DNA of 63,857 bases, counting the filler, from Pelomyxa schiedti (lineage: Eukaryota > Protista > Evosea), in NCBI GenBank assembly GCA_020536535.1. It is 11 parts of 11 records of this genome, joined end to end, with 100 filler letters (N's around TTAATTAATTAA, not from the genome) between each part and the next. Parts side by side here need not be neighbours in the genome. Positions count along the whole stretch, not along the records: positions 1 to 10,449 come from JAHLWZ010000459.1; 10 more parts are not named here. The stretch is one strand, 5' to 3'. Of the stretch, positions 1-63,857 are shown piece by piece. The translations under genes were made by a program, and so were the position numbers. Every line of letters starts with the position of its first letter. Within the stretch, counting starts at the first letter, position 1. The notes beneath the pieces were generated by a model. It saw nothing but the letters and a program-made list of their open reading frames with translations, had not been told where the DNA came from and made no database searches.

Positions 1-3000
1 GAGGTCTCCAGTGGCCAGGGATTGCAAGTATTGTGAGTAGCTGTTCTTGACCTCAGTTAAAATCACCGACATCATCGATGCAGCGTCGGACTTGCTGCAC
101 TTCTTCACAAACGACTTTGGGAAGCCTTTTGTACCAGAGTGTGAGCATGAATAGGAAAAAAAAAAATAGAGACAGAGCCCTCACCTCACCTGCACCTCCA
201 GGTGCCGGAGAAGTCATCCACGCAATCAACTCATCGAATGTGTTCTCCTGTGCGTGAGGAAAAGGCGAGAATTCAATCACTGCGAGGAGAATGAAGAACA
301 AGGAAAGCGCCATACCAGGGCAAGGGGAACAAAGATAAACCTCAGTTCGAGTGCCATGAGAGCTGTTCGCCACCTGTCCTCCCACGGAACCTTGTTCTGA
401 TCGTGAACGGGGTGGCTGTCACCCCCTGTGCTCTTTGACCACTTGTGCGGAGGTGCATCCCCAGCCACAACGATGGTGTGGCAACCGGTGCCCCACGAGA
501 ATGCAAGGGCCGAATCCAGTCCCGTGACGATATCCTCTGGGGTGTCCCCGCCACCAGAAGCAGCAACACTGGCGAGGAAATCTTGAACTGCCTTGCTGGG
601 TGAGAAGGGGCACGGCTGTGGGTGCCCTTCGTCACCAATGTCGCGGTATCCAACGAATCCGACGTGCGCCTGTATCGTCGATGCGCTAGCATATCCGGAC
701 TTGGTGCTTGAATCCTGACAATGCTTCTCCACTGCTTGTATGCATGAAACGATATTCTGTTTGCAACTTGAGATATAGCTTCCCATGCCTATTGGAAAAA
801 GGTCTCAGTAGGTGCTGGGTGTGGAGATCNNNNNNNNNNNNNNNNNNNNNNNNNNNNNNNNNNNNNNNNNNNNNNNNNNNNNNNNNNNNNNNNNNNNNNN
901 NNNNNNNNNNNNNNNNNNNNNNNNNNNNNTGAATCCTGACAATGCTTCTCCACTGCTTGTATGCATGAAACGATATTCTGTTTGCAACTTGAGATATAGC
1001 TTCCCATGCCTATTGGAAAAAGGTCTCAGTAGGTGCTGGGTGTGGAGATCATTGAGTGGAAGGCATTCGCATTGATGATAAAAGGAAGAGGGAGAGTGAA
1101 GTGAGGGAAACATACTGCCAGTGGCATCCATCAAGAAAACGACATATTGATCTCTGCTTCCATGTCCAAACCCCGCGATTGAAGAACAATCAATCGAGGT
1201 GAGATGCACAGTGGGTGCGGTATCGTCAAATCCCGAAGTTGATGCCGAGCCGGGGGAGGGGGTGATCGATCTTGAAAAGTACCCACCAGGTGGAGCGGAA
1301 GCTGTGGAGTGGGGTGCAGCGGCAGACCGTGCCCATTCATGATAATATTCCGTGCGGTGTTTCATATTAGTTCTCAGCTTGCAGGTCGGACCATCTCGAC
1401 AAGGAAGCAAGAAATCCCAAAAGCCTGTGTACCTTTAAGTTTACAATAAATAATATTTCACTGTGGAACCTTTATGGAACTTGGCACGTCTATGCTCAGG
1501 ATCATCAAGTTGAGGACAGGGAGATAGCGTGCAAACTGGCTTCTCCATGTGTATGTAGAACTTACAATGCTCTTCCTCGTGCACAAGGTTACAAGCTGAC
1601 CCCCACAAGCACACATGAACAAATTCGGTGCAATGCGGACGCTTTTCAAAATCTAAACAATCTGTTGCTTTGGGACACTTTGGTAGATCACTGGAATCTG
1701 TGCTGCCAAAAAGGAAGTCCAATCCTCTTCTCCACAACGATTTCTGAGGCTTTTCTTCGTCGGCTGGTGTATCACAACCGTCCACGGTGGAAGAAGTTGG
1801 TGGTAAGGGTGACCTCTTGGGTGTAGGAACTGTGGGTGGTGCTTCACCAGGCATGGATCGCTGGGACAACAAAACTTCCAAGTCAGCAATGAGCACTGAA
1901 CCAGTGGAAAGGTGGAGGGAAATGAACTTGAAATTTGTCAAAGGTTCAGCTGAATCAGGGCATTCGAAATTCAAGGAAGTCATGTTAAATCTCCTGGAAG
2001 GCCCCCAGTGTTCCACTGTCACCAGGTTTGCGTTGTAGTCCAGCCGAACGTAATAGTGCACAAACTCAGCACAGTTGATTCCGTTGTTGAAGGCAGCCAT
2101 TTCGGTGTGAGGTGGTGCACCCTCACAAACCGCCGGGAGATCTCTGTACACCTTCAGGGAATCTTCGGAATTTGCTGTTTTTTATGTGGTGTTAGATCTA
2201 GTAAAGGAGTGGACTGTGACACATACTTGGAATGTGGATTGTGATGGCATGCCTGTCTTCACCATGGTGCAAAATGTCCCCTGTGTTTGACAAACACAAG
2301 TTGAAACCTGTTGCTGTTGTGGAATGAGCCTTGAAATACAAATGAGACTTGTGAGACTCGGACGAATGCAGGTTGACGGGAACGAAAGTTTCGTGCGTCG
2401 GGTGTTGTTCAACAACGAAGTAAAATCCTCGTGGCTGAACAATAAGTGGGTGCTCAAAGCGGGAGTCTGTGAATTCGAGAGAGGCTTTCACGACATCGGG
2501 AACGAGTTTGTGGTGGAAGTGTTTCAACATGTCACTCAAGTGTGGTGTCAACGCAACACTTTTCTTGATGAAAATTGTGTCAACGTATCCAAATGGAATG
2601 TAACCGGGCAAATGGGCTTCGGTGACTCCATGAGAGTCAGTCTCCATCCACAAATTCCTCACGTGGTTGACATCTACTTTGTGGGCCTCTATAGTCTGCT
2701 TGGTCGAAACTCTGCAGACCCATTCTTTCGACTCCGCGACAGCCCAATCAAGGGGACCCAAAGCAGTTGACTCCCATGTGTCGGGTTTCACACACGGGTG
2801 GAACTTGGCACGCGTGAATGCAGTCTCCCCTCCTTCTGTCCACCCCTTGCTCTTGCCCATCCAACTCCTTCTGTCCAGGCATATTTTGCCACCACTTGCG
2901 AATGTATACCACCCAGTGGGATAAGCGGTTGCTGCGAGTGGCAACATGTAAAAGTCGGGGTGATGCATGATCTCGCGCCTCAAAACGATGCACACTTGTT

Positions 3001-6000
3001 TGTCGCCGTAGTGGCCTGTGTTTGGTCCCATCGATGCAAAGACAGTGAAGTCGGTTCTTAAACCCTTGTCTTTGGAATAATTGATTCCAGGTGCTTCAGC
3101 AATGCATTTCGCAACAGCATTCACGATGGTGGTGATTGTATCGCTCATTTTCGTGTGTAGAGTGGCATTGCATTTCTTGAGGACTTGAGAGGCTCCAAGT
3201 AACTTCTCTTCGTCTTCAAGAGTCATGATGGGAGTGTGTGAGAACAAGTTCTTTGAGCCCTGAATCTTGGCTGCTTCTTCTGGATCGAGATCTGGAGTTG
3301 TTGATTTGGTTTCTAACAATTGGATACACTTCTCGGAGACGGAAGGTTGAAGAGATCGCACGAGCAGGACACCATATTCACGAGCACATCGATGGAACCC
3401 TTCATTCTGCCCAACGAAATGAGGCCGAACATCGGGGTGGTTGATCACACAGTGAACAACAGACGAAGGATCCTGCCACAGAGACTTGAATTGTTGTGCA
3501 GAGGCGATCAGTTGAATGTCCAGCATCGATGTCAACAAATCGACACTGCACATGTGAACTGGTTGTTGTGCTCGGAACCATCGCACAATATTCTTGAAGT
3601 TCGAGGTGTTTAAAATGGAGTCATCTTTCAAAAGTTTCTTGCAATGTTTCTCCCATCGCCGAATGTTGTCAAAGAATGCAACTCTGATGGGCGTTGTGGA
3701 ATCAGTTCCAACAGCCTCAGGGTTCTCCTTCTGGGCAAACTCAGCAGGGTCGTGCAGCGAAAGATGTCTGGTTGGAGACCAAGGAAGAACCGGAAGTGAA
3801 TGATTTTTCGATCGAAGGTGGGATTCACTGTTGTCAGTGCACCATAAATCCGTGCAGTGAGGTCGAGATATTGGGATTCCAGGGTGTGCCACGGATCCCA
3901 AGTGATCTTCGTGGAGGTTTCGGCAAGCCGGAAGGAACTTGCACTTGACATCGGAATGGAGGAAGTGTTTGGTGTGGCTGGGATCTCCCAGACGGTCACA
4001 GAACACACCCCTCTCACACATGTGAGCGTACAAGCTGTGGTGTTCCTTGTTCGATTTTGGAATGTCGCATGAGTATGGGGTGTGTTCACATGGTCTGTTG
4101 AATGGGTGATAGAATTTGGCGAGGTGACTTCTCTGGTATACATCATTACATAGATACCCAAAAGAGCAGTCTTCAAGAAGATGCCTTGCTTCATTCATGT
4201 GACTTTCATCATGAGCAAGGAATTTCTCACATCGAGACCCGTGCTCGCACTCAGGAACATGCAAGAATTCAGTCATGTGTGCGGTGTTTTCATTGCGTTC
4301 AGTGCAATGCCCCATCTTCGGGCATTGAGGTGGATGCACGAAGTGCAAGCAGTGCTCATCACGCTGTGGGGAAAAGAACTCTGGACATGTTCCACCCAGT
4401 GGGCATTTGACTTGGTGCAGCCACATGTGCTGGTGGATGGCCGACGTGCAGGTGCAGGAAGTCCCATTGAGGCATGGTGGTGGGTGAACAACTGAGGCGA
4501 AGTGTCCAGCGGAGGTGTTCGTGCAACCTCCACCATACCCACAGATGGCTGGACCATCAATATAATCACCTGTGTGGCTGAGAGGGATGAAGCCAGGCTT
4601 TACGACTGGCAGCATGACATATGGGCCAACAGCTTGAGTAATTTGGGCAGCTGGACCAAATTCTGCCTTTTCCCTTCGTGTTGTAACCCCGGTTTCGTCG
4701 AACTTTTTTGCAAAGGCTCTGCACTTGCCATTGGTGGCTGAAGAACCATCACTCTCGAGAATTGCAAAGTACACCCTTGAGAAACAGCCAGCGTATTGTT
4801 GCAAAACCTCCTTGAAGATTGCGGCAACGTGGTCTGCATCACCATCAAATGTGCATGACAGTTTCGAATAGTGTCGGCAACAAAGGGGATATTGTATTAT
4901 CAGAGGTGAGGGAAAAATAGATGAATGGACGTCAAACCTGGTGGGTTGTTGAAGGCACCACAACCAATTGCCCCGAGAACCAGCTGCTTCACGTTGTACA
5001 TGGCTGCAGTGTTCAAGAGCTGTTCGAGCTTGAACCTCGTGATCATCGCCGCACTCGGTGACAGGAACACCTCCCCAGTCCTTGGATCCCTCACGGTGAA
5101 CTTGTTGTCAACATTGTGAAGCGCAGCCGCTGAGATGACATTCACAGTCCAAGGAGTCGTGAGGAACTGGAACCCTGTCAAGGAGGTATCTCTGAACACC
5201 GTGACATCACGAGTGAAGATGGTGCCACATAGTGGCAGTGGGTAACCAATCTGCTTCAGTGCTGGGAACAGTGATGTCCGCATGCACAAGTCTTCCTCTT
5301 GTGCACTTTTCCCATTCTCAAATCCACCCCCGGGTGTCGTGGAGTTTGCCATGTTCAGAACAGCTGTTGGTTTGTTTTATGTGTGAATGAAGAAATCAAT
5401 TATCAATCACACACAGAGAGATAAAGAAGGGTGTGAGAAAGAAGATCACAAGGGGGAAAGGGAAAGGGAAGAAGAAAGAAACCTGTGAGTTCACCAGGAA
5501 ACTGTTGCATGAGCTGCTGTGCGACATGGAGGCAGTCCATGTTCACGATGAACACCTCCGTTGCACTGTTCAGTGCGGGGTGCTGTGGCAACGGTTCCAG
5601 TTTGTAATGTGCCATGCTCAGTGCTTTGGTTGGAGGGTGGAACACTCCACACAGCAACCCTCTGTTGCTGTTCATCTCGTCTTCTTCCTTGGAGCATATC
5701 ATCTCCTCTGCCATCAAAGCTGCAGGTGATCCAGCAGTGGTTCCATCTTCAACAGCCTCGATATTGGCTGCCTTATTATTTTCATCACTCCTTTCCTCGA
5801 TGAGGAAATAGACACCAGGTGAGCTTGGGTTCAAAGCATGCAAGGTGAAACCAGCACTCAATATTTGCAGGTGAACAATTAATTCATCCCTCCACACAGG
5901 TGTGTTGTTGTCAATGCACCTCTGTGCGTATTTGTTGAATGTCTTTCTCCACGTGAATGAGTCCCAAGGTTTGGAGAGAACTGAGAATTCCAAACTTGGA

Positions 6001-9000
6001 GTTGTGTATCGGTTTAAGTTTTCAAACCTGTCGTCGTTGGTGAGAGGCACTCTTTTGATAGACTGGGGAAGAGTTTCATGTCGGTCAGGTATTGGTCTGG
6101 GTTGAACTTCAAAAGAAGGTGGTAAAAGTGTCACTGTGATTTCTCTTTGCTTGCCGGCACAGATGAACAAATTGTCAGTGCTGATCACTGTCACAACGAA
6201 CTCCCCACTGCTGCCATCTGTGGGTGAACAGGAGGAAGATGAAACATCGATGATTGGTTGCCGGGCTTGGAACAGAAACCGGAACAGGTGATTGATCGAA
6301 GGTGCTGTTACACGAACCTAAGTTTTTTTTTGGGTTGATTCTCCAAGTGAGATCAAGAAACCAATGAGTGAGATGAAGATTTGAACCTGTGGGCAGAGTT
6401 CAAGTGCTCCAATGCTGGCAGGAAAGCGCAATGACAGTGCAATTCCCAGGTCTTTTGAGAACGGAAGTGGGAAAGCAAGGAATGTCCTGTTGTTGTCAAT
6501 CACAATGCGGGCATCTCTTGGGTATTCCCTTTGAGACCAGTCAGATGTGAGTATCAGTGAATGACGAAATGGAAGGAACACGGCTCACCCTGTTGTTTCA
6601 AAGACCATTGTCTTGTATCCCGTGATTGCTGCTGTTTCTGGCTTGCATTTTGGTTCAAAGAAGGTCCAAATGTATTCAACTCTCTGGCAGAAGAATTTGG
6701 TTGCCCAGTGTAATGCTTCAGCAGACGGTGACTGTGGCCCAAATGGTAGTTTCTCAAGATGTCTTTTCAGTTCTTGTGCTTTCCTTCCGTCATCCAGAGG
6801 GTTCAGTGAGAACTGGAACGAAGCCATTTTGTGATGTGGCAGGTTTTCAATTGTTCCAAGATGAACAGGTTGCACTGAGAGTGAAAGTGAAAATTTGGGA
6901 GCAATTGCATCAGGTGATATGGTGCACCCTCTTGGGAAAACCACAGTCAGATCAAAACACGCAGGAAGTGGAATCTTTGAGAAAATCACAGCCACAGACT
7001 CACAGAATATCTGAACGATGGTATCGGCAATATTCACATCCACTTGTTTGTCCAGAAGCCACTGCTGCAACCTTGCACCATGTTGCATGAACCGATCCAG
7101 AATCTGGCCCTTCAAGCACTCAAATGATGGTGCCCACACCAGCTGGAGGATGTCGGCACCAGTCCATCTCTGGATTGTCTGAAAGTCTTCACAGCTCTTG
7201 ATTGGAAGTGGTGGCCCATTGCCCCCACCAGTCATGACACAACGGAGGTAAAACTCAAGTCCAACCCATTGCATCACGTGAAGTGCCTTCGCACCTTCTG
7301 CTGCAAGAGTGTTGTGCAACCTCCTGAGTTGCTCGGTTACAAATGGAAGTGGCAATCGACAGGCAGGGTGGATGTTCTTGCTCTCGTTGTTGTAAGCATT
7401 TAGAAGCTCTGACTCTTGCAAAGGTCTCTGGTTCACATCTTTTTATTTTAAAAGGATGATTAAAAGATTATGCAACAAACATACAGGGGAAACACACCAG
7501 AACACTTTATTTGCATAACCTTCAAGTTCTCGTTTGAATCAAACAATTCACTGTGATACATCCTCACAAGATCGTAAACATTGATATCCTCCGGGAGATT
7601 CTTTCCAAGTGCCTGAAAGAACGGTTCCGCAACCCTTCTCATCACAACGTGGAGGGAAACAGTTGCAGCGTTGGTGTGCTCGTTCAGCCTCTGATTCACT
7701 GCTGGAAGGAACGTGTCGATGGCCTCTGTTTGTACCGGGTCGAATCGCTGGAGCTGCGATGTCAGCTCTTGCATCTTCTTGTGTGCGGCTGCCATGAGAG
7801 CCTCGGAACTCGTGAGATCGGTGGTGTGCAAAAAAAAGTCTCTGACAGCGATTGCAACTTGTCCAGCACAGAACGTGGCTGCTTCTTGCCGAAATTTGTT
7901 TGTCTGTGTGTTGAAAAAAAAAAGTCAGGGAACAAACTGCCACGGAGATAGTGATGAAAAGAGAGGGAGTAGATGAAATGGGGGTGTGACACGAACCAAT
8001 GCTTCACTTTCAGCTGTGATCCTGTCCTCCACCTCTCTTTTGAATCTTGCCAAATCCCAGTTTCTTGTTTTCCCCTCGACTGTTGGTCCCTTCATTCCCA
8101 CAACTTCTCCCAATCTGTGCTCAATGGATTTCATTGCAAGTCCAATTGCCACCTGAATTTAAATTTGAGTGAAACGAAAATTAGGAGTCTCACGAAAAGC
8201 AAAGTCCATAAACTGGGTGCAAACAACGGCAAAAATAAAACCTGGACAAAAGAGGGAGCAACAGGAGGTGGTGCAGCAGTCATCACTGCGCTGAAGTGTG
8301 TCTTGACATCAGAAAACACAGCATCAAGAGCCTCCAGTCGCTTTGAGTCACAGTAAAAGTCAACAACCTTGACCATCTGTGGTGTTTCCAGCTTGCCATT
8401 GACACCCTCCAAGACTGTCTGGACGAAGAAAAGAAACGTGCTCCCTGTGACTTCGATGGTGTCTGTTACTTTTTCCCCCCTCTATTCGTTTTTTGGTTTT
8501 TGTTTGTCAATGAGTTAAGTGCACTGGCCATCAGAATCAAAAGGTGAGCAGGAGAAGACAGTACCAGCCTGAGAGGTGAAGTGGTCAATGTTCCAACTCG
8601 CACGAAGATCTGTTTCAACTTTGCAATGAAATCAGCATGTGTTGGAACGTCTGGTCTTCCCTCATATGAGCATGGTGGAAGTGTGAAAAATTTGAATGGT
8701 TTCACACTGTTTGGAAACAATTTTTCGAATTCTGGTGGAAGCTTGGAATCATATTCATTCCCCTCTGTCCAGAATGCATCATCTTAATAATTGGGTTTTA
8801 ACTATTTTGAGGAAGTTGGTGTGAGAGTTACCTTGCTCAAGTGTCCAATTCTGCCCGAAGTTCTGTGCAATGTATGCAAACACAGAGGGGCAGTTCTTCT
8901 TGAAAAGAATGTCACTCTGCCGATTGCTTTTGAAATCAGAAATTGCATCTGCGAGGTCCTGATCAGAAAGAATTGTCAGAGTCAAATAAAAAACGTAAAA

Positions 9001-10026
9001 AAAGATTGTATGTTTGTATTGAACCTTCAAAGTGGTTTGGTCTTGTTCATTCCAAGAGGGAGTTCGACGCAGGAACAAAATTGTGCTGCTCATGAAGAAG
9101 ACCAGGATCCACAACCGTGTGAAATAGTATTGGTCCACATCAGATTTTCGCCGCGAACTCATGGGGTCGACGGCATAGAGTCCTTCAACATCAACCAACA
9201 GAACTGGTATCTCACACCCGGGAATCTGTGTTGTGTGAGGCAACCAAAAATAAATGAACGTCAATACGTTGATCAGACTTGGGAAAAACCAAATGCCAGA
9301 AGTGCAACCAAATTTCAAGTTGTCTGAAAGAGAAGGTGTCATTAAAATGCAGCAAAGCAGTCATGAAAAATATCCCGCGTGTGCTGCACTTTGTTTGTTT
9401 TGGACTTGGGGCTTGCTTACCAGAGGTGACAAACGGATCAGTGTTTGTGCCCTGGAGAATCTGGATTGCGTAATTGAGCAGTGTTGACTTGCCAGTCCTC
9501 GTTGGGCCCAGCACTGACACCGTTGCAAATTTTTTTTCTCTGATTGAATCGAAGAACTGCCTCACAGACTCTGACTGATTGAGCACCAAAGGTGCCCCTG
9601 ATCCGTGTTTGTATGCCCACATCTTATCGTTGAACGACGCTGGGTTCTCCTCCCTGTGAAACTCTGTTGCACCCCCCCCCATAAGTTGGAAGCCAAACAA
9701 AAAAAACAAACAAAGCATAAAACTGGAAAAAAACCCAGAAGTCAAACCAAAGAAGAGCAAGCATATACAGAAACCAAAACTCCCGCACACGCGCACAAGC
9801 ACACAAACACACCCATCGCCTCGAGCACAGGGCCGATGGTGGGCACGTCGCGGTCGTACACGTTCACGAGGCTAGGAAGCACAAGCGGCATCGTGCCGCC
9901 CACAACATCTACGCCCGCGCCGCTATCGGCATCTGTTACGCGAATGGAACCGCTGCCCCCTTCGTTTCCCTGCTGTTGCGGCGCATCGGTGTACACTGCA
10001 CTGGTCGGTGTTGTGGTTGTTGCCAT
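1..10026 (-). CDS. Giant multi-exon gene: GBP/atlastin-type GTPase - unknown region - bacterial-type PARG - 10 PBZ fingers - ART-like domain - beta domain - 4 PBZ fingers - VWA (3' end wraps to 10449-10245)
   Basis: ATG at 10026 (MATTTTPTS). Most exon junctions could be joined in frame with GT-AG introns, e.g. 7497-7439 (CS/DVNQ), CPQ/VRVT, ELT/AVLNM, NPP/DHVAA, HIP/TNSED, DATG/SMGSY. Junctions around 8800-7830 were checked less closely. Confidence 0.85.
320..1150 (-). other. von Willebrand factor A (VWA) domain
   Basis: MIDAS-like VVFLMDATGSM (spliced), VGFVGYRD, GGGDTPEDI, W...IVVAGDAPPH. Confidence 0.88.
1327..1680 (-). repeat. Second cluster of 4 PBZ-like zinc fingers
   Basis: CPKATDCLDFEKRPHCTEFVH, CLWGSACNLVHEEEHCKFYIH, CTLSPCPQLDDPEHRRAKFH, CRDGPTCKLRTNMKHRTEYYH. 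Confidence 0.75.
2560..3570 (-). other. Putative ADP-ribosyltransferase-fold domain (DarT/DUF3626-like)
   Basis: PVHMCSVDLLTSMLDIQLIAS resembles the DarT-type HxTxxxNLxSIL...LLS strand. VFASMGP..HYG..VCIVL and TEAHLPGYIPFGYVDTIFI (candidate catalytic Glu) follow. Motif resemblance only. Confidence 0.5.
3800..4543 (-). repeat. Array of 10 tandem PBZ-like (CCHH) zinc fingers
   Basis: Repeated C-x4-6-C-x6-10-H-x5-H units, e.g. CGYGGGCTNTSAGHFASVVH, CSFGYLCNDVYQRSHLAKFYH, CERGVFCDRLGDPSHTKHFLH. They resemble the PBZ consensus CxY/FGxxC...HxxxF/YxH. Confidence 0.8.
4720..5570 (-). other. Bacterial-type poly(ADP-ribose) glycohydrolase macrodomain (DUF2263/TIGR02452-like)
   Basis: AVLNMANSTTPGGGFENGKSAQEEDLC carries the PARG signature GGG-x6-8-QEE. 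LVLGAIGCGAFNNPP/DHVAAIFKEVL and FSRVYFAI follow. Confidence 0.92.
8600..9560 (-). other. Guanylate-binding protein/atlastin (GB1/RHD3) GTPase domain
   Basis: P-loop VSVLGPTRTGKSTLLN (GPTRTGKS at 9508-9485), G2-like CTSGIWFF, G3-like LLVDVEG, then LVFFMSSTILF and FKFFTLPP. Order and spacing match GBP-family motifs. Confidence 0.85.
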
Positions 10027-10244
10027 TTTGAGGTACTCTGAAGGCAACAACAACCAACCTTGTGTTTACGGGTTTGCACTTCAACGTTGGTTTTGATTAC
10101 CGAGGTCTTCCCAAAGACAAAAAGAAAAGCCTTAGGAGAAAAGTTCCCAGTTGCAACTTGATACTAAAGCTCACTTCGCTGTCTCAACTCTTCCTGGGCT
10201 TCTTATGATCTGGCTCCCGCGGCTTCTCCTCGTTGGGTGTGGAA

Positions 10245-10449
10245 CTACCACGGTTTGGAACGTTTTGTTGAGCCGGGGTGGAAGCTGCTGTGCCTGATTG
10301 TTGGGGGTCTTGGGTAACTGGCCTGTGTGAGGTCTCCAGTGGCCAGGGATTGCAAGTATTGTGAGTAGCTGTTCTTGACCTCAGTTAAAATCACCGACAT
10401 CATCGATGCAGCGTCGGACTTGCTGCACTTCTTCACAAACGACTTTGGG
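10245..10449 (-). CDS. 3' terminal exon of the giant GBP-PARG-VWA gene (same gene via circular join, or the neighbouring tandem copy)
   Basis: 10329-10449 is identical to 1-121. The frame FPKSFVKKCSKSDAASMM... continues to a stop at 10245. Confidence 0.8.
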
Positions 10450-10549
10450 NNNNNNNNNNNNNNNNNNNNNNNNNNNNNNNNNNNNNNNNNNNNTTAATTA
10501 ATTAANNNNNNNNNNNNNNNNNNNNNNNNNNNNNNNNNNNNNNNNNNNN
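10450..10549. other. Artificial contig linker N44-TTAATTAATTAA-N44
   Basis: The same linker (six-frame stops) occurs at 26920-27019, 37716-37815, 38831-38930, 45307-45406, 48039-48138, 51958-52057, 55331-55430, 58477-58576 and 59948-60047. Adjacency across linkers is meaningless. Confidence 0.98.
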
Positions 10550-11096
10550 TGGCCCACTACTTGAATCTCGTTCTGAGCAACAGAGTGGGGGGAAAGAGAG
10601 AGACCAAAGAACCTTTTTTCACTTCTCCCTCAGCGTTTCGGGTGGGCCAAGCAAGAAAAGGTTTTTACGGGAGGTCACTTCCTGGGACTTGAGGCAGTTG
10701 CGAAGGCGAAGAAACGAAAAACCCAAAACATCAAATTCGCTGTGATCGGCACTTCCGAGAAGGTCAGTTAACGGGGAACCCAATTCGCTCTCTGGTCCAG
10801 TGAAAAGCGAAAACCGTTGTACAACCCTGGAAAGTGACCAAAAAATTCAAAACAAACAAACTAAAACGCACAACTACACACAAACAAACAAACACCACAC
10901 ACAGACACCTGGACAATGAGGGGGAACAACAAGGTGCAGCCGATGTCGTCAGTCTCCCCGGCGTCGGCGTTGTCAGACGCGTCGACCAGCAACCACACGA
11001 TGTCCTCGGCCTCGTGCGGCTCCGACGCCGAGGCTGCGATGGGTGCAAGCTCCGAGATAATGGCTGATTTTCTGCGGAGCAGAAGAAGGTGCGTTC
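10550..11096 (+). repeat. Near-identical second version of 12480-12975 (promoter and first exon of the cyclase gene), likely an allelic bubble
   Basis: Same sequence with small indels (extra ~31 bp near 10671; MRGNNK vs MRGNK), placed at the scaffold start before an N gap. Confidence 0.75.
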
Positions 11097-11195
11097 NNNN
11101 NNNNNNNNNNNNNNNNNNNNNNNNNNNNNNNNNNNNNNNNNNNNNNNNNNNNNNNNNNNNNNNNNNNNNNNNNNNNNNNNNNNNNNNNNNNNNNN

Positions 11196-12254
11196 NGCCT
11201 CGCGGTGTCGGGCACGACGCTGGGGGTCACGCGCGGCGTCGAGGCGGTGCGCGACGCGCCCGGGAGGGCCCGGTGGCTGGGCCCGGATCTGTACCTGGAG
11301 AGCGTCAACGTCGCCCGCAGATTCAGGCTAGTGAGGCGGGTGGGGCGGGATTGTGGGACCAATGGGGGTGGTGGTGGTGGTGCCAATGAAGGGGTGCCAA
11401 TTGGGCAACAGGGAAGACCTATGGATAGGGCTGTAAATGCAAGGTGGTATGTGAATTGGATGAGGAATGAGGCTGTGGTGCCTGGAGCACCTGCGATTCT
11501 CAGTGGGTACTCGCTTACTATCTGCAACATACACCAGTTTGGATGTCCCAGTGTTCCGATGTCAGAGGACAGAATTGATGCTGTAACTGTCCAATGGCCT
11601 GACTCCGAGGTGCCAGAGGAATCAAAAAGGATTTTCCCTGGTGTGTTCTTCAACAGAGTTCTGCCTGATGAGGCTTTGTTGGTGTTTGCATATATCAGTG
11701 ATGACAGCCACCATGTTACTTACACATTGATTGATGTTGGTATGACCCACAGCTCCAGAATCCTCAAAGTAACAAGTTCAATATCGATTGCTTGGCCTAC
11801 AACCCTGAGGGTGTGCTCCCTTGAAACTGTTCTTGTGATGAGAAGGAAGAGTGACAATGCTCCCTTATTCATTATGCAGCCCCTCACGCTGTTCCCAGAG
11901 TGCTGTTGGGTGTATGTGGTGGACCCGGCAACATGGTCATCCAGGAGGATCACAGAAACCTGCAACAACCTTACGCAAGTGAGTGACTCTGTGTTCTGCA
12001 TGGACAGTACGGTGACTGGGTCATATGAGCTGTGGGACTGCAACAACACAGAGCAACCGCTGAGGACAGTTCAGAATTCAGATAGCTTTTTTGACCATGT
12101 TGTTGGTGGCAGGGGATTCCTGTTTGCAGTGAAAGGGAGGCAGTTCACTGTAATTGAGGCATCCACAGGGTTTGTTGTGATGACCTTTTTGGTTGGTACC
12201 AGGGATCCTTCTTCAGTGTTCTCCATCGCCCCAACGCTCTCCTTTCTGGAATAA
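11196..12254 (+). CDS. Lineage-specific intronless orphan-family protein (5' partial)
   Basis: 349-aa ORF. C-terminal pattern (YELWDCNNTEQPLR...GFLF...VIEASTGFVVMTF) is shared with 27028-28389. Confidence 0.7.
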   Translation, partial: XLAVSGTTLGVTRGVEAVRDAPGRARWLGPDLYLESVNVARRFRLVRRVGRDCGTNGGGGGGANEGVPIGQQGRPMDRAVNARWYVNWMRNEAVVPGAPAILSGYSLTICNIHQFGCPSVPMSEDRIDAVTVQWPDSEVPEESKRIFPGVFFNRVLPDEALLVFAYISDDSHHVTYTLIDVGMTHSSRILKVTSSISIAWPTTLRVCSLETVLVMRRKSDNAPLFIMQPLTLFPECCWVYVVDPATWSSRRITETCNNLTQVSDSVFCMDSTVTGSYELWDCNNTEQPLRTVQNSDSFFDHVVGGRGFLFAVKGRQFTVIEASTGFVVMTFLVGTRDPSSVFSIAPTLSFLE

Positions 12255-12797
12255 ATTATGGCCCACTACTTGAATCTCGTTCTGAGCAACAGAGTGGGGG
12301 GAAAGAGAGAGACCAAAGAACCTTTTTTCACTTCTCCCTCAGCGTTTCGGGTGGGCCAAGCAAGAAAAGGTTTTTACGGNNNNNNNNNNNNNNNNNNNNN
12401 NNNNNNNNNNNNNNNNNNNNNNNNNNNNNNNNNNNNNNNNNNNNNNNNNNNNNNNNNNNNNNNNNNNNNNNNNNNNNNNTGGCCCACTACTTGAATCTCG
12501 TTCTGAGCAACAGAGTGGGGGGAAAGAGAGAGACCAAAGAACCTTTTTTCACTTCTCCCTCAGCGTTTCGGGTGGGCCAAGCAAGAAAAGGTTTTTACGG
12601 AAGGCGAACAAACGAAAAACCCAAAACATCAAATTCGCTGTGATCGGCACTTCCGAGAAGGTCAGTTAACGGGGAACCCAATTCGCTCTCTGGTCCAGAG
12701 AAAAGCGAAAACCGTTGTACAACCCAAAAAATTCCAAACAAACTAAAACGCACAACTACACACAAACAAACAAACACCACACACAGACACCTGGACA

Positions 12798-15700
12798 ATG
12801 AGGGGGAACAAGGTGCAGCCGATGTCGTCAGTCTCCCCGGCGTCGGCGTTGTCCGACGCGTCGACCAGCAACCACACGATGTCCTCGGCCTCGTGCGGCT
12901 CCGACGCCGAGGCTGCGATGGGTGCAAGCTCCGAGATAATGGCTGATTTTCTGCGGAGCAGAAGAAGGTGCGTTCGTTTTGTGGTTGCCAGCTTATTATG
13001 GGTGGTTGTGAAATTTTTTTTTGTTATGTTTTGTTTTTCCTCAGGACTAACGTTTGTGTGTTATATATATAGGGGGTGGTTGCCCAAAGTGTCAATTAGA
13101 ACAGCTATTATGATTCTGTTGGAGGTTGCACTTGTGTGCTCGCTGGTACCAGTGTGGGTTATGTGGTACACGTCCTCTAACAGCTCAATCGACCGGGTTG
13201 TATCTTCTTATATGGACTTTGTATGTTCCTTACCCCCCTTTTGATGTCTCTGATGATGACTCTGTACTGGCCAGGTATCCACAAGTACAGAGGACTTTTT
13301 GACTGATGTGTTTAAACTTGGTGAGCGTATTATTGAAGAGAATGCGCAACTGCCTTGCTTCTCACATGCAGTTTGTAATGAATCGAATTTTGAGAAGGTA
13401 ATTTTTACCTCTACATTTTCGAATGAGATTTTTCTAAGTGGGTTTAAGCTGTGGGATCATTTCTTAGCCCAAGCTGTTGTACCAGATTATAAATATGTTG
13501 GCTTTTTCTTCCTGTGCAATCTTTGCTAACTTTTTTTTAGTTGCTGATCTATGCTGGGCACGAATCCAGATCCTTTGTGGGCGCAGGGTTCTATGACACC
13601 TACAATAAAACTATAGTAATGCAGCAATTCAGGGCTACAAATTGGACAAGGCTAGGTACCAATAAGCATAAAACCAATGGCAGAGCTAATCTTCCGCCAA
13701 AACACCCATTAGTCATTGACATTGGCTCTATGGCACCTGTTGCACTTGGAACAATCCTCAGAGATGGTGGAACCGGGTACGATTGCAGACAGCGAGGCTG
13801 GTGAGCCCCTAGATAGATAAATTTTCTTTCGCAATTTTTCATTCACCTACAACAACAGGTATAAAGTCGCCATGACCACGCTGAGTCTTCAGTGGTCGAC
13901 GGTATACCCAATCAACGACGAGAATGATTTGGGTACGCTCCAGTTACTTGTTTAACATCTGGTCCACTAATTAACTTTACCTTAGGAATCACAGTTTCGG
14001 CACCGTTGCGATGCGGGGAGGATCCACCTTGTGGAGTTGTAGCGGCCGATTTCTATCTGCAGTCGTCGCTGAGGAAACTTTCTGAGCGCACTATGGTTTG
14101 AACTCGCCAAATGGAAGTACGACCTCGCTTACTTGAACAAATAAAGGTGGGAAAGACAGGAAACTTCTGGCTGGTTGAGGCTAATGGGGATATTCTTACA
14201 ACAAATAAAGATGGAGTAGCTCTCAGTGCCGAGGGTAGCGATGGCTATGCCACACGAATAAAGGTCAGTCATCTTGTTTCCATCTGACATCTCTGACTTG
14301 AAATAGATGTGGGACTCTGGTGACGAACTTACAAGACAAATCGGAAAAGTCCTGGAAGCGCAATTAACCAATACTACCACGACGGGCCATCTATACTCGG
14401 GAACTACTGTTGTGGGGGGCTCAAAGTACCAACTCTTCATGGATGTCTTCAATCCCCGTCCTGGTACTGGAATCACGGATTTCATCGTCGTTCTGGGGAT
14501 TCCGCAGAGTGATTACTTCGGAAGCGTGAGGCTGATGATGGGAAAGACCATCGGAGTGTCTGCCGGATTGGTGGTTCTGTTTTCGATAATTGTCTTCATA
14601 TGTATGGTTCCCCTCATTCAGTATGGAATCCGCTCACGAAAGGAACCTAGTGACGTTGATGCTTACTTCACCGTTGAAGACACTCCGCTCACAAATGGAG
14701 CAGGCTGCTCTGTTAGAAGGGGATTTCACTGGCACGAGTTCCGCAGAGCTGGCGCTGTATACTTCTCCCTTCACCGAGATTAGTTCCATTGCCGGCAGTA
14801 TGCACAAGTATCAAAGAATTCCTATTTTTTCTAGTTTTCACTAAATCCATTCCTAAGGATGAAGAGAATGCTGCAATCGTTTAGGCACTACGTGCCAATG
14901 CAAGTTGTTTCCTGGTTAGTGAAACGTGCTAAGGTGGCCAAGCTGGGTGTGCATAGAACATATTGTACCACCATGTTTTGTGACATTGTGGTAAGATAAC
15001 GCAGGCAATTTACGTAGATAATTGAAATTATTTTTAGGATTTCACTGCCATAACTGAGGAAGTAACTCCAAGTTCACTGATGGAAGTCTTTACTGACTTC
15101 ATGGATCTAATGTGCCTCCATATTAAGAAGCATAATGGAACCATTGATAAAATTGTATGCCGTACTGTTAAGATTTGTCATATTTAACACATTGTAAAGA
15201 TTGGTGACTGTATCATGGCGTTCTGGGGAAGTCCAGATCCCGTTCCAAATCAAGAAGCAGAGGTACTATCCTCAAACTTCACAGCAAAAGTTTAATCTTG
15301 TCTCAGGCTTGTCAAACTGTTCTGGATTCTCAAAAAGCTCTGAAAGCACTCCAAGTGAATTGGGTGAACATGAACCTCCCCGTATTTCGTGCGCGCTATG
15401 CCCTGTGCTCTGGTCCCGTTTTAGCTGGAAATTCGGGAAGTAATGACAGATTCCAGTACACTGTCTTGGGTGATTCTGTAAATCTCGCGTACGTCCTCCA
15501 AGTAGTGTATCCTAAGTCTTACCCTCAACCCTAGGTCCCGCTTAGAAGGACTTAACAAGGTTTTCGGAACTACAATTTTGATTGATGGAACGGTTCAATC
15601 CCGCGTGAAGAATTTATTCGTAACCCGGAAGCTAGGAACCGCTCAGGTCCGAATCCCAACTCCCGAATTCCAACCCCTTTTACTAATTCCGGATACAGGT

Positions 15701-16007
15701 CAAAGGCAAGTCCAATTCCAGCGTTGTGTTCCAGCTTGTAGGAGACCTTCAGTCCTGTTCATCTGATGTAGTGAACCTCTGCGAGATATTCACCCAAGCC
15801 GTGGAGCACTATGAGGCCGCCGATTTCGCCAGGTGCGTGGAGACACTGAAGGAATACCATGAGAGGGCCGCGACATGCGCGGACTATTCGCTGATAGTAG
15901 AAGGAGAGGACTTGTGGTACAAGCAGCTCCTGAGTATATGTTCACAGTGCCTGGCTGATGGAACCCCCGCCGGGTGGACCAATGTACATCACTTTGGAAA
16001 GGTCTAA
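12798..16007 (+). CDS. Membrane class III adenylyl cyclase (TM - Cache-like - TM - HAMP - cyclase), multi-exon
   Basis: TMFCDIV/GFT, HNGTIDKI/IGDCIMAFWG, RYALCSGPVLAGNSGS, YTVLGDSVNLA/SRLEGLNK, VKGK. Two hydrophobic segments flank an extracellular region. Confidence 0.9.
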
Positions 16008-16138
16008 ACTGTGGGAACCTGTAACGACACTGCTGGTTCCTCTGTTTACTATTAACTAATTTGTACAAAAAAATAAACTTCCATTTTATTAATTGCACTC
16101 AAAATTTTCGGAAAAGTGAGATGGGGAGTGGTTGTTAT

Positions 16139-19100
16139 TCACTCATGGACTGCACTTAGGGCTTTGGCTTTGAGGGCTTCAGCATTCTGTAAAGTGGCAC
16201 AGATTTCTTTTAGCCTATCAACCCATTCTGCCTTTTGTGCCGCTGTGTTACACACCAGGTTGTACACTGTGTGGAAAGGTAGCATGTGAGTTGAATTGTT
16301 ACTGGCTAGTTAGTTACCTTTGGTTCTTGTGATTAGCTGAAATCCTTTGTCAGTTTCATCCCGCACCAGGCTGTGGTGAAGGGATGCACTATCAACAAAC
16401 TTGTACATTTCAACTGTATGAGAGGTAAATGATCCGTAATAATACAACGGGTTGGTTACATACTTGCCGGAGCTTTCTTTAGAAAGGTGACACTCTTTGA
16501 TTGAATGTGTGTTTCAACAATAATGTCACTAAATAAGAAAAAGTATCGCGGCAATAAACCCTTTTCCGTCCGTGAAAGAATTGGTCCCTTTTCGATGGAA
16601 TTAGATGTTTTCATTCCAAAGGCAGATGTAACCTGATGGACATATCGTCGCTGTGGTTGTACCAGAGGTTTATCACTGTTAATCGGGTCCTGGTGATGAA
16701 AAGAAAGAAACAAACAACGGTGAGGTTTACAGAAAAACCGGATTGTGAGAAAAGAAAAGAAGCACATTACAATGAATTTGCCGGTTAGAAGTTTCTCTAT
16801 CTCTTTCACCTTTAGTTGAGCTTCTAGATCTCGTTTCTAAAATGAAAAATTAAATATAAGTGATAGAAAGGAGCGAACAGAATAACCTTTTCATTTATGT
16901 GAGTGGCCACATCTCTCATACTAGCGAGATTTGTAACAAGTTGATCGTAGTCAGGCTGAGACTTGTCTGTGAACTTCACAAGTGCATCCAAAAGCATTAC
17001 GTACCTGTCAATAATTAAGGAAAGTGGAGCTCCGTTCCAGTTAACCTTGGTATCCGTTGCACGGGAAGAATAAGAAAGGAGAAAATATCGAGCCCAGCTG
17101 CTTGGTGTTGTTTCTTATAAGATTAGCACAAGTGTATTAAGTTCAGGAAGAAACCTGCAACCACGAAGAGAATTCTGTATTCGTAGATAGAGATTCGATT
17201 ATATTTACTGCCGTTTCATATGTAGACACCCACGTGGTGTAGACCTTCAGGAAACTACACTGCAAAGTATTAACCTGTAAGTGATTTGAAAACGGGAGTG
17301 ATGGTGACATACAATTCCAGCAAAGCTAGGACCAAGGATGGGAGCAAGAGGATTTTCTTGTACCGCCGCTGTGATTTGAGTAAAGAAGATTTTGTTGTAG
17401 TTCTTGATTATCTCGATGGAAGAAAAGATTTTGCGGTATTGTGCACAGTCCGGGAGAGTTTCCATTGGTTTCAAATAGGAAGAAATAAGTGCATCAAGAT
17501 TCTCTACGTAGGTTTTCTCTTCAAAGGCGTCAGAAAAGGGAAAGTTTGCCACAAAGGGGTTACCAGTTGTAACGAGCTCTTGGATTGCGGCTTGCTTTTT
17601 CCTTTTGATTTCTTCTGGATCAACTTCATCTGGCTAAGGTGAGATTCGCAGGTCCTATGAACAAACCTTCAGGCTCTTCTTGTGCGGCTTGTTCAGCTTC
17701 TGATTTGATTGAAGGACTGGTGGCAGAAATAGGCCTTGAAGGAGATGTGAGTAGAGTAGAGGGGGGTTCATCCTCAAAGCTAGTCCTCCTGTGTGATTGA
17801 GTAGAATCAGAGGAATTGTTCTTCATTATGAACTTATCCAGCCGAGCCTGGGAACTATTAGAATCAACAAGCTTTATTCAGAGGTGTGAGTACATTAATA
17901 GAAACTGTACTTGCAGGTGGCAGTGCAGAAATTATTTCGGAGAAAAGTCCTACAACGTCATTAATCATCTCTTTCCTTTCTTTGCGTTCTAAATGTAATT
18001 TGTTCCTTAAACAATCGATGTCACGCCTCATTTTTCTGAACGGACAGAAGCATAAGCAAAAAGAATCAGAGAGGGAATAGGTAATGGTAAGGCGTACAAT
18101 ATATCTGAACAGCAGGAGTGGCACAAGTCTGGAGTGTGACCTCTGCCCTCAAGACTAATATGTCTCGCCTTAGTCTGTGTGAACGGGTCTGGAGTAACAC
18201 ATCCGGCTTGTTGTTGTTCAAGGTGAGGACTTGCAGAAGTGACCTCAATTTGAGGAATACTCTTTTCTGCGGATGGTGTTGCACTTTTTTTTATGCCGGA
18301 AGCATCGCTCTCGGAATCCCGAAGTGCGTCGTCGCTAATCGTACTGGTACTCTTAGAAGCTCTGAGGGTTGTACTAGTGCGGTAGTTACTGCGCAACACC
18401 GGATCCCCCATATCATCAGCAGCGTAGTGGCTGTGATTATGGGCATCCTCAGCCCCCCTGTTCTTGCTGCCATTGCTATCCCCACCATGTCCACGCCCAT
18501 TCCCACTCCCACTCCCATGGCCATGACCATGCGCGGGCTTCTTTCTTCCAGCAGCAGCAGCAGCAGCATCGTCACCACCATCATTATTGTCATTATCACT
18601 AGCCACTGCCACGCTCCTGCCTTGCTGCACTCCCTCCAGAGCGATCGGGCCCATTGGATTCTGATCACTGCCACCACCACAGCCGCCATGCACACTCTTG
18701 TGCTGGTGTGTAGAACCACCACCACCACCGCCACTAGCACCGCCACCACAATAAGTGGGCACCGGGGACCCCGAGGCGGGCCGCTTGGGGCTGTGGCTGT
18801 GCCTGTCCCCCCCGCCACCGCGGGGCGCCTGCCCGTGCCTCCCCTGCCGGCGGCTGCCACCACCCCCGCTGCTGGTGTTGTTGTGGGTGTGCGAGTGCGA
18901 CGGGGGGTCGTGGGTGGGGCGCAGGGCGGGCGATGGCGATGGCGATGGGGAAGGGGAAGGGGAGGCGGAGCCGGTGGGGGACGGCGACGTGGCGGGGGGC
19001 CCCAGCGGAGCCGAGGCGGAGAGGCCGGCGGCCCCGAGGATGACGGCGCTGCGGGACCGCGGGGGGTGGCGCCGGCCGCGCGACGACGAGGAGGAAGACG

Positions 19101-19362
19101 CGGGGGATGGGGACCGGGAGCCCGAGGAGGAGGAGGACGGGGTGGAGCGGGTGCGCGGGCGGGCGTGGGGGCGTGGGGACGGGGGCGAGGACGACGAGGA
19201 CGAGGACGAGGATGAGGAGGAGGAGGAGGGGCGGCGGGGGATGGGCGGGGGAGCGCGGAGGGGGCGAGGGCGACGGGGCGGGGGCGTGAGGGGGGTGAAG
19301 CTAAGTGTTGGGGTCTTGGCTGTAGTGGGGGGTCTGTTGGTGCCTTCACTCGTTCCGTCCAT
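16139..19362 (-). CDS. RhoGEF (DH-PH) with long low-complexity N-terminus, multi-exon
   Basis: EEKTYVENLDAL, FSSIEIIKNYN, FLILPVQRIPRY/VMLL (DH); RYFFLFSDII, CNTAAQKAEWVDRL (PH). Confidence 0.88.
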
Positions 19363-19513
19363 TGTTGTAGTGATGGTTTTCTCAGTAAGCGAAACAAAAA
19401 CTCACACCGGAAAAGCCTGCACACCCGACCTCATCAGAGCAAACCTTTAGTGTGCACATTAACAAGCTGAATGATAGAAATGGAAGCCAAACAGGCCAAG
19501 AAACAAAAAAGAA

Positions 19514-19595
19514 TGCAGGCAGTGGGGTTCGAACCCACGCATCTCACGATAGCTGAGCTTAAATCAGCCGCCTTAGACCTCTCGGCCATACCTGC
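19514..19595 (-). tRNA. trnL-TAA: tRNA-Leu(TAA)
   Basis: 82 nt, GCAGGTA/TGCCTGC acceptor stem, anticodon arm GCTGA-TTTAAGC-TCAGC, long variable arm, GGTTCGAACC, T-run terminator. Confidence 0.95.
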
Positions 19596-19694
19596 TTGAA
19601 TAGTCAGTTGGGACAGCTGCAAACTACCCGCCGAATCCTCTAAGAATTGTTGAGATCACTTAAAGCCGGAACTGAGAATTTCTTGTCTCTGAAA

Positions 19695-19776
19695 GCGTCG
19701 GTGGCGGAGTTGGTCTAACGCGGTGCACTCAAGATGCATTTCCTTTGGAGCCTGGGTTCGAATCCCAGCCGGCGCA
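19695..19776 (+). tRNA. trnL-CAA: tRNA-Leu(CAA)
   Basis: GCGTCGG/CCGGCGC acceptor, anticodon loop CTCAAGA, variable arm, GGTTCGAATCC, T-run downstream. Confidence 0.95.
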
Positions 19777-19984
19777 GTCTTTTTTACAACCCCTACGCCG
19801 CCACCGACGCTTGCAACAACCAGAGACGGGAAGAGCCCACAGTACGAGAAGGAACTCGAGTTAAAAAAGGTTAGTGGCCCCGCTCAGAATCGAACTCTCT
19901 TTTTACAAGTTGGAAAACAATTCGTACAAGGGGTATCGCAACGAAAAAGAATTGAGATATTCTTCCTCAACCCGGATTGTAAGA

Positions 19985-20066
19985 GTGTTCTTGGCCGAGT
20001 GGTCTAAGGCGGTAGATTCAGGTTCTATTCACTTCGGTGACGTGGGTTCTAACCCCACAGAACACA
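19985..20066 (+). tRNA. trnL-CAG: tRNA-Leu(CAG), atypical T-loop (TTCTAAC)
   Basis: GTGTTCT/AGAACAC acceptor, anticodon loop TTCAGGT, variable arm TCAC-TTCG-GTGA, T-run terminator. Confidence 0.88.
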
Positions 20067-20144
20067 TAGTTTTTTTCGTTTCTATTCCTGGCAAAAAAAT
20101 CAATTTCGGCAGGCCGCACGAAAAACCGTAATGGTGTTCGTGAA

Positions 20145-20226
20145 GCAGGTATGGCCGAGAGGTCTAAGGCGGCTGATTTAAGCTCAGCTATCGTGAGATG
20201 CGTGGGTTCGAACCCCACTGCCTGCA
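20145..20226 (+). tRNA. trnL-TAA: tRNA-Leu(TAA), identical inverted copy of 19514-19595
   Basis: Exact reverse complement of the first gene; T-run terminator. Confidence 0.95.
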
Positions 20227-20581
20227 TTCTTTTTTCTTTTATTTGGCCAGATTTAACTGTGGCGATAAAAAGGTACCTTTATGTTTTGTGAAAGGTGCGT
20301 ACGAGTACAACGTATTTTTTTTATCCACGGTACACAACAGCAGGGTACTTTAATGTGTGTTTAGGACTTTCCGAGTAGGGCCTTCATGCGGGCTGCTCTC
20401 TCGGCTCGTCGTTTCTGTAGTTCNNNNNNNNNNNNNNNNNNNNNNNNNNNNNNNNNNNNNNNNNNNNNNNNNNNNNNNNNNNNNNNNNNNNNNNNNNNNN
20501 NNNNNNNNNNNNNNNNNNNNNNNGAGTACAACGTATTTTTTTTATCCACGGTACACAACAGCAGGGTACTTTAATGTGTGT

Positions 20582-23500
20582 TTAGGACTTTCCGAGTAGG
20601 GCCTTCATGCGGGCTGCTCTCTCGGCTCGTCGTTTCTGTAGTTCCTCTTCCTATGAGAGTGTGATTTAGTGTTGTGATGTGCGGTTGCGTTGGTTTTAAG
20701 TTTTTTACCTCAGCGGAGAGCGACAGTATTGTTGGGTCCGACGAGGGCGACGAGGCAGACGACGACGGCGAGGTGGAGCCGGTGGACGACAGCGACCCGG
20801 AGTCCCCCATCAGGGCGCGCAGCCTCTGCTCCCTTGCCGCTTTCCTCTGGGCCATGGAGTCCTCTACCGTGGAGGTTGTGGATGATGGCTTGCTGGCTGA
20901 TCTGAGAGAGTCGCTGGCCTCCAGCTTCCGCCGGCTTGCTTCCTCTTGCACCTGCCTCTGCCTTGCTTCCTCTTCCGCGGCTGCCTGTTGCATCTTCCTT
21001 TGCCGGTCTTCTTCTATCTTCTGTCTCTCGGCCTCTTCCTGCATCTTCCTTTGCTCGATGCGGTTGCGCAATTTTGTAAGCTTCTCCTCTTCTTCTTTTT
21101 TCTCTTCTTCCTCGCGCATTCTCTGTTTCTCTTCCTCTTCCTCTTCGCGCATCTTTTCCTCTTCCAGTAACCTCTGCCTCTCTTCCTCCCTTCGTGAACG
21201 TTCTTCTTCCTCTTGTGCTAGCCTGGCATCTTCCTCCTCCTCTTTTTGCCGCTCAAATTCGGCCCTTACCCGCTTCTCTTCTTCTAGTCTTTCTCGCTCT
21301 TCTTCTTCTTGTTGTCTTTGGTTTTCCCTCTCCAGCAGGTTTCTGTCTTCCTCCTCCCTCTGTTGTTGCCCTTCATTTTCTATTTGCTTCTGTGTTTCGT
21401 CTCTTTCCTCTTCTTTATTAGCTTGCTCGGAATCCGCAACCTATCTCAAGTCAGTTATTTGTCTGGGAAAATATAAGGGCACCTCATCTTTGAGCCTTTT
21501 TTCTCTTTGAGCAGCCTCCGCAGCTTCGCGCTCTTCCTCTTCAGCTTCCTCAAGTTGCCGCTTTCTCCACTCCTTTTCCTTTTCTTCCTTCCGCCTGAGT
21601 TCCTCCAGTTGTTCTTTGATTCGTCGGAACTCTGCCTCTTCCTCTTCTTTTTCCAGTCTTAACCGCTCAGCTTCATCCATTTTTTCATTTTCCTCTTCTT
21701 CTCGCCTCCTTTGCTCCTCTTCCGCTCTGGCCCTTTCTTCCTCTTCCCTGGCTCTTTCCTCTTCTGCTCTGAGCCTTTCCTCCTCTTCTGCCTTTCGTCT
21801 TTCCTCTTCTTCTTTCTCCTTCTTCTCTTGCTCAGCTTTCATTTTTAGTAGTTGTTCTCGCTTTCTTTGTATCTCTTCCTGCTTTTTCCTCAGGCTTTCT
21901 TCTTCATCTTCCTCCTCCTCTTGTGGACTGCATGGTAATGGTTAAAATCGGCTGTCGAGCAAGAAGAGCTACCTTTCTGCTAACTTTCGTTTGAGTTCCG
22001 CTATTCTTGCTAATTTTGCCTGTAGTAATCTCTGTCTTTCCTCTTCTTCTTCCTTTTTCTTTCTTAACTCTTCTATCCTGCGATTGTATTAATTTACACT
22101 GACAAAAAAAGGGGTGAAAACCTCTGTTTCATTTTCAACATTGCTTCATCCGAGGCAGACGTAGCAACCTTCGATGATGGTGTTGGAGTCTCAGCAGCCT
22201 TAGCTGAACTGCATCAAGTTAATTTTTGCTAATTAAGGTGTGCCTTACACAGCCGTAGCCACCACTCGTTGAAACTGTTGTTCTGCTGGTGTGCTTGGTG
22301 GGGCGGGGGCCGAGTCTGTCCTAAAATAGGTTATTTACCTGCCCCGTTGCGTGTGTGTCAAGTACATACTTTTGTCTACGTTGCTGTATTGGAATTAGTG
22401 TCGAGCATACCGGAAAGGAGGTGATACCTGAAGTTTGGCAAAGACCTCTTCCTGGGCCGTCGTTCTTTTGCTTACAGGGCTAGGTTCCGGGTTGGGCGTG
22501 GCGGCTGCGTGACTCAGAGTGGGAAGTACAAAAGCTGGAGAGCTGCTTGTCAGGGGACCTGACTTTTTGAGTTCAAAAGGTTCGGCTCCACTCGTTTCCA
22601 ATCTGACGAAATATCAATCACGGATAATAAGAATTAGAGATGCAACCTCTGTCGGCGCGCCAACAAAGCATTTCTGGTTTCAGCCTCTCTCTGCTCTTTG
22701 ATTGATAGGATGGATGGTGCAGTAGTAGTGCTAGCTACTGGCGGTGGCACGGAAGCTATCTTTCTGAGACCAAAGGCATTTGTGTCTTAACTCGTAAGTA
22801 ATATTCCCAAAACGAGAACGTTTACCGGAACTGTCTGAAGTGTCCAGTGGCTGGAGATTTGCAAGCTCCGAGTTAGCCTCTGCGCTGGAGGAAGAGCGCT
22901 TCAATTCCGGGGAATTTTGTACCACATGTCTCAAGCTAGGTGATTTTACTTCAAATCCAGAAGAAGCACTCAGGGATGGGGATTTTGCTTCTGCAGGTAC
23001 AGATCTTAGTACCGGGGATTTTGATTCCTCCACAACAGCAGGTTGAGCCCCAGTATCCTTTCTCTCCGGAGTTGGCTGAACTGCTAAAACACGTGTTTCA
23101 AAGCTTCAGTGGAACAGGAAAGCTCATACGTGGAGGGGCCTCTTCTTCCATTTTCTTCTTCAAAAGTTTTCCACACAAATCACTGTGAACTTGTCAAAAC
23201 ATCCAAGAGATGGGAATCACTTACCAGTAAGGTTTGTCAGCTATGGGAATGAATTTGCCCAAACCAATTCGTTTGAAACACTTGGCACAAGTCAAACATA
23301 ACATGTGATAGGACTTGCCACAGGCTTCAACAGACTTCTGCGACGAATTAACGGGTTGGCCGCATTTAGGGCAATCTGGGGGCTAAGATTCTCACGGGTC
23401 AGTGATGATAAGGGAAGAACAGTACAAACGTGTAATCTCCTATATTCGGCTTCATCTCTTTCCTTTTGTCGTAAAACCCCTTCAGCTTCGCGCATAGTTG

Positions 23501-24015
23501 TGTAAGCCTCGGCCTTCTTGGATGGATCGACAGTGGTAAGCCCATTTTGGTGAGCAGTAACAACTCTATTTTATCATTGAGACATACTACGGGAAAAGAT
23601 AACTTACTCGGATAACTGCAGTAAAATACACTTCGGGTCGGGGCATCTCACAATGTCCTCGGCGGTTATTATTTTGCCGATACCCATTTTTTCTATGGAA
23701 ATCTCAGGGGCAAAATCTTCACATGCAACAAAATATACCAAAAGCGCTCAAGGCCGCCTCAAACAGTCCAACAGGGTTGCTTCTATCTAAAGAGTAAAAG
23801 TCGATCGATGTTGGATCCAAAGCGTGAGCCAATGCAGCAATAGCCAAACCGTCGGCCCAACTGGACCTAATACCAGAGGTTAGTTACTATCAACTCCCAG
23901 GCGTTTTTTTTTATACACACGAGAAGTCAGTCACTTCTACGCCGGCATAGGGAGCCGTTCGTCGTTGACAAAATGCCAACACAGCAGCCTCTCCTGTCAA
24001 ATACCCGTCTCCCAT
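20582..24015 (-). CDS. Calponin-homology (MICAL/EHBP1/smoothelin-type) domain protein with Glu/Arg/Lys-rich coiled coil, multi-exon
   Basis: Spliced N-terminus MGDGYLTGEAAVLAFCQRRTAPYAGVEVTDFS/SWADGLAIAALAHALDPTSIDF...EKMGIGKIITAEDIV..PDPKCI. Long EEEERRK-type ORFs at 20571-21842. Confidence 0.8.
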
Positions 24016-24384
24016 TTATCGGATGTATATCCTTCAACAACAAGTCAAAAATCGACAAGTCAAGATCTTTTGCTCTGTCTTGTTCGACAACAACAACACC
24101 GCAACGTGCCCAACGTCCTCACGTTGTTTTTTGTTTTTATATTTTTAATAAATTGTGTCTTCTCGACGTTTAAGGTGCGAAAGGACAAACAACGTTTTTT
24201 TGTGAACGAAACCCCTGCAGGGGAATTTTGTGTTTCTGCTAAGATCAGTGATGAAGGTTGTTACCCGATACAGAAAAGAAAAAATAGGCCAATTTGGGTC
24301 TATTACCTCCTGGTGTCTCTCTCTTTTGGGGATAGGATAGAACAGATAGGCGAGAATGGGTGGGTGTGTGAGGGATTGGTTGTT

Positions 24385-26896
24385 TTAGGAGGCATCTTCT
24401 TCGGGTACTGCCGGGCCTGATGAGCCACCGGCATCTTTCTTCTTTGAAACACCACTTAGAATATCATCAACGCGGAGAAGTAAGCAGGCTGCTTCAATGG
24501 CCGTCTTGATGGTTTGTGACTTGACTGTGGTTGTGATTAGAAGTTGCGTTTGGGTGGGTTTCAGTACGATTATTATTATTATTATTACGGTTATTGGCAC
24601 TGGGATTTGTTTTGTGATTTTACGGGTCCGGCGGAGTTTGTGGAGGTACCTTCAAATGGTTCCCAGATACCAAGCTCATTCATGTCAACAACGGTTCCTT
24701 TGGTTCCATCTATACCCCATGTGAAGTTCCTATCGGGTGCTGTTGCGTGCTTGGCCTGGAGAGGATATGAGTATGTTTCTGAAGGAAAAGTGAATATACC
24801 CTAAGTTCTGTGACTACGCGGACAACATCTGCTCCGCAGTTTTGAGCAAGTGTTCTGGGTATGACCTCCATTGCCAAAGCAACGCTCTGATAGGGCCACT
24901 GGGCACAACCCTCAACACTTCTTGCCTTGTGAGAGAGGTACTGTGACACTGCCATTTCAGAGGCACCACCACCGGCCACAACGCGAGGGTCATTGACCAC
25001 GCAACGAGCGACGCTCAGAGCATCAAGTAAGTTGCGTTCTACTTCATTAAGTACATCTTTGCTGGCACCACGTAATAGAATAGTGCAGGCTTTTGGATTT
25101 CGGCACTCCGTGATAAATGAGAAATATCTGATTTCATTAAGAAGGGGAACTAAGAGTATGTTACATACTCATCACCAATTTTCTTCACTTCAAAAAGGCC
25201 TACTTGTGTACCCACATCGGATTCTTTAATTTCTTCTGGCCTGTGAACGATGGTTGCCCCAGACACTCTGGCAAGCCTATAATAAAATTAGACTTTTTAC
25301 CAACCTTCTGCCGTACAAACCGATTGTTGTCAGACTTACGGAGTCTTCTAAGTGCAGTTACATTGTTCTTAACGAAGTAGTGCTGAGCAAGGTCACTAAG
25401 ACCCTTCTCTGTAATGACAAGATCGGGTCGGTGTCTAGAAATCATATACATTTAAGACTTGAAAACCAATGCAGAAACAGGTACCTTAGAATTTGGGCAC
25501 ACATTTTCTCAATGTACTCCTCTTCAACTTTCAGTAAGAGAGCAAAATCATCAGGTTTAAGACATTCCACATTGGTCATGCTCTCGCCCTTAGACCCGGA
25601 TGCTTTTAGTAAGTTTACAAGGAGGAAAGGGAGATACCTTTTTGAATTCCAGAGGGCAATCAAGCAAAATAACTCTGGGATTTACAATCCTTCTTCTCAT
25701 CTTGGCATGAGTAACATCCTTGTTTAGAACAACACCAGGTATAATGCTACTTTGCTCAATATCACCGCCAGGGATCTGTAGCGTTTTTAAGATGAATCAA
25801 AAGAGAAATACCGCGCACCTTCTCTATTCTGCAGTACTTTTTAGTATCGATTTCTCTTCTGCCCTCTACCTCCACTTTCACAATGTTAACAGCATCCAAT
25901 GCGATTTGACACATCAAAGGAGACCATCTCGCTACGAATTTTGTTCCTATGCATGATCTAATGACACCCATGACTGAGTCCCTGTATCAAGGTCAATTAG
26001 TGGGAGGTGGTATTCTTCGTACCTGTTGTTAAGATCGAGTTTGATTGCGCATTTGTTCAGTCCCTCCACAGCATCGTCCAGGGCCCTGTTGTTATATTTT
26101 CCATTAATTCCATTTTTTTTCAAAGGTTTGAAAATACACACTTGAAAAATGCAGAGATAATGACTGTGGGGTGCAAATTTTTGAGTAACCACGGCTCTGC
26201 CGCGTGAAGGATTTCCCCGGCTATTTAAAATTAATTTTTATATGCCATAAGTTATATCTTGACCCCCAGAATACATACCCAGTACAATAACGGAAGTGGT
26301 GCCGTCACCAACGCTCTCATCCTGAGCCCTGCTGAGTTCAATCATAGACTTGGCAGCTGGGTGATTCACATCAATTTCCTATTAAAAAACAAAAATACCG
26401 CACTATCAGAGAAAGCCCCAAACAAAAAAAAACCAGGCAGAGAGTACCCTCAGGATTGAATTCCCATCATTCGTGAGGCAGATTCCGCCCATTGGGTCCA
26501 GTATCATTTTCAGCATGGCCCTGGGCCCAAGGCATGTCCTAATAACCTCGGCAACCGTCTACGACATCCCACAATGTGTGAGCAACGAGTTAGCGAGTGC
26601 ACGCACGACGGATCCATTCACATTAAATATTATTCATCTGCGTTGCGGCAGTATGTAGTTATGGGATTTTGTTTGGGGCAACGGGTGTCGGCGACGCACC
26701 TTGGCGGCCATGATGTTCCCTTGTTGGGCCTCTCTCCCAGTCTCACGCTTCGTGGTCGTGTCTGACACAATTATGAGACACCCAACGATAAAAAAAAAAA
26801 AAAAACCACAACAACAAGCACCAACAGTGGGGGCAAAAAATGACATTCCCAATACGCACTTAAAACGAGTACCGGTGGTCCACCCGCCCCCTGCAT
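24385..26896 (-). CDS. CCT3: T-complex protein 1 subunit gamma (chaperonin CCT3), multi-exon
   Basis: [83 protein letters not shown]. Confidence 0.96.
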
Positions 26897-27027
26897 CCTG
26901 TCTCGGTGATCAAGTTTTTNNNNNNNNNNNNNNNNNNNNNNNNNNNNNNNNNNNNNNNNNNNNTTAATTAATTAANNNNNNNNNNNNNNNNNNNNNNNNN
27001 NNNNNNNNNNNNNNNNNNNAGCATCGG

Positions 27028-28389
27028 ATGATGCAACAGCGCAACAACAACGACGAAACAACAACAACAGTAGCGGAGGCAGTATCAGCATCCAAGCTGC
27101 AGGAATTCACGCCAACCACGACCGCGGTGCTGCGGACCCGAGACCAGCTCCTGGCCCTGGCCGCCGCCTCGCACCCCCGCTGCGGCCCCCGCAGCGCCCT
27201 GACCCTGGGGCCCCAGCGAGAGGGGGGGAGCCCAGGGGGGGTCTGCGACGCCGCGTCGGCGGGGCAGGTGGCCAGGCTCGTGGCCGAGTGGTGCGAGGGC
27301 GACGGCGACGGCGACGGCGACGGGGGAAGCAGGTGGTTCAGCGTCGCCGCCCGGAGGTACTTGATTGGCGGGAGGACTGGCGGGGGCGCAGTGGTCGCGT
27401 TCAGGGTGTCTCGCGCGCTACTCAGCGTCGCGGAGGCCAGGGCGTGGCTCCCGACCGACCCCAAGGAGAAGCTTGTTGCGCTGCTGCCGCGGCGGAGAAT
27501 GCTGATGACGGACAGGTGCTCCGCTTACATCACTCGGAGCCTGGCCACCGGCCTGGACACTGCGGCGTCCCATTGTCGAACGTGGTGGAAGCACGCGGTC
27601 GGCAGTAGGTGGTGTATCTTTGGGGGGTCTGGGCTTGGGCTGGACCTGGTCAGCCTGCTGGGCCCTGATCCTGAACCTCGCAGTGCGTACATCCCAGGAT
27701 TGGACAATGGTGAGGGGACAGACCCGGAACTGGCCCCATACCGGTGTGCTGCCATTGCTTTTGTCAAGTCAGACCCTGACCAATCTGCTGTCCTTCTTGA
27801 AAGGCTAGCCCATGTCGTTCACGTCGACGACGAGGATACATATGTGCTCCTCATTGAATTCAACGCTGCTAAGGTGTATTCCACAAAAGCCTTTGGAGTT
27901 GGGGATTTCCACAGGAAGGACTGCACCCTTTCTCGACACTACACAATTTCTCATACGAAGCTTATGATACTCAAAAGTGACCAGGGTGAGCACGTCTACA
28001 TCGCCCTTGTGGGGCAATCTCCTTTTGGATTCCGTGGGTCCTCTGGAGTTTTTAGACTGATAAATGACCACAGCGAAGTAGGCAGGTTCATACAAGTGGC
28101 CAACAATGTACTGGATGCATCACAGCTGAGTGACAGACTCTTCATTCTCTACAGAGAGGAATCAACATGTGAAATCTGGGACTGCAATGCAGAGCGGCCC
28201 TTGAGGTTCATTAGAGACCAGAATACGACTGGCTGGGCAGACAGCGGATTCATCTTCAAGCCGACTGTGACTGCTAACATAAAGGAGAAGAGTGTAACAA
28301 CCAATGTTGAGGTAATGGATGCGTCCTCTGGTGTCATCCTCATCAGCTTCACCTTTTCGGGACCCTTGCAAGGTGCTTATTCCTTCTGA
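27028..28389 (+). CDS. Lineage-specific intronless orphan-family protein
   Basis: 453-aa ORF with N-terminal RDQLLALAAASHPRCG and C-terminal EIWDCNAERPLR...GFIF...VMDASSG, shared with other family members in the window. Confidence 0.75.
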   Translation: MMQQRNNNDETTTTVAEAVSASKLQEFTPTTTAVLRTRDQLLALAAASHPRCGPRSALTLGPQREGGSPGGVCDAASAGQVARLVAEWCEGDGDGDGDGGSRWFSVAARRYLIGGRTGGGAVVAFRVSRALLSVAEARAWLPTDPKEKLVALLPRRRMLMTDRCSAYITRSLATGLDTAASHCRTWWKHAVGSRWCIFGGSGLGLDLVSLLGPDPEPRSAYIPGLDNGEGTDPELAPYRCAAIAFVKSDPDQSAVLLERLAHVVHVDDEDTYVLLIEFNAAKVYSTKAFGVGDFHRKDCTLSRHYTISHTKLMILKSDQGEHVYIALVGQSPFGFRGSSGVFRLINDHSEVGRFIQVANNVLDASQLSDRLFILYREESTCEIWDCNAERPLRFIRDQNTTGWADSGFIFKPTVTANIKEKSVTTNVEVMDASSGVILISFTFSGPLQGAYSF

Positions 28390-28454
28390 CACACAATAAA
28401 AAATAAGAACCTTTTCTCAAAAAATAGGAACAAAAATTCAGAAAAGGAAAACAC

Positions 28455-29166
28455 TTAATGTTTGAACAGGTTGTCAGATGCCCACTGAGACAGCTTTGCT
28501 TTGTATGAGTCATTGTCCAGCTCCTTCTGGCAACACGCCACATCACCACTGACCTCAGACCCGGTGGTGGTACCCTGCAGCTCAGTCCTCAGGTCTCTCA
28601 GTGCTGTGACATGCCCGCTGCTTCTCTGCGTTGACAGTAAGTGTATCCTGCTCCCTCCATTGATTGCTGCAATAATGTCAGGCTTCCTGGTCCTGACCCA
28701 CGTGAGAACGGGAGTGCACATGGTGTAGCCCCACACTGGGCCGCCTATTACAATGTGGTTGTAGTAGGATAAATCGGCCAGTGATGGGTCCTCTGGCGCC
28801 AGCGTGGTTATGTTCCTTGTGTATGTATCATAACATGACCTCACAACCCCAAAGAATCCTGTCCTTTCCTGTCACAAGTAAATGATTTCTTAAATAAACA
28901 TATTTATCCAGTCCACAGACCACATGAATGAAAAGAAAATGCTTCAATACCCTTGTGTCCTTTAGTTCAACGACAGTTGCGACGTGTCCAGGAGTGTCAG
29001 ATATCAACTTGGATAATTCAGTAACGGCCTTCCTAGTGTTCCCGTACATCAACGATACGAACACAATTAAAATTCGAGTCACAGCTGGTGTTGTTATTTC
29101 AGAATCAACTGCCGATGAGCTTGTCGTTGTGTTGTGTATTTGTTGTTCTACTGTTAAAGACGCCAT
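28455..29166 (-). CDS. Flavodoxin-like protein, multi-exon
   Basis: ILIVFVSLMYGNTRKAVTEL (FMN phosphate-loop-like), DLSYYNHIVIGGPVWGYTMCTPV. Confidence 0.75.
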
Positions 29167-29399
29167 TGCGGTACACCCGATAGGGTTTTCTTTCATTTTC
29201 GTTCGTTCGTGGCGATACGACTTATATGAAAGCGTCGGCATCATAACTACGCTGCCACCGAATCACTATGACCATCAAATGTTAATTACGGGATTTTCGT
29301 GTGGAAGACCATAGAAGCACAGAAAGATCTTGACAATCGGGGGGAAATTAGTGATTCACAAAAACAATCAAATCATGTGCCCATTTTTTGAGGCGTGCT

Positions 29400-31242
29400 C
29401 TAAGTGTCATTTGTAGGAGTGAAAAAGTCGGGTTGGTTGACATTTAGTAACACAGCAGTGAAGTTCTCACCAGTGACCACGTCGAGGCATGATCCACTTG
29501 GAACCCACGGCACAACCCCTGGAGCTGCCACTACCCTCGTTCTTACACCACACTCGAAGCTGGGGCACTGGCCCCAAGTGAACACGTCGCCGTGGCGCGT
29601 CAAGGCAGCATACTGCTGTATTGGTTCAGTGTAGTCCCCACCAGCACACACCTTGCACAGTGCATGTTCTTTTTGGTTGGGCAGTTGTTGACAGGCAGTT
29701 GTTGGTGCTGGTTCAGTCGTTGGTATTGTGAACTGGAGGTACCTCTTCTCGTATTCGGGGTTGCTGGGGTTCACTTCCACCAGACCGTGTGATGTCAACC
29801 ACAGGGATATGATGTTGCCGTCTGCGGCATGCAGCACTCTCTCACCGTCGCGGAGGCTGTGGCTGAAGAGGTGACCATTTTCAGAAAGCATTTGGGCACT
29901 CCCGGACCTCATGATCAGGGTCACCATGTCCCAGGCTCCATTTCCCAGGCTCTTCACACCAGTTGTGACTTGTCGAATGGGTACAAAGGGAAATGTCTCC
30001 TTGTTTGTTTGCGACACAGTGCCATTCTCAGTGAGAACAACAGTGTGAAACGCTCTCATCTCCAGCTGTTTCACATTGGAAAGGCTCATCTGGAATGAAG
30101 TTACTCTTCATGTCGAAACAGTGTACATAACTTAGATAACGAGACACACCTGGTTTATTGACAAAGGTCGCTCTGATGAGCGGAAGGCTTTTTTGTTTGA
30201 ATCAACCAATCCTGAGTTTCCTTGTCAGAGAGGTTGGTTGTGTTGGGGTGTGAGCGGATACCAACCAAATGAGTGATGAGAGCACGAAACTTGTCGTGGA
30301 GGCCACTTGAACTCTGGTGGAAGCAGTGATGTGATATCTCTGTGCCCAACATTGGTCTCACCCATGGTTAAATAACCCCACAAGAAAAGTTTTTTTTCTG
30401 TTGTGGCAACAACCATGTGATACTGTCCGGCCCCCATCATGAATACCTGCACGCACAAATCAACATGACTTGAATAGGAAATATCTACCTTGTTTCCAAG
30501 TGGGGACACAGGAGAGGCTGTGTCATAACAAATTTGTCCAAGTCTGCCCCTTGAGCCTCGCCCAAACGTGAACAAGAACCTGTTTAAATGTTAGTTACGT
30601 GGTTATCCCAATTTAATACAGCTATAGTGGCGCCACGATCGCTCCACATTTTTCATTAAACCTGTGCGTGACACACACAGACACACCCGGGCCTTTTTGG
30701 GAGCCACACGGGCCGTTCCACCAAATCCCGCAGCGCATCCCTGGGTGTCACAGCCACCACCCCATTCCCATTTCCCCCACCTCCTTCTTGTTGTTGTTGT
30801 TGTTGTTGTTGTGGTGATGAGTCGCAACGGCATCGGGTTGTGGTGCAAGATGACGGTTCTCCGCAATCGATGAGGCTGCCAGGTATCATCGATTGTTCCG
30901 CGCCGGTGCACTGTTGCTCCAGCAACACGCACCACAGCGACGACGTGGGGCTCGCGGCGAGGGAGGCCACGCGACGGCATGTGCACAAGAGTGACACGAA
31001 GTCAAATGCGGCACCTGACTTGAAAGCAGCGGCGAGAATGGCAATGAGCGCCGGCTCGGGCAACGTAGAAAACGTGGTTGTTTCGGTGGTACTACTCGAA
31101 GAAGTTGCTGACTCCTTATTGGAGGTTGAGTTGTTTTTTTTTATTGTTTTTGAAAGAAGAGAGAGAGGACGAGCCTCTCTCTCAGTCACAAAAATACGTG
31201 ATCAAAGCGCATTAGTTGACGACCAGGAGCACGGTTGCTCAT
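29400..31242 (-). CDS. F-box-like plus RCC1-repeat protein, multi-exon
   Basis: FSTLPEPALIAIL...VSLLCTCRR (F-box-like); TFGRGSRGRLG, GAGQYHMVV..LFLWG, AFHTVVLTENG, ALTRHGDVFTWG (RCC1 repeats). Confidence 0.72.
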
Positions 31243-31593
31243 TAGTAAAAGGCGAATGACAAAAACGTGATGCGCCTGGCCCTGCGCCGGTGATTTGTTA
31301 ACTCCCTCACCACTTCGATTTTAAATCAGGGGGTACCGAATTGAATTATGGTCCGAGAACTGNNNNNNNNNNNNNNNNNNNNNNNNNNNNNNNNNNNNNN
31401 NNNNNNNNNNNNNNNNNNNNNNNNNNNNNNNNNNNNNNNNNNNNNNNNNNNNNNNNNNNNNNTTAGTAAAAGGCGAATGACAAAAACGTGATGCGCCTGG
31501 CCCTGCGCCGGTGATTTGTTAACTCCCTCACCACTTCGATTTTAAATCAGGGGGTACCGAATTGAATTATGGTCCGAGAACTGAAGGTTCGGA

Positions 31594-32250
31594 ATGTGCT
31601 TGGAGTACTGCAAGCAAGTACTGGCTGTACTGGAACTCATGGAGTGGATCATGTCGGAAGTGCACTGGCGCTTACCAAGCACTGTTGCTTCAATCAGTCG
31701 TTTTCTTAGAAATGATTTCGTGGGGTGCGTGGACAGCAGAAGGGCGAAGAACTGGTGTGCATTGAGGGTGCTGTGGTTGTGGTTGTTTGATTCCCCGGAG
31801 GTGTTCATGTGCATCAGTTGGTGTGACAGCTCGTTGCGTCTGAACAGCTACGTGACCACCTTTGGGGTGTCACATGCCACCGGAGGAATTACGAGGAAGG
31901 TCAGGCACCGGAGGGACCGCGGGCTCGGCTCCTCATTAGTTGCCATCAATCCCCAGTGTGTAGTATCTAAGAGCTTCTCGACGACTCAACAACACACGTG
32001 GATCCGGATTAATGAGTGTGATGTGCGACGAAGGGCGCCTTGAATCAGTGCTGGTTCTCAGGAAGAAGTGTGGGTCTTTACTTTTTGTTGCTGCTGTCAA
32101 AAAACCCCCAGGAAGATCTGCAGTTGCAATTGAAGAAAGAACTGGCACCCAAACCACGCTGACCTCACTGTCTTCTGGTGTTGTGCACAGAGTGGCTTCT
32201 TTGAACACGGCTATGTTGATAGGGTTCAGGTACACTGGCTACCTCTTGTT
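31594..32250 (+). pseudogene. Degenerate orphan-family-like ORF pair (frameshifted)
   Basis: Two overlapping ORFs (31594-32043, 32012-) with composition like the orphan family; no clear intron joining them. Confidence 0.3.
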
Positions 32251-32349
32251 GAGCAGTGTTTTTTCTCTTTTCCACCGTTTCGTCTTTTTGATTGATGGTT
32301 CCCAGAAAGTGATTTTTTTAAAAAGAAGTATAAAAACGATTAATAGGCA

Positions 32350-33052
32350 ATGTCGTATTACAACGTGGGGTCGTTGGAGCCACTTGTCAGAGGTTAGTAA
32401 TGTTAATTGTTTGTTTGTTTTTTCGCATTAGATTTACTGGGGGTAGGATAGACTGCGGGTCGGTATTTGGTTTGATTGCCGACTTCGGCCCCTTCGTGGA
32501 AAACGAGTCTAAGCTCGTCCTTGACCTGTTTGAGGTCCGTTGTTATGTCTAAACCTAAAGGGCCTTTTATTGCATAGTATTTATTGAAATTTATTTGGTC
32601 TTCTCACTTTTTATGCACAGCAACGGTATGGAGACAAGATGTCCTATCAACTACAAAGTATGGAGGACATTACTAAGAGTGCTGTATCACTGGGTCCTGC
32701 CCTGCCAACGGCAGCCGGTGGGCTTGAGGTATTAGCCTCAAAAGGTATTTGTCCCCCCTGAAATTTATTGTAATGTACTTTTTTGTAAAATATGTTCAGT
32801 CAAAGAAACGTCGCAGCTTGTTAAATCAATACTGGAAAATGAAAAGGCTAGTGAGGTACAAGATACAGACATACATTCCCCGTATCTCACACAATGCATA
32901 AGGAAAGACGCCGAACAACCCGGAACCGGTGTGCAGCCGCTGAAGCTGTTGAGAAGAAGAACGTCGAGGCGGAGCTGGCATCCCAGCGTGCAGTAATTGA
33001 CGCCAACTTTGCCGAGGCCCTCACTCAGCTCAAGAAGAAGTATTCCTCATAA
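32350..33052 (+). CDS. BLOC1S5: BLOC-1 subunit 5 (Muted)-like, multi-exon
   Basis: Spliced LVRDCGSVFGLIADFGPFVENESKLVLDLFEQRYG aligns ungapped with the Muted N-terminus as I recall it (D.G....L.D..P....E......FE...G). C-terminal RAVIDANFAEALTQLKKKY. Confidence 0.65.
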
Positions 33053-33243
33053 CCCACAACCCCAATCTCCCACCCTCTTCATCAATCACCCTTCACTTTC
33101 TGCCCCCGCTACCCAAAGAGAAAAATATCTCGCTAAAAGTAACCCGGGTTTCGTTTTTTTTAAAAAGAAACAAAAAAGGAATTTCCGGACGCCCTACAGG
33201 AACACGCACCGCACCCAGTTCCACACCACCAACATCCATCTGA

Positions 33244-35279
33244 ATGTCCGCATCGCAGACCCACCAACCCACCACGTCCAACGCGGAGGGGGCCCCGGCG
33301 CCCGACGACGCAGCGGCCGGGCACCCCAGCAACACCCCCGCCGGCGATGTCCGCGAACCCACCGCACCGCAGGGCCACGCCGCGGCCGAGGCCCCCGCTC
33401 CCCCAGCGGAGCCGCCCGAGGAGGCTCCCACCCGAGCCGAAACTGACGGGAACGCCCACGCGAACCGCGGTGGGACCGAGGAGCCGGCGGTCGTAGACGC
33501 CGCCGCCACCGAGACACGCGAGGGCGGGCCGGAGCAGCAGCCGCCGGAGGGCACCAAGGCCGCCGCAGACGACCGCGACCAGAACACGGCGGCGGCTCCC
33601 GAGGGCCCCGCGGAGCCCATGGAATCCCACGACCCTACCGCGAGCACAACGACGACGAGCGGGGAAGGGAATGAGCAACCAACGGAGACTGGTGGTGGCG
33701 ACGGGAGCCACCACGAGTCCGATCATCTGATTCTGAATCAGCAAGAGCAACAGCAGCAGCAGAATCAACAACCGCTGCCTGAGGAGGAATCCATGGCAGG
33801 TGGTGGTGCCTCGGCATCGGCATCGGCATCATCGCTCCTTGCACAGGAACAAGGTGGGATTCCTGGTGGTGGTGTCAGCGGGGAGCAGGGTGACGTCGAG
33901 AAGGTGGGATCGCAGGCAAAGTTCAGTGTTACTTTCTCTGAAACTTTGGGCGCTGTGGACTATGTTATTACTTCGGGAGCTCTTTCCCAGGGAATGGGTG
34001 CAACTGAAGAAGAAAACCAGCAACCTAACTCCAATTCGGGTTTGTTACTCTTTTTTTTCTTTGAACTTACGGGATTCCAGTTCTACAATCTGTCAGAGTG
34101 CGAGATATAGTGGCGGCAGTGCAAACCCGGCTCATAAAAGCCAAGGAACAAGAAGAGAAGCAGCCAATTCAAAAGGGCAGAGGCCGGCCTAAGTCCGGTG
34201 TTCAGTCAATGCTCCCTCGCATATCCTACATCTCTACATCGCCTCCCTCGCTACTTCAGCCTTCCACTGCTGCAGCTAGCTCTTTGTCTGCCAACAAAAT
34301 CCTAAACACAAATCTCAGTGAGCTTCCACCTGACATGAAGTTCGTGGTGATAACGGAGGAAGAGTTCAACACAATGCAGCTAGACAAATCCGAGGTGGTT
34401 TCCATTCCCACGAGTGCCTGGACATTCCCTACTACAGAGGGAATGGATCACTCTCAAGGCACACCAGAACTCATACAGGATGTCGTTGACGCTCTATGTG
34501 TATCAGAGAGCCAATTTTCCCCTTCGGTTGATCCTCAAACAGGTGCCCATTTTGTCTTCCCTCTTGAATGAAGTAATAACAACAATTAAACAAAAATTCA
34601 GGGCTTACAAGATACCTTGTCAATAACCGCCCTGATACCAATGAAAACCAGACCCGGTTCAGTTGGAAGAAGCTCCAAGAAATAGAAGAAGAGCACAGAA
34701 GGCAGCAACAACAGCGGCAACTCCAATCCCACCAAGCACCTCCACAGAAACACCAGCAACACCAACGCCAACGTGCCCCGGCATCAGTGCCCAGAAGCCG
34801 TAGGAGTGCTTCCGAATCCAGTGAAAATAGTGAATCCTACTCCTCCGGAAGCGATCAAGATGAACGCGTTACATCCCCAAGGAATTCCACAAGCCGAGGA
34901 GGAGCAGGCAGGAAGCGGAGACCCTCAGCACCAGCAGCAGCAAGGGGAAGGTCAGAACCAGGCAAGAAGAGGCGGCCGGCTGGTGATGCCGTACAGAACC
35001 TATCTGAGAGTGAGGAGGAGATGCTGAATCAACTGGATACGGTGGAGAACATGAGCTGCCACCGCTGCAAGATGAGGAAGCAAAGGTGTTACACTTGCCC
35101 GATTCTGCCAATCCACAGGTTATTACTTTTCCAAGTTAATACACCGCAAACTGATCCAAACAAACCACTGGTGTAGGTTCTGCCTGTCCTGTATCATGCG
35201 GCACCATAGGTCTGAGGACTTCAGGGAAGGTTGCCCAATATGTAAGAGGACATGCACCTGTGCCCTGTGCCGGAAAAGG
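33244..35279 (+). CDS. Protein with zf-4CXXC_R1 (CDCA7/JmjC-associated)-type zinc finger and low-complexity N-terminus
   Basis: SCHRCK...CYTC...HR/FCLSCIMRHH...GCPICKRTCTCALCRK. 3' end uncertain. Confidence 0.7.
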
Positions 35280-36072
35280 TAAAAGTAATTAAAAAAAACT
35301 GTTTTCCCATAATCCTTCATGGGCAAACTCTGGTCCACACAAAAGATTAGGAATTTTTTGGAGCTGTTGGGCAGTGTGGTCTCGCGTTGCCTCTTCCTAT
35401 GCCTTTTTGGGGTGGTTCTTCCGGCTCCCTTGCTCTGGGATCTTTGCGGGGCGGGCAGATCGATCCCAAGAGGACAAAGAAGGCTTTTCCAACCTGCGGT
35501 TTTTTTCTTTGAAACTGTTTTTTTTTTGCCGAGCACACATGGTCGAACGAAGCGAAAGTTCGTTTCATTTGTTGAACACTGACGATGTGTGTGGGAATAT
35601 AGTAGTTGGTTGGTGATTGTGCCGGGTAGCGGCGAGTAATTTTTGAGCCCACGTGCAGATACTTCCCGCGTGTAGTAGTACTACGGTACGCCAAGGAGTT
35701 GCCGACGATGTGGTGGCGGCTGCTGCTGGGTGTGATGTATTGAGTGCGGCTACCTTCTTTGCTTCCCTTCCCCCCATGCCATTGCTGTGTTTTTTTTTTT
35801 TTTTTCTCTCGCGACTGGTTCTTCTTTTTTGTTGGGATTTGTGTATTCACCTCTGACTGGTTTTTAGATGACTGGGAGGAGGAGTGGGAGAACCATGAGC
35901 ACTTCGCGCAGGAATATGCACTTGCGGTAAAGTGTAGCGCCATAGCATTTCCTTAGACTGAACCCTCTTAGAAACGCGAGACTACTACAGGACAACCGCC
36001 GGACTTGTGGCAGACTGAGGTTTGGTTGTTATGTAGAGTACTTCATATCTTACTCCTTATATCAAGGCGGCG

Positions 36073-37253
36073 ATGAAGGCCGACCTAAACAACGAGGAAA
36101 CTGAGGAATGGGCTCCCTCCTTTCAATTTCGTGCAAGGCATTTTCGTCGCCCGGCTATTGCAACAACAATAGCCACCAAACCGTTGTGGATTGACGACGT
36201 CCAACAATTTGTAAGACCTCGGAAGAGGGCCGTTCTAGCAAAGCAAGCAAAAAATGTGAAAGCACCCACATCACCTTTCACAGGTGTAAACAACATCACA
36301 CGACATGTGCACAACGAAATTGGAGGTGTTGATCAACACTTAACAATCAAAAAGGCATTACTGTCTGTCAAAAAGGCAGAAGAGAGGTCAGCTATGTCTT
36401 CCCTATCTTTATTTAACACTCTTTCAGGTTCAAGCAACAGTCACAGCAGCAAATTCTCACAGTGACATCACTCCCAGCTGACAATAGCCTCCTTGAACTT
36501 GCATTCTACCTACTCTTGTTATGTGACCAGAAGAACTCTTCCGGCTCATTCTGCCTGGACATCACCACCAGTAACATTTATCGTATCAAGCGGCCCAACA
36601 TAATTGGAAACACCTGGGCTGTCTGCTACCAACCTCATGAAATCCAATATATCCACCATCAACTCCCCATCCACTCTCTGAATTTCCCTCCAGAGTTCTT
36701 TCTCCCAGAGCAGTATCGTACTGGCAAGGCTGATGTATGGGCTGTTGGTCGTGTTCTCCTTGAGGCCCAACGTGGTCACCACATCTACACAGAAAGTCAT
36801 CATCGTTCACAGGACCCTCCCCAGGTTCTTATTCAATGGCTCCTTGAGCGTGATTACTTTGTAAGGCCAACCTCAAAGCAAGCCATGTACCTTTGTGGTG
36901 CATTGATGTTCCTGCCACAACAATTCACGTCCATGCTCTGCTCCCAAGGTTCAATGGAACAACCAATAGAACTGTTCTCCAGTGACACACGAACCACATC
37001 ACTGCTGGTGAGTGTGCACACAACAGCCATAGGAACACTACGTGTGTTATCTGGAGCCCGGCGTGGCCTTGCCAACATACTGAAAAAAGCTGTTCACCAT
37101 AAAAACAGTGGCTGTCCACCAGTGCCGTCAGAGATACTGTGCACCCTGATGTTCACTGCTGAGGCACTATCAGATATTCCAGGATTCCAACAAGCAATGC
37201 TGGAATTCTGCTGGACCAAGGAGTTCCTTTACAATTCCCGAACCCTGCTTTAA
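36073..37253 (+). CDS. Protein-kinase-like protein, probably a pseudokinase
   Basis: PPEFF..Y.TGKADVWAVGRVLLE and WLLERDYFVRPT match kinase subdomains VIII, IX and XI. The catalytic loop is degenerate (CLDITTSNI) and no DFG or Gly-loop is visible. An intron at ~36387-36428 joins the two ORFs in frame. Confidence 0.65.
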
Positions 37254-37815
37254 CAATTAGTGGCTGAATAAAATAATCAACAGACCGGAACGCTGTCATT
37301 TTCGTTTTTTTTTATTCCGCCAATTCCCACCGGTGGCGTGCAAGGAACAAAAAAGAGGGGAGGACGCGGTGGTGGCGCGTGGTAATTGTGGGTTGTGCCC
37401 GCGACGGTAGTTTGTTCCGATCAATTAAGTCAGTTGTTAGTTAAATGTTGCAACAACGGCCTCAAAATGCAGGTGGTTGGATTTGCAATAAATTTTTATT
37501 CCCCCTTTTTGTATGTTTAACTTATGTTGCACATAAGTTCGAGAGAACCTAAAAAAGAACGTACAAAAGAAAGCCCGGGCCAGGTCAGACATACGAAATC
37601 TTAGTTTGCAAGACAAAATATTGCTCTGTGGGAGGATACTGCTGTTTCCCAAAGCGAATACGTTTGTGACATTACCGTGACTTCCGAATTTTTACTCTTT
37701 TTAGGGTTGAAGAACNNNNNNNNNNNNNNNNNNNNNNNNNNNNNNNNNNNNNNNNNNNNTTAATTAATTAANNNNNNNNNNNNNNNNNNNNNNNNNNNNN
37801 NNNNNNNNNNNNNNN

Positions 37816-38400
37816 TCAAATGAGAAAAACAGAATTTTTTAGTGAGCAAGGCAGGGTGAAGCGGCCCGATTTTGCCGGGATTTGTTGATGTTTTGTGCCG
37901 CGGGGCGGTTGGCGCGGCGCCGCGGCGGCAGCGCGGTGTGTGTGTTCGTTGAATCGGGTCTCGCCGCGGCTGCGCGGCCTTGACATAAATGGGTTTTGGT
38001 GATTGTTCAGTGGCTTGCGTCTTTTGATTATCGCTAGAACCACAAAAAAAATCGACGAGGGGAGGCCATGCCGCCAGCGGCGTGAAGAGGAACAAGCAGT
38101 GCAGAACCCATTTGCTTTTTGTTGTCATCTTCGCCACAACTTGTTATTATTTTATTTATCGGATAAATATTGTGTTTTGAATTTTATTATTTAACGAATT
38201 TATTTTTAAATAATTATAATGTATTAACTTCTTTACTATTAATTAAAATTATTAATTATTAAAAAATAATTAAGTTTAAAATTATTAAATAAGTATAAAT
38301 ACGCCTCCAGTTCTTTTTTCCATTCAACCTGTATTAGAAGTATCCGCATTACACCAGTATTTACGGCAGCTTTCCACCAGTATGTGGCTTCTTCTTTCTT
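37816..38400 (+). repeat. Dispersed repeat family A, copy 1 (GC block + AT-rich tract + conserved tail)
   Basis: Shares GAATCGGGTCTCGCCGCGGCTGCGCGGCCTTGACATAAATG, ACGAGGGGAG.CCATGCCGCC..GTGAAGAGGAACAAGC and TTCCAC..GTATGTGGCTTCTT with 58068-58476. Confidence 0.85.
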
Positions 38401-39381
38401 CGTTTTCTCACGTAAGATAATTTAGGTGCTGGACGTGGTGTCTGTAATCCCAGCTGGCTAGGTAACTTCCTTCTGTATTTTATTATACTGGCACGGTGGT
38501 ATGGTTCTTTTTTTTTTTTTACAGCTGCGCCAGCTGCCGAGATGGCAACCGCCAACGCTCATCCCTCCCCCCTCGTCACCCCACTCAACGTACTAGGTAC
38601 CAGAATGGGCACCAGGCCGAATTCACTCCCCATCCTCTATGTACAAGCCTGAAGTCGAAATCGACTTCAGACAAAAAAAAAAGTTTTCCACCCTTAAGTC
38701 CTTGGATACAAAATTTTGGGACTGCCCAAGTGTGCACACTTTTTATCGGGTTTATTAGTTTTCTCAGTCCAGAGACGAGGAACTGAGACGGAAAAAAAAG
38801 GCGTTTTCTACAAGACCATCGGCCACGGGGNNNNNNNNNNNNNNNNNNNNNNNNNNNNNNNNNNNNNNNNNNNNTTAATTAATTAANNNNNNNNNNNNNN
38901 NNNNNNNNNNNNNNNNNNNNNNNNNNNNNNGAACCTCGAGTGATCCATAAGCCACCCCCACAGGAGCCTCACCACAAGCGTACCGTCGAACCAGGAATTC
39001 CTCCGCAGCATCAGCAACAGCGGCCCGTTCGCACCGCAGCGAGGGTGTGTTGCAACCAGCCCCATCACCTGGTCCCTCATTGTCCATTGCCCTGTCATTC
39101 CTGTAACTCTCGTTGCCGTTGCTGTTGCGTTCGTTTGTGTTGTTCCTTGTAGTGGTTGTTTGACAACAACAGCTTGCCCAATACGACTATGTATCTTTTT
39201 GAGGTTTTTCATCTCCCCGATTGATGGGACACCAAGTCCAAGTGACGATGCCCTCATCATGTTTTTTCGAGGAAAAGGTCCAACTTGGCTATTTAATAAA
39301 AAACTGATGAAATCGTTCCGGCGTATTGATCCAGACAGTTAGGGAAAAAAACCCAGTTGGTTGAGTTGCCACCACAACACG

Positions 39382-42102
39382 ATGAAGGTTGCGTCGTCTT
39401 CGTCGTTGAGTATTCAGCGAGGAGATGGTGGTGGTTCAGATCGGCGGCCAGCAGCGCCCGAGTCTAATTACGACGATGGCAGCTCGTCGACTGTCAACCT
39501 CGCCGACTTGTACTACAACTACTTCTTGATATCTACATATGTCATGCTTCTTGCGCTTTGTGGTGGGGCGTTTGTGCACGGTCTGAAGATGGTTGGGCGG
39601 AGAGGACTTGGGCTGCCTGCTGCATCGTTGTTTTTTGTGGCTTTCACTTGTGTTCTTCGCTTGGTATGAGTCCTTGTTTGTTGTTGTTGTTGTTGTGCTT
39701 TTTTGTTTGCCTTATGGATCATTTATTTCCTGTAGGTCTCCTATGCCCCTATTTACAACTCTGGGTTTGGGGACTCTGCGTTCGGAGTTGTGAGTCACCT
39801 GGCAGCATGTAGCTGCTACTCTGCAGTTTGGTGCATTGCATTGGGAATTTATGTCAAGTTTCATCCACATCGTGCGCTTTTTATTATAAAAAACAAAGCT
39901 TATGTATATTTATATTATTAAAAGGTTTTTTTTTTTGTAATTTTCCCTCAGACAGGGCAGTGAACAAAGGAGGAGTACCGTGGAAGTGGAGATACATCAG
40001 CCTTGGTGTTAATGCATTTACTTACTTGCTTGTCATGATAATTGCACTTGTGACTGCAAACCTTGAGAAGAATGCACTTAGTCATAGTGGCAGCTCAAAT
40101 TCTTACTGCGTTTGCTCAGATCCTGTGGATGTTTTAGATGGTACTTTTACAATCTTGGGTCCGTCTCAGACAATACTTCACAGATACACTTCTCCTTGTA
40201 GTTGCAATTGCTTTTTTTATTGTGGCATTTGTTATTTATCAGGTGATTCCTCCACGCTATACTCAATTATCCTTTATCCTTAATCTAAATCATTTAGATC
40301 ACCCATGAATGCTACCATGAACTGATTGAGAAGGCACCAAAGATTCTCTTGGTGGTTCTGGTGGTAATTGGTATTGGATGCTGTTATCGAGCATGTATGA
40401 CAGTAAAGTTGAGACCCTTACTTACACTTCATTTAAGTAAATGATGTTGTCACCGTAGTGTGGCCTGGGTCCCCTCTTAGTGGTGAGGAAAATAATTATT
40501 CCTCCTTGGCGAAGGAGGTTATTCCCGCCTATGCAATCGTGGTTGCTGTTATCATACTCCACCAACAAAAGCCGTGTGCACCACTATCACTGGTCTGTTG
40601 TTTCCCCCTTCACTCCTTTTCATCTCACACCTTTTGCCAGTACTTTGAGCCAGAAGACATAAAAAAAGATCCTGCAGTGAAGGTTCTCAGATAGCTATTG
40701 TTAGGTGTCAAGTCATAGCTTTCACAGGAAGTTATACTCCATGATGAAAACTTAACAATGATTGGATCTGGAAGCTATGGGACTGTTTTCTCTGCCACAA
40801 TTGATGGTGAAAGTAATTACATCTCGTTATCTAACCATTTTGACAGATGATAAAGGAAGAAAACACCGAGTTGCAGTGAAGTTTCCAAAGTCACTACCGG
40901 CAGTAGAAGAGCTCTTGGTGTGTACCAAAGTGATTTTCGTTGTTGGATCAACAAAATTCCTCTAGTGTCTTGGGAGACTTTGGCACCCAAATATTATCAA
41001 TTTGTGGGGCTGGACCGAATCCCCAAAGCATGGGATGGGGATTGTTCTTGATCTTGCTGCAAAAGGCAACTTGCAGAAAGTATTGGATACTGTAAGTTCG
41101 GTACTTTCAAAGCGCATTAGGGTCAGAATGGCACTGGACATTGCAAATGGAATGAAATTTGTTCACTCCATGAACTTACTTCACAGGGATCTCAAGGTGA
41201 CTACTTTATTAATTAAAGGTGTTCTTACATATTTCTAGCCTGGAAATATTCTTGTTGATGACAGCGACAGCTGCAAAATTTGTGATTTTGGAACTGCTGT
41301 TGACTCTCAGAATTCCTCTTCAAGTACTACAATTGTTGGCACTCATGGATATATGGTAAATACTTTGTTTGCCATTCCCTTGACCTCACCCCAGAGCAGG
41401 CCCCAGAGTGTCTCAATGGTGCCGGCTATGCCAGTTTGTAATCAACTAATTTCTCTGTTTCTAACTTACCTAAAGAACCATGTGATGTATTTTCCTATGC
41501 TATTGTGCTTTGGGTTCTCCTACACCATGGTGAGCATCCATTCGGTGAAGAGCTGAAGGGTCTCCCTCCAGAGGCACATGCTCACTTCCTAGATGAGGCA
41601 ACAAAACAAGGCAACAGGCCACCCCTTCCTAAGCAGGACACTGATCTTTGTCCCTTGGTTTGACAAACTTTACTCTTTTACTTGGTGCTTATTCTAGTCT
41701 ATTCAGCTTGAAAGGTGCTGGGCTCAAAATCCTGCAGCTAGGCCAAGCTTCTCTGAAATTGTGAGAATACTTACTAGCTATTGTGCCAGGAAGCCCCACT
41801 CACAGCCGACCAACGGACCTGTATCATCACCTCAGCATACCACTCCCTGTGAAGCACAAAAACCAGAGAGGAACCTGGTTTTTGCTGGACTTTGTGAACT
41901 TGGGGATGATCATCCTTATCCAGCACCAAAAGCAGAGGATGATGAAGACTGTTGTAGTTTCTCAAGCCCAACTGTGACAGACCCATCTGTATCAGTTAGG
42001 CAAACAACTGTACCTGTTGTGTCAGTCAGGTTGCCTGTAAAGATATTGGACTATGGTTCCATCAACAACACAACACCCAGCAAAAACAAAAACAGGGACT
42101 AA
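39382..42102 (+). CDS. Multi-pass membrane (GPR137/TOM1-like) protein fused to a TKL-group kinase, multi-exon
   Basis: Several hydrophobic helices, then IGSGSYGTVF, VAVK, HRDLK/PGNILV, ICDFGTA, GTHGYM/APE, DVFSYAIVLW, CWAQNPAARPSF. Confidence 0.88.
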
Positions 42103-42140
42103 CTTGTGAATCAGTGTGATTACTGTTCTTGGAACTACAA

Positions 42141-43346
42141 CTACAACCCACACCAATGAGAGAGTTTCACTAGCAAACTTTGTTGGGTTGTGCTGGTTGG
42201 TTCCTCATCAGAGTCCTTGATCCTCTTGATGGAAGTGATGAGTGACATGATGGCCTCCTCCACATTTGTTCCATCCTTGGATGATGTCTCCCTGTGTGTT
42301 GTTAGTTGGAGTGATTATCAGTAATTTTTGCAGGAAAGCACCACAACTGGAGTCCTTTTTCATCAGCAAACTGTTTGGCCTGGCTGAATTCAACTTGCCG
42401 GTTTGTGGTGGCCATGTCCAGCTGAAGTAATGTGAGTTGGATAAGTAATATGTTTTGATAAAGCGGTATTGGTCAGGGAGATTGATGTAAATGCAAGAGA
42501 AAGATTCAGATATTCATATTAAATGAATAAAATGAAGGAAGTTCCAACCTTGGTGCCAACAATAATTATCTGAGGGGTTGTTGTAAAATAGCACCCTACT
42601 TCGCCCAACCAACTGGAAACGCCGTGGAAGCTGCTAATATCGGTGATATCACTGATACTGATGGTGGGTTTGGGTACTTCACAGGGTGGGGTACACACTA
42701 CAATACAATGAGTCCGTCACATCTCCGGTAAACTTCCAATGCAAAAGGTTAATTGGGATAATTATTTCAGTATATCTGTACAGTTTCTAGTTCTAATTTC
42801 ATGTTGAGTTGTTATGGAATAACAACAACAAAATAACCTTTCTGCATTAAGAAGATCCCACTTTCATCTCATCAGGTGAGTGTATTCCTGGAGATAGGGA
42901 GGAAAAGGACTTACTATGTGTATTCGAATTATCTTCGATTCCACCAGGACTGTCCTGACTTGCTTTTTTGAAACATGATGGTGAGAGGGCGGGAGAACAG
43001 ACTCGTGATAATAGAATGCACAACGCAGAAAATACGCACAAAATCCACGCCAATGGTGGCTATGTGGGTTGATCGGAATTCGTCCTCCTGTGACTATTTT
43101 TCGCGTTTGTTTGCACAAAGATGCAGACACACCACAAAACGGAGGAGCAAGCAACCTACAAACAAAGTAAGTAGTCTTTGTGATATCAAAAAAGAAAATT
43201 GCACTTTTTCCCACGCCGTAATCGCCGAGCAGACGCACGTTAATAACGTAATCACTTCAGATCCACACATTATCGTACACATTGTTAGTCAACAACAACC
43301 AGTTGCGAACTAACTAAAAACTCACAAGTCCCTTACAAGGGCCATG
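42141..43346 (-). CDS. Rab-family small GTPase (Rab1/Rab8-like) with divergent switch II, multi-exon
   Basis: DYVINVRLLGDYGVGK/SCLLLRFV/EDEF...TIGVDF, IIIVGTK/LD, ETSSKDGTNVEEA, C-terminal HWCGL*. Confidence 0.85.
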
Positions 43347-43618
43347 ACGTAACGTCGTTTCGTGGTTATCTTCAATTATGATAAATAAGTTAAAATCACA
43401 CTACTTGTCTGAGGTAAACCTGGGTGATATGTCACTTCAGTGTGAAAGGTGGTGTGTGCATACTTGCAATCATATAGTTTCAGCAAAGGGTGTGTCAAGT
43501 TGTGCCCCCTGTCCTGTGGGTAACAGGTTAAAAAATGATCACTGTATGGTGAAGTATTTACAGTAGAGAACTCTCGGGGCTGTTCACAGGCCTCGCACAT
43601 GTCATAGAATTGACAAAT

Positions 43619-44908
43619 CTAGTTGAACTTGTGAATAAGTTGACCAGTCGAAGCGCAACAAAAACGCACCAGGCATTTCCAGTGAATTCCGACACAGTTC
43701 TTCGTGCACCGCGGTCCCCTTGCATCACAGTCATTGTCAAGTGGATTGTTGCCACGCTCTTCAGGTGAGTACAGTGCGTTCTCAGGAATTGTGACTTCCC
43801 AGAACTTGGAGTGCTCATGCCGAAGAAGATGACGATTTGCATGTTGGGCACAATTTAAAATTGTGATAAGTCGAGCACTAGAGACTTGATTTGAGTTTGT
43901 TTTAAAAAGAAATTCCGCACACCTGATAGATGACTTTGCCAAAATTTGTTGAACATCCACTACATACTCCTTTGTGCATTGTTTTCTCCGGTAATTCTTC
44001 GAGGAGCAGTACCGGCTGGGTCCACCGGAACGGCGTTGATACTTTCGCAACGAGGTGTGCTCTGTGTGATGTCAGAAAAGTGTCAAGAGAACCTATCAAT
44101 ACCTTGGGTGCGTGGGTTCACAAATAAACACCATTGCAGTGAAGGCACTTGAAATAAACCTCCATTGGAAACTTGTTGCATCGGTCACAGGCCCTTTCAG
44201 CGATGTGAGTGCTAGAATGCCATAGCGGTAAAGCTGAGAAACAACGTACTTATGAGGAACATCAAAGAAAAATCGTTGCCACCAAGACCTGTCATGATGA
44301 TCAGCAGGCAACCGGGTTCTGGCGTGGTATCCCAGCCGCTTCATTCTCAAAGATTCAGCATCATCATGACCAGCATCGCAAATTTCCACAGAAGGCACTC
44401 CTGCTACAGTACTGCTCCTACTACTGATACGGCACATCTCGATCCAGAATTCCGCGGTTCCCATGAGCTCGTACCACCGGCGGCAGGTCGTTGTACTTAA
44501 GTGCCAGCAGGTCGCGTGCTCCCGCGGTCCCTCTGCCAGCCTTGGCCGCCGCGTACCGCCCGACGGAGCGCCGGATCCCCTGCATCGTCCTGAGGAAAGG
44601 CAAGCCCGGCCGGCACCTGGCCGCCGCCGCCGCGTGTCATCCTCGCCACCATAGACATCGTCTCCTTCGGAGATGCTGCTGGGCTTCTTATGGGCCAGCT
44701 GCTCCTCCGAGGAGCGTGTGAGCCAGCCAAAGAGGTCGTGGTGGCGCGACGCGTCGCCGGCGGCTACGTGGGCAGCCACGCAGAACAGAACGGCGTCGGG
44801 GGCGGCGTCGAAACCACCAAAGCTGCTGCATGGTGAATCATCAATTGGTGGTGGTGGTGGTGTGACGGGGACGTCCCCGCCGAGCAATGACGGCGTAGCT
44901 TCGTGCAT
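43619..44908 (-). CDS. Hypothetical F-box-like protein
   Basis: FDAAPDAVLFCVAAHV...TTTCRRWYELMGTAEFW resembles a split F-box motif. The downstream ORF join is not resolved. Confidence 0.4.
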
Positions 44909-45406
44909 CACGGAAAAAAGGAAGATGTGAATCCATGGAATCACCCTTTGATCGTTCATCAATCCCTAAGTGCTGTTAGCAGAACAGAGAATGCTCCAAC
45001 TTGGTTCAAGGTTGGGGCCTTATCTCTCTGAGACCCTGGGTGTGCCTTGTGCCTGTGCGCGTCGTGGAACCTCCAAGTTGAGCAAGTGAGTTCGCAGTTT
45101 TGCTGCGTTGGTTGCCACTTTTCGGTGCAGTTATTATGTAAAAGTGGTGGTGTTTTTAAAGGCGATGCGGCCGCGCGAGGGAACACCAAATCGTAAAAAA
45201 ATCAGGGGTGGCAGCAGGATATTATATGAAATCGAAGCTGCGTTATTATTATTCGCGTTCTTCCACTTCTTCGTTGTCAAATGCCTCCCAGAGAGGCAGC
45301 ACAGAGNNNNNNNNNNNNNNNNNNNNNNNNNNNNNNNNNNNNNNNNNNNNTTAATTAATTAANNNNNNNNNNNNNNNNNNNNNNNNNNNNNNNNNNNNNN
45401 NNNNNN

Positions 45407-45900
45407 TACTAGGATGAAGCGGACGAGAACAGCTCGGGCCAACCCACCCACGGAAACGATTCATCAGCCCAAAGTCGACCACAGAAGGGTAATCAACGAG
45501 GCCCAGGGTTGGTGACAAAGTGAACATGACGTGCTGCGTGGGGGGTATCCCATAAGGGCCAGTCAGGAGCACGACAGCGCAGAGATGAGGAAACACGACC
45601 CACTCGCCTATGAGCGCCAACAACGGCGGAGAGAGAATCGAGACCACGGACCAGTTGCCGCCGCACCGTCCCACAAGTGTTCCGGCAGCAAACGAAACGA
45701 ACTGCATCCTCGCCTCAATCTGATCATAAACACGGTGTTCGCTACGATTACGAAGCGATACTGATGAACGGACGGCACCAGCTCCGTTCATTACCGTGTA
45801 GGTTTCGTGTAACCCCAAACACTTTTGATGATTCGGCTTTCGACCTTGTTGTCCCACTTCCAGACCCATACGTTGCATGGGCGTGAGCAGTGCATATGCT
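45407..45900 (-). CDS. Orphan-family protein, 3' partial
   Basis: ARMQFVSFAAGTLVGRCG..SVVSILSPPLLALIGEW matches the family N-terminal pattern; cut by the linker. Confidence 0.55.
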
Positions 45901-46068
45901 AGTGCCTGGTTCCACACACGAATGCTAGTATGAGATTGTGTCCAATCCATGGGACAGTTTCTCTTCATCGGCATCGATGTATACACCCGCAAGCACAACA
46001 GCAACAGCAACAACCACGGCGGCAGCGAGGATGGAGGAGCGGCGTGTCACCCCAAGTCGGGCAGCGCC

Positions 46069-46792
46069 ATGGACGCGGTGAGGCGAGAGATCGCCGGGCA
46101 CCTGGCCAGCGCCTTGCTGTTGTCGTCGTCGTCGGGGACGGCTTCAACGCCGGGCCGCGGGCCCACAACAGCCACCGGCGAGGCTGACGGTAGTGACCAT
46201 CCCACAATGGCGTCGCTGCTCCGGGCCATTGTGTACCCACACAACAAGGTAGCGTGTGTGCGTGTGCGCCGTAAACGTTAGTTATAACTTATGGGCGTAT
46301 TATATCTCTCTATGTATGTGTGTGTATAGGTGCATGGGGACTTTGCGGTTCCAGTCGCCAAGTTGGCTAAATTTGACCACTTTCCAGCAGAACAACACCC
46401 CGCTCTTGTGGCTCGTAAATGGGCTGCGTCGGTAAGTCCCAACTTGTGATGGCCCCACACATTGTGATTTTAACTGTGTCTGTTTTTTCCCCCCGCTCCC
46501 TCAGATTCAACCCGGGACCTATGTGGCAAAAGCTGATGCCATTGGAATGTATATCAACATCCACGTCCATCCAGTTGCAGTCACCAAGATGATTTTGACG
46601 GAAATATTTGAGAAGAGGGAATCTTTTGGCACTTGGAAAACCCTCGGCCACGGTATTACATCTTTGATTTATTGTTTTGTTGTTCTGATTTTCCTTTTCT
46701 TGTGGGAAGGGGGTTAATTAAATTAATTACACGACAACCATCGCCACTCTAATTTGAGTTTGAGGAAAAAATGTGATTGTGGAATTCAGCAG
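46069..46792 (+). pseudogene. RARS: 5' fragment of arginyl-tRNA synthetase (N-terminal domain, ends at VEFS)
   Basis: Spliced HGDFAVPVAKL...ALVARKWAAS/IQPGTYVAKADAIGMYINIHV...EIFEKRESFG...H/GKNVIVEFS matches the ArgRS N-domain. Similarity stops before the PNxxxxxHxGH (HIGH) motif. Confidence 0.75.
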
Positions 46793-47239
46793 AGGCCCTT
46801 GTCAGATCGAGTATGTACACAAACCGGTGTTGTGTTCTAACTTCTTATTACACTAGATATGGACCCAGACAGGAGATGTACCACAACTGGCATGTTCACC
46901 GTCTGAAACTTCAATCTAATCTACAGAATGGCATGTGATGACAAGGCGATCACAATTATTCTTTAATGAACTGAATGTTTATAGCTGCACTCCAAAAACA
47001 ACACAACAACAGAGATAAGACTAAGCTCCAGGTATACAACGAATTTGCTCTCGTATCGCAAAAGCTGGCTAAACTTATACTGGTGCATTGAGTTGTTTGT
47101 TTTCAATGGTTTGTTGGAGGAGAAATTATTCCAGGTTCGTAACTGCTGCAATATAATTCCTTACATTACACAGCTCACTGGGAGGGGGGAGGGAGCTGCT
47201 TTGAGTGGGAAGTGGCAAAGAACGGTGTTTTCAAAGAGG

Positions 47240-47400
47240 GCAACCCATAAGTACTTCTACACATAAAAACAGTTGGTTTTGTGGGAGAAAGCCCTTACAC
47301 AATCTGGGATCTCCCCCAACAAAGGTTGCAACGAACATTGCATTGATGTGATGTAAGACCACATCTTTGGCATTCAATCAGTGTCTCAATGACTCTTGGC
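47240..47400 (+). repeat. Dispersed repeat family B, copy 1
   Basis: GGTTGCAACGAACATTGCATTGA..TGATGTAAGACCAC.TCTTTGGCATTC..TCAGTGTCTCAATGACTCTT recurs as the reverse complement at ~59445-59605. Confidence 0.85.
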
Positions 47401-47459
47401 CTTTATTGGCGTAAAAAGTGAAAAAAAAGGAGTACAAGTTTTTGTACACTGAGTGCAAG

Positions 47460-47560
47460 TCAAATGAGAAAAACAGATTTTTTTGTGACGCGGAGTGGTT
47501 GGTGCGGCAGCGCGGCGTGTGTGTTTGTTGAATCGGGTTCGCCACGGTTGTGCTGCCTTG
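47460..47560 (+). repeat. Dispersed repeat family A, 5' fragment
   Basis: TCAAATGAGAAAAACAGA...GCGGCAGCGCGG.GTGTGTGTT.GTTGAATCGGGT matches 37816-37960. Confidence 0.75.
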
Positions 47561-48705
47561 AGAATGAGGCCTTCATGAAAGCACAGCGGGAGGAAAAAGG
47601 AAAAAAAACAAAAAATCTATAGTTGAGGATGTATGCACTCCCACTTATTGCCAGTTTCCCTCTTGCACAATTTACAACATCCCTTCTTAACGCCTTTTCG
47701 CTCTTCATCTCATACTTCACAGTTTCGGCCTCTCAATCCCAGCAGTGTACCACCGTTTTCAAGTTTCTCCTCCTTCCGCCATTGGTATGCTTATTTATTT
47801 ATTAATGTAATTTACTTTAATTTAAACACCTCAGTCAGTATTTTTTTTTCCCTGCTATTTACGTTTGTTTTATTTCGTTTTCGTTTCTTTTTCGATTTCT
47901 CACACTTGAGACCAGGTGTAGCAGCAACTTGCCAGCTGCTGATGAAAGCCTGTCATCACCAAGGTAAATCCCCCTCTCTCTTTGTATGATCACCACATTA
48001 AACCATGACAGGTAAATGTGAAGACTGTCTCTGCCCTTNNNNNNNNNNNNNNNNNNNNNNNNNNNNNNNNNNNNNNNNNNNNTTAATTAATTAANNNNNN
48101 NNNNNNNNNNNNNNNNNNNNNNNNNNNNNNNNNNNNNNGGGATGCTTACTGCATTGGTATGTTTACTAACAATGTTGTAGATGCCGTTGTTGTCTTCAGT
48201 ACATACGATGAAGATTACATTACAATTTTCTTCCAACCTGGGAGAGATCCATCCATGGAAGAACCTGTGCAACGTTGCAGGTTTTTATTATTTCTTTAAA
48301 GCTGAACGTACTTCATCTCAGACCAAGTTGTGAGCATCTCCTTCATTCAGTGAGAGAATAAAAAAAAAAGCAGTAAGAGCCAAACCTGGTCCCAACTTCG
48401 GTCAATATTCATGCAATAACAGGAAAAAGAGAGCCATCTCTTGAAATATATGTAACCATTGAAACTAACTACATTTTGTTAGTATGATACTTTAGGTATG
48501 CAGGAAAATAACCGAGTTTTTTTATTTCAGGAATATCTAAGAGTGGGCATATGCGGTTCACAACCAATGAAACCTCAACTGCTGCTGAGCCTGAGGTGAG
48601 GTACTGAGACCACATTTCTGCAGCACAAGTCCGTTTCAGCGCTGCAGGTATGGAGATATCCTCGACTTCCGGAAGTGCAAGTGCTTTTCGTACTGTTGCG
48701 GTACC

Positions 48706-49302
48706 TTAAATAGTAATTATTGGCGCAGTCAAGTTAACAAGTATGAACAAACAATATTCTTCCTCAGTTCTCACAAAGGTTCCTCCTACGATGTTGTACT
48801 TCACCAATTTCAAGTTTCCGTCGTATTTGGTCTTATTAGTGCTGGATATAGTCTCGTTGACCAGCCGGAATTCCGGGGCAGAAGCATCCGGCACTCCAAC
48901 CAAACTCATTCCACCACAAAGGAGAACTGAATCAGCTCCTTGTGGGACGTGGGAAGTCGGGACACGCATAAGATTCATTGGATATTTGGGGCTGTATGAT
49001 GCTTTTATGGGCAGCCCGGGGGCACTATCTCTTCTTGATTTGAACAACGGACCTAACTGATGTGTGATTCCCTCACTCTTGCCACTCTTACGACTATGTG
49101 AGCCCTTCAATGGCGACTTGGGAGATACAGTGGTACTGTTGGGACGGCCTGGTTGAGGAGGCAACATAGGCGCTGTTGGCGTTGTGGACATGGGAACGGA
49201 GTCTGATGTGAATGCAGTTTTGGTTGCTGTGGCTGGGGGTAGTGCCATGTCTGATATGGCATTAAGAGGAAGTGGATCATAGGGATTATTGTGCATTGAC
49301 AT
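48706..49302 (-). CDS. Hypothetical protein with an unidentified ~110-aa domain (paralog of 49690-50679)
   Basis: GITHQLGPLF...DSAPGLPIKASYSPKYPM...SLVGVPD...FRLVN...KYDGNLKL. Confidence 0.7.
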   Translation of the reverse strand: MSMHNNPYDPLPLNAISDMALPPATATKTAFTSDSVPMSTTPTAPMLPPQPGRPNSTTVSPKSPLKGSHSRKSGKSEGITHQLGPLFKSRRDSAPGLPIKASYSPKYPMNLMRVPTSHVPQGADSVLLCGGMSLVGVPDASAPEFRLVNETISSTNKTKYDGNLKLVKYNIVGGTFVRTEEEYCLFILVNLTAPIITI

Positions 49303-49689
49303 TTCTTACGAGTTTGCGTTACGTGCTGCAGTGGAGGCAGGATTTTTTTTTCAATATCTTAATCTTTGGCTTTTTCCCTTTTTTGTGGTAGTTACTTGTG
49401 TGTCAAACAAGTTGGGAAGTTGAAGTTTCTTCTACCCGTGCAGGCGATTTATCGGCACGGCATTTGTGCCGAGGTAAGTTGACTAAGGTCTCGGTGGTGT
49501 TGTTAGACTTGTGAAAGGGAATTAGAAAGCACCAGTTTGTCGATTACTTTGCTTGGTTGGGATTCTGGTTCTCCTGAATCTCCTTCAGGGTTCCAACAGA
49601 TTTGCCTGACATTTCAAAGAAATACATAAATATAGGCGACTTGGAACTAAGGCCGCTAAGACCTGACCACAACTTCGTTGTAAAAACCA

Positions 49690-51637
49690 ATGTCGGGTCC
49701 AGCGACCCTCAGAGCGCGGTGGAATTGGGAAAACGACTTTCCCGATGCGTCCACCCCGGGAACGCCCTCCCCTACGCAACTAGTCCCGCCTCCCCACTCC
49801 CCTCCGCCTCTCACCACTCCCCTACTACCCCACAACAACTCGTCTCCTGCTCCCGAAGGCACGCCATTTGTCCCGCTGCTCTGTGGCCACTGCCTATTCA
49901 ACAAGGCGCTAAGCAAGCCTGGTTTTGTGACGGTGGGTAATTTTCTGTGTTGCACTGACACTACCCAATGGGGCACTGTGTCGGGGTCAACTGTGCTCGG
50001 CGGCCTCCCCTGGGAACAGTTCCCTACGTACGTTGTCTTTCGATGTTCCAAGTGCCGTAGTGGTGTCACTATTTCTCCAGCCGACCTCAAAGCCCCTGAA
50101 ACAACAGCTACGAAAGCCAGCCAAAAAACCCCTAGCCATTTGCTGGCAGCTGAACCCGCATATATTGCGCACACAGGGCAAGATGAACCCATGGACGATC
50201 CCAACCAGGTGCCATCGGCTTCAACGATGCCTTCTTCGCCACCAAACACCACAACAAAACAGCCAGGCACAAAGAAATCACCTGTGGGCATCACGGAGCT
50301 CCTGTCACCACTTTTCATCCAGAAGAAAGACTCAGCACCAGGACTCCCAAAGAAGGCGTCATACTGCCCAAAGTTCCCAATGAGGCTTGAGGTGGTTCCA
50401 TCTGACCGTGTTCCACCTTGCGTGCCATGTGTCGGATTGCGCAATGGACAGACCTTGGTTGGTGTACCTGATCACGCAGCCGTGGACTTCAGGATCGTGA
50501 ACGTCACGAGAGTTCAGGATGGGAACAGGGAAAAATATGAAGGAAATTTGAAGCTTGCCTTGTACATGAAGATTGGTGACTCTTTTGTGGTAAACGACTG
50601 GAAATTTTGTGTGTTTCATCCCCCTCCCCCTCGCTCTTCCGGCTTTTTCAAGTGCTCTGACTCACCCTTCCCACAGTGACGTCTACCAGATTCAGGGACA
50701 CACCTCAGTCCGAATTACCTTGTGAACAACGGGTGTGTGAAATGGATCAGGTGACTACACTCCCCTCCATGCTTCTTGCTGAGCAGTTGTGGCAACATCT
50801 GACCAAGGGTGCCCCGTCTCAGGCGGTTGCAACCCTCGATAAGTTGTATCCCTGTTTTCCACATGAACAAGGACTGCAAATGTGGAGCTCCAACGACTTA
50901 AACTCGAGTAACATTTCCGTTTCTGTGGGTTCCTTGCCAGCAATTCTCTCACCACAAACACACAGTTTTCCAAGGTGCGACCATCACAAAGGAGAAATTC
51001 TTCCAGTTGTGCTCATTCTGGCTGTCAGAAGCGAGTCCCACAGCTGTTGTTTCCTTTGATCCGGTGAGCCTTGACACCCAACAATTAACCCAACAAAGTT
51101 CTTTCTCACTCTGAAACCCCCCTCACAACAGGTTTCGGTTGAGTATTGGAGATCACACAAGTGTGTGCCAAACAACACCCCTCACACTTTCTTTTTGCTC
51201 ATTTCTCCATCACCTGCAGTTGGATATGTGGGTTCTTTGATGGCAACGACTATGAGAGACTCTTTTCAGGGTTTCCAGACCGCGTCATGATTCACTTCTG
51301 CAATCAATTTGCAGGAAGATATGTGCTCAAGTGCTCACCAACACAGGAAGGATTCTCCATATTTTACAAAGACCGTTGCAGCTCATACATGGTGGCCGTG
51401 CATGAAGGAACACTCACTCCCGTCAGACTGCGCAGCACCACATTAGAAAGTGCATCAGCTGTAATACCACCAGTGCAGATGTCAGGGTGGTACGTGCCTG
51501 GGCCAACTGGAGTTCTGCCCAAGTTCTTCCCAACACTTGCTGCTGTCATCAAAAGCATCCTCCCTGAGTGTTATGGCTGGATCACCCGGGACATGGTCCA
51601 AAGTTATGTGTACAAAAAACAACACCGCCTTCTGTAA
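49690..51637 (+). CDS. Hypothetical multi-exon protein: same unidentified domain plus a degenerate SH2-like C-terminal domain
   Basis: GITELLSPLF...DSAPGLPKKASYCPKFPM...TLVGVPD...FRIVN...KYEGNLKL. Last exon WICGFFDGNDYERLFSGFPDRVMIHFCNQFAGRYVL resembles the WFHGF/FLxRFS SH2 pattern. Confidence 0.6.
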
Positions 51638-52527
51638 AGATCTTAGCACCAAATTCTTTGTTTATTGTAAGAACACCCACGTGAAGTAGTAACACGTTGA
51701 GGGTGGTGCTGCTATCCCACAAGGTTGGTGAATCTCCCACTTGCCCTTCACACCTTCATGCTGTAGAACAGCATCCCAGTGGGAACCAGCTATGCCGGTG
51801 TCATTGGGCACGAAATGGTTGCTGGAGGACTGGGTGCCAAAGAAGTGCCACCTTGCTTCTGGGTTGGAAGGCGATGACGGTTGGTAGACCACTCGCCACG
51901 GCTGGAAGTTTACGGCACTTGGGGCGATTCGGACACACTCGGCAGCTTTGATGAATGNNNNNNNNNNNNNNNNNNNNNNNNNNNNNNNNNNNNNNNNNNN
52001 NTTAATTAATTAANNNNNNNNNNNNNNNNNNNNNNNNNNNNNNNNNNNNNNNNNNNNCACACACTCACACACTTAGTTGTTGTTACCACAACAACAAGGG
52101 AGTGGTGCCTTTGGTGGTGGAATGCACGCCACACAGCACATCTATAGTCGTAATGTGAATGTTGTGTGTTGAGTGAATTGGAACAAATGACTTGCGAGAG
52201 AGGTATACCTTTGGGTCTGTGTATTTCTCAATAAGGCCTCTGTGCTTTTGAGTAGGAACAATAAGGTCCCCCCAGAACACTATAATGTCATTCATGCATG
52301 CACTCAAGTCTGCCATGTTGTATCCTGTCATACCTCTTAGAGTATCCAGCTGGAATTGTGAAGCTGAGGCTACACACCCAACAGTTCACAATGCCCAGTG
52401 TATGGTTCGATAGGCAGAGTGCAGCAGAAGCACTAAGTGATGGAGCATACTGCCCCATCTTGTCATCCAGTAGGGTCATTTCCAAAAGATACTAGGGGAG
52501 CAAGTTAGTGTTATGATTTAATTCTGG

Positions 52528-53461
52528 GTGGTAGATCTCCGCGCGCCCCTCGAAGACCGCGAGGGCCCTCTTGTCGTAGACACGCAGACAAGCTTGCAAC
52601 AACCGCCGTCGATGGTGGGGGATGCAGTGCGTGGTAGTTTTAGGGATGCCGGTGTTTTGGCTTTGTTGATGAAAGACGCGAATGACGGCTCGGTTCACTT
52701 GCTGTATACATTGGTCAGAATTGAGCCTTTGTGTGCTTGTGTTACAGCGGGTCTCACAAATAACGTAACAGAGGACCAAAAGTGTTGGGAGTCACAAGGG
52801 TGAGGTGTCATTTCCTGGCGGCAAATTTGACACTGGTGTGGATGAGTCCTTTTGTGACACTGCTCTCAGGGAGGCAGAAGAAGAGGTTTGAGCTGACTTG
52901 CCTCACAGCCATTTTCACAAACAATGTACCCTCAGGTTGGTCTAAGAAAGGAGACAGTGAAAGTACTTGGTGAACTTGAGCCTTATTATGTTTCAACTGG
53001 GTTCTGCATCCACCCTGTGATTGGAGTTTTGACTCATCCCGTTGTATTAACAGCAGTAAACACCCTTCCAAATCTGTTCCCTCCAACAACTTCTAATGTA
53101 ACCCAACTGGTCTTGATCAAGGCTGCCCTGGATCGATCCAACCAACTCAGCCACCAACGGCACAAACTGAGGCACCATTCTTTCTTGCCAGTGTTGGCGA
53201 AGTTGCTAGAGTGTTCACTGTTAAGATATCTGAGATCTGGCAAACCCAGATTTGTGGCGCTATGAACAGTGGGCTGCAGGAATTCCCCTCAAACCAACTT
53301 CTGGATTGACACCAAGCCCAACAATGGGTACTCCAACTGAGTGCACGAATAATGACACCGAGACGCAGTTCCCTGGATTTTCTGTGTACTTCTTTCTGCA
53401 CCCTTCTTACAACATATGGGGAGCCACAGCGCATATTACACTCGATATTCTTAAAAGGTAG
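52528..53461 (+). CDS. Nudix hydrolase, CoA pyrophosphatase (NUDT7/NUDT8/PCD1-like), multi-exon, start uncertain
   Basis: RDAGVLALL..VHLLYTL/RTKSVGSHKGEVSFPGGKFDTGVDESFCDTALREAEEE/VGL (Nudix box), EVARVFTV, IWGATAHI. Confidence 0.85.
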
Positions 53462-54003
53462 ACTAGTAAACTAGATGAAAACCTTAATTTGCATTTAATC
53501 TTATCACAGATGTTTCAGAATTTTGCTACGAACATTTGATCCTGCAGTGTGACCCAACCCAAGTGTGCTTGCACTTTGTCCTCTGGTTTTTTACTTTGCC
53601 AAGATACCATTTCCTCCATCCCACAGGGAATACTGGAGGAATACAGAAGGCGTGCACATCTCCGAGACTATGTCCACCAGGCTCTCTTATCCCCCTCCTC
53701 CAGTTAGCTTTGCCAGAGGGAAGGTTAAAAGCAAACCCACATCCTATCCTCGACAAAAAGAAAGTACAACCCTCACAAACTCTGTTCAACAGACTAGAAG
53801 ACAGGACCGACCAAGCAACAAGGAAAAAACCCAGAAGAAGGATTTGGTATCTTTATTTTCTTGGGCACCAAAAAAACAAAACAAAAAAAAAAAACCAGTG
53901 CAGCACATGTTTGGCTTTACAAAAGGCTATCAAAAAGAAGTTTGGCTTGGGCAAACTCTGATATCTCTCAGTTAGTAGTGGGTTTCACTTGGGGTGCAAC
54001 AAC

Positions 54004-54193
54004 CTCCTTCAGTTTCCCCATGGCAGCATAGTGGTTCAACACTGGGACGGTCTCTGTCTCAAAGGTGATAAACCTGTGCATTGTACAGGTAGGTGGCATA
54101 ACGAGGCTGTTTGTGGGTGGCACTTCCTCACGTTCTACACAGAGGCAAAACAAGTGGGAGAATTGACGACAACATTGAGAGCATCAAGAAGAG
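54004..54193. pseudogene. CMPK1: UMP-CMP kinase relic with two consecutive exons on opposite strands
   Basis: The + strand exon 54143-54193 encodes GKTSGRIDDNIESIKKR. The - strand exon 54073-54004 encodes FITFETETVPVLNHYAAMGKLKE. Confidence 0.8.
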
Positions 54194-54617
54194 GTTCCTC
54201 TTGTTTTTTTTGGCCTTTCCCCACGCAGCAGCGAACTTTGCAAGCGAGTTTTTCAAACAAAGTTGTGTTCGGGGAAAAGAAACAAAGGAAGAGGTTGGGG
54301 GGTCGTGTGGGGGGCAGCACGGTGTATTGTGTGGCTCGTTGTGCCTGTGACATGTTGTTATGTGTCATATTAATACCTCCACAAACGTTTTCCTCATTTT
54401 TTTCGTCATTCCTTACAACAGTCTTTGCAACAATATTTGTGTGGCTTGTGGCATTCAGTCAAGACTGTGGGGGTGGATTGGTTGCAATCTTTCCGGCATT
54501 TATCGGCACTCGCGATAGTTTTAGCGACAATATTTCGACTGATGTCGACACTTGTGGCGATCCTTTCGGCACCTGCAAAGATCTTTTCGACTTAACCTGT
54601 CACTGTCTTCTCAGTGA

Positions 54618-55080
54618 ATGGACCAGTGGGTTGCACAGAAGCGGAACCGGCTGCTACATCGTGCCCACAATGAGAATGCACAACAAGTGGCCTTTGAAGA
54701 AGGGGTGGCTCTTTCTACTGTATACGAATATAAGAAAAGACCTTTGGGCTACAAACCACGACATGGAGGAGGTCGGGTGACAACTGGTTCTATGTATGTT
54801 GAAAGAATTTATTTGTAAAGAAGGGTCTTCCACTAGAGCTGAACAAATCGAATTTCTGTTGGCTAAGACTGGAAAGTTATTCAACCTGCTTTGGTACCAT
54901 CAAGCAAAATCTCCGTAAGAACACAAAACTCATCAACCAGCACAATCTGGAGGAATGGCTTTATGCTGAAGCTGAAAACATAACAGGAAGTATGGTTTCC
55001 GCCTATGCAGCACACTGTCATTACTTTGTTCCAGGACAAGTCTATCAACCTTATGAAAAGTGTGCTTTTGGCACAATGTT
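54618..55080 (+). mobile_element. Internally deleted IS630/Tc1-mariner-like transposase relic
   Basis: HTH-like VAFEEGVALSTVYEYKKR..GGGR, then SSTRAEQIEFLLAKTG, then DDE_3-type C-tail FGTIKQNLRK...EAENITGSMVSAYAAHCHY. Frameshifted, no DDE core, no TIRs seen. Confidence 0.5.
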
Positions 55081-55108
55081 TAAAGGAAACAGAAAGTTTT
55101 TCTAGTTT

Positions 55109-55300
55109 TTAAACTTCATTATTATCCTGGCTTGTCCTGTCACTTGCAGCTGCAGTGGCAACAAAGTGCACACTATGACTTCCAGGTGTTGTAGGCATGG
55201 AAGTATTTGTGACAGGGATTCCCGGTGTTGAAGTATTCACAACAGGTGCGAATGTGTTTGTTACAGGTGCGGAAGTATTTGCGACAGGTGCTGGTGCCAT
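55109..55300 (-). repeat. Short ~21-bp coding-like tandem repeat (xPVxNT[S/F] units)
   Basis: APVANTS-APVTNTF-APVVNTS-TPGIPVTNTS. Confidence 0.5.
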
Positions 55301-55430
55301 TGTTTTAGGTGCGAAAGTAGATGTTCCATGNNNNNNNNNNNNNNNNNNNNNNNNNNNNNNNNNNNNNNNNNNNNTTAATTAATTAANNNNNNNNNNNNNN
55401 NNNNNNNNNNNNNNNNNNNNNNNNNNNNNN

Positions 55431-57743
55431 TCATCGTCATCGTCATCGTCGTCGTCGGGGGGTGGCGACGTGACACTGTTCAGGGTGGCCGAGGCAATGT
55501 TCCCGCTCGTGGCACTCGTGTCGAAGAGGGTGCTCAAAAACATCGCAACCAACAGTGCCACTGGAATTCTGGTTGGAAGACACTTGCTGTTGTGCTCGTC
55601 GTACGACGCTCTGGTCGACGCAGCCAGGGCACCGGCCGCATCGTGCATACAGTGGATGCTATTACACAGCCGCAGTGAGAACAAGCCCGTGAGCGGTGAG
55701 GCAGAGAGAGCGGTGAAGGAAGCTGCTGCGGTTGTGTATGGGCTGTGCACTGGTGGCCACTTGGATTTGGCGAGAAGGCTCATTGGCGATGATGATGATG
55801 ATGGGACGGGGACACTTCCTGTGCTGTGGGATGGAAGACAAATTGAAAGGTGGAAAAGAGCCAATGGCACTGACAGGGCACTGAGGGAGAGGGTTGTGGA
55901 GTATCTGAGGGCAGAGTGTGGGAAATATCACTTGATTCCTGATGTGTGCAGAGCTGGAAACTTGGATGTGCTCAAGTGGCTGGCGAGGATTATGGGAATC
56001 GGGGGCGATAACTTTCATTGGGTTCTGCCTGAGGCGATGCGTTGTGCAGCAGAAACTGGGCAACTTCGCATTCTCGAGTGGCTGTTTGATGAATTTCACT
56101 GTGATGGTTTTCATCCAACCCTCCTCAACGAGCTTTCTGAGGAGTGTGCAGCGGGTGTTCATCCTGGCTTGTTGGTTGAGTGGTGTTCAAACAAATTTCC
56201 TGTTGACAAGGCCAGAGTGGCAAATCGACTGTTGCGAAATAAGCACAGCACAGTTGAGGAATGTCAAGGGATGCTGGATGTATTTATGGGAGATCACCAT
56301 AATCTCCTGGGACCCATCCAGAACGTTGAGGTTGCGAAGTGGGTATTGAGCAACTTCCCCAATCATGCGGACCTCTCTGAGGGGGGGCTCAACATCCTGT
56401 GTTCCAACCATGGGGATGTCTCTATCGTTGAGTGGTTTATCAGTGAGCATAAGGTCAAACCAACTCCCACAAGCTTTGGTCTAGCATGTTCAACGTCCCC
56501 CAAAAGTGGTTCCTCCTTGGCAAAGTGGCTCTCAAAAAGGGTGACACTCTCTCAGTCTGACATCCTCAGTTCCCTACTGGTATCACTCCGGCGAGGCAAC
56601 ACAGAAGTTGCCGATTGGCTTGAGGAGTCATTCCACCTGATGGATGGAATAAATTCTGACCCCGAGGTTGCAGGAAGAATGTTGGTGGACATGTGCCAAG
56701 GATTTGGTCTGCAAGGTGTTGCTGGTGTGAAATGGTTGATTGAACACCTGTCATATCCTCTCCAGATCAAAGAGACCTCAATCTGGGAAGCAGTTTCAGA
56801 GTCACTCAGTTTCTGTCACCACGAAGCTGTTTTGTTTCTCCTCGAGGCATTCCCCAAGTTTGAACCACAGAGATACCCAGAGCTCTTCGAGAATCTGATG
56901 ATTGAGTTCATGAGTTCAGAAATGATCAGGCTGCNNNNNNNNNNNNNNNNNNNNNNNNNNNNNNNNNNNNNNNNNNNNNNNNNNNNNNNNNNNNNNNNNN
57001 NNNNNNNNNNNNNNNNNNNNNNNNNNNNNNNNNNTGTCACCACGAAGCTGTTTTGTTTCTCCTCGAGGCATTCCCCAAGTTTGAACCACAGAGATACCCA
57101 GAGCTCTTCGAGAATCTGATGATTGAGTTCATGAGTTCAGAAATGATCAGGCTGCAACACCTGTTGACTGGAGCCAGGAGCCCATCTTCGTTGGTTGAAA
57201 CCACATTGGAGTTTGTTGTGAAGTGCCTCACTTCCGGTTCCTTCGAGCCACACTCAAGCAAGATTGTGAAGTGGTTGATACGTGAGTTCCATCTCGAGTA
57301 TGAGCACATCAGTGAGGAGGGAAACACCCTGTTGTTCAAGCTTCTTGTCAACAGTAAGAACAGGTGTGCAGAATGGCTCATTGACTCCTTCTCGATCCCC
57401 CTCTCAGATGTGTGTATCTTTCTCTCTTAGATTTCTCTCTTCCGCATCTCTGAACCATCCAAAACAACAGATTTGTGACATGGCCAAGTGGTGGGCCAGA
57501 CCCAACTGTGCCATTGACCTGTCGTCATGGCAGATGATACTAAACAAGTTCCCCATCATAGATGCAACACTGATTCGTGAGAACCACCTGATGACCTTTG
57601 TTGTCCAGTCACCAGAAAACTCCCTGTGCACGTTCAACCACTGCTGCGGGATCACAAAGGATGAGGTCCATGAATACTGTGCAAGACGATTCAATAACCA
57701 CCAACTCACACAAAAGATGAAAGTGTGGCTTGGAATTCTGTGA
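55431..57743 (+). CDS. Degenerate ankyrin-repeat-like protein (5' partial; gap duplication 56814-56934/57035-57155; one intron at ~57411-57469)
   Basis: GGHLDLARRL, CRAGNLDVLKWL, AAETGQLRILEWL, GNTEVADWL repeats. Confidence 0.7.
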
Positions 57744-58067
57744 TGCACCATAACAGAAACCGCCAAGTTCAGTAAACATTGGGGTTCTACAGGCACAATT
57801 GGGGGGGGGGGTTCAAAATCCTTGTCGTCTAGCACCGAGATGGTAACAGCAAGGTGCAGCCACCCGCAGCACGGCACCGAGCCACGATACGACCACCGAG
57901 TACGACCGGCCGTGGGGCTGGCCGATACACCCGCCTCGCTTACTTGGCCACCCCCGCCGACTGTTGCTGCACCCACCACGGCGGAGCCGCGGGCAAAGAG
58001 GCGGAGGCCAAACCAGTGACGAATAGTCCACCATCTTTTGGCTTACACCGGGGGGCAAGTCAAATGG

Positions 58068-58476
58068 CTGAATCGGGTCTCGCCGCGGCTGCGCGGCCTT
58101 GACATAAATGGCATGTTTGGGGTTGTGGAGACTGTGCAGTGACTTGCCTCTTTGTTTATCTCCACTATCATCAAAAAAATCGCTGCTACGAGGGGAGACC
58201 ATGCCGCCCTGGGGTGAAGAGGAACAAGCGGTACCCGCCTTGTCTCTTCCATCGCGTCGTGCCATCTAATATTAATTGTTTTATTTCTGAATCAATTAAA
58301 TTAATTTATATATATTAAATATTTAATATATATTTTATTTATTTTAATTAATTAATTATTATTAATTTAATTAAAAGTAATTTTTTACGCATTTATGCCT
58401 TGTAATAAGGCCTACAGCATTGCCGCACCCCTTTAATGTATTTCCGAGCCTTCCACTGGTATGTGGCTTCTTGTTT
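58068..58476 (+). repeat. Dispersed repeat family A, copy 3
   Basis: Same conserved blocks and AT-rich tract as 37816-38400. Confidence 0.85.
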
Positions 58477-58576
58477 NNNNNNNNNNNNNNNNNNNNNNNN
58501 NNNNNNNNNNNNNNNNNNNNTTAATTAATTAANNNNNNNNNNNNNNNNNNNNNNNNNNNNNNNNNNNNNNNNNNNN

Positions 58577-58823
58577 GTACAGAATCTCTGATTTGTCCAC
58601 TCCCTGCCAGGTGAACCTGGATTCACATCCAATTTTTTCTGCCACGATGGCCAGTTGTGGAGTTTATGTTGATGTGAGAACGAGGGATGGAAATGTTCCA
58701 ACATACACAATCAAAGATGTTGTGACAGGTTGTTCACTTGCAGCAGTTCAGTTCCACGTTGGGCCCACAAACAAATCTCAGACACCAGTCTTCTCCCCCC
58801 AGAACCACTGCATACTCATGTAG
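58577..58823 (+). CDS. 3' fragment of an orphan-family gene
   Basis: YTIKDVVTGCSLAAVQF resembles the family C-terminal I.DA.TG motif. Confidence 0.35.
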
Positions 58824-59444
58824 AATAATTAACACAAAACAAATGGTGTGTGGGTGTGTTGGTGAGGGCAGGATCCTGGTCAGTCGGAAGTATCATGCTG
58901 AGCAGTCCCTGCAGTTCTTTGTTGTGGATGTTGTGAGTGGTGAGGGTGGTGGGACTGCTTACAACATTGGTTGTTGGAGGGACTCTAACTTGTGTGTGCA
59001 TGCACCAATGCCATGTGTCTGGATGTGGAGCAGTAACTGTATTGTGGGACTCTGCTGAGCACATACTGTGTGTGGAAGGTTTTTGCTGCCATTAGTTGTG
59101 CTGCCGCAGAGCTGTCAGAGGACTGTTTTGTGTGGGGAGTGTGGTTCAGTAGAATACACAAGAAAACTCTCTGCAAGCACAAGCACAAACACCACAACCC
59201 TTGTTTTCTTTCCCGAAAGTGCCTGGATTCCGTGCTATGGATTCCATACCTCATGCCTCGGCTCTGTAACAGCTGCGGCTCCGTTCACCCAATTCGCTTG
59301 TGCCCCTGGTGTGTGTGCCTGTCGTTGGGTATTGTGTGTTGTAACAGACATCTCCCACGGGAGGCAGTGCAAAAACTGTAGGAAGAACAATGGCTACAAC
59401 AAAAACCTTCTTGACTTGTTTTTTAAATTTGCAGCCAAATAAGG

Positions 59445-59605
59445 TAAAGAGTCATTGAGACACTGAGAGAATGCCAAAGAGGTGGTCTTACATCATTTCA
59501 ATGCAATGTTCGTTGCAACCGTTTTTGGGGGGGTTCCCTCGAGGCACCTGTTGCGGGTCTGAAAAGTACTTATGTTTTTTCTGTGGAGTGTACTTATGGG
59601 AGCCA
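59445..59605 (-). repeat. Dispersed repeat family B, copy 2 (inverted)
   Basis: Reverse complement matches 47240-47400. Confidence 0.85.
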
Positions 59606-59689
59606 TCAAACAGCATCACAAGTTTGGTGCTTGTGCTGGGATTTGTTGCTGTTTGGTGCTGTGGGGCGTTTGGCGTGGCACCGCGGTGG

Positions 59690-59880
59690 TGGTGTGGCGT
59701 TGGTGGTTCATTGAATCGAATCGGGTCCGGCACTGATGTAACGATTGTGCAGTGACACTAGACCATCAAGAAAAATTGATGACTGCAACGAGGGAGCATG
59801 CCATCAGTGAATTTTGCAACAGGACAGCGGTGGTGCCGTGACCAGTTGCGTTTTTGGTGTTTAGGCATTATATATTTATT
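59690..59880 (+). repeat. Dispersed repeat family A, diverged copy
   Basis: GAATCGGGTC, TGTGCAGTGAC, CATCAA.AAAAAT, CTGC.ACGAGGGAGCATGCC, then an AT-rich tract, in the same order as the other copies. Confidence 0.6.
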
Positions 59881-60893
59881 ATTTGTATTATTATTACTCT
59901 TTTTTAGTTATTTGGTGAGCACTTCGTGTGGGTGTACTTGTTTTTGTNNNNNNNNNNNNNNNNNNNNNNNNNNNNNNNNNNNNNNNNNNNNTTAATTAAT
60001 TAANNNNNNNNNNNNNNNNNNNNNNNNNNNNNNNNNNNNNNNNNNNNGCGGTGATGCTCCAAGGCACACTCGAGGCACATGAGGAGGTTGTCAGTGGCAC
60101 AGAACCTCTCAAGTGGCCTGTCTGGGTGCAAAACGCACTTTCCTGTGTGTGTGAGATATTGTTTTTTTTGTTGTTGTGTAAATGTTGGAGCAGCAAACCT
60201 GATTGGGCCGATTTACCATCATGAAGACAGGCACCAACAGGCACATCATCAGCAAAGACATCCCACACGCAGAGAGATGTCACGCGGTGGCACACCCTGC
60301 ACTCGACGTTCACATCTCCATGACCCCCCCCTCGGTTGTTTTGATCGTGTCGACGACGGTGACAAATAGGCGGATGTGCAGAGTGACGCCATGCAACTCC
60401 CGCACACTCCGTGTCCGCACTCCTGTTTCCAAAAGGGTCAGTACTCCCACACGACGACCCTTTTTTTTTGTTGGTTTGTTGTTGTTGTTGGCGGCTTCGG
60501 TGCGTGGCCCACCAATAGGTGCCCCTGAGGGTCATTACAAGCGATTGGGTTGTAACAGACCCAACAACACATCGTCTGGTCTTCGTTGCGATTCATTGTT
60601 TTATCAAAATCACAACAAGTAATCTTCGGTTATGAAGACCTTCTCTTGGAGTGTGCTGCTGTTTAGGGGGTGTTTTGTGAACCCGTGGGGAGTGTCTTTG
60701 TGGTTTGGATAGTGAACACCATCTCCGCAAAAGTCTTGATTCAGGGAAATCAAGGTGAGGAACCTCAAGCAAAGGCTTGATAAGGCCTTTGAAAATGAGG
60801 GGAGTGTTGTTGGATTGTTAAACTCCCAATCGGAGGCGTGTGTGCGCACTGGACAACCTTTCATTACTGTCCGGAAAAAATCTTTCTTTTTTT

Positions 60894-62192
60894 TCAGGAG
60901 TATGAGTGGTGAAGATGGAAGACTGACAATTCTCCTGAAACATCAAGAGAAAAAAGGGAGAAAACAGGGAGGCCAGAGAGTGCCTCGTAACATTGGAGCG
61001 TTCCCAAACCTTCCTTGATGAAAATGAGGCCCGATGACCAGTGGACCACCTTTCCACGCCCAACCCACTGCTTCACAAGCTCATTTGTCCCGACCTCATA
61101 GAAACAGCACTGCATTGGGTCCACTTTCAACCCATAGTGTGACTCATCAACAGGTGAAACCCCAGCTCCAGAACCCTCAAGAACTGTGTACTTTCCAGTG
61201 ACAACATCCTGAATCAGAGTCTGACCTTTGGTTGTCACCCACAGTGCAACGAAAATCCTCCCTCTTCTGTCAAGCCAGACGCCATCCAGGATGGTTGCAT
61301 ATCTGAGCAGTGGGTCTCTCCTCACACAGAACTCCTTTGCAACCACAATTGACCTGGACTCAAAGCACTTCCTGATGTCAACGAACCTCACTCTGCAACA
61401 AGAGTTCTTGTCACACACAATGCACATCTCATCACAATCGCCAACAATGGCATAAGGCTTCTTCTCCCCTGAATCTTCATCACCGCAATGGGCCATCATT
61501 TTCCCCAGCACACCAGGGGTGAGGGAAATTACCATGCTGAAGCTGCTCTCACCCATCAAAGCGGTTGTATCCAGGTCAACCCTGTCAGCCAAAACGGGCA
61601 GGTCATCGACCAGCTTCCACACGCATATGCCGGGCGGGTACAGTTGAGCCACCAGCCACTTTCTGTTGTGCACAAGACTCAGCACTTTCCCACCTGGCAG
61701 GCCCTTGATTTCCCTGTTCCTGGCAGTGTCAGGTGTGATTTCCATTGTGGTGTCCGTGACTCTGGAGAGAGAATGAACCGACAGCGTGGCTGTTGAAAAG
61801 TCGCACCGGAGTTGAACTGTGGGGCTTATCAGGGAGCTCAGCTCTGTCAAAACACGAGGTGGGCTGACAAATCCCACGAGGGGGTGAGTCATTCCCAGGC
61901 ACGCGGAGAATCCCATAACCACGTGGTAGGGGTCCCACACCGCGCCGGTGGAGGCGACGAGCGCGGCGATGTGGTGGCGCGTCGTGAGCAGCCAAGACTG
62001 GGCGAAATCGCGGACGAGGGCCGCCGGCAGATCACTCAGCGGGCTCGCCGTGCCGCTTTTGGGTGTTGAGCAACAACAAATCAGGAATGCGAGTGCTTGG
62101 TCTCTGGCCATCACTGCCGCTTCACATTTCACCGAGCGAGAAGCATCGTCGACGCACAACAGCGTCGACGCTCGCGAATCTTCCATCATCAT
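60894..62192 (-). CDS. Lineage-specific intronless orphan-family protein
   Basis: ARDQALAFLICCC...SPLSDLPAALVRDFAQSW; NRKWLVA; SGLIFIKE..LQCYEALSG. Confidence 0.75.
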   Translation of the reverse strand: MMMEDSRASTLLCVDDASRSVKCEAAVMARDQALAFLICCCSTPKSGTASPLSDLPAALVRDFAQSWLLTTRHHIAALVASTGAVWDPYHVVMGFSACLGMTHPLVGFVSPPRVLTELSSLISPTVQLRCDFSTATLSVHSLSRVTDTTMEITPDTARNREIKGLPGGKVLSLVHNRKWLVAQLYPPGICVWKLVDDLPVLADRVDLDTTALMGESSFSMVISLTPGVLGKMMAHCGDEDSGEKKPYAIVGDCDEMCIVCDKNSCCRVRFVDIRKCFESRSIVVAKEFCVRRDPLLRYATILDGVWLDRRGRIFVALWVTTKGQTLIQDVVTGKYTVLEGSGAGVSPVDESHYGLKVDPMQCCFYEVGTNELVKQWVGRGKVVHWSSGLIFIKEGLGTLQCYEALSGLPVFSLFSLDVSGELSVFHLHHSYS

Positions 62193-62295
62193 CGCGACTT
62201 CCTTTTGTACCTTCTCGAAAAAAAAATGCAAAAAACAAAAAACAACGGCCCGACGGTTGGGAGGTGCGGCCCACGGCAATTGTCACGATTGTGGG

Positions 62296-63857
62296 ATGTT
62301 TCACGGGGGAGGGAGCGTCGTCGACGAGGAGGGGTTTTCTTGGAATAACGGGGGAACACCGATTCGAAGGGTATCAGTCCCTGGCGGCGGTTCCCTGGTA
62401 TTGTTTCTATTTCGTTCTAAATTTCTATTCATACATTGCCCACCCCTCTGAGAAGTTTAGGTTTTTTTTTCATTTGAGTTGGTGTTCAACTTTATGCTTA
62501 AGTTTTTGTTTGTGTGTGTGTTTTTGTCCCTGTGTGTGGTCGGCGCAATTCTGATTTTGTTGAGGAGTAGGAATTGGATTTGAGTTGCCAGGAGTTACTC
62601 ATTGACGTGGTGGCTGGCTCCGGAAATGACAACCAGACTCTGTCAGGGGCTCCTTCTATGTTTACTCTGAGGGATGATGTTTTACCTGCTGCACTTCTTG
62701 CGAACAAGGCAAAGCAATTCGATGATGGCCTTTGTGCCGCTGGTATGGTCTTCTTTTTTGAAGTTCGCATGCTTATCCCTTGCAATGATTGATCATTGGG
62801 TACAACAGTGGAACTTATGGCACAGCACGGAACCGCTTCATTCCTTGGGAAAAGGAAGTTTCTAACTCTTTTGAATGAAGCTCTTGAACGGCAAGGTAGT
62901 ATTTAATCTTGGCCACGAACACTACTAATTTTTTTTTATTTTGGGTCTTTGGGAATCACCACTTACCGTTCAATATCAATACAGGAAATCAAGTTCCTCT
63001 GATAATCGCTAGAAGGAACCCATAAAGACCTTAAGCCACGGGGTCTTGTGGAAAACGCAACAAAGAAGATAAAGGTATTATAATATGTGTTGATCGCATT
63101 TGCCACAACCATCGCATAATGTCGTCCTGTTGCTAACGGCAGTGGGCCAGCGTGAATTCCTCAGCCAGAGCATCTCAAAACCTCTCTCGTTTTACACCTG
63201 GAACCAGGTGCTGACAGCGGTTTATCAGCAGGACACCCTCCTCCACTCCCCAATTGGGCCCCCAACTTCCAATCAGGTCCGAAATGCGGTGACTGCAGAT
63301 CCAAGGGTACAACGTACATACTTGGGTTAATGTTCACGTTCTGTAGTTGAGCGAATTTTACACCAAATACCTCAATTTCGTATCAAAGTTCACGGGACCA
63401 TTTGCAAAGCCAGGCCTTTTGGTGAGTACTACTCTCACAGTCAGCATCTTTTTCTTCTTGTTTTATTTTCTCTCGGAGATTTATTTTTGCGCCGCAGGGT
63501 GGAGCAGCAGACTCCTGTGTTTTGCCACCATCAATCTCTCCTGAAGGGAACTTTATGAAGAAATTGCACCCAGATGGACCTATTTCTAAGTCATTCAATC
63601 TCATGGATGCCATTGTGGAAGGAGTAAAATCTGGAAGTCTTTCCCTTGCCCCAACCTCGGAATCTGGATGGTTTGCTTCTTTTTTTTCACTTTTAACATA
63701 AATATTTAATAATAATAATAATATCTATTTCCATTCACGCTCTCAGTCAGGTATGAGCACTGCATTTGGGCCCTTGAATGCCTCCTTTCTCCAGAGAAAA
63801 ACGCTGAAGCACTGAAGATTCACATGTCCGAAGAATACAAAAGTGAGCTCGCCAATC
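62296..63857 (+). CDS. Multi-exon hypothetical protein (3' partial), possibly of bacterial-family origin
   Basis: Spliced blocks LANKAKQFDDGLCAA, ELMAQHGTASFLGK, SKPLSFYTWNQVL..YQQD, SLAPTSESGW/YEHCIWALECLL.PE..EAL. Confidence 0.65.

Follow-up and report, generated by a model that had tools for sequence, protein, structure and literature searches.

Can a GBP-type large GTPase, a PARG macrodomain, arrays of CCHH fingers and a VWA domain all belong to one protein of the anaerobic amoeba Pelomyxa schiedti and, if so, what might such a protein do? The question is raised by a gene near the start of the window (the whole stretch of DNA analysed, 63,857 nucleotides), in a source piece which is a complete scaffold of this organism. 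A preliminary description had placed a GBP-type P-loop, a PARG motif, 14 CCHH fingers and a VWA domain in the gene, and all four were present where it had put them. We consider it fairly probable (about 0.6) that the locus encodes a genuine single-gene GTPase-PARG-finger-core-sandwich-VWA protein of a eukaryotic family, which would act by the ADP-ribose-module mechanism proposed below. Its parts are as follows.

53-10026, minus strand: whole coding region, KAH3762375.1 (exact spliced mapping on the gap-collapsed scaffold)
8395-9628, minus strand: GBP-like large-GTPase G domain, protein residues ~84-335 (Pfam GBP, orthologue profile, motifs)
9485-9508, minus strand: P-loop GPTRTGKS (G1 motif)
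9289-9306, minus strand: T-GIW motif (CTSGIW, switch I)
9181-9192, minus strand: DVEG (D-x-E-G, G3/switch II)
9025-9102, minus strand: 26 codons spliced out in the annotation, homologous to the GBP 'LLSSTFVYNS' segment; alternative in-frame donor
5589-8394, minus strand: middle region of ~810 residues, a putative helical stalk and an unassigned part (no family match)
4736-5588, minus strand: bacterial-type PARG macrodomain, residues ~1148-1357 (PF10021, TIGR02452, solved PARGs)
5293-5331, minus strand: GGG-x7-QEE catalytic signature, GGGFENGKSAQEE
4945-4974, minus strand: diphosphate loop GAIGCGAFNN (motif alignment)
3800-4543, minus strand: array 1, ten PBZ-like CCHH fingers (regex count, profile)
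3107-3679, minus strand: conserved helical domain ahead of the core, holding the annotated intron 3400-3450 (AF2 model, pLDDT 86.9)
2429-3106, minus strand: conserved enzyme-like core ('ART-like'), residues 1884-2109 (99-sequence alignment, AF2 pLDDT 88.8)
1834-2428, minus strand: predicted ConA-like/galectin-like beta-sandwich (Foldseek against PDB)
1339-1677, minus strand: array 2, four further PBZ-like CCHH fingers; exon 17 holds both the fourth of them and the beginning of the VWA domain (regex count)
179-1152, minus strand: VWA domain, MIDAS-like D-A-T-G-S across the exon 17/18 junction (Pfam VWA_4, relatives)
532-555, minus strand: GGGDTPED, candidate MIDAS Thr
445-468, minus strand: VAGDAPPH, candidate MIDAS Asp
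709-1050, no strand: scaffolding artefact, 100 N (830-929) between two identical 121-nt copies (self-comparison)
1-121, no strand: terminal 121 nt identical to 10329-10449, overlapping the greater part of the annotated last exon, 53-125 (self-comparison)

The coding region is split into 20 exons by 19 GT-AG introns, which are 42-149 nt long. When spliced, the deposited protein KAH3762375.1 (P0001, 2720 aa), which carries the GenBank name "TIGR02452 family protein", maps exactly onto the gap-collapsed scaffold and is identical to the gene product; this 20-exon mapping upholds the proposal of one spliced minus-strand gene, and not separate GBP and PARG genes. One exon is common to the PARG tail, array 1 and the helical domain, and exon 17 encodes both finger 14 and the first strand of the VWA. 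Since 709-829 and 930-1050 are 100% identical over 121 nt each, the two sides of the N gap overlap and are not separated; the true sequence is one 121-nt copy with no gap. Once the gap is collapsed, exons 17 and 18 join in frame via a 106-nt GT-AG intron, reading D-A-T-G-S-M-G-S-Y, and an independent paralogous contig runs unbroken across the same junction. According to the genome paper, the assembly used SPAdes with a largest k of 121, the length of the duplicated flank, together with P_RNA_scaffolder.

The annotated model probably omits 26 and 17 residues, and the protein would have ~2,720-2,763 residues. The 26 codons at 9025-9102 are probably coding: tblastn alignments of the relatives P0045, P0161 and P0162 continue through them, their inclusion adds 16-22 bits against GBP-PARG orthologues, and the annotation of a Pelomyxa paralogue retains the segment. 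Similarly, the annotated 51-nt intron 3400-3450 is probably spurious; reading through it raises the score by 7-20 bits for six of nine scoring homologues and by 1 bit or so at most for two, and reduces it for none.

The G domain is best recognised through its orthologues. Against Pfam GBP (PF02263, cut-off 21.1 bits) the whole protein scored 20.6 bits and residues 60-560 scored 24.8, matching only profile positions 8-91 of 264, and the G domain alone gave weak matches in the PDB (E >= 0.14). GBP-PARG orthologues score 52-58 bits against the same family, a profile built from three of them matches the Pelomyxa G domain at 92 bits, and orthologue P0162 matches human GBP2, GBP1 and GBP5 (E 3e-10 to 2e-7) better than it matches atlastins. 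GPTRTGKS, CTSGIW and DVEG align with the orthologues and GBP2 as the G1 motif GxxRxGKS, the switch I Thr and G3. On these alignments the domain is assigned to the GBP-type GTPases, as had been proposed. It has in common with human GBP1/2/5 and atlastins the P-loop with the GBP Arg (RTGKS), T-GIW, D-x-E-G and a hydrophobic 'SS..(V/I)..N' helix, but its sequence is very divergent and R-D of G4 appears to be replaced by Q-N. At the aligned G4 position Pelomyxa has A-Q-N and the orthologues have A-R-R/K, the GBP2 alignment ending before it. Because G4 appears to read Q-N in our own alignment, against (T/S)(L/V)RD, which we take to be the guanine-specificity motif of human GBP1, the GTP specificity is uncertain. 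GBPs are vertebrate interferon-induced coat proteins; unlike them, the Pelomyxa protein is without an isoprenylation tail, since ~2,400 further residues follow the G domain. No part of it matched the GBP helical domain or GBP_C region by sequence, and for the middle region neither Pfam nor phmmer and HMM comparison with relatives, GBP-PARG proteins included, gave a match.

The PARG domain scored 66.2 bits against PF10021 (DUF2263; cut-off 23.5) and 109.9 bits against TIGR02452 (cut-off 50), and matched the solved PARGs of D. radiodurans (5ZDA, E 6e-19) and T. curvata (3SIG, E 1.4e-14). GGGFENGKSAQEE and GAIGCGAFNN each align with their counterparts in the D. radiodurans enzyme. By alignment the catalytic motif is intact, and the domain is identified as a bacterial-type PARG, in agreement with the earlier DUF2263-type assignment. 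It shares the macrodomain, GGG-x7-QEE and the GxGCGxFxN diphosphate loop with 3SIG and 5ZDA. Bacterial-type PARGs are small stand-alone enzymes; whereas these two are single-domain proteins of ~250-280 aa, the Pelomyxa domain lies within a protein of ~2,750 aa.

The count of 14 fingers was reproduced, ten in array 1 and four in array 2, with the regular expression C-x4-6-C-x6-10-H-x5-H (mean in shuffled sequence, 0.056). Their spacing is C-x5-C in 11 and H-x5-H in all 14, with a C-H loop of 6-10 residues. As in the PBZ fingers of APLF and CHFR (PF10283), a Gly follows the first Cys and three of the 14 read C-x5-C-x6-H-x5-H; in contrast, the Cys2-His1 loop has 7-10 residues in ten. Searched against the PDB, a profile of the 14 fingers found APLF PBZ (E 4e-4) and nothing else. 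PF10283 itself was not reached, array 1 giving no match and array 2 only 10.7 bits (E 0.56), and one rotifer relative scored 22.9 bits (cut-off 22.7). The PAR-contact residues of PBZ have been described as C(M/P)Y ... C-Y-R (PMC6264785). These adenine/phosphate contacts, the aromatic/aromatic/basic triad of APLF, occur in none of the 14 fingers and in none of 988 in relatives. The fingers thus look PBZ-type in form only: the proposed identity holds for the spacing and the APLF match, but not for the Pfam cut-off or the contact residues, and the suggestion that they sense PAR was not borne out, with the canonical triad in 0/14.

The VWA domain, also part of the original proposal, scored 27.9 bits against Pfam VWA_4 (PF25106; cut-off 27). 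It has 720 relatives at E <= 1e-3, and only one of the 120 listed has neither PF00092 nor PF25106. The MIDAS pattern D-x-S-x-S is present as D-A-T-G-S, with Thr for the first Ser. By sequence, the VWA identity is confirmed. Identity to stand-alone VWA proteins of protists, molluscs and bacteria is 30-39% over the first two-thirds of the domain; in contrast to these, the Pelomyxa VWA is a C-terminal appendage and has D-x-T-x-S.

In a 99-sequence alignment of the enzyme-like core, G1910, H1932, R1962, W1965, E2046, H2048 and P2050 are near-invariant, and no Pfam family covered the core in 92 members. The modelled sandwich C-terminal to it, which would be a domain beyond those described before, matches LMAN1, galectin-8N and legume lectins in the PDB by Foldseek (E ~5e-4; target-normalised TM up to 0.67).

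PARG, fingers, helical domain, enzyme-like domain and sandwich form a core family with 297 matches, all at E <= 0.001, in protists and rotifers; in one subfamily a GBP-type large GTPase precedes this core at the N-terminus. The core parts are arranged alike in Euglena and Copromyxa, in a rotifer and in numerous eukaryote fragments from metagenomes. The GBP-PARG fusion was found in at least four other sequences, environmental or transcript: in P0045 and in P0162 a single ORF that encodes GBP (58 bits) and PARG takes up the whole 7-kb contig, and in a further relative, L002, an uninterrupted ORF of 1292 codons holds both PARG and the latter half of the G domain. A tree of the conserved core sets Pelomyxa apart from P0045 and P0162, and therefore one origin of the fusion is not supported. 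The combination of PARG with PBZ repeats has been reported for the rotifer Adineta vaga (PMC4245714). The rotifer proteins (Adineta vaga; Didymodactylos P0018/P0160) resemble the Pelomyxa protein in PARG, a long CCHH array and the same downstream core, but begin with RING/RanBP fingers and have neither the GTPase nor the VWA. The rotifer literature that we found covers PARG and PBZ only and does not mention the conserved domain downstream. No paper describing the GBP-PARG combination was found in our literature search, and to this extent the earlier statement that no protein of this architecture has been described stands; however, a GenBank entry, the rotifer PARG-PBZ proteins and at least four fusions exist. 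The protein is already deposited under an automatic family name, without a characterised function, and its unusual design recurs in other protists.

We propose that the GTPase would self-assemble or switch in a nucleotide-dependent manner, as in GBPs and atlastins, and that its assembly would concentrate an ADP-ribose-cycle module. In this module PARG, an exo-acting eraser, would trim ADP-ribose chains, and the core, in which H, R, E and H are invariant, may attach ADP-ribose or process it. Docking of the assembly on a polymeric or protein target would fall to the multivalent fingers, the lectin-like sandwich and the VWA. This target might be an invader or symbiont, in a conflict or immune setting, or it might lie in damaged chromatin or stress signalling; we favour conflict or stress surveillance, only slightly. 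P. schiedti is a protist with prokaryotic endosymbionts, as the earlier description presumed, and an immune role of the fusion protein is speculation, as are the membrane coating and symbiont control suggested for it. A covalent GBP-PARG joint would couple the ADP-ribose cycle of protists to the assembly switch of a large GTPase, and the enzyme-like domain, lying outside Pfam, is a concrete candidate for a new ADP-ribose-related activity.

The core had been called ART-like, and the part of this that stood is its closest structural neighbours. The top seven PDB matches of the core model (Foldseek) are ARTs of two unrelated families, SopF (E 0.024) and DarT (E 0.18-0.45), with CteC at rank 46, a ranking that a random fold would be unlikely to give, and the SopF and DarT (DUF4433) alignments span nearly the whole core. 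The invariant Glu starts a predicted beta-strand near residue 163 of ~226 (AF2 and alignment), a position comparable to the one that we presume for the catalytic Glu of DarT. With respect to the H-Y-E and R-S-E catalytic triads of ARTs, the core offers H1932, R1962 and E2046 as invariant candidate residues. Nevertheless, these matches are weak (E 0.024-0.62; query TM 0.16-0.34, target-normalised up to 0.36), TM ~0.3 is below the usual same-fold range, and sequence and profile searches with the core found no ART, so that the model resembles the ART fold weakly, below any significance threshold. We put at even odds that the core is instead another enzyme, such as one that hydrolyses ADP-ribose adducts or a glycan in concert with the adjacent sandwich, or a non-catalytic binding domain. 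Its invariant H/D/R/E/H set would also suit a metal- or acid-base hydrolase, and it is always followed by a carbohydrate-binding-type fold; on the other side, it is accompanied by PARG wherever enough protein is available. DarT-DarG pairs a writer with a macrodomain eraser, as the Pelomyxa protein may pair a candidate writer with PARG, but the Pelomyxa core is eukaryotic and fused, not operonic. It is unlikely, in our view, that the core is a new eukaryotic ART family in a single-chain writer-reader-eraser, which in the GBP-bearing subfamily is assembled by the GBP-like GTPase on a target such as an intracellular bacterium, symbiont or virus factory; if true, this would be a protist innate-immunity device joining GBP-type coating to ADP-ribosylation. 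Housekeeping PAR signalling, in which the protein acts in DNA damage or chromatin stress, as other PBZ and PARG proteins do, with GTPase and VWA as mere assembly modules and no immune or symbiont role, we regard as rather unlikely. In the literature, PBZ modules are found chiefly in proteins of the DNA-damage response, and Amoebozoa have an expanded set of them (PMC4245714, PMC4030884), and the RING and RanBP fingers of the rotifer member are typical of nuclear and ubiquitin pathways. Yet a GBP-type GTPase, lectin-like sandwich and VWA are atypical of chromatin factors, the fingers are without PAR-contact residues, and no nuclear-targeting or DNA-binding domain was detected in the Pelomyxa protein.

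To return to the single-gene reading, it is very improbable that RNA-based scaffolding joined parts of a paralogue or neighbour, especially the VWA-bearing contig, onto a real gene with fewer domains. This chimera would fit a scaffold made of two SPAdes contigs and 100 N, in which the contig that supplies the final 829 nt, and with them the bulk of the VWA, has an entry k-mer that also belongs to the paralogue, and the joining 121-mer is also a contig end in the paralogue's scaffold. It would also fit the 121-nt overlap of the scaffold ends, and a VWA which was found in Pelomyxa only and in no relative of the conserved-core family. However, the long contig itself contains the first VWA strand and D-A-T-G-S, which share an exon with finger 14, and a VWA therefore follows the fingers whatever the join. 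The 121-nt overlap at the join is exact and in frame, a decayed paralogue retains the order GTPase-PARG-finger-VWA and is colinear up to the VWA start, and the GBP-PARG linkage is independently present in single ORFs elsewhere. The terminal 121-nt repeat is a k-mer overlap, by which the two ends of the scaffold meet in the assembly graph. For annotators, the lesson is that k-mer overlaps left by RNA-based scaffolding produce false gaps and duplicated exon starts.

A search with a minus-strand open frame of 969 codons (2201-5107) retrieved P0001, a 2720-aa protein which an exact look-up identified as KAH3762375.1, "TIGR02452 family protein [Pelomyxa schiedti]", from a single contig of 10,449 nt. 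The stretch carrying it is an entire scaffold of this anaerobic amoeba. The exact mapping of P0001 comprises 20 exons separated by 19 GT-AG introns, each 42-149 nt long; the following features are referred to below.

10026, minus strand: start ATG of P0001
9025-9102, minus strand: 26 codons dropped by the annotated exon 4 donor
8857-8877, minus strand: segment A-Y-I-A-Q-N-F, aligned with G4 of GBPs
5589-8394, minus strand: middle region, P0001 residues 336-1147
3800-4543, minus strand: first finger array, ten fingers
3400-3450, minus strand: annotated in-frame intron of 51 nt
2429-3106, minus strand: conserved core domain, P0001 residues 1884-2109
1339-1677, minus strand: second finger array, four fingers
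53-55, minus strand: annotated stop

The introns separating the large open frames of the GTPase and PARG parts measure 59-119 nt, and those around exon 8 measure 93-146 nt. Since these are so short, there is no room for separate GTPase and PARG genes, and this alternative was rejected. Moreover, exons span the domain boundaries: exon 14 holds the PARG tail, the first finger array and the helical domain, and in exon 17 finger 14 is followed by the first strand of the VWA. The proposal of one spliceable minus-strand gene, made in the preliminary description, was thus confirmed.

Homology argues for two changes to the deposited model. The 26 codons dropped at exon 4 align with three GBP-PARG orthologues (P0045, P0161 and P0162) and with the "LLSSTFVYNS" helix of GBPs; restoring them raises the score by 16-22 bits, and the annotation of a Pelomyxa paralogue retains them. 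The deposited model probably omits these conserved G-domain residues through its donor choice. Likewise, the 51-nt intron takes out 17 conserved residues and is probably spurious: of the nine scoring homologues, six gained 7-20 bits when it was read through and two gained at most about 1 bit, and no score fell. As homology favours restoring both segments, the best gene model has approximately 2763 aa. At the other end, an alternative last-exon donor (GTGAGG at 189) opens a frame that crosses the terminal repeat and leaves the scaffold, changing the C-terminal tail and leaving the true stop codon uncertain. The VWA homologues stop short of this tail and do not discriminate between the two last exons; the GTGAGG donor looks stronger than the annotated GTCTCT at 173 (126-189). 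In annotated intron 2 (9324-9420), the frame of exon 2 remains open and encodes a second segment, T-R-G-I-F-F, resembling T-S-G-I-W-F-F, the switch I motif that the following exon carries; a duplicated or alternative exon may have left it behind.

The scaffold contains two exact 121-nt direct repeats, one on either side of 100 N (709-829 and 930-1050) and one at its two ends (1-121 and 10329-10449). Both can be attributed to the assembly procedure, in which SPAdes with k-mers up to 121 was followed by P_RNA_scaffolder, the annotation coming from Augustus, PASA and EVM with RNA-seq (PMC8887013). The 100-N gap is the junction of two contigs overlapping by k, and its true length is negative. In the collapsed sequence (1-829 joined to 1051-10449), exons 17 and 18 are linked by a 106-nt GT-AG intron and read in frame through D-A-T-G-S-M-G-S-Y. 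A paralogous contig in this assembly (L005, JAHLWZ010000266.1) confirmed the continuity, being unbroken across the junction except for a 15-nt intron indel. That contig terminates in a 121-mer identical to 709-829, followed by its own 100-N gap, which shows that the k-mer through which the 829-nt contig with most of the VWA domain is entered is common to two paralogues.

The scaffold ends are likewise identical over 121 nt, which is precisely the largest k used in assembly, so that the assembly graph closes the two contigs into a cycle. Were this cycle real, the last exon and stop would lie approximately 300-350 nt upstream of the ATG of a next, tandem copy. The overlap may equally be a collapsed repeat common to paralogues, which accounts for it at least as well, since it equals k and the adjacent k-mer node is shared between paralogues. 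For the same reason we did not accept a circular or tandem 10.1-kb element as established. The scaffold contained neither tRNAs nor Rfam families, and no tandem or inverted repeats.

Among the domains, the PARG scored 66 bits to PF10021 and 110 bits to TIGR02452, and it matched the PARGs of D. radiodurans (E 6e-19) and T. curvata (E 1.4e-14). Its GGG-x7-QEE motif and GxGCGxFxN loop align with those of solved PARGs, so that the enzyme looks catalytically intact and the PARG assignment made earlier holds. Pfam on the separate exon frames returned PARG and a weak VWA only. On the whole protein VWA_4 scored 27.9 bits against a cut-off of 27; there were 720 VWA relatives, 119 of the 120 listed carrying VWA Pfam domains. 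These matches support the VWA domain as claimed; its MIDAS-like motif reads D-x-T-x-S.

Taken alone, the Pelomyxa GTPase is marginal, with Pfam GBP scores of 20.6 bits (whole protein) and 24.8 bits (residues 60-560) and best PDB E-values of 0.14-1.2, to a GBP-like Xenopus protein and atlastin-1. A PDB sequence search with the first GTPase exon gave no useful match, and a word-based homologue search with the GTPase found its own paralogue only, P0045 being needed as query to reach further fusions. The G domain scored 92 bits to the profile of P0045, P0161 and P0162 and, in the corrected model, 66-78 bits pairwise, and by these alignments is clearly homologous to theirs. The three orthologues score 52-58 bits to Pfam GBP, and for P0162 the E-values to human GBP2, GBP1 and GBP5 run from 3e-10 to 2e-7, with atlastins behind at 1.7e-4 or weaker. 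The P-loop GTPase of GBP type that had been proposed is therefore tied to human GBPs through its orthologues. The domain carries G1 (GPTRTGKS), switch I (T-GIW) and G3 (D-V-E-G) motifs. At the position of what we take to be the R-D motif of G4 in GBPs, Pelomyxa has Q-N and the three orthologues R-R/K, which hints that nucleotide specificity may be altered across the whole GBP-PARG clade. Between G domain and PARG lie approximately 810 residues. The PARG begins at a similar residue (~1136-1224) in all GBP-PARG proteins; the middle region had no detectable homologue and was unalignable to any relative, including the other GBP-PARG proteins. Neither the finger array nor the middle region nor the core had a Pfam match at E <= 10.

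We counted exactly 14 fingers of the form C-x4-6-C-x6-10-H-x5-H, where shuffles expect 0.056. A profile built from these fingers alone matched only the two APLF PBZ fingers significantly in the whole PDB (E 4e-4), and one finger of a rotifer relative clears the Pfam PBZ cut-off. In APLF, PAR is contacted by an aromatic residue two positions past the first Cys and by an aromatic then a basic residue past the second (PMC6264785). These never occur all together, either in the 14 fingers here or in 988 fingers of relatives. The fingers share the PBZ fold and form a divergent class within it. The number and fold described earlier stand, and PAR binding is not to be assumed, since the contact residues are never present together.

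Conservation across the family is highest in the region downstream of the first array. AlphaFold2 with a 92-sequence alignment gave a confident model (pLDDT 86.9) in three parts, namely a helical domain, a core of alpha/beta type and a beta-sandwich, the last of which resembles ConA-like lectins and galectins (E ~5e-4). Because Foldseek on this model reported the lectin-like sandwich only, the core was modelled separately (pLDDT 88.8). It had no significant structural match in the PDB. Its top seven matches were all ADP-ribosyltransferases, none significant: two were SopF (E 0.024 with probability 0.75, and E 0.055) and five were entries containing DarT (E 0.18-0.62; DarTG of Thermosipho and M. 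tuberculosis, DarT of Thermus), with query TM-scores of 0.16-0.34 and target-normalised scores up to 0.36; DarT1 and CteC ranked lower. The alignment shows an enzyme-like invariance, with G1910 present in 98/98 sequences, H1932, E2046 and P2050 each in 98/99, and R1962, W1965 and H2048 each in >93%. None of 92 family members matched any Pfam family over the core, nor did a profile of the conserved region match PDB sequences; PDB sequence searches with the 969-aa exon and the conserved region gave nothing useful. A viral structure library returned only weak, uncharacterised matches, a scan of bacterial and archaeal genomes with the single protein found no close core relative, and PADLOC gave noise only. 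What stands of the "ART-like" domain proposed previously is thus a conserved domain whose nearest structural matches are ADP-ribosyltransferases. As these matches are non-significant, with no Pfam or PDB-profile match and no close bacterial relative, we keep the assignment as a lead and not a finding.

Among cluster representatives, 297 matched the 969-aa exon at E <= 1e-3. Several lineages share the order of PARG, fingers, helical domain, core and sandwich, with further fingers after it: it is present in Euglena gracilis, Copromyxa protea, the rotifer Didymodactylos and many metagenomic proteins. At the one metagenomic locus examined, the member P0002 proved to represent one part of a eukaryotic gene that had been split, and the remaining "stand-alone" metagenomic members may be similar fragments. 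This locus (L002, 3525-11263 of the 362-kb contig ENA ERZ21831265 ctg81773l) lies on a metagenome-assembled eukaryotic contig. Its order is GTPase, PARG, fingers, core, sandwich, fingers, without VWA, and a prokaryotic gene caller had divided the gene into several "proteins", P0002 among them. Its core is the one most closely related to that of Pelomyxa, and colinearity extends from the P-loop exon as far as the second finger array. The GBP N-terminus was found there and in P0045, P0161 and P0162, so the GBP-PARG architecture recurs; the VWA domain was absent from all four. A core-domain tree, in which many rows are N-terminally incomplete, placed Pelomyxa and L002 apart from P0045 and P0162, and a single origin of the GBP fusion is neither shown nor excluded by it.

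Bacterial-type PARGs are known in lower eukaryotes, as are PBZ repeats on the PARG of Adineta vaga (PMC4245714; PMC4030884). The gene is a eukaryotic bacterial-type PARG with PBZ repeats, a type already known, to which a GBP-like GTPase and a VWA domain are added; we found no description of the GBP-PARG fusion in the open-access literature. Our analyses establish one real gene that joins an intact bacterial-type PARG to a G domain of GBP type, fingers of PBZ fold, a lectin-like sandwich and a VWA domain, and the same gene encodes an undescribed conserved enzyme-like domain that deserves biochemical attention. The preliminary description was upheld in its observation of gene and domains, and in part in its interpretation. 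The GTPase could power the assembly of a module of the ADP-ribose cycle on some target, a polymer or a protein, and the core may have transferase activity. Since P. schiedti harbours prokaryotic endosymbionts (PMC10579272), a role in immunity or symbiont control is reasonable, and putative; a role in DNA damage or stress is a serious rival.

The paralogue on L005 (9665-11794, gene Pelo_3434, P0078) is decayed and annotated as a 308-aa protein. Large internal deletions have left it with four colinear blocks, which match the GTPase exons, the PARG, part of exon 14 and the start of the VWA domain at 78-91% identity. Beyond its terminal 121-mer and 100 N lies an unrelated bromodomain-like gene on the opposite strand.

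Follow-up and report, generated by a model that had tools for sequence, protein, structure and literature searches.

A conserved eukaryotic module with a predicted ADP-ribosyltransferase fold, fused to a microbial-type PARG in Pelomyxa schiedti

The free-living amoeba Pelomyxa schiedti encodes a 2,720-residue protein, KAH3762375.1 (P0001), with a module that probably represents a hitherto unclassified, His...Glu-type family (diphtheria toxin, PARP and DarT-like) within the ADP-ribosyltransferase (ART)-fold superfamily and that forms part of a conserved eukaryotic supermodule. Its gene lies in the window analyzed here, a stretch of 63,857 nucleotides composed of joined P. schiedti records (Table 1). 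From the N terminus, the protein consists of a GBP-like GTPase domain, a helical region, a microbial PARG and CCHH fingers, followed by the ART-like module, a galectin-like sandwich, further CCHH fingers and a vWA domain. The conserved supermodule comprises the microbial-type PARG, CCHH fingers, the ART domain and the galectin-like β-sandwich, in that order. The fold, motif and fusion evidence supports an ART fold and the presence of a writer and an eraser in cis, with enzymatic writing itself putative. Sequence searches with Pfam, NCBIfam and the PDB do not pick up this family, so its annotation goes no further than 'TIGR02452 family protein' or 'hypothetical'.

An earlier note on this DNA had described three ART-like motifs within positions 2560–3570 of the window, in the same polypeptide as a PARG. 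All three lie inside that range, on the minus strand and in one 921-codon exon: HMCSVDLLTSML...LIAS at exon residues 470–488 (nt ~3500–3556), VFASMGP..YG..VCIVL at residues 641–661 and EAHLPGYIP..VDTIFI at residues 782–799 (nt ~2567–2620). In the AlphaFold (AF2) model of the 487-residue module (pLDDT 92.1, pTM 0.91), these motifs fall on strands 34–38 and 51–53, 207–211 and 223–227, and 348–351 and 360–366, respectively (module numbering), which agrees with the placing of a His strand and a Glu strand in the note. The predicted structure has a split β-sheet core that can be superimposed on solved ARTs. On strand 1, the near-invariant His36 (exon His470, codon 3554–3556) would be the NAD+-contacting residue of motif I, and the near-invariant Glu348 (exon Glu782; His350 is exon His784), which opens the strand that follows the ARTT region, is the proposed catalytic glutamate of motif III. 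The long helical insert of the note is also predicted, as four long helices between the first two motifs, within residues 87–189 (87–120, 127–141, 148–164 and 166–189; pLDDT >94), possibly a regulatory or cofactor lobe. The central conserved block follows the pattern D198...T..VF..xGP.G.YG...H-P-D...AAT.Y/F.

Table 1 Features of the KAH3762375.1 gene in the window
Feature	Position	Strand	Basis
Whole multi-exon gene KAH3762375.1 (P0001)	56..10026	-	tblastn of P0001 on window
vWA-like domain; D-x-T-G-S MIDAS-like start; assembly gap inside	447..1141	-	PF25106
Four further CCHH fingers past the sandwich domain; short intron within	1339..1677	-	regex
Galectin / concanavalin-A-like β-sandwich, directly C-terminal of ART core	1858..2431	-	
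921-codon exon/open frame holding all three motifs	2198-4963	-	frame reading
Predicted ART-fold module, residues 1-396 (exon residues 435-830)	2474..3661	-	
E-A-H-L-P at strand start; proposed catalytic motif III	2606..2620	-	
Central conserved block, module residues 198-247; candidate nicotinamide pocket	2921..3070	-	
~150-aa helical insert, module residues 55-205, strand 2 to strand 3	3047..3499	-	
Strand 1-helix-strand 2, P-x-H-x-C...S-I...G..S; proposed NAD-binding motif I	3500..3562	-	
Ten tandem CCHH fingers between PARG and ART module	3797..4543	-	regex
Microbial-type PARG catalytic domain, macrodomain fold	4786..5724	-	PF10021, TIGR02452
PARG domain introns	~5368-5480, 4835-4938	-	splice sites read
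GGG-x7-QEE signature of PARG, intact	5293-5331	-	read as G-G-G-FENGKSA-Q-E-E
P-loop, GBP-like GTPase domain, N terminus of KAH3762375.1	9443..9574	-	PF02263

The structures closest to the modeled module are those of bacterial DarT, SopF and OspC, with SopF and OspC/CopC on a par with DarT. Five different ART families account for all of the top 14 structural entries, the first entry from outside these families lies more than 2 Z units lower, and two independent structure libraries are concordant on the ART fold. A shape search of the ESM Atlas gave a DUF3626 (SopF family) cluster at a TM score of 0.71 and DarT clusters at 0.65, and Foldseek matches to the PDB were weak (best E 6.6e-3). Alignments to SopF, CopC and OspC3 run from model residue 1 over 190–215 residues, further than those to DarT, which start at residues 19–31 and span 165–182.

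DarT is the best match at the profile level. With hhalign, the N-terminal His motif of the module aligns to DarT H-I-T-H..NL.sI...G.L (E 3.6e-4), with His36 on H13 of H-I-T. The comparison with a DarT profile reached 55.9% probability (E 1.1e-4, score 35.8) only once the insert columns had been removed. Although short of what is normally accepted as proof, this score exceeds those of all 62 controls (reversed, 13.1; 30 column shuffles, ≤19.1; 30 block shuffles, ≤29.8; PARG, 12.5). In DarT, H13, I14 and T15 serve NAD+ binding and E160 is catalytic (PMC9967889). The Glu strand of the module aligned with the A-E strand that carries the catalytic residue in DarT, as well as with E326-Y-H328-I-P of OspC, and the central block gave weak collinear alignments to blocks of DUF3626, OspC and DarT; comparison with four DUF3626 sequences gave E values of 0.006–0.04 at probabilities of ≤6%. 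The epithet 'DarT-like' in the earlier note is thus apt for the predicted fold and motifs but not as membership in the Pfam family.

Searches of the module with Pfam, NCBIfam, PADLOC and PDB profiles gave no significant match to curated ART families. The DarT model PF14487 was reached at threshold by 0 of 87 members (best E 0.059), matched nothing on the window protein and nothing in six frames of the whole genome, and the PADLOC DarT models had no match; PF12294 (DUF3626) had no match in the 87 members at E ≤ 0.1, PF06128 (OspC) none in the module family and PF00644 (PARP catalytic) none on the module. Membership in Pfam DarT, DUF3626, OspC or PARP, of which the note had singled out DarT, DUF3626 and PARP for checking, is rejected because these family models have no match.

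Individual systems also differ from the module. DarT, the ssDNA thymidine/guanosine ADP-ribosyltransferase of DarTG toxin–antitoxin systems, lacks the 150-residue helical insert and has A-E-x-L in place of E-x-H-L-P, and its Arg51 has no identifiable equivalent in the module, in a region of low-confidence alignment; its partner is DarG, whereas the module is eukaryotic, intron-bearing and embedded in a 2,720-residue protein with a PARG as partner. SopF, the Salmonella ARF-activated V-ATPase ADP-ribosyltransferase, has an I-Y-E triad, in contrast to the His kept in the module family, and is a small bacterial secreted effector, unlike the large protein considered here. OspC3 and CopC, which are calmodulin-activated arginine ADP-riboxanases, share with the module only the E-x-H-[LI]-P motif, whose E and H are essential in both (PMC9239266). 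OspC helices precede the His strand, whereas those of the module are inserted after strand 2, and OspC proteins combine an ankyrin domain with bacterial type III secretion. An ART fold devoted to other NAD+ chemistry, such as that of an OspC/CopC-like arginine ADP-riboxanase, an NAD+ glycohydrolase or a Tpt1-like RNA 2'-phosphotransferase, is unlikely: hhalign alignments to OspC were non-significant (probability ≤2%, E 0.02–0.12), the Tpt1 match spans 106 residues only, with no H-H-R-R type motif seen, and fusion to a PARG and PBZ-type fingers suits ordinary, PARG-cleavable ADP-ribose (chains) better than riboxanation.

An exhaustive HMMER search recovered 208 homologue clusters, of which 96 scored E < 1e-10. 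Named members come from Mastigamoeba, Euglena and Adineta, and the family includes Archamoebae, Euglena and bdelloid rotifers. The three motifs are not a product of chance. In an 87-sequence alignment of module homologues, conservation extends over strand 1 (His36 62/67, Ser54 64/68), the central block (D198 82/86, G212 87/87, G219 86/87, H234 86/87, P235 84/87, D236 77/87) and the Glu strand (Glu348 86/87, His350 85/87, Pro352 87/87), and Arg264 and Lys286 are also conserved. Every nearly invariant residue is present in the Pelomyxa copy. The aligned homologues are only 21–37% identical, and near-invariance of Glu348, His350, His234, Asp198, Arg264 and the strand-1 His at such divergence points to an active-site pattern rather than a scaffold. 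It makes quite improbable a catalytically dead module that only binds NAD+, ADP-ribose or PAR and so senses for, or regulates, the adjoining PARG, even though inactive ART folds exist in the superfamily and the protein already has an enzyme, the PARG, and putative binders. A dead module would also fit the aromatic motif II, which cannot be placed with confidence; its candidates are F208 (82/87), Y218 (64/85) and Y/F247 (82/87), and the position aligned with DarT Tyr71 is poorly conserved (N 40, F 22 and Y 20 of 87).

The PARG that the note had assigned to the same polypeptide is confirmed by matches to PF10021 (E 3.7e-11 on exon 4900–5352; E 5.3e-18 and 66.2 bits, with the cut-off at 23.5, on the annotated protein) and by the GT-AG intron that joins it to the 921-residue exon; the C-terminal end of TIGR02452 falls in the next exon. 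Its signature is of the microbial type, given in PMC4245714 as GGG-X6-8-QEE, and a match to Macro (PF01661) was not reported on P0001. Among the 43 homologues with at least 450 residues upstream of the module, 34 have a PARG N-terminal to it, at a constant distance of 350–450 residues. A Pfam scan of 11 long homologues confirms the PARG in 8, and Pfam also finds it in the gene neighbor of P0002. The pairing of PARG and module recurs in other amoebae, Euglena and rotifers.

Between the PARG and the module, a regular expression found ten fingers of pattern C-x4-6-C-x6-10-H-x5-H with a period of ~25 residues (shuffle mean 0.2, maximum 4), and downstream it found four (shuffle mean 0.02). All 14 fit a PBZ-type C-x5-C-x6-H-x5-H kind of spacing and would be the putative 'reader' proposed in the note; the Pfam PBZ model (PF10283) is blind to them, with no match on the 921-residue exon and one faint match (E 0.23), to a downstream finger, in a scan of ten single fingers. 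The homologues P0005 and P0062 have significant Pfam PBZ matches, and the recognized fingers of P0062 have the same spacing.

The note had gone on to suggest a DarTG-like toxin–antitoxin pair fused in one chain as a self-neutralizing secreted effector. DarT does share first place among the structural matches and leads the profile comparisons, and natural DarT–macrodomain fusions occur (7omu; one ESM Atlas entry), but the rest of the protein speaks against this logic and renders it very unlikely. The eraser is of the PARG type rather than a DarG/TARG1-type macrodomain, and PARG, according to PMC4245714, cuts ribose–ribose bonds and not the link of the first ADP-ribose to the target protein. The chain is 2,720 residues long and includes vWA, finger and GBP-like GTPase domains; inspection of its first 70 residues by eye showed no signal peptide, and PADLOC DarT models do not match it. 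Its gene is single-copy and intron-bearing, with homologues in other free-living eukaryotes. That the ART resemblance is a modeling artifact or convergence, the domain having another fold, is scarcely credible given the five ART families among the top entries and the Z gap below them, the agreement of two libraries, DarT profile alignments that beat the controls, and conserved residues that sit where the His and Glu strands of ARTs are expected.

[quoted passage not shown] Activation and target choice may be governed by the helical lobe and the β-sandwich, and the fingers may anchor the protein on nucleic acid or on ADP-ribose polymer. The in-cis PARG could shorten or strip off ADP-ribose (chains) that the ART domain or the many PARPs of the amoeba produce; PF00644 matches 37 places in the genome, none on the contig that carries the KAH3762375.1 gene. 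Because Pelomyxa has these canonical PARPs, the PARG and fingers need no ART-domain writer. A bolder proposal, which we regard as doubtful, is a eukaryote-wide DarT-like family, with the Pelomyxa protein as its founding example, that would perform nucleic-acid base ADP-ribosylation or make PARP-independent chains. Each member would be wired to a PARG of its own, to fingers that bind PAR or nucleic acid and to a lectin-like targeting domain under a helical-lobe switch (perhaps operated in Pelomyxa by the GBP-like GTPase), and would serve as a self-limiting device for genome defense or innate immunity in protists and rotifers.

Eukaryotic ADP-ribosylation is usually ascribed to PARPs, ecto-ARTs, sirtuins and Tpt1, whereas enzymes of the DarT, SopF and OspC type count as toxins or effectors of bacteria. 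A conserved eukaryotic family with their fold, in at least 208 clusters and nearly always joined to a PARG and PBZ-type fingers, would if confirmed be a new writer in ADP-ribose signaling, and the fixed writer–eraser fusion a natural system for self-limiting ADP-ribosylation, possibly of nucleic acids. PARP14-type proteins also unite, in one chain, an ART-fold transferase with macrodomain-fold domains that bind and hydrolyze ADP-ribose, but they pair a canonical PARP catalytic domain (PF00644) as transferase with a macrodomain of the MacroD type as eraser, families to which neither the ART nor the eraser of KAH3762375.1 belongs. The PARG–finger part of the architecture had already been noted for Adineta vaga (Perina et al. 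2014, PMC4245714), whose P0062 combines a microbial PARG with Pfam-recognized PBZ fingers as in the bacterial-type PARG proteins of that study. The passages of PMC4245714 considered here give those proteins a PARG and zinc fingers only and mention neither the ART-fold module nor the galectin-like domain. If truly a writer, the module would explain what it is that the proteins described in 2011–2014 as 'bacterial-type PARG plus PBZ' work with.

RNA support for the gene consists of two short low-depth contigs from one single-cell library. The galectin-like sandwich is crossed by an intron (~2173–2227) and is conserved across the family of the ART-like module. At the C terminus, PF25106 (VWA_4) matches P0001 residues 2506–2629 (E 2.1e-6), and at the N terminus PF02263 matches with E 2.8e-4 on P0001 and 0.02 on the exon. 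In the homologue P0033, a GBP domain (E 1e-15), the PARG and the ART-like module occur together.

A single gene, lying on the minus strand and split by short GT-AG introns, fills nearly all of the 10,449-bp first part of the window, which is an entire contig of a eukaryotic assembly (52 Mb). Its product, KAH3762375.1 (2,720 aa), is publicly annotated as a 'TIGR02452 family protein' of Pelomyxa schiedti, and a Pfam scan recognizes three domains in it: a GBP-like GTPase, a microbial-type PARG and a vWA domain. The PARG signature G-G-G-x7-Q-E-E, as defined in PMC4245714, is intact. The GT-AG introns, the eukaryotic annotation and a homolog in Mastigamoeba speak against a bacterial (endosymbiont) contig. 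From the largest exon we took a 487-residue module for analysis, and a genome search found no second copy of it in Pelomyxa.

Features of the gene encoding KAH3762375.1
Feature	Position	Strand	Remark
Largest exon	2198-4963	minus	open frame, 921 codons; holds the region flagged in the earlier note
Module	2201-3661	minus	exon residues 435-921
PARG exon	4900-5352	minus	joined to the 921-codon exon
Intron between PARG exon and 921-codon exon	4835-4938	minus	
Ten CCHH fingers	3797-4543	minus	spacer between PARG and module
Four CCHH fingers	1339-1677	minus	after the module
GBP-like GTPase	KAH3762375.1 residues 102-194		Pfam, E 2.8e-4
Microbial-type PARG	KAH3762375.1		Pfam, E 5.3e-18
vWA domain	KAH3762375.1		Pfam, E 2.1e-6

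The three motifs from which an ADP-ribosyltransferase (ART) had been proposed lie where they were claimed, at exon residues 470-488, 641-661 and 782-799. HMMER, run exhaustively over 1.8 billion cluster representatives, yielded 208 relatives of the module (96 below 1e-10), most of which are part of 700-2,700-aa proteins; those with organism names belong to Mastigamoeba balamuthi, Euglena gracilis and Adineta vaga. In an alignment of 87 sequences with 21-37% identity to the query, the conserved positions coincide with the proposed motifs and form the series P-x-H-x-C...S-I...G...S, D...T...V-F...G-P-[HN]-x-G-x-Y-G, H-P-D, A-A-T-x-[YF], R-x-x-W, D-S-H and E-x-H-L-P, all of which are present in the Pelomyxa copy. 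Retention in this alignment is 62/67 for His36 of the module, 86/87 for Glu348, 85/87 for His350 and 87/87 for Pro352. The module has no match in Pfam, NCBIfam or PADLOC scans, and a Pfam scan of all 87 members returned just scattered single matches (E>0.005). Searches of PDB sequences with phmmer and profiles gave helical or chance matches only, and a word-index protein search found nothing beyond one already known member. One short member (P0012, 505 aa), on an 11.4-kb Logan contig, has densely packed neighbors with ankyrin and zf-MYND domains, a setting that recalls giant viruses or protists with few introns.

An AlphaFold2 model of the module, built with the family alignment, has a pLDDT of 92.1 and a pTM of 0.91. 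Its motif strands span residues 34-38/51-53, 207-211/223-227 and 348-351/360-366, with a four-helix bundle (87-189) separating strands 2 and 3. The closest PDB structure in Foldseek is SopF, a weak match (E 6.6e-3) whose Pfam domain is DUF3626 (PMC6682159); against viral models, Foldseek gave no match below 1e-3. In a shape search of the ESM Atlas, a rotifer cluster with PBZ fingers, probably the module family itself, ranked first, and the matches also included a DUF3626 cluster (TM 0.71 across 218 residues) and DarT clusters (0.65); a feature search of the same atlas gave leads under 0.9 only (OspC, DUF3626 and DUF3841). The predicted structure thus retains an ART core, and no confident match to an unrelated fold emerged from the structure searches. 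The model supports the ART fold first proposed, and both the His strand and the Glu strand are conserved.

By predicted structure, DarT, SopF and OspC/CopC are tied in their resemblance to the module. We compared their profiles with that of the module using hhalign, taking the OspC profile from plasmid records (OspC1-4 and a Pantoea homolog, five sequences) and collecting the members of the DUF3626 (4 proteins) and DarT (19 domains) profiles by searching 401 Pseudomonadota genomes in six frames for each. Against OspC, the sole alignment pairs E-x-H-L-P with OspC E326-Y-H328-I-P, of which the Glu and His are essential (PMC9239266), and with DUF3626 the alignment is confined to the central G-P..Y-G..H-P-D block; neither is significant (probability at most 2% and E 0.006-0.04, respectively), but both profiles are thin and the DarT profile is deeper, so non-significance does not place them below DarT. 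The DarT comparison produced two separate aligned pieces, each at a catalytic motif. The N-terminal H-x-C....F.S-I...G.L.S pairs with DarT H-I-T-H..N-L.s-I...G.L (E 3.6e-4), in which H13, I14 and T15 hold NAD+ (PMC9967889), and the Glu strand of the module pairs with the DarT A-E strand, the site of catalytic E160.

With the helical-insert columns deleted, the DarT alignment reached a probability of 55.9% (E 1.1e-4, score 35.8), and a greedy alignment covered DarT 1-198 of 203. Control scores were 13.1 for a reversed profile, at most 19.1 for 30 column shuffles, at most 29.8 for 30 block shuffles and 12.5 against an unrelated PARG profile. Because the insert-free comparison scores above all controls and the aligned pieces sit at catalytic motifs, 'DarT-like', the label in the earlier note, is a fair description; membership of the DarT family is not supported, as the Pfam DarT model recognizes 0/87 family members at threshold. 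Neither the DarT model nor the OspC model matched anything in the six-frame translated Pelomyxa genome, and a search of genome contigs found no OspC relatives. The profile evidence for family placement is moderate, and with the DarT profile deeper than the other two we do not claim that the module is closer to DarT than to SopF. The family fits best as a new branch within the His...Glu ART assemblage, to which DarT, SopF and OspC also belong.

The proposed arrangement of writer and eraser in cis is borne out as a conserved PARG–ART fusion, with the writer activity putative. Of the 43 homologs in which 450 or more residues precede the module, 34 carry a PARG-like domain, always N-terminal of the module and 350-450 residues away; Pfam found PF10021 in 8 of the 11 long homologs scanned. 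The order PARG, fingers, ART and beta-sandwich is conserved. For the best homolog (P0002, 37% identity), a PARG-bearing open reading frame (ORF) lies immediately upstream on a 362-kb contig. At this metagenomic locus (L002:5829-12637) the module homolog lies 294 bp downstream of the 1,292-aa microbial-PARG ORF on the same strand, and the two probably belong to a single gene interrupted by an intron.

All 14 Pelomyxa fingers fit C-x4-6-C-x6-10-H-x5-H, against shuffle means of 0.2 for the ten-finger array and 0.02 for the four-finger array, and at least two such fingers occur in 73 of 154 family proteins fetched. The Pfam PBZ model recognizes some fingers of the A. vaga homolog P0062 and of the homolog P0005 but none in Pelomyxa (best E 0.23). 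The reader role proposed for the Pelomyxa fingers is therefore not supported by this model and is suggested by their spacing, which is that of PAR-binding zinc fingers, and by their relatives. Bacterial-type PARGs with PBZ repeats were already noted in A. vaga by Perina et al., whose excerpted text mentions no transferase domain in these proteins (PMC4245714).

Taken together, the module family is a new, widespread eukaryotic family of putative ARTs with an unusual fixed architecture. The module would bind NAD+ and transfer ADP-ribose via Glu782 (Glu348 of the module), and the beta-sandwich would help to pick the target. The helical insert may play a regulatory role, because the SopF and OspC/CopC structure alignments begin at model residue 1 and cover more of the helical parts, whereas the DarT alignments do not, and because SopF is activated by host ARF GTPases and CopC by host calmodulin (PMC10333799, PMC9239266). 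By analogy, likeness to DarT points to a nucleic acid substrate and likeness to SopF or OspC to a protein. The PARG in cis would limit or reverse ADP-ribose chains. According to published work, PARG does not remove ADP-ribose joined directly to protein (PMC4245714), which favors chains or regulation over simple antidote action. The idea of a self-neutralizing effector is not supported, and no finding favors secretion or a toxin–antitoxin role.

The Pelomyxa ADP-ribose toolkit is expanded for an anaerobic amoeba, with at least 20 loci for the canonical PARP catalytic domain (37 six-frame matches on >20 other contigs, for example, C733, C187, C800, C797, C607 and C163) and about six for microbial-type PARG. 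Several of the PARP matches lie within open frames above 1,800 aa. The GBP-like GTPase is at the N-terminal end of the Pelomyxa protein (9443-9574, minus strand), and the metagenomic homolog P0033 (2,351 aa) has GBP (E 1e-15), PARG and module in identical order; the GTPase may belong to the PARG–ART device.

The annotated gene model removes 51 nt (17 aa, C-V-I-N-H-P-D-V-R...) at 3401-3451 (minus strand) inside the ART module. This stretch is in frame, falls in a well-modeled loop/helix region and fits the v-l-q-H-P-r-V-r consensus of the family. It probably encodes protein, and the intron is probably an annotation error. One single-cell RNA library gave two short contigs for the gene (1567-1808 and 2676-3002; depth 2.6-3.9) without splice joints, thin evidence for putative expression. 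The contig ends (1-121 and 10329-10449) are an identical 121-bp direct repeat, and the N run at 830-929, probably a spurious gap, has the same ~120-bp sequence on either side (about 709-829 and 930-1050). Both repeats resemble overlaps left unresolved in the assembly graph (k about 121), and the contig loops back on itself, whether by a tandem copy or by a circular path.
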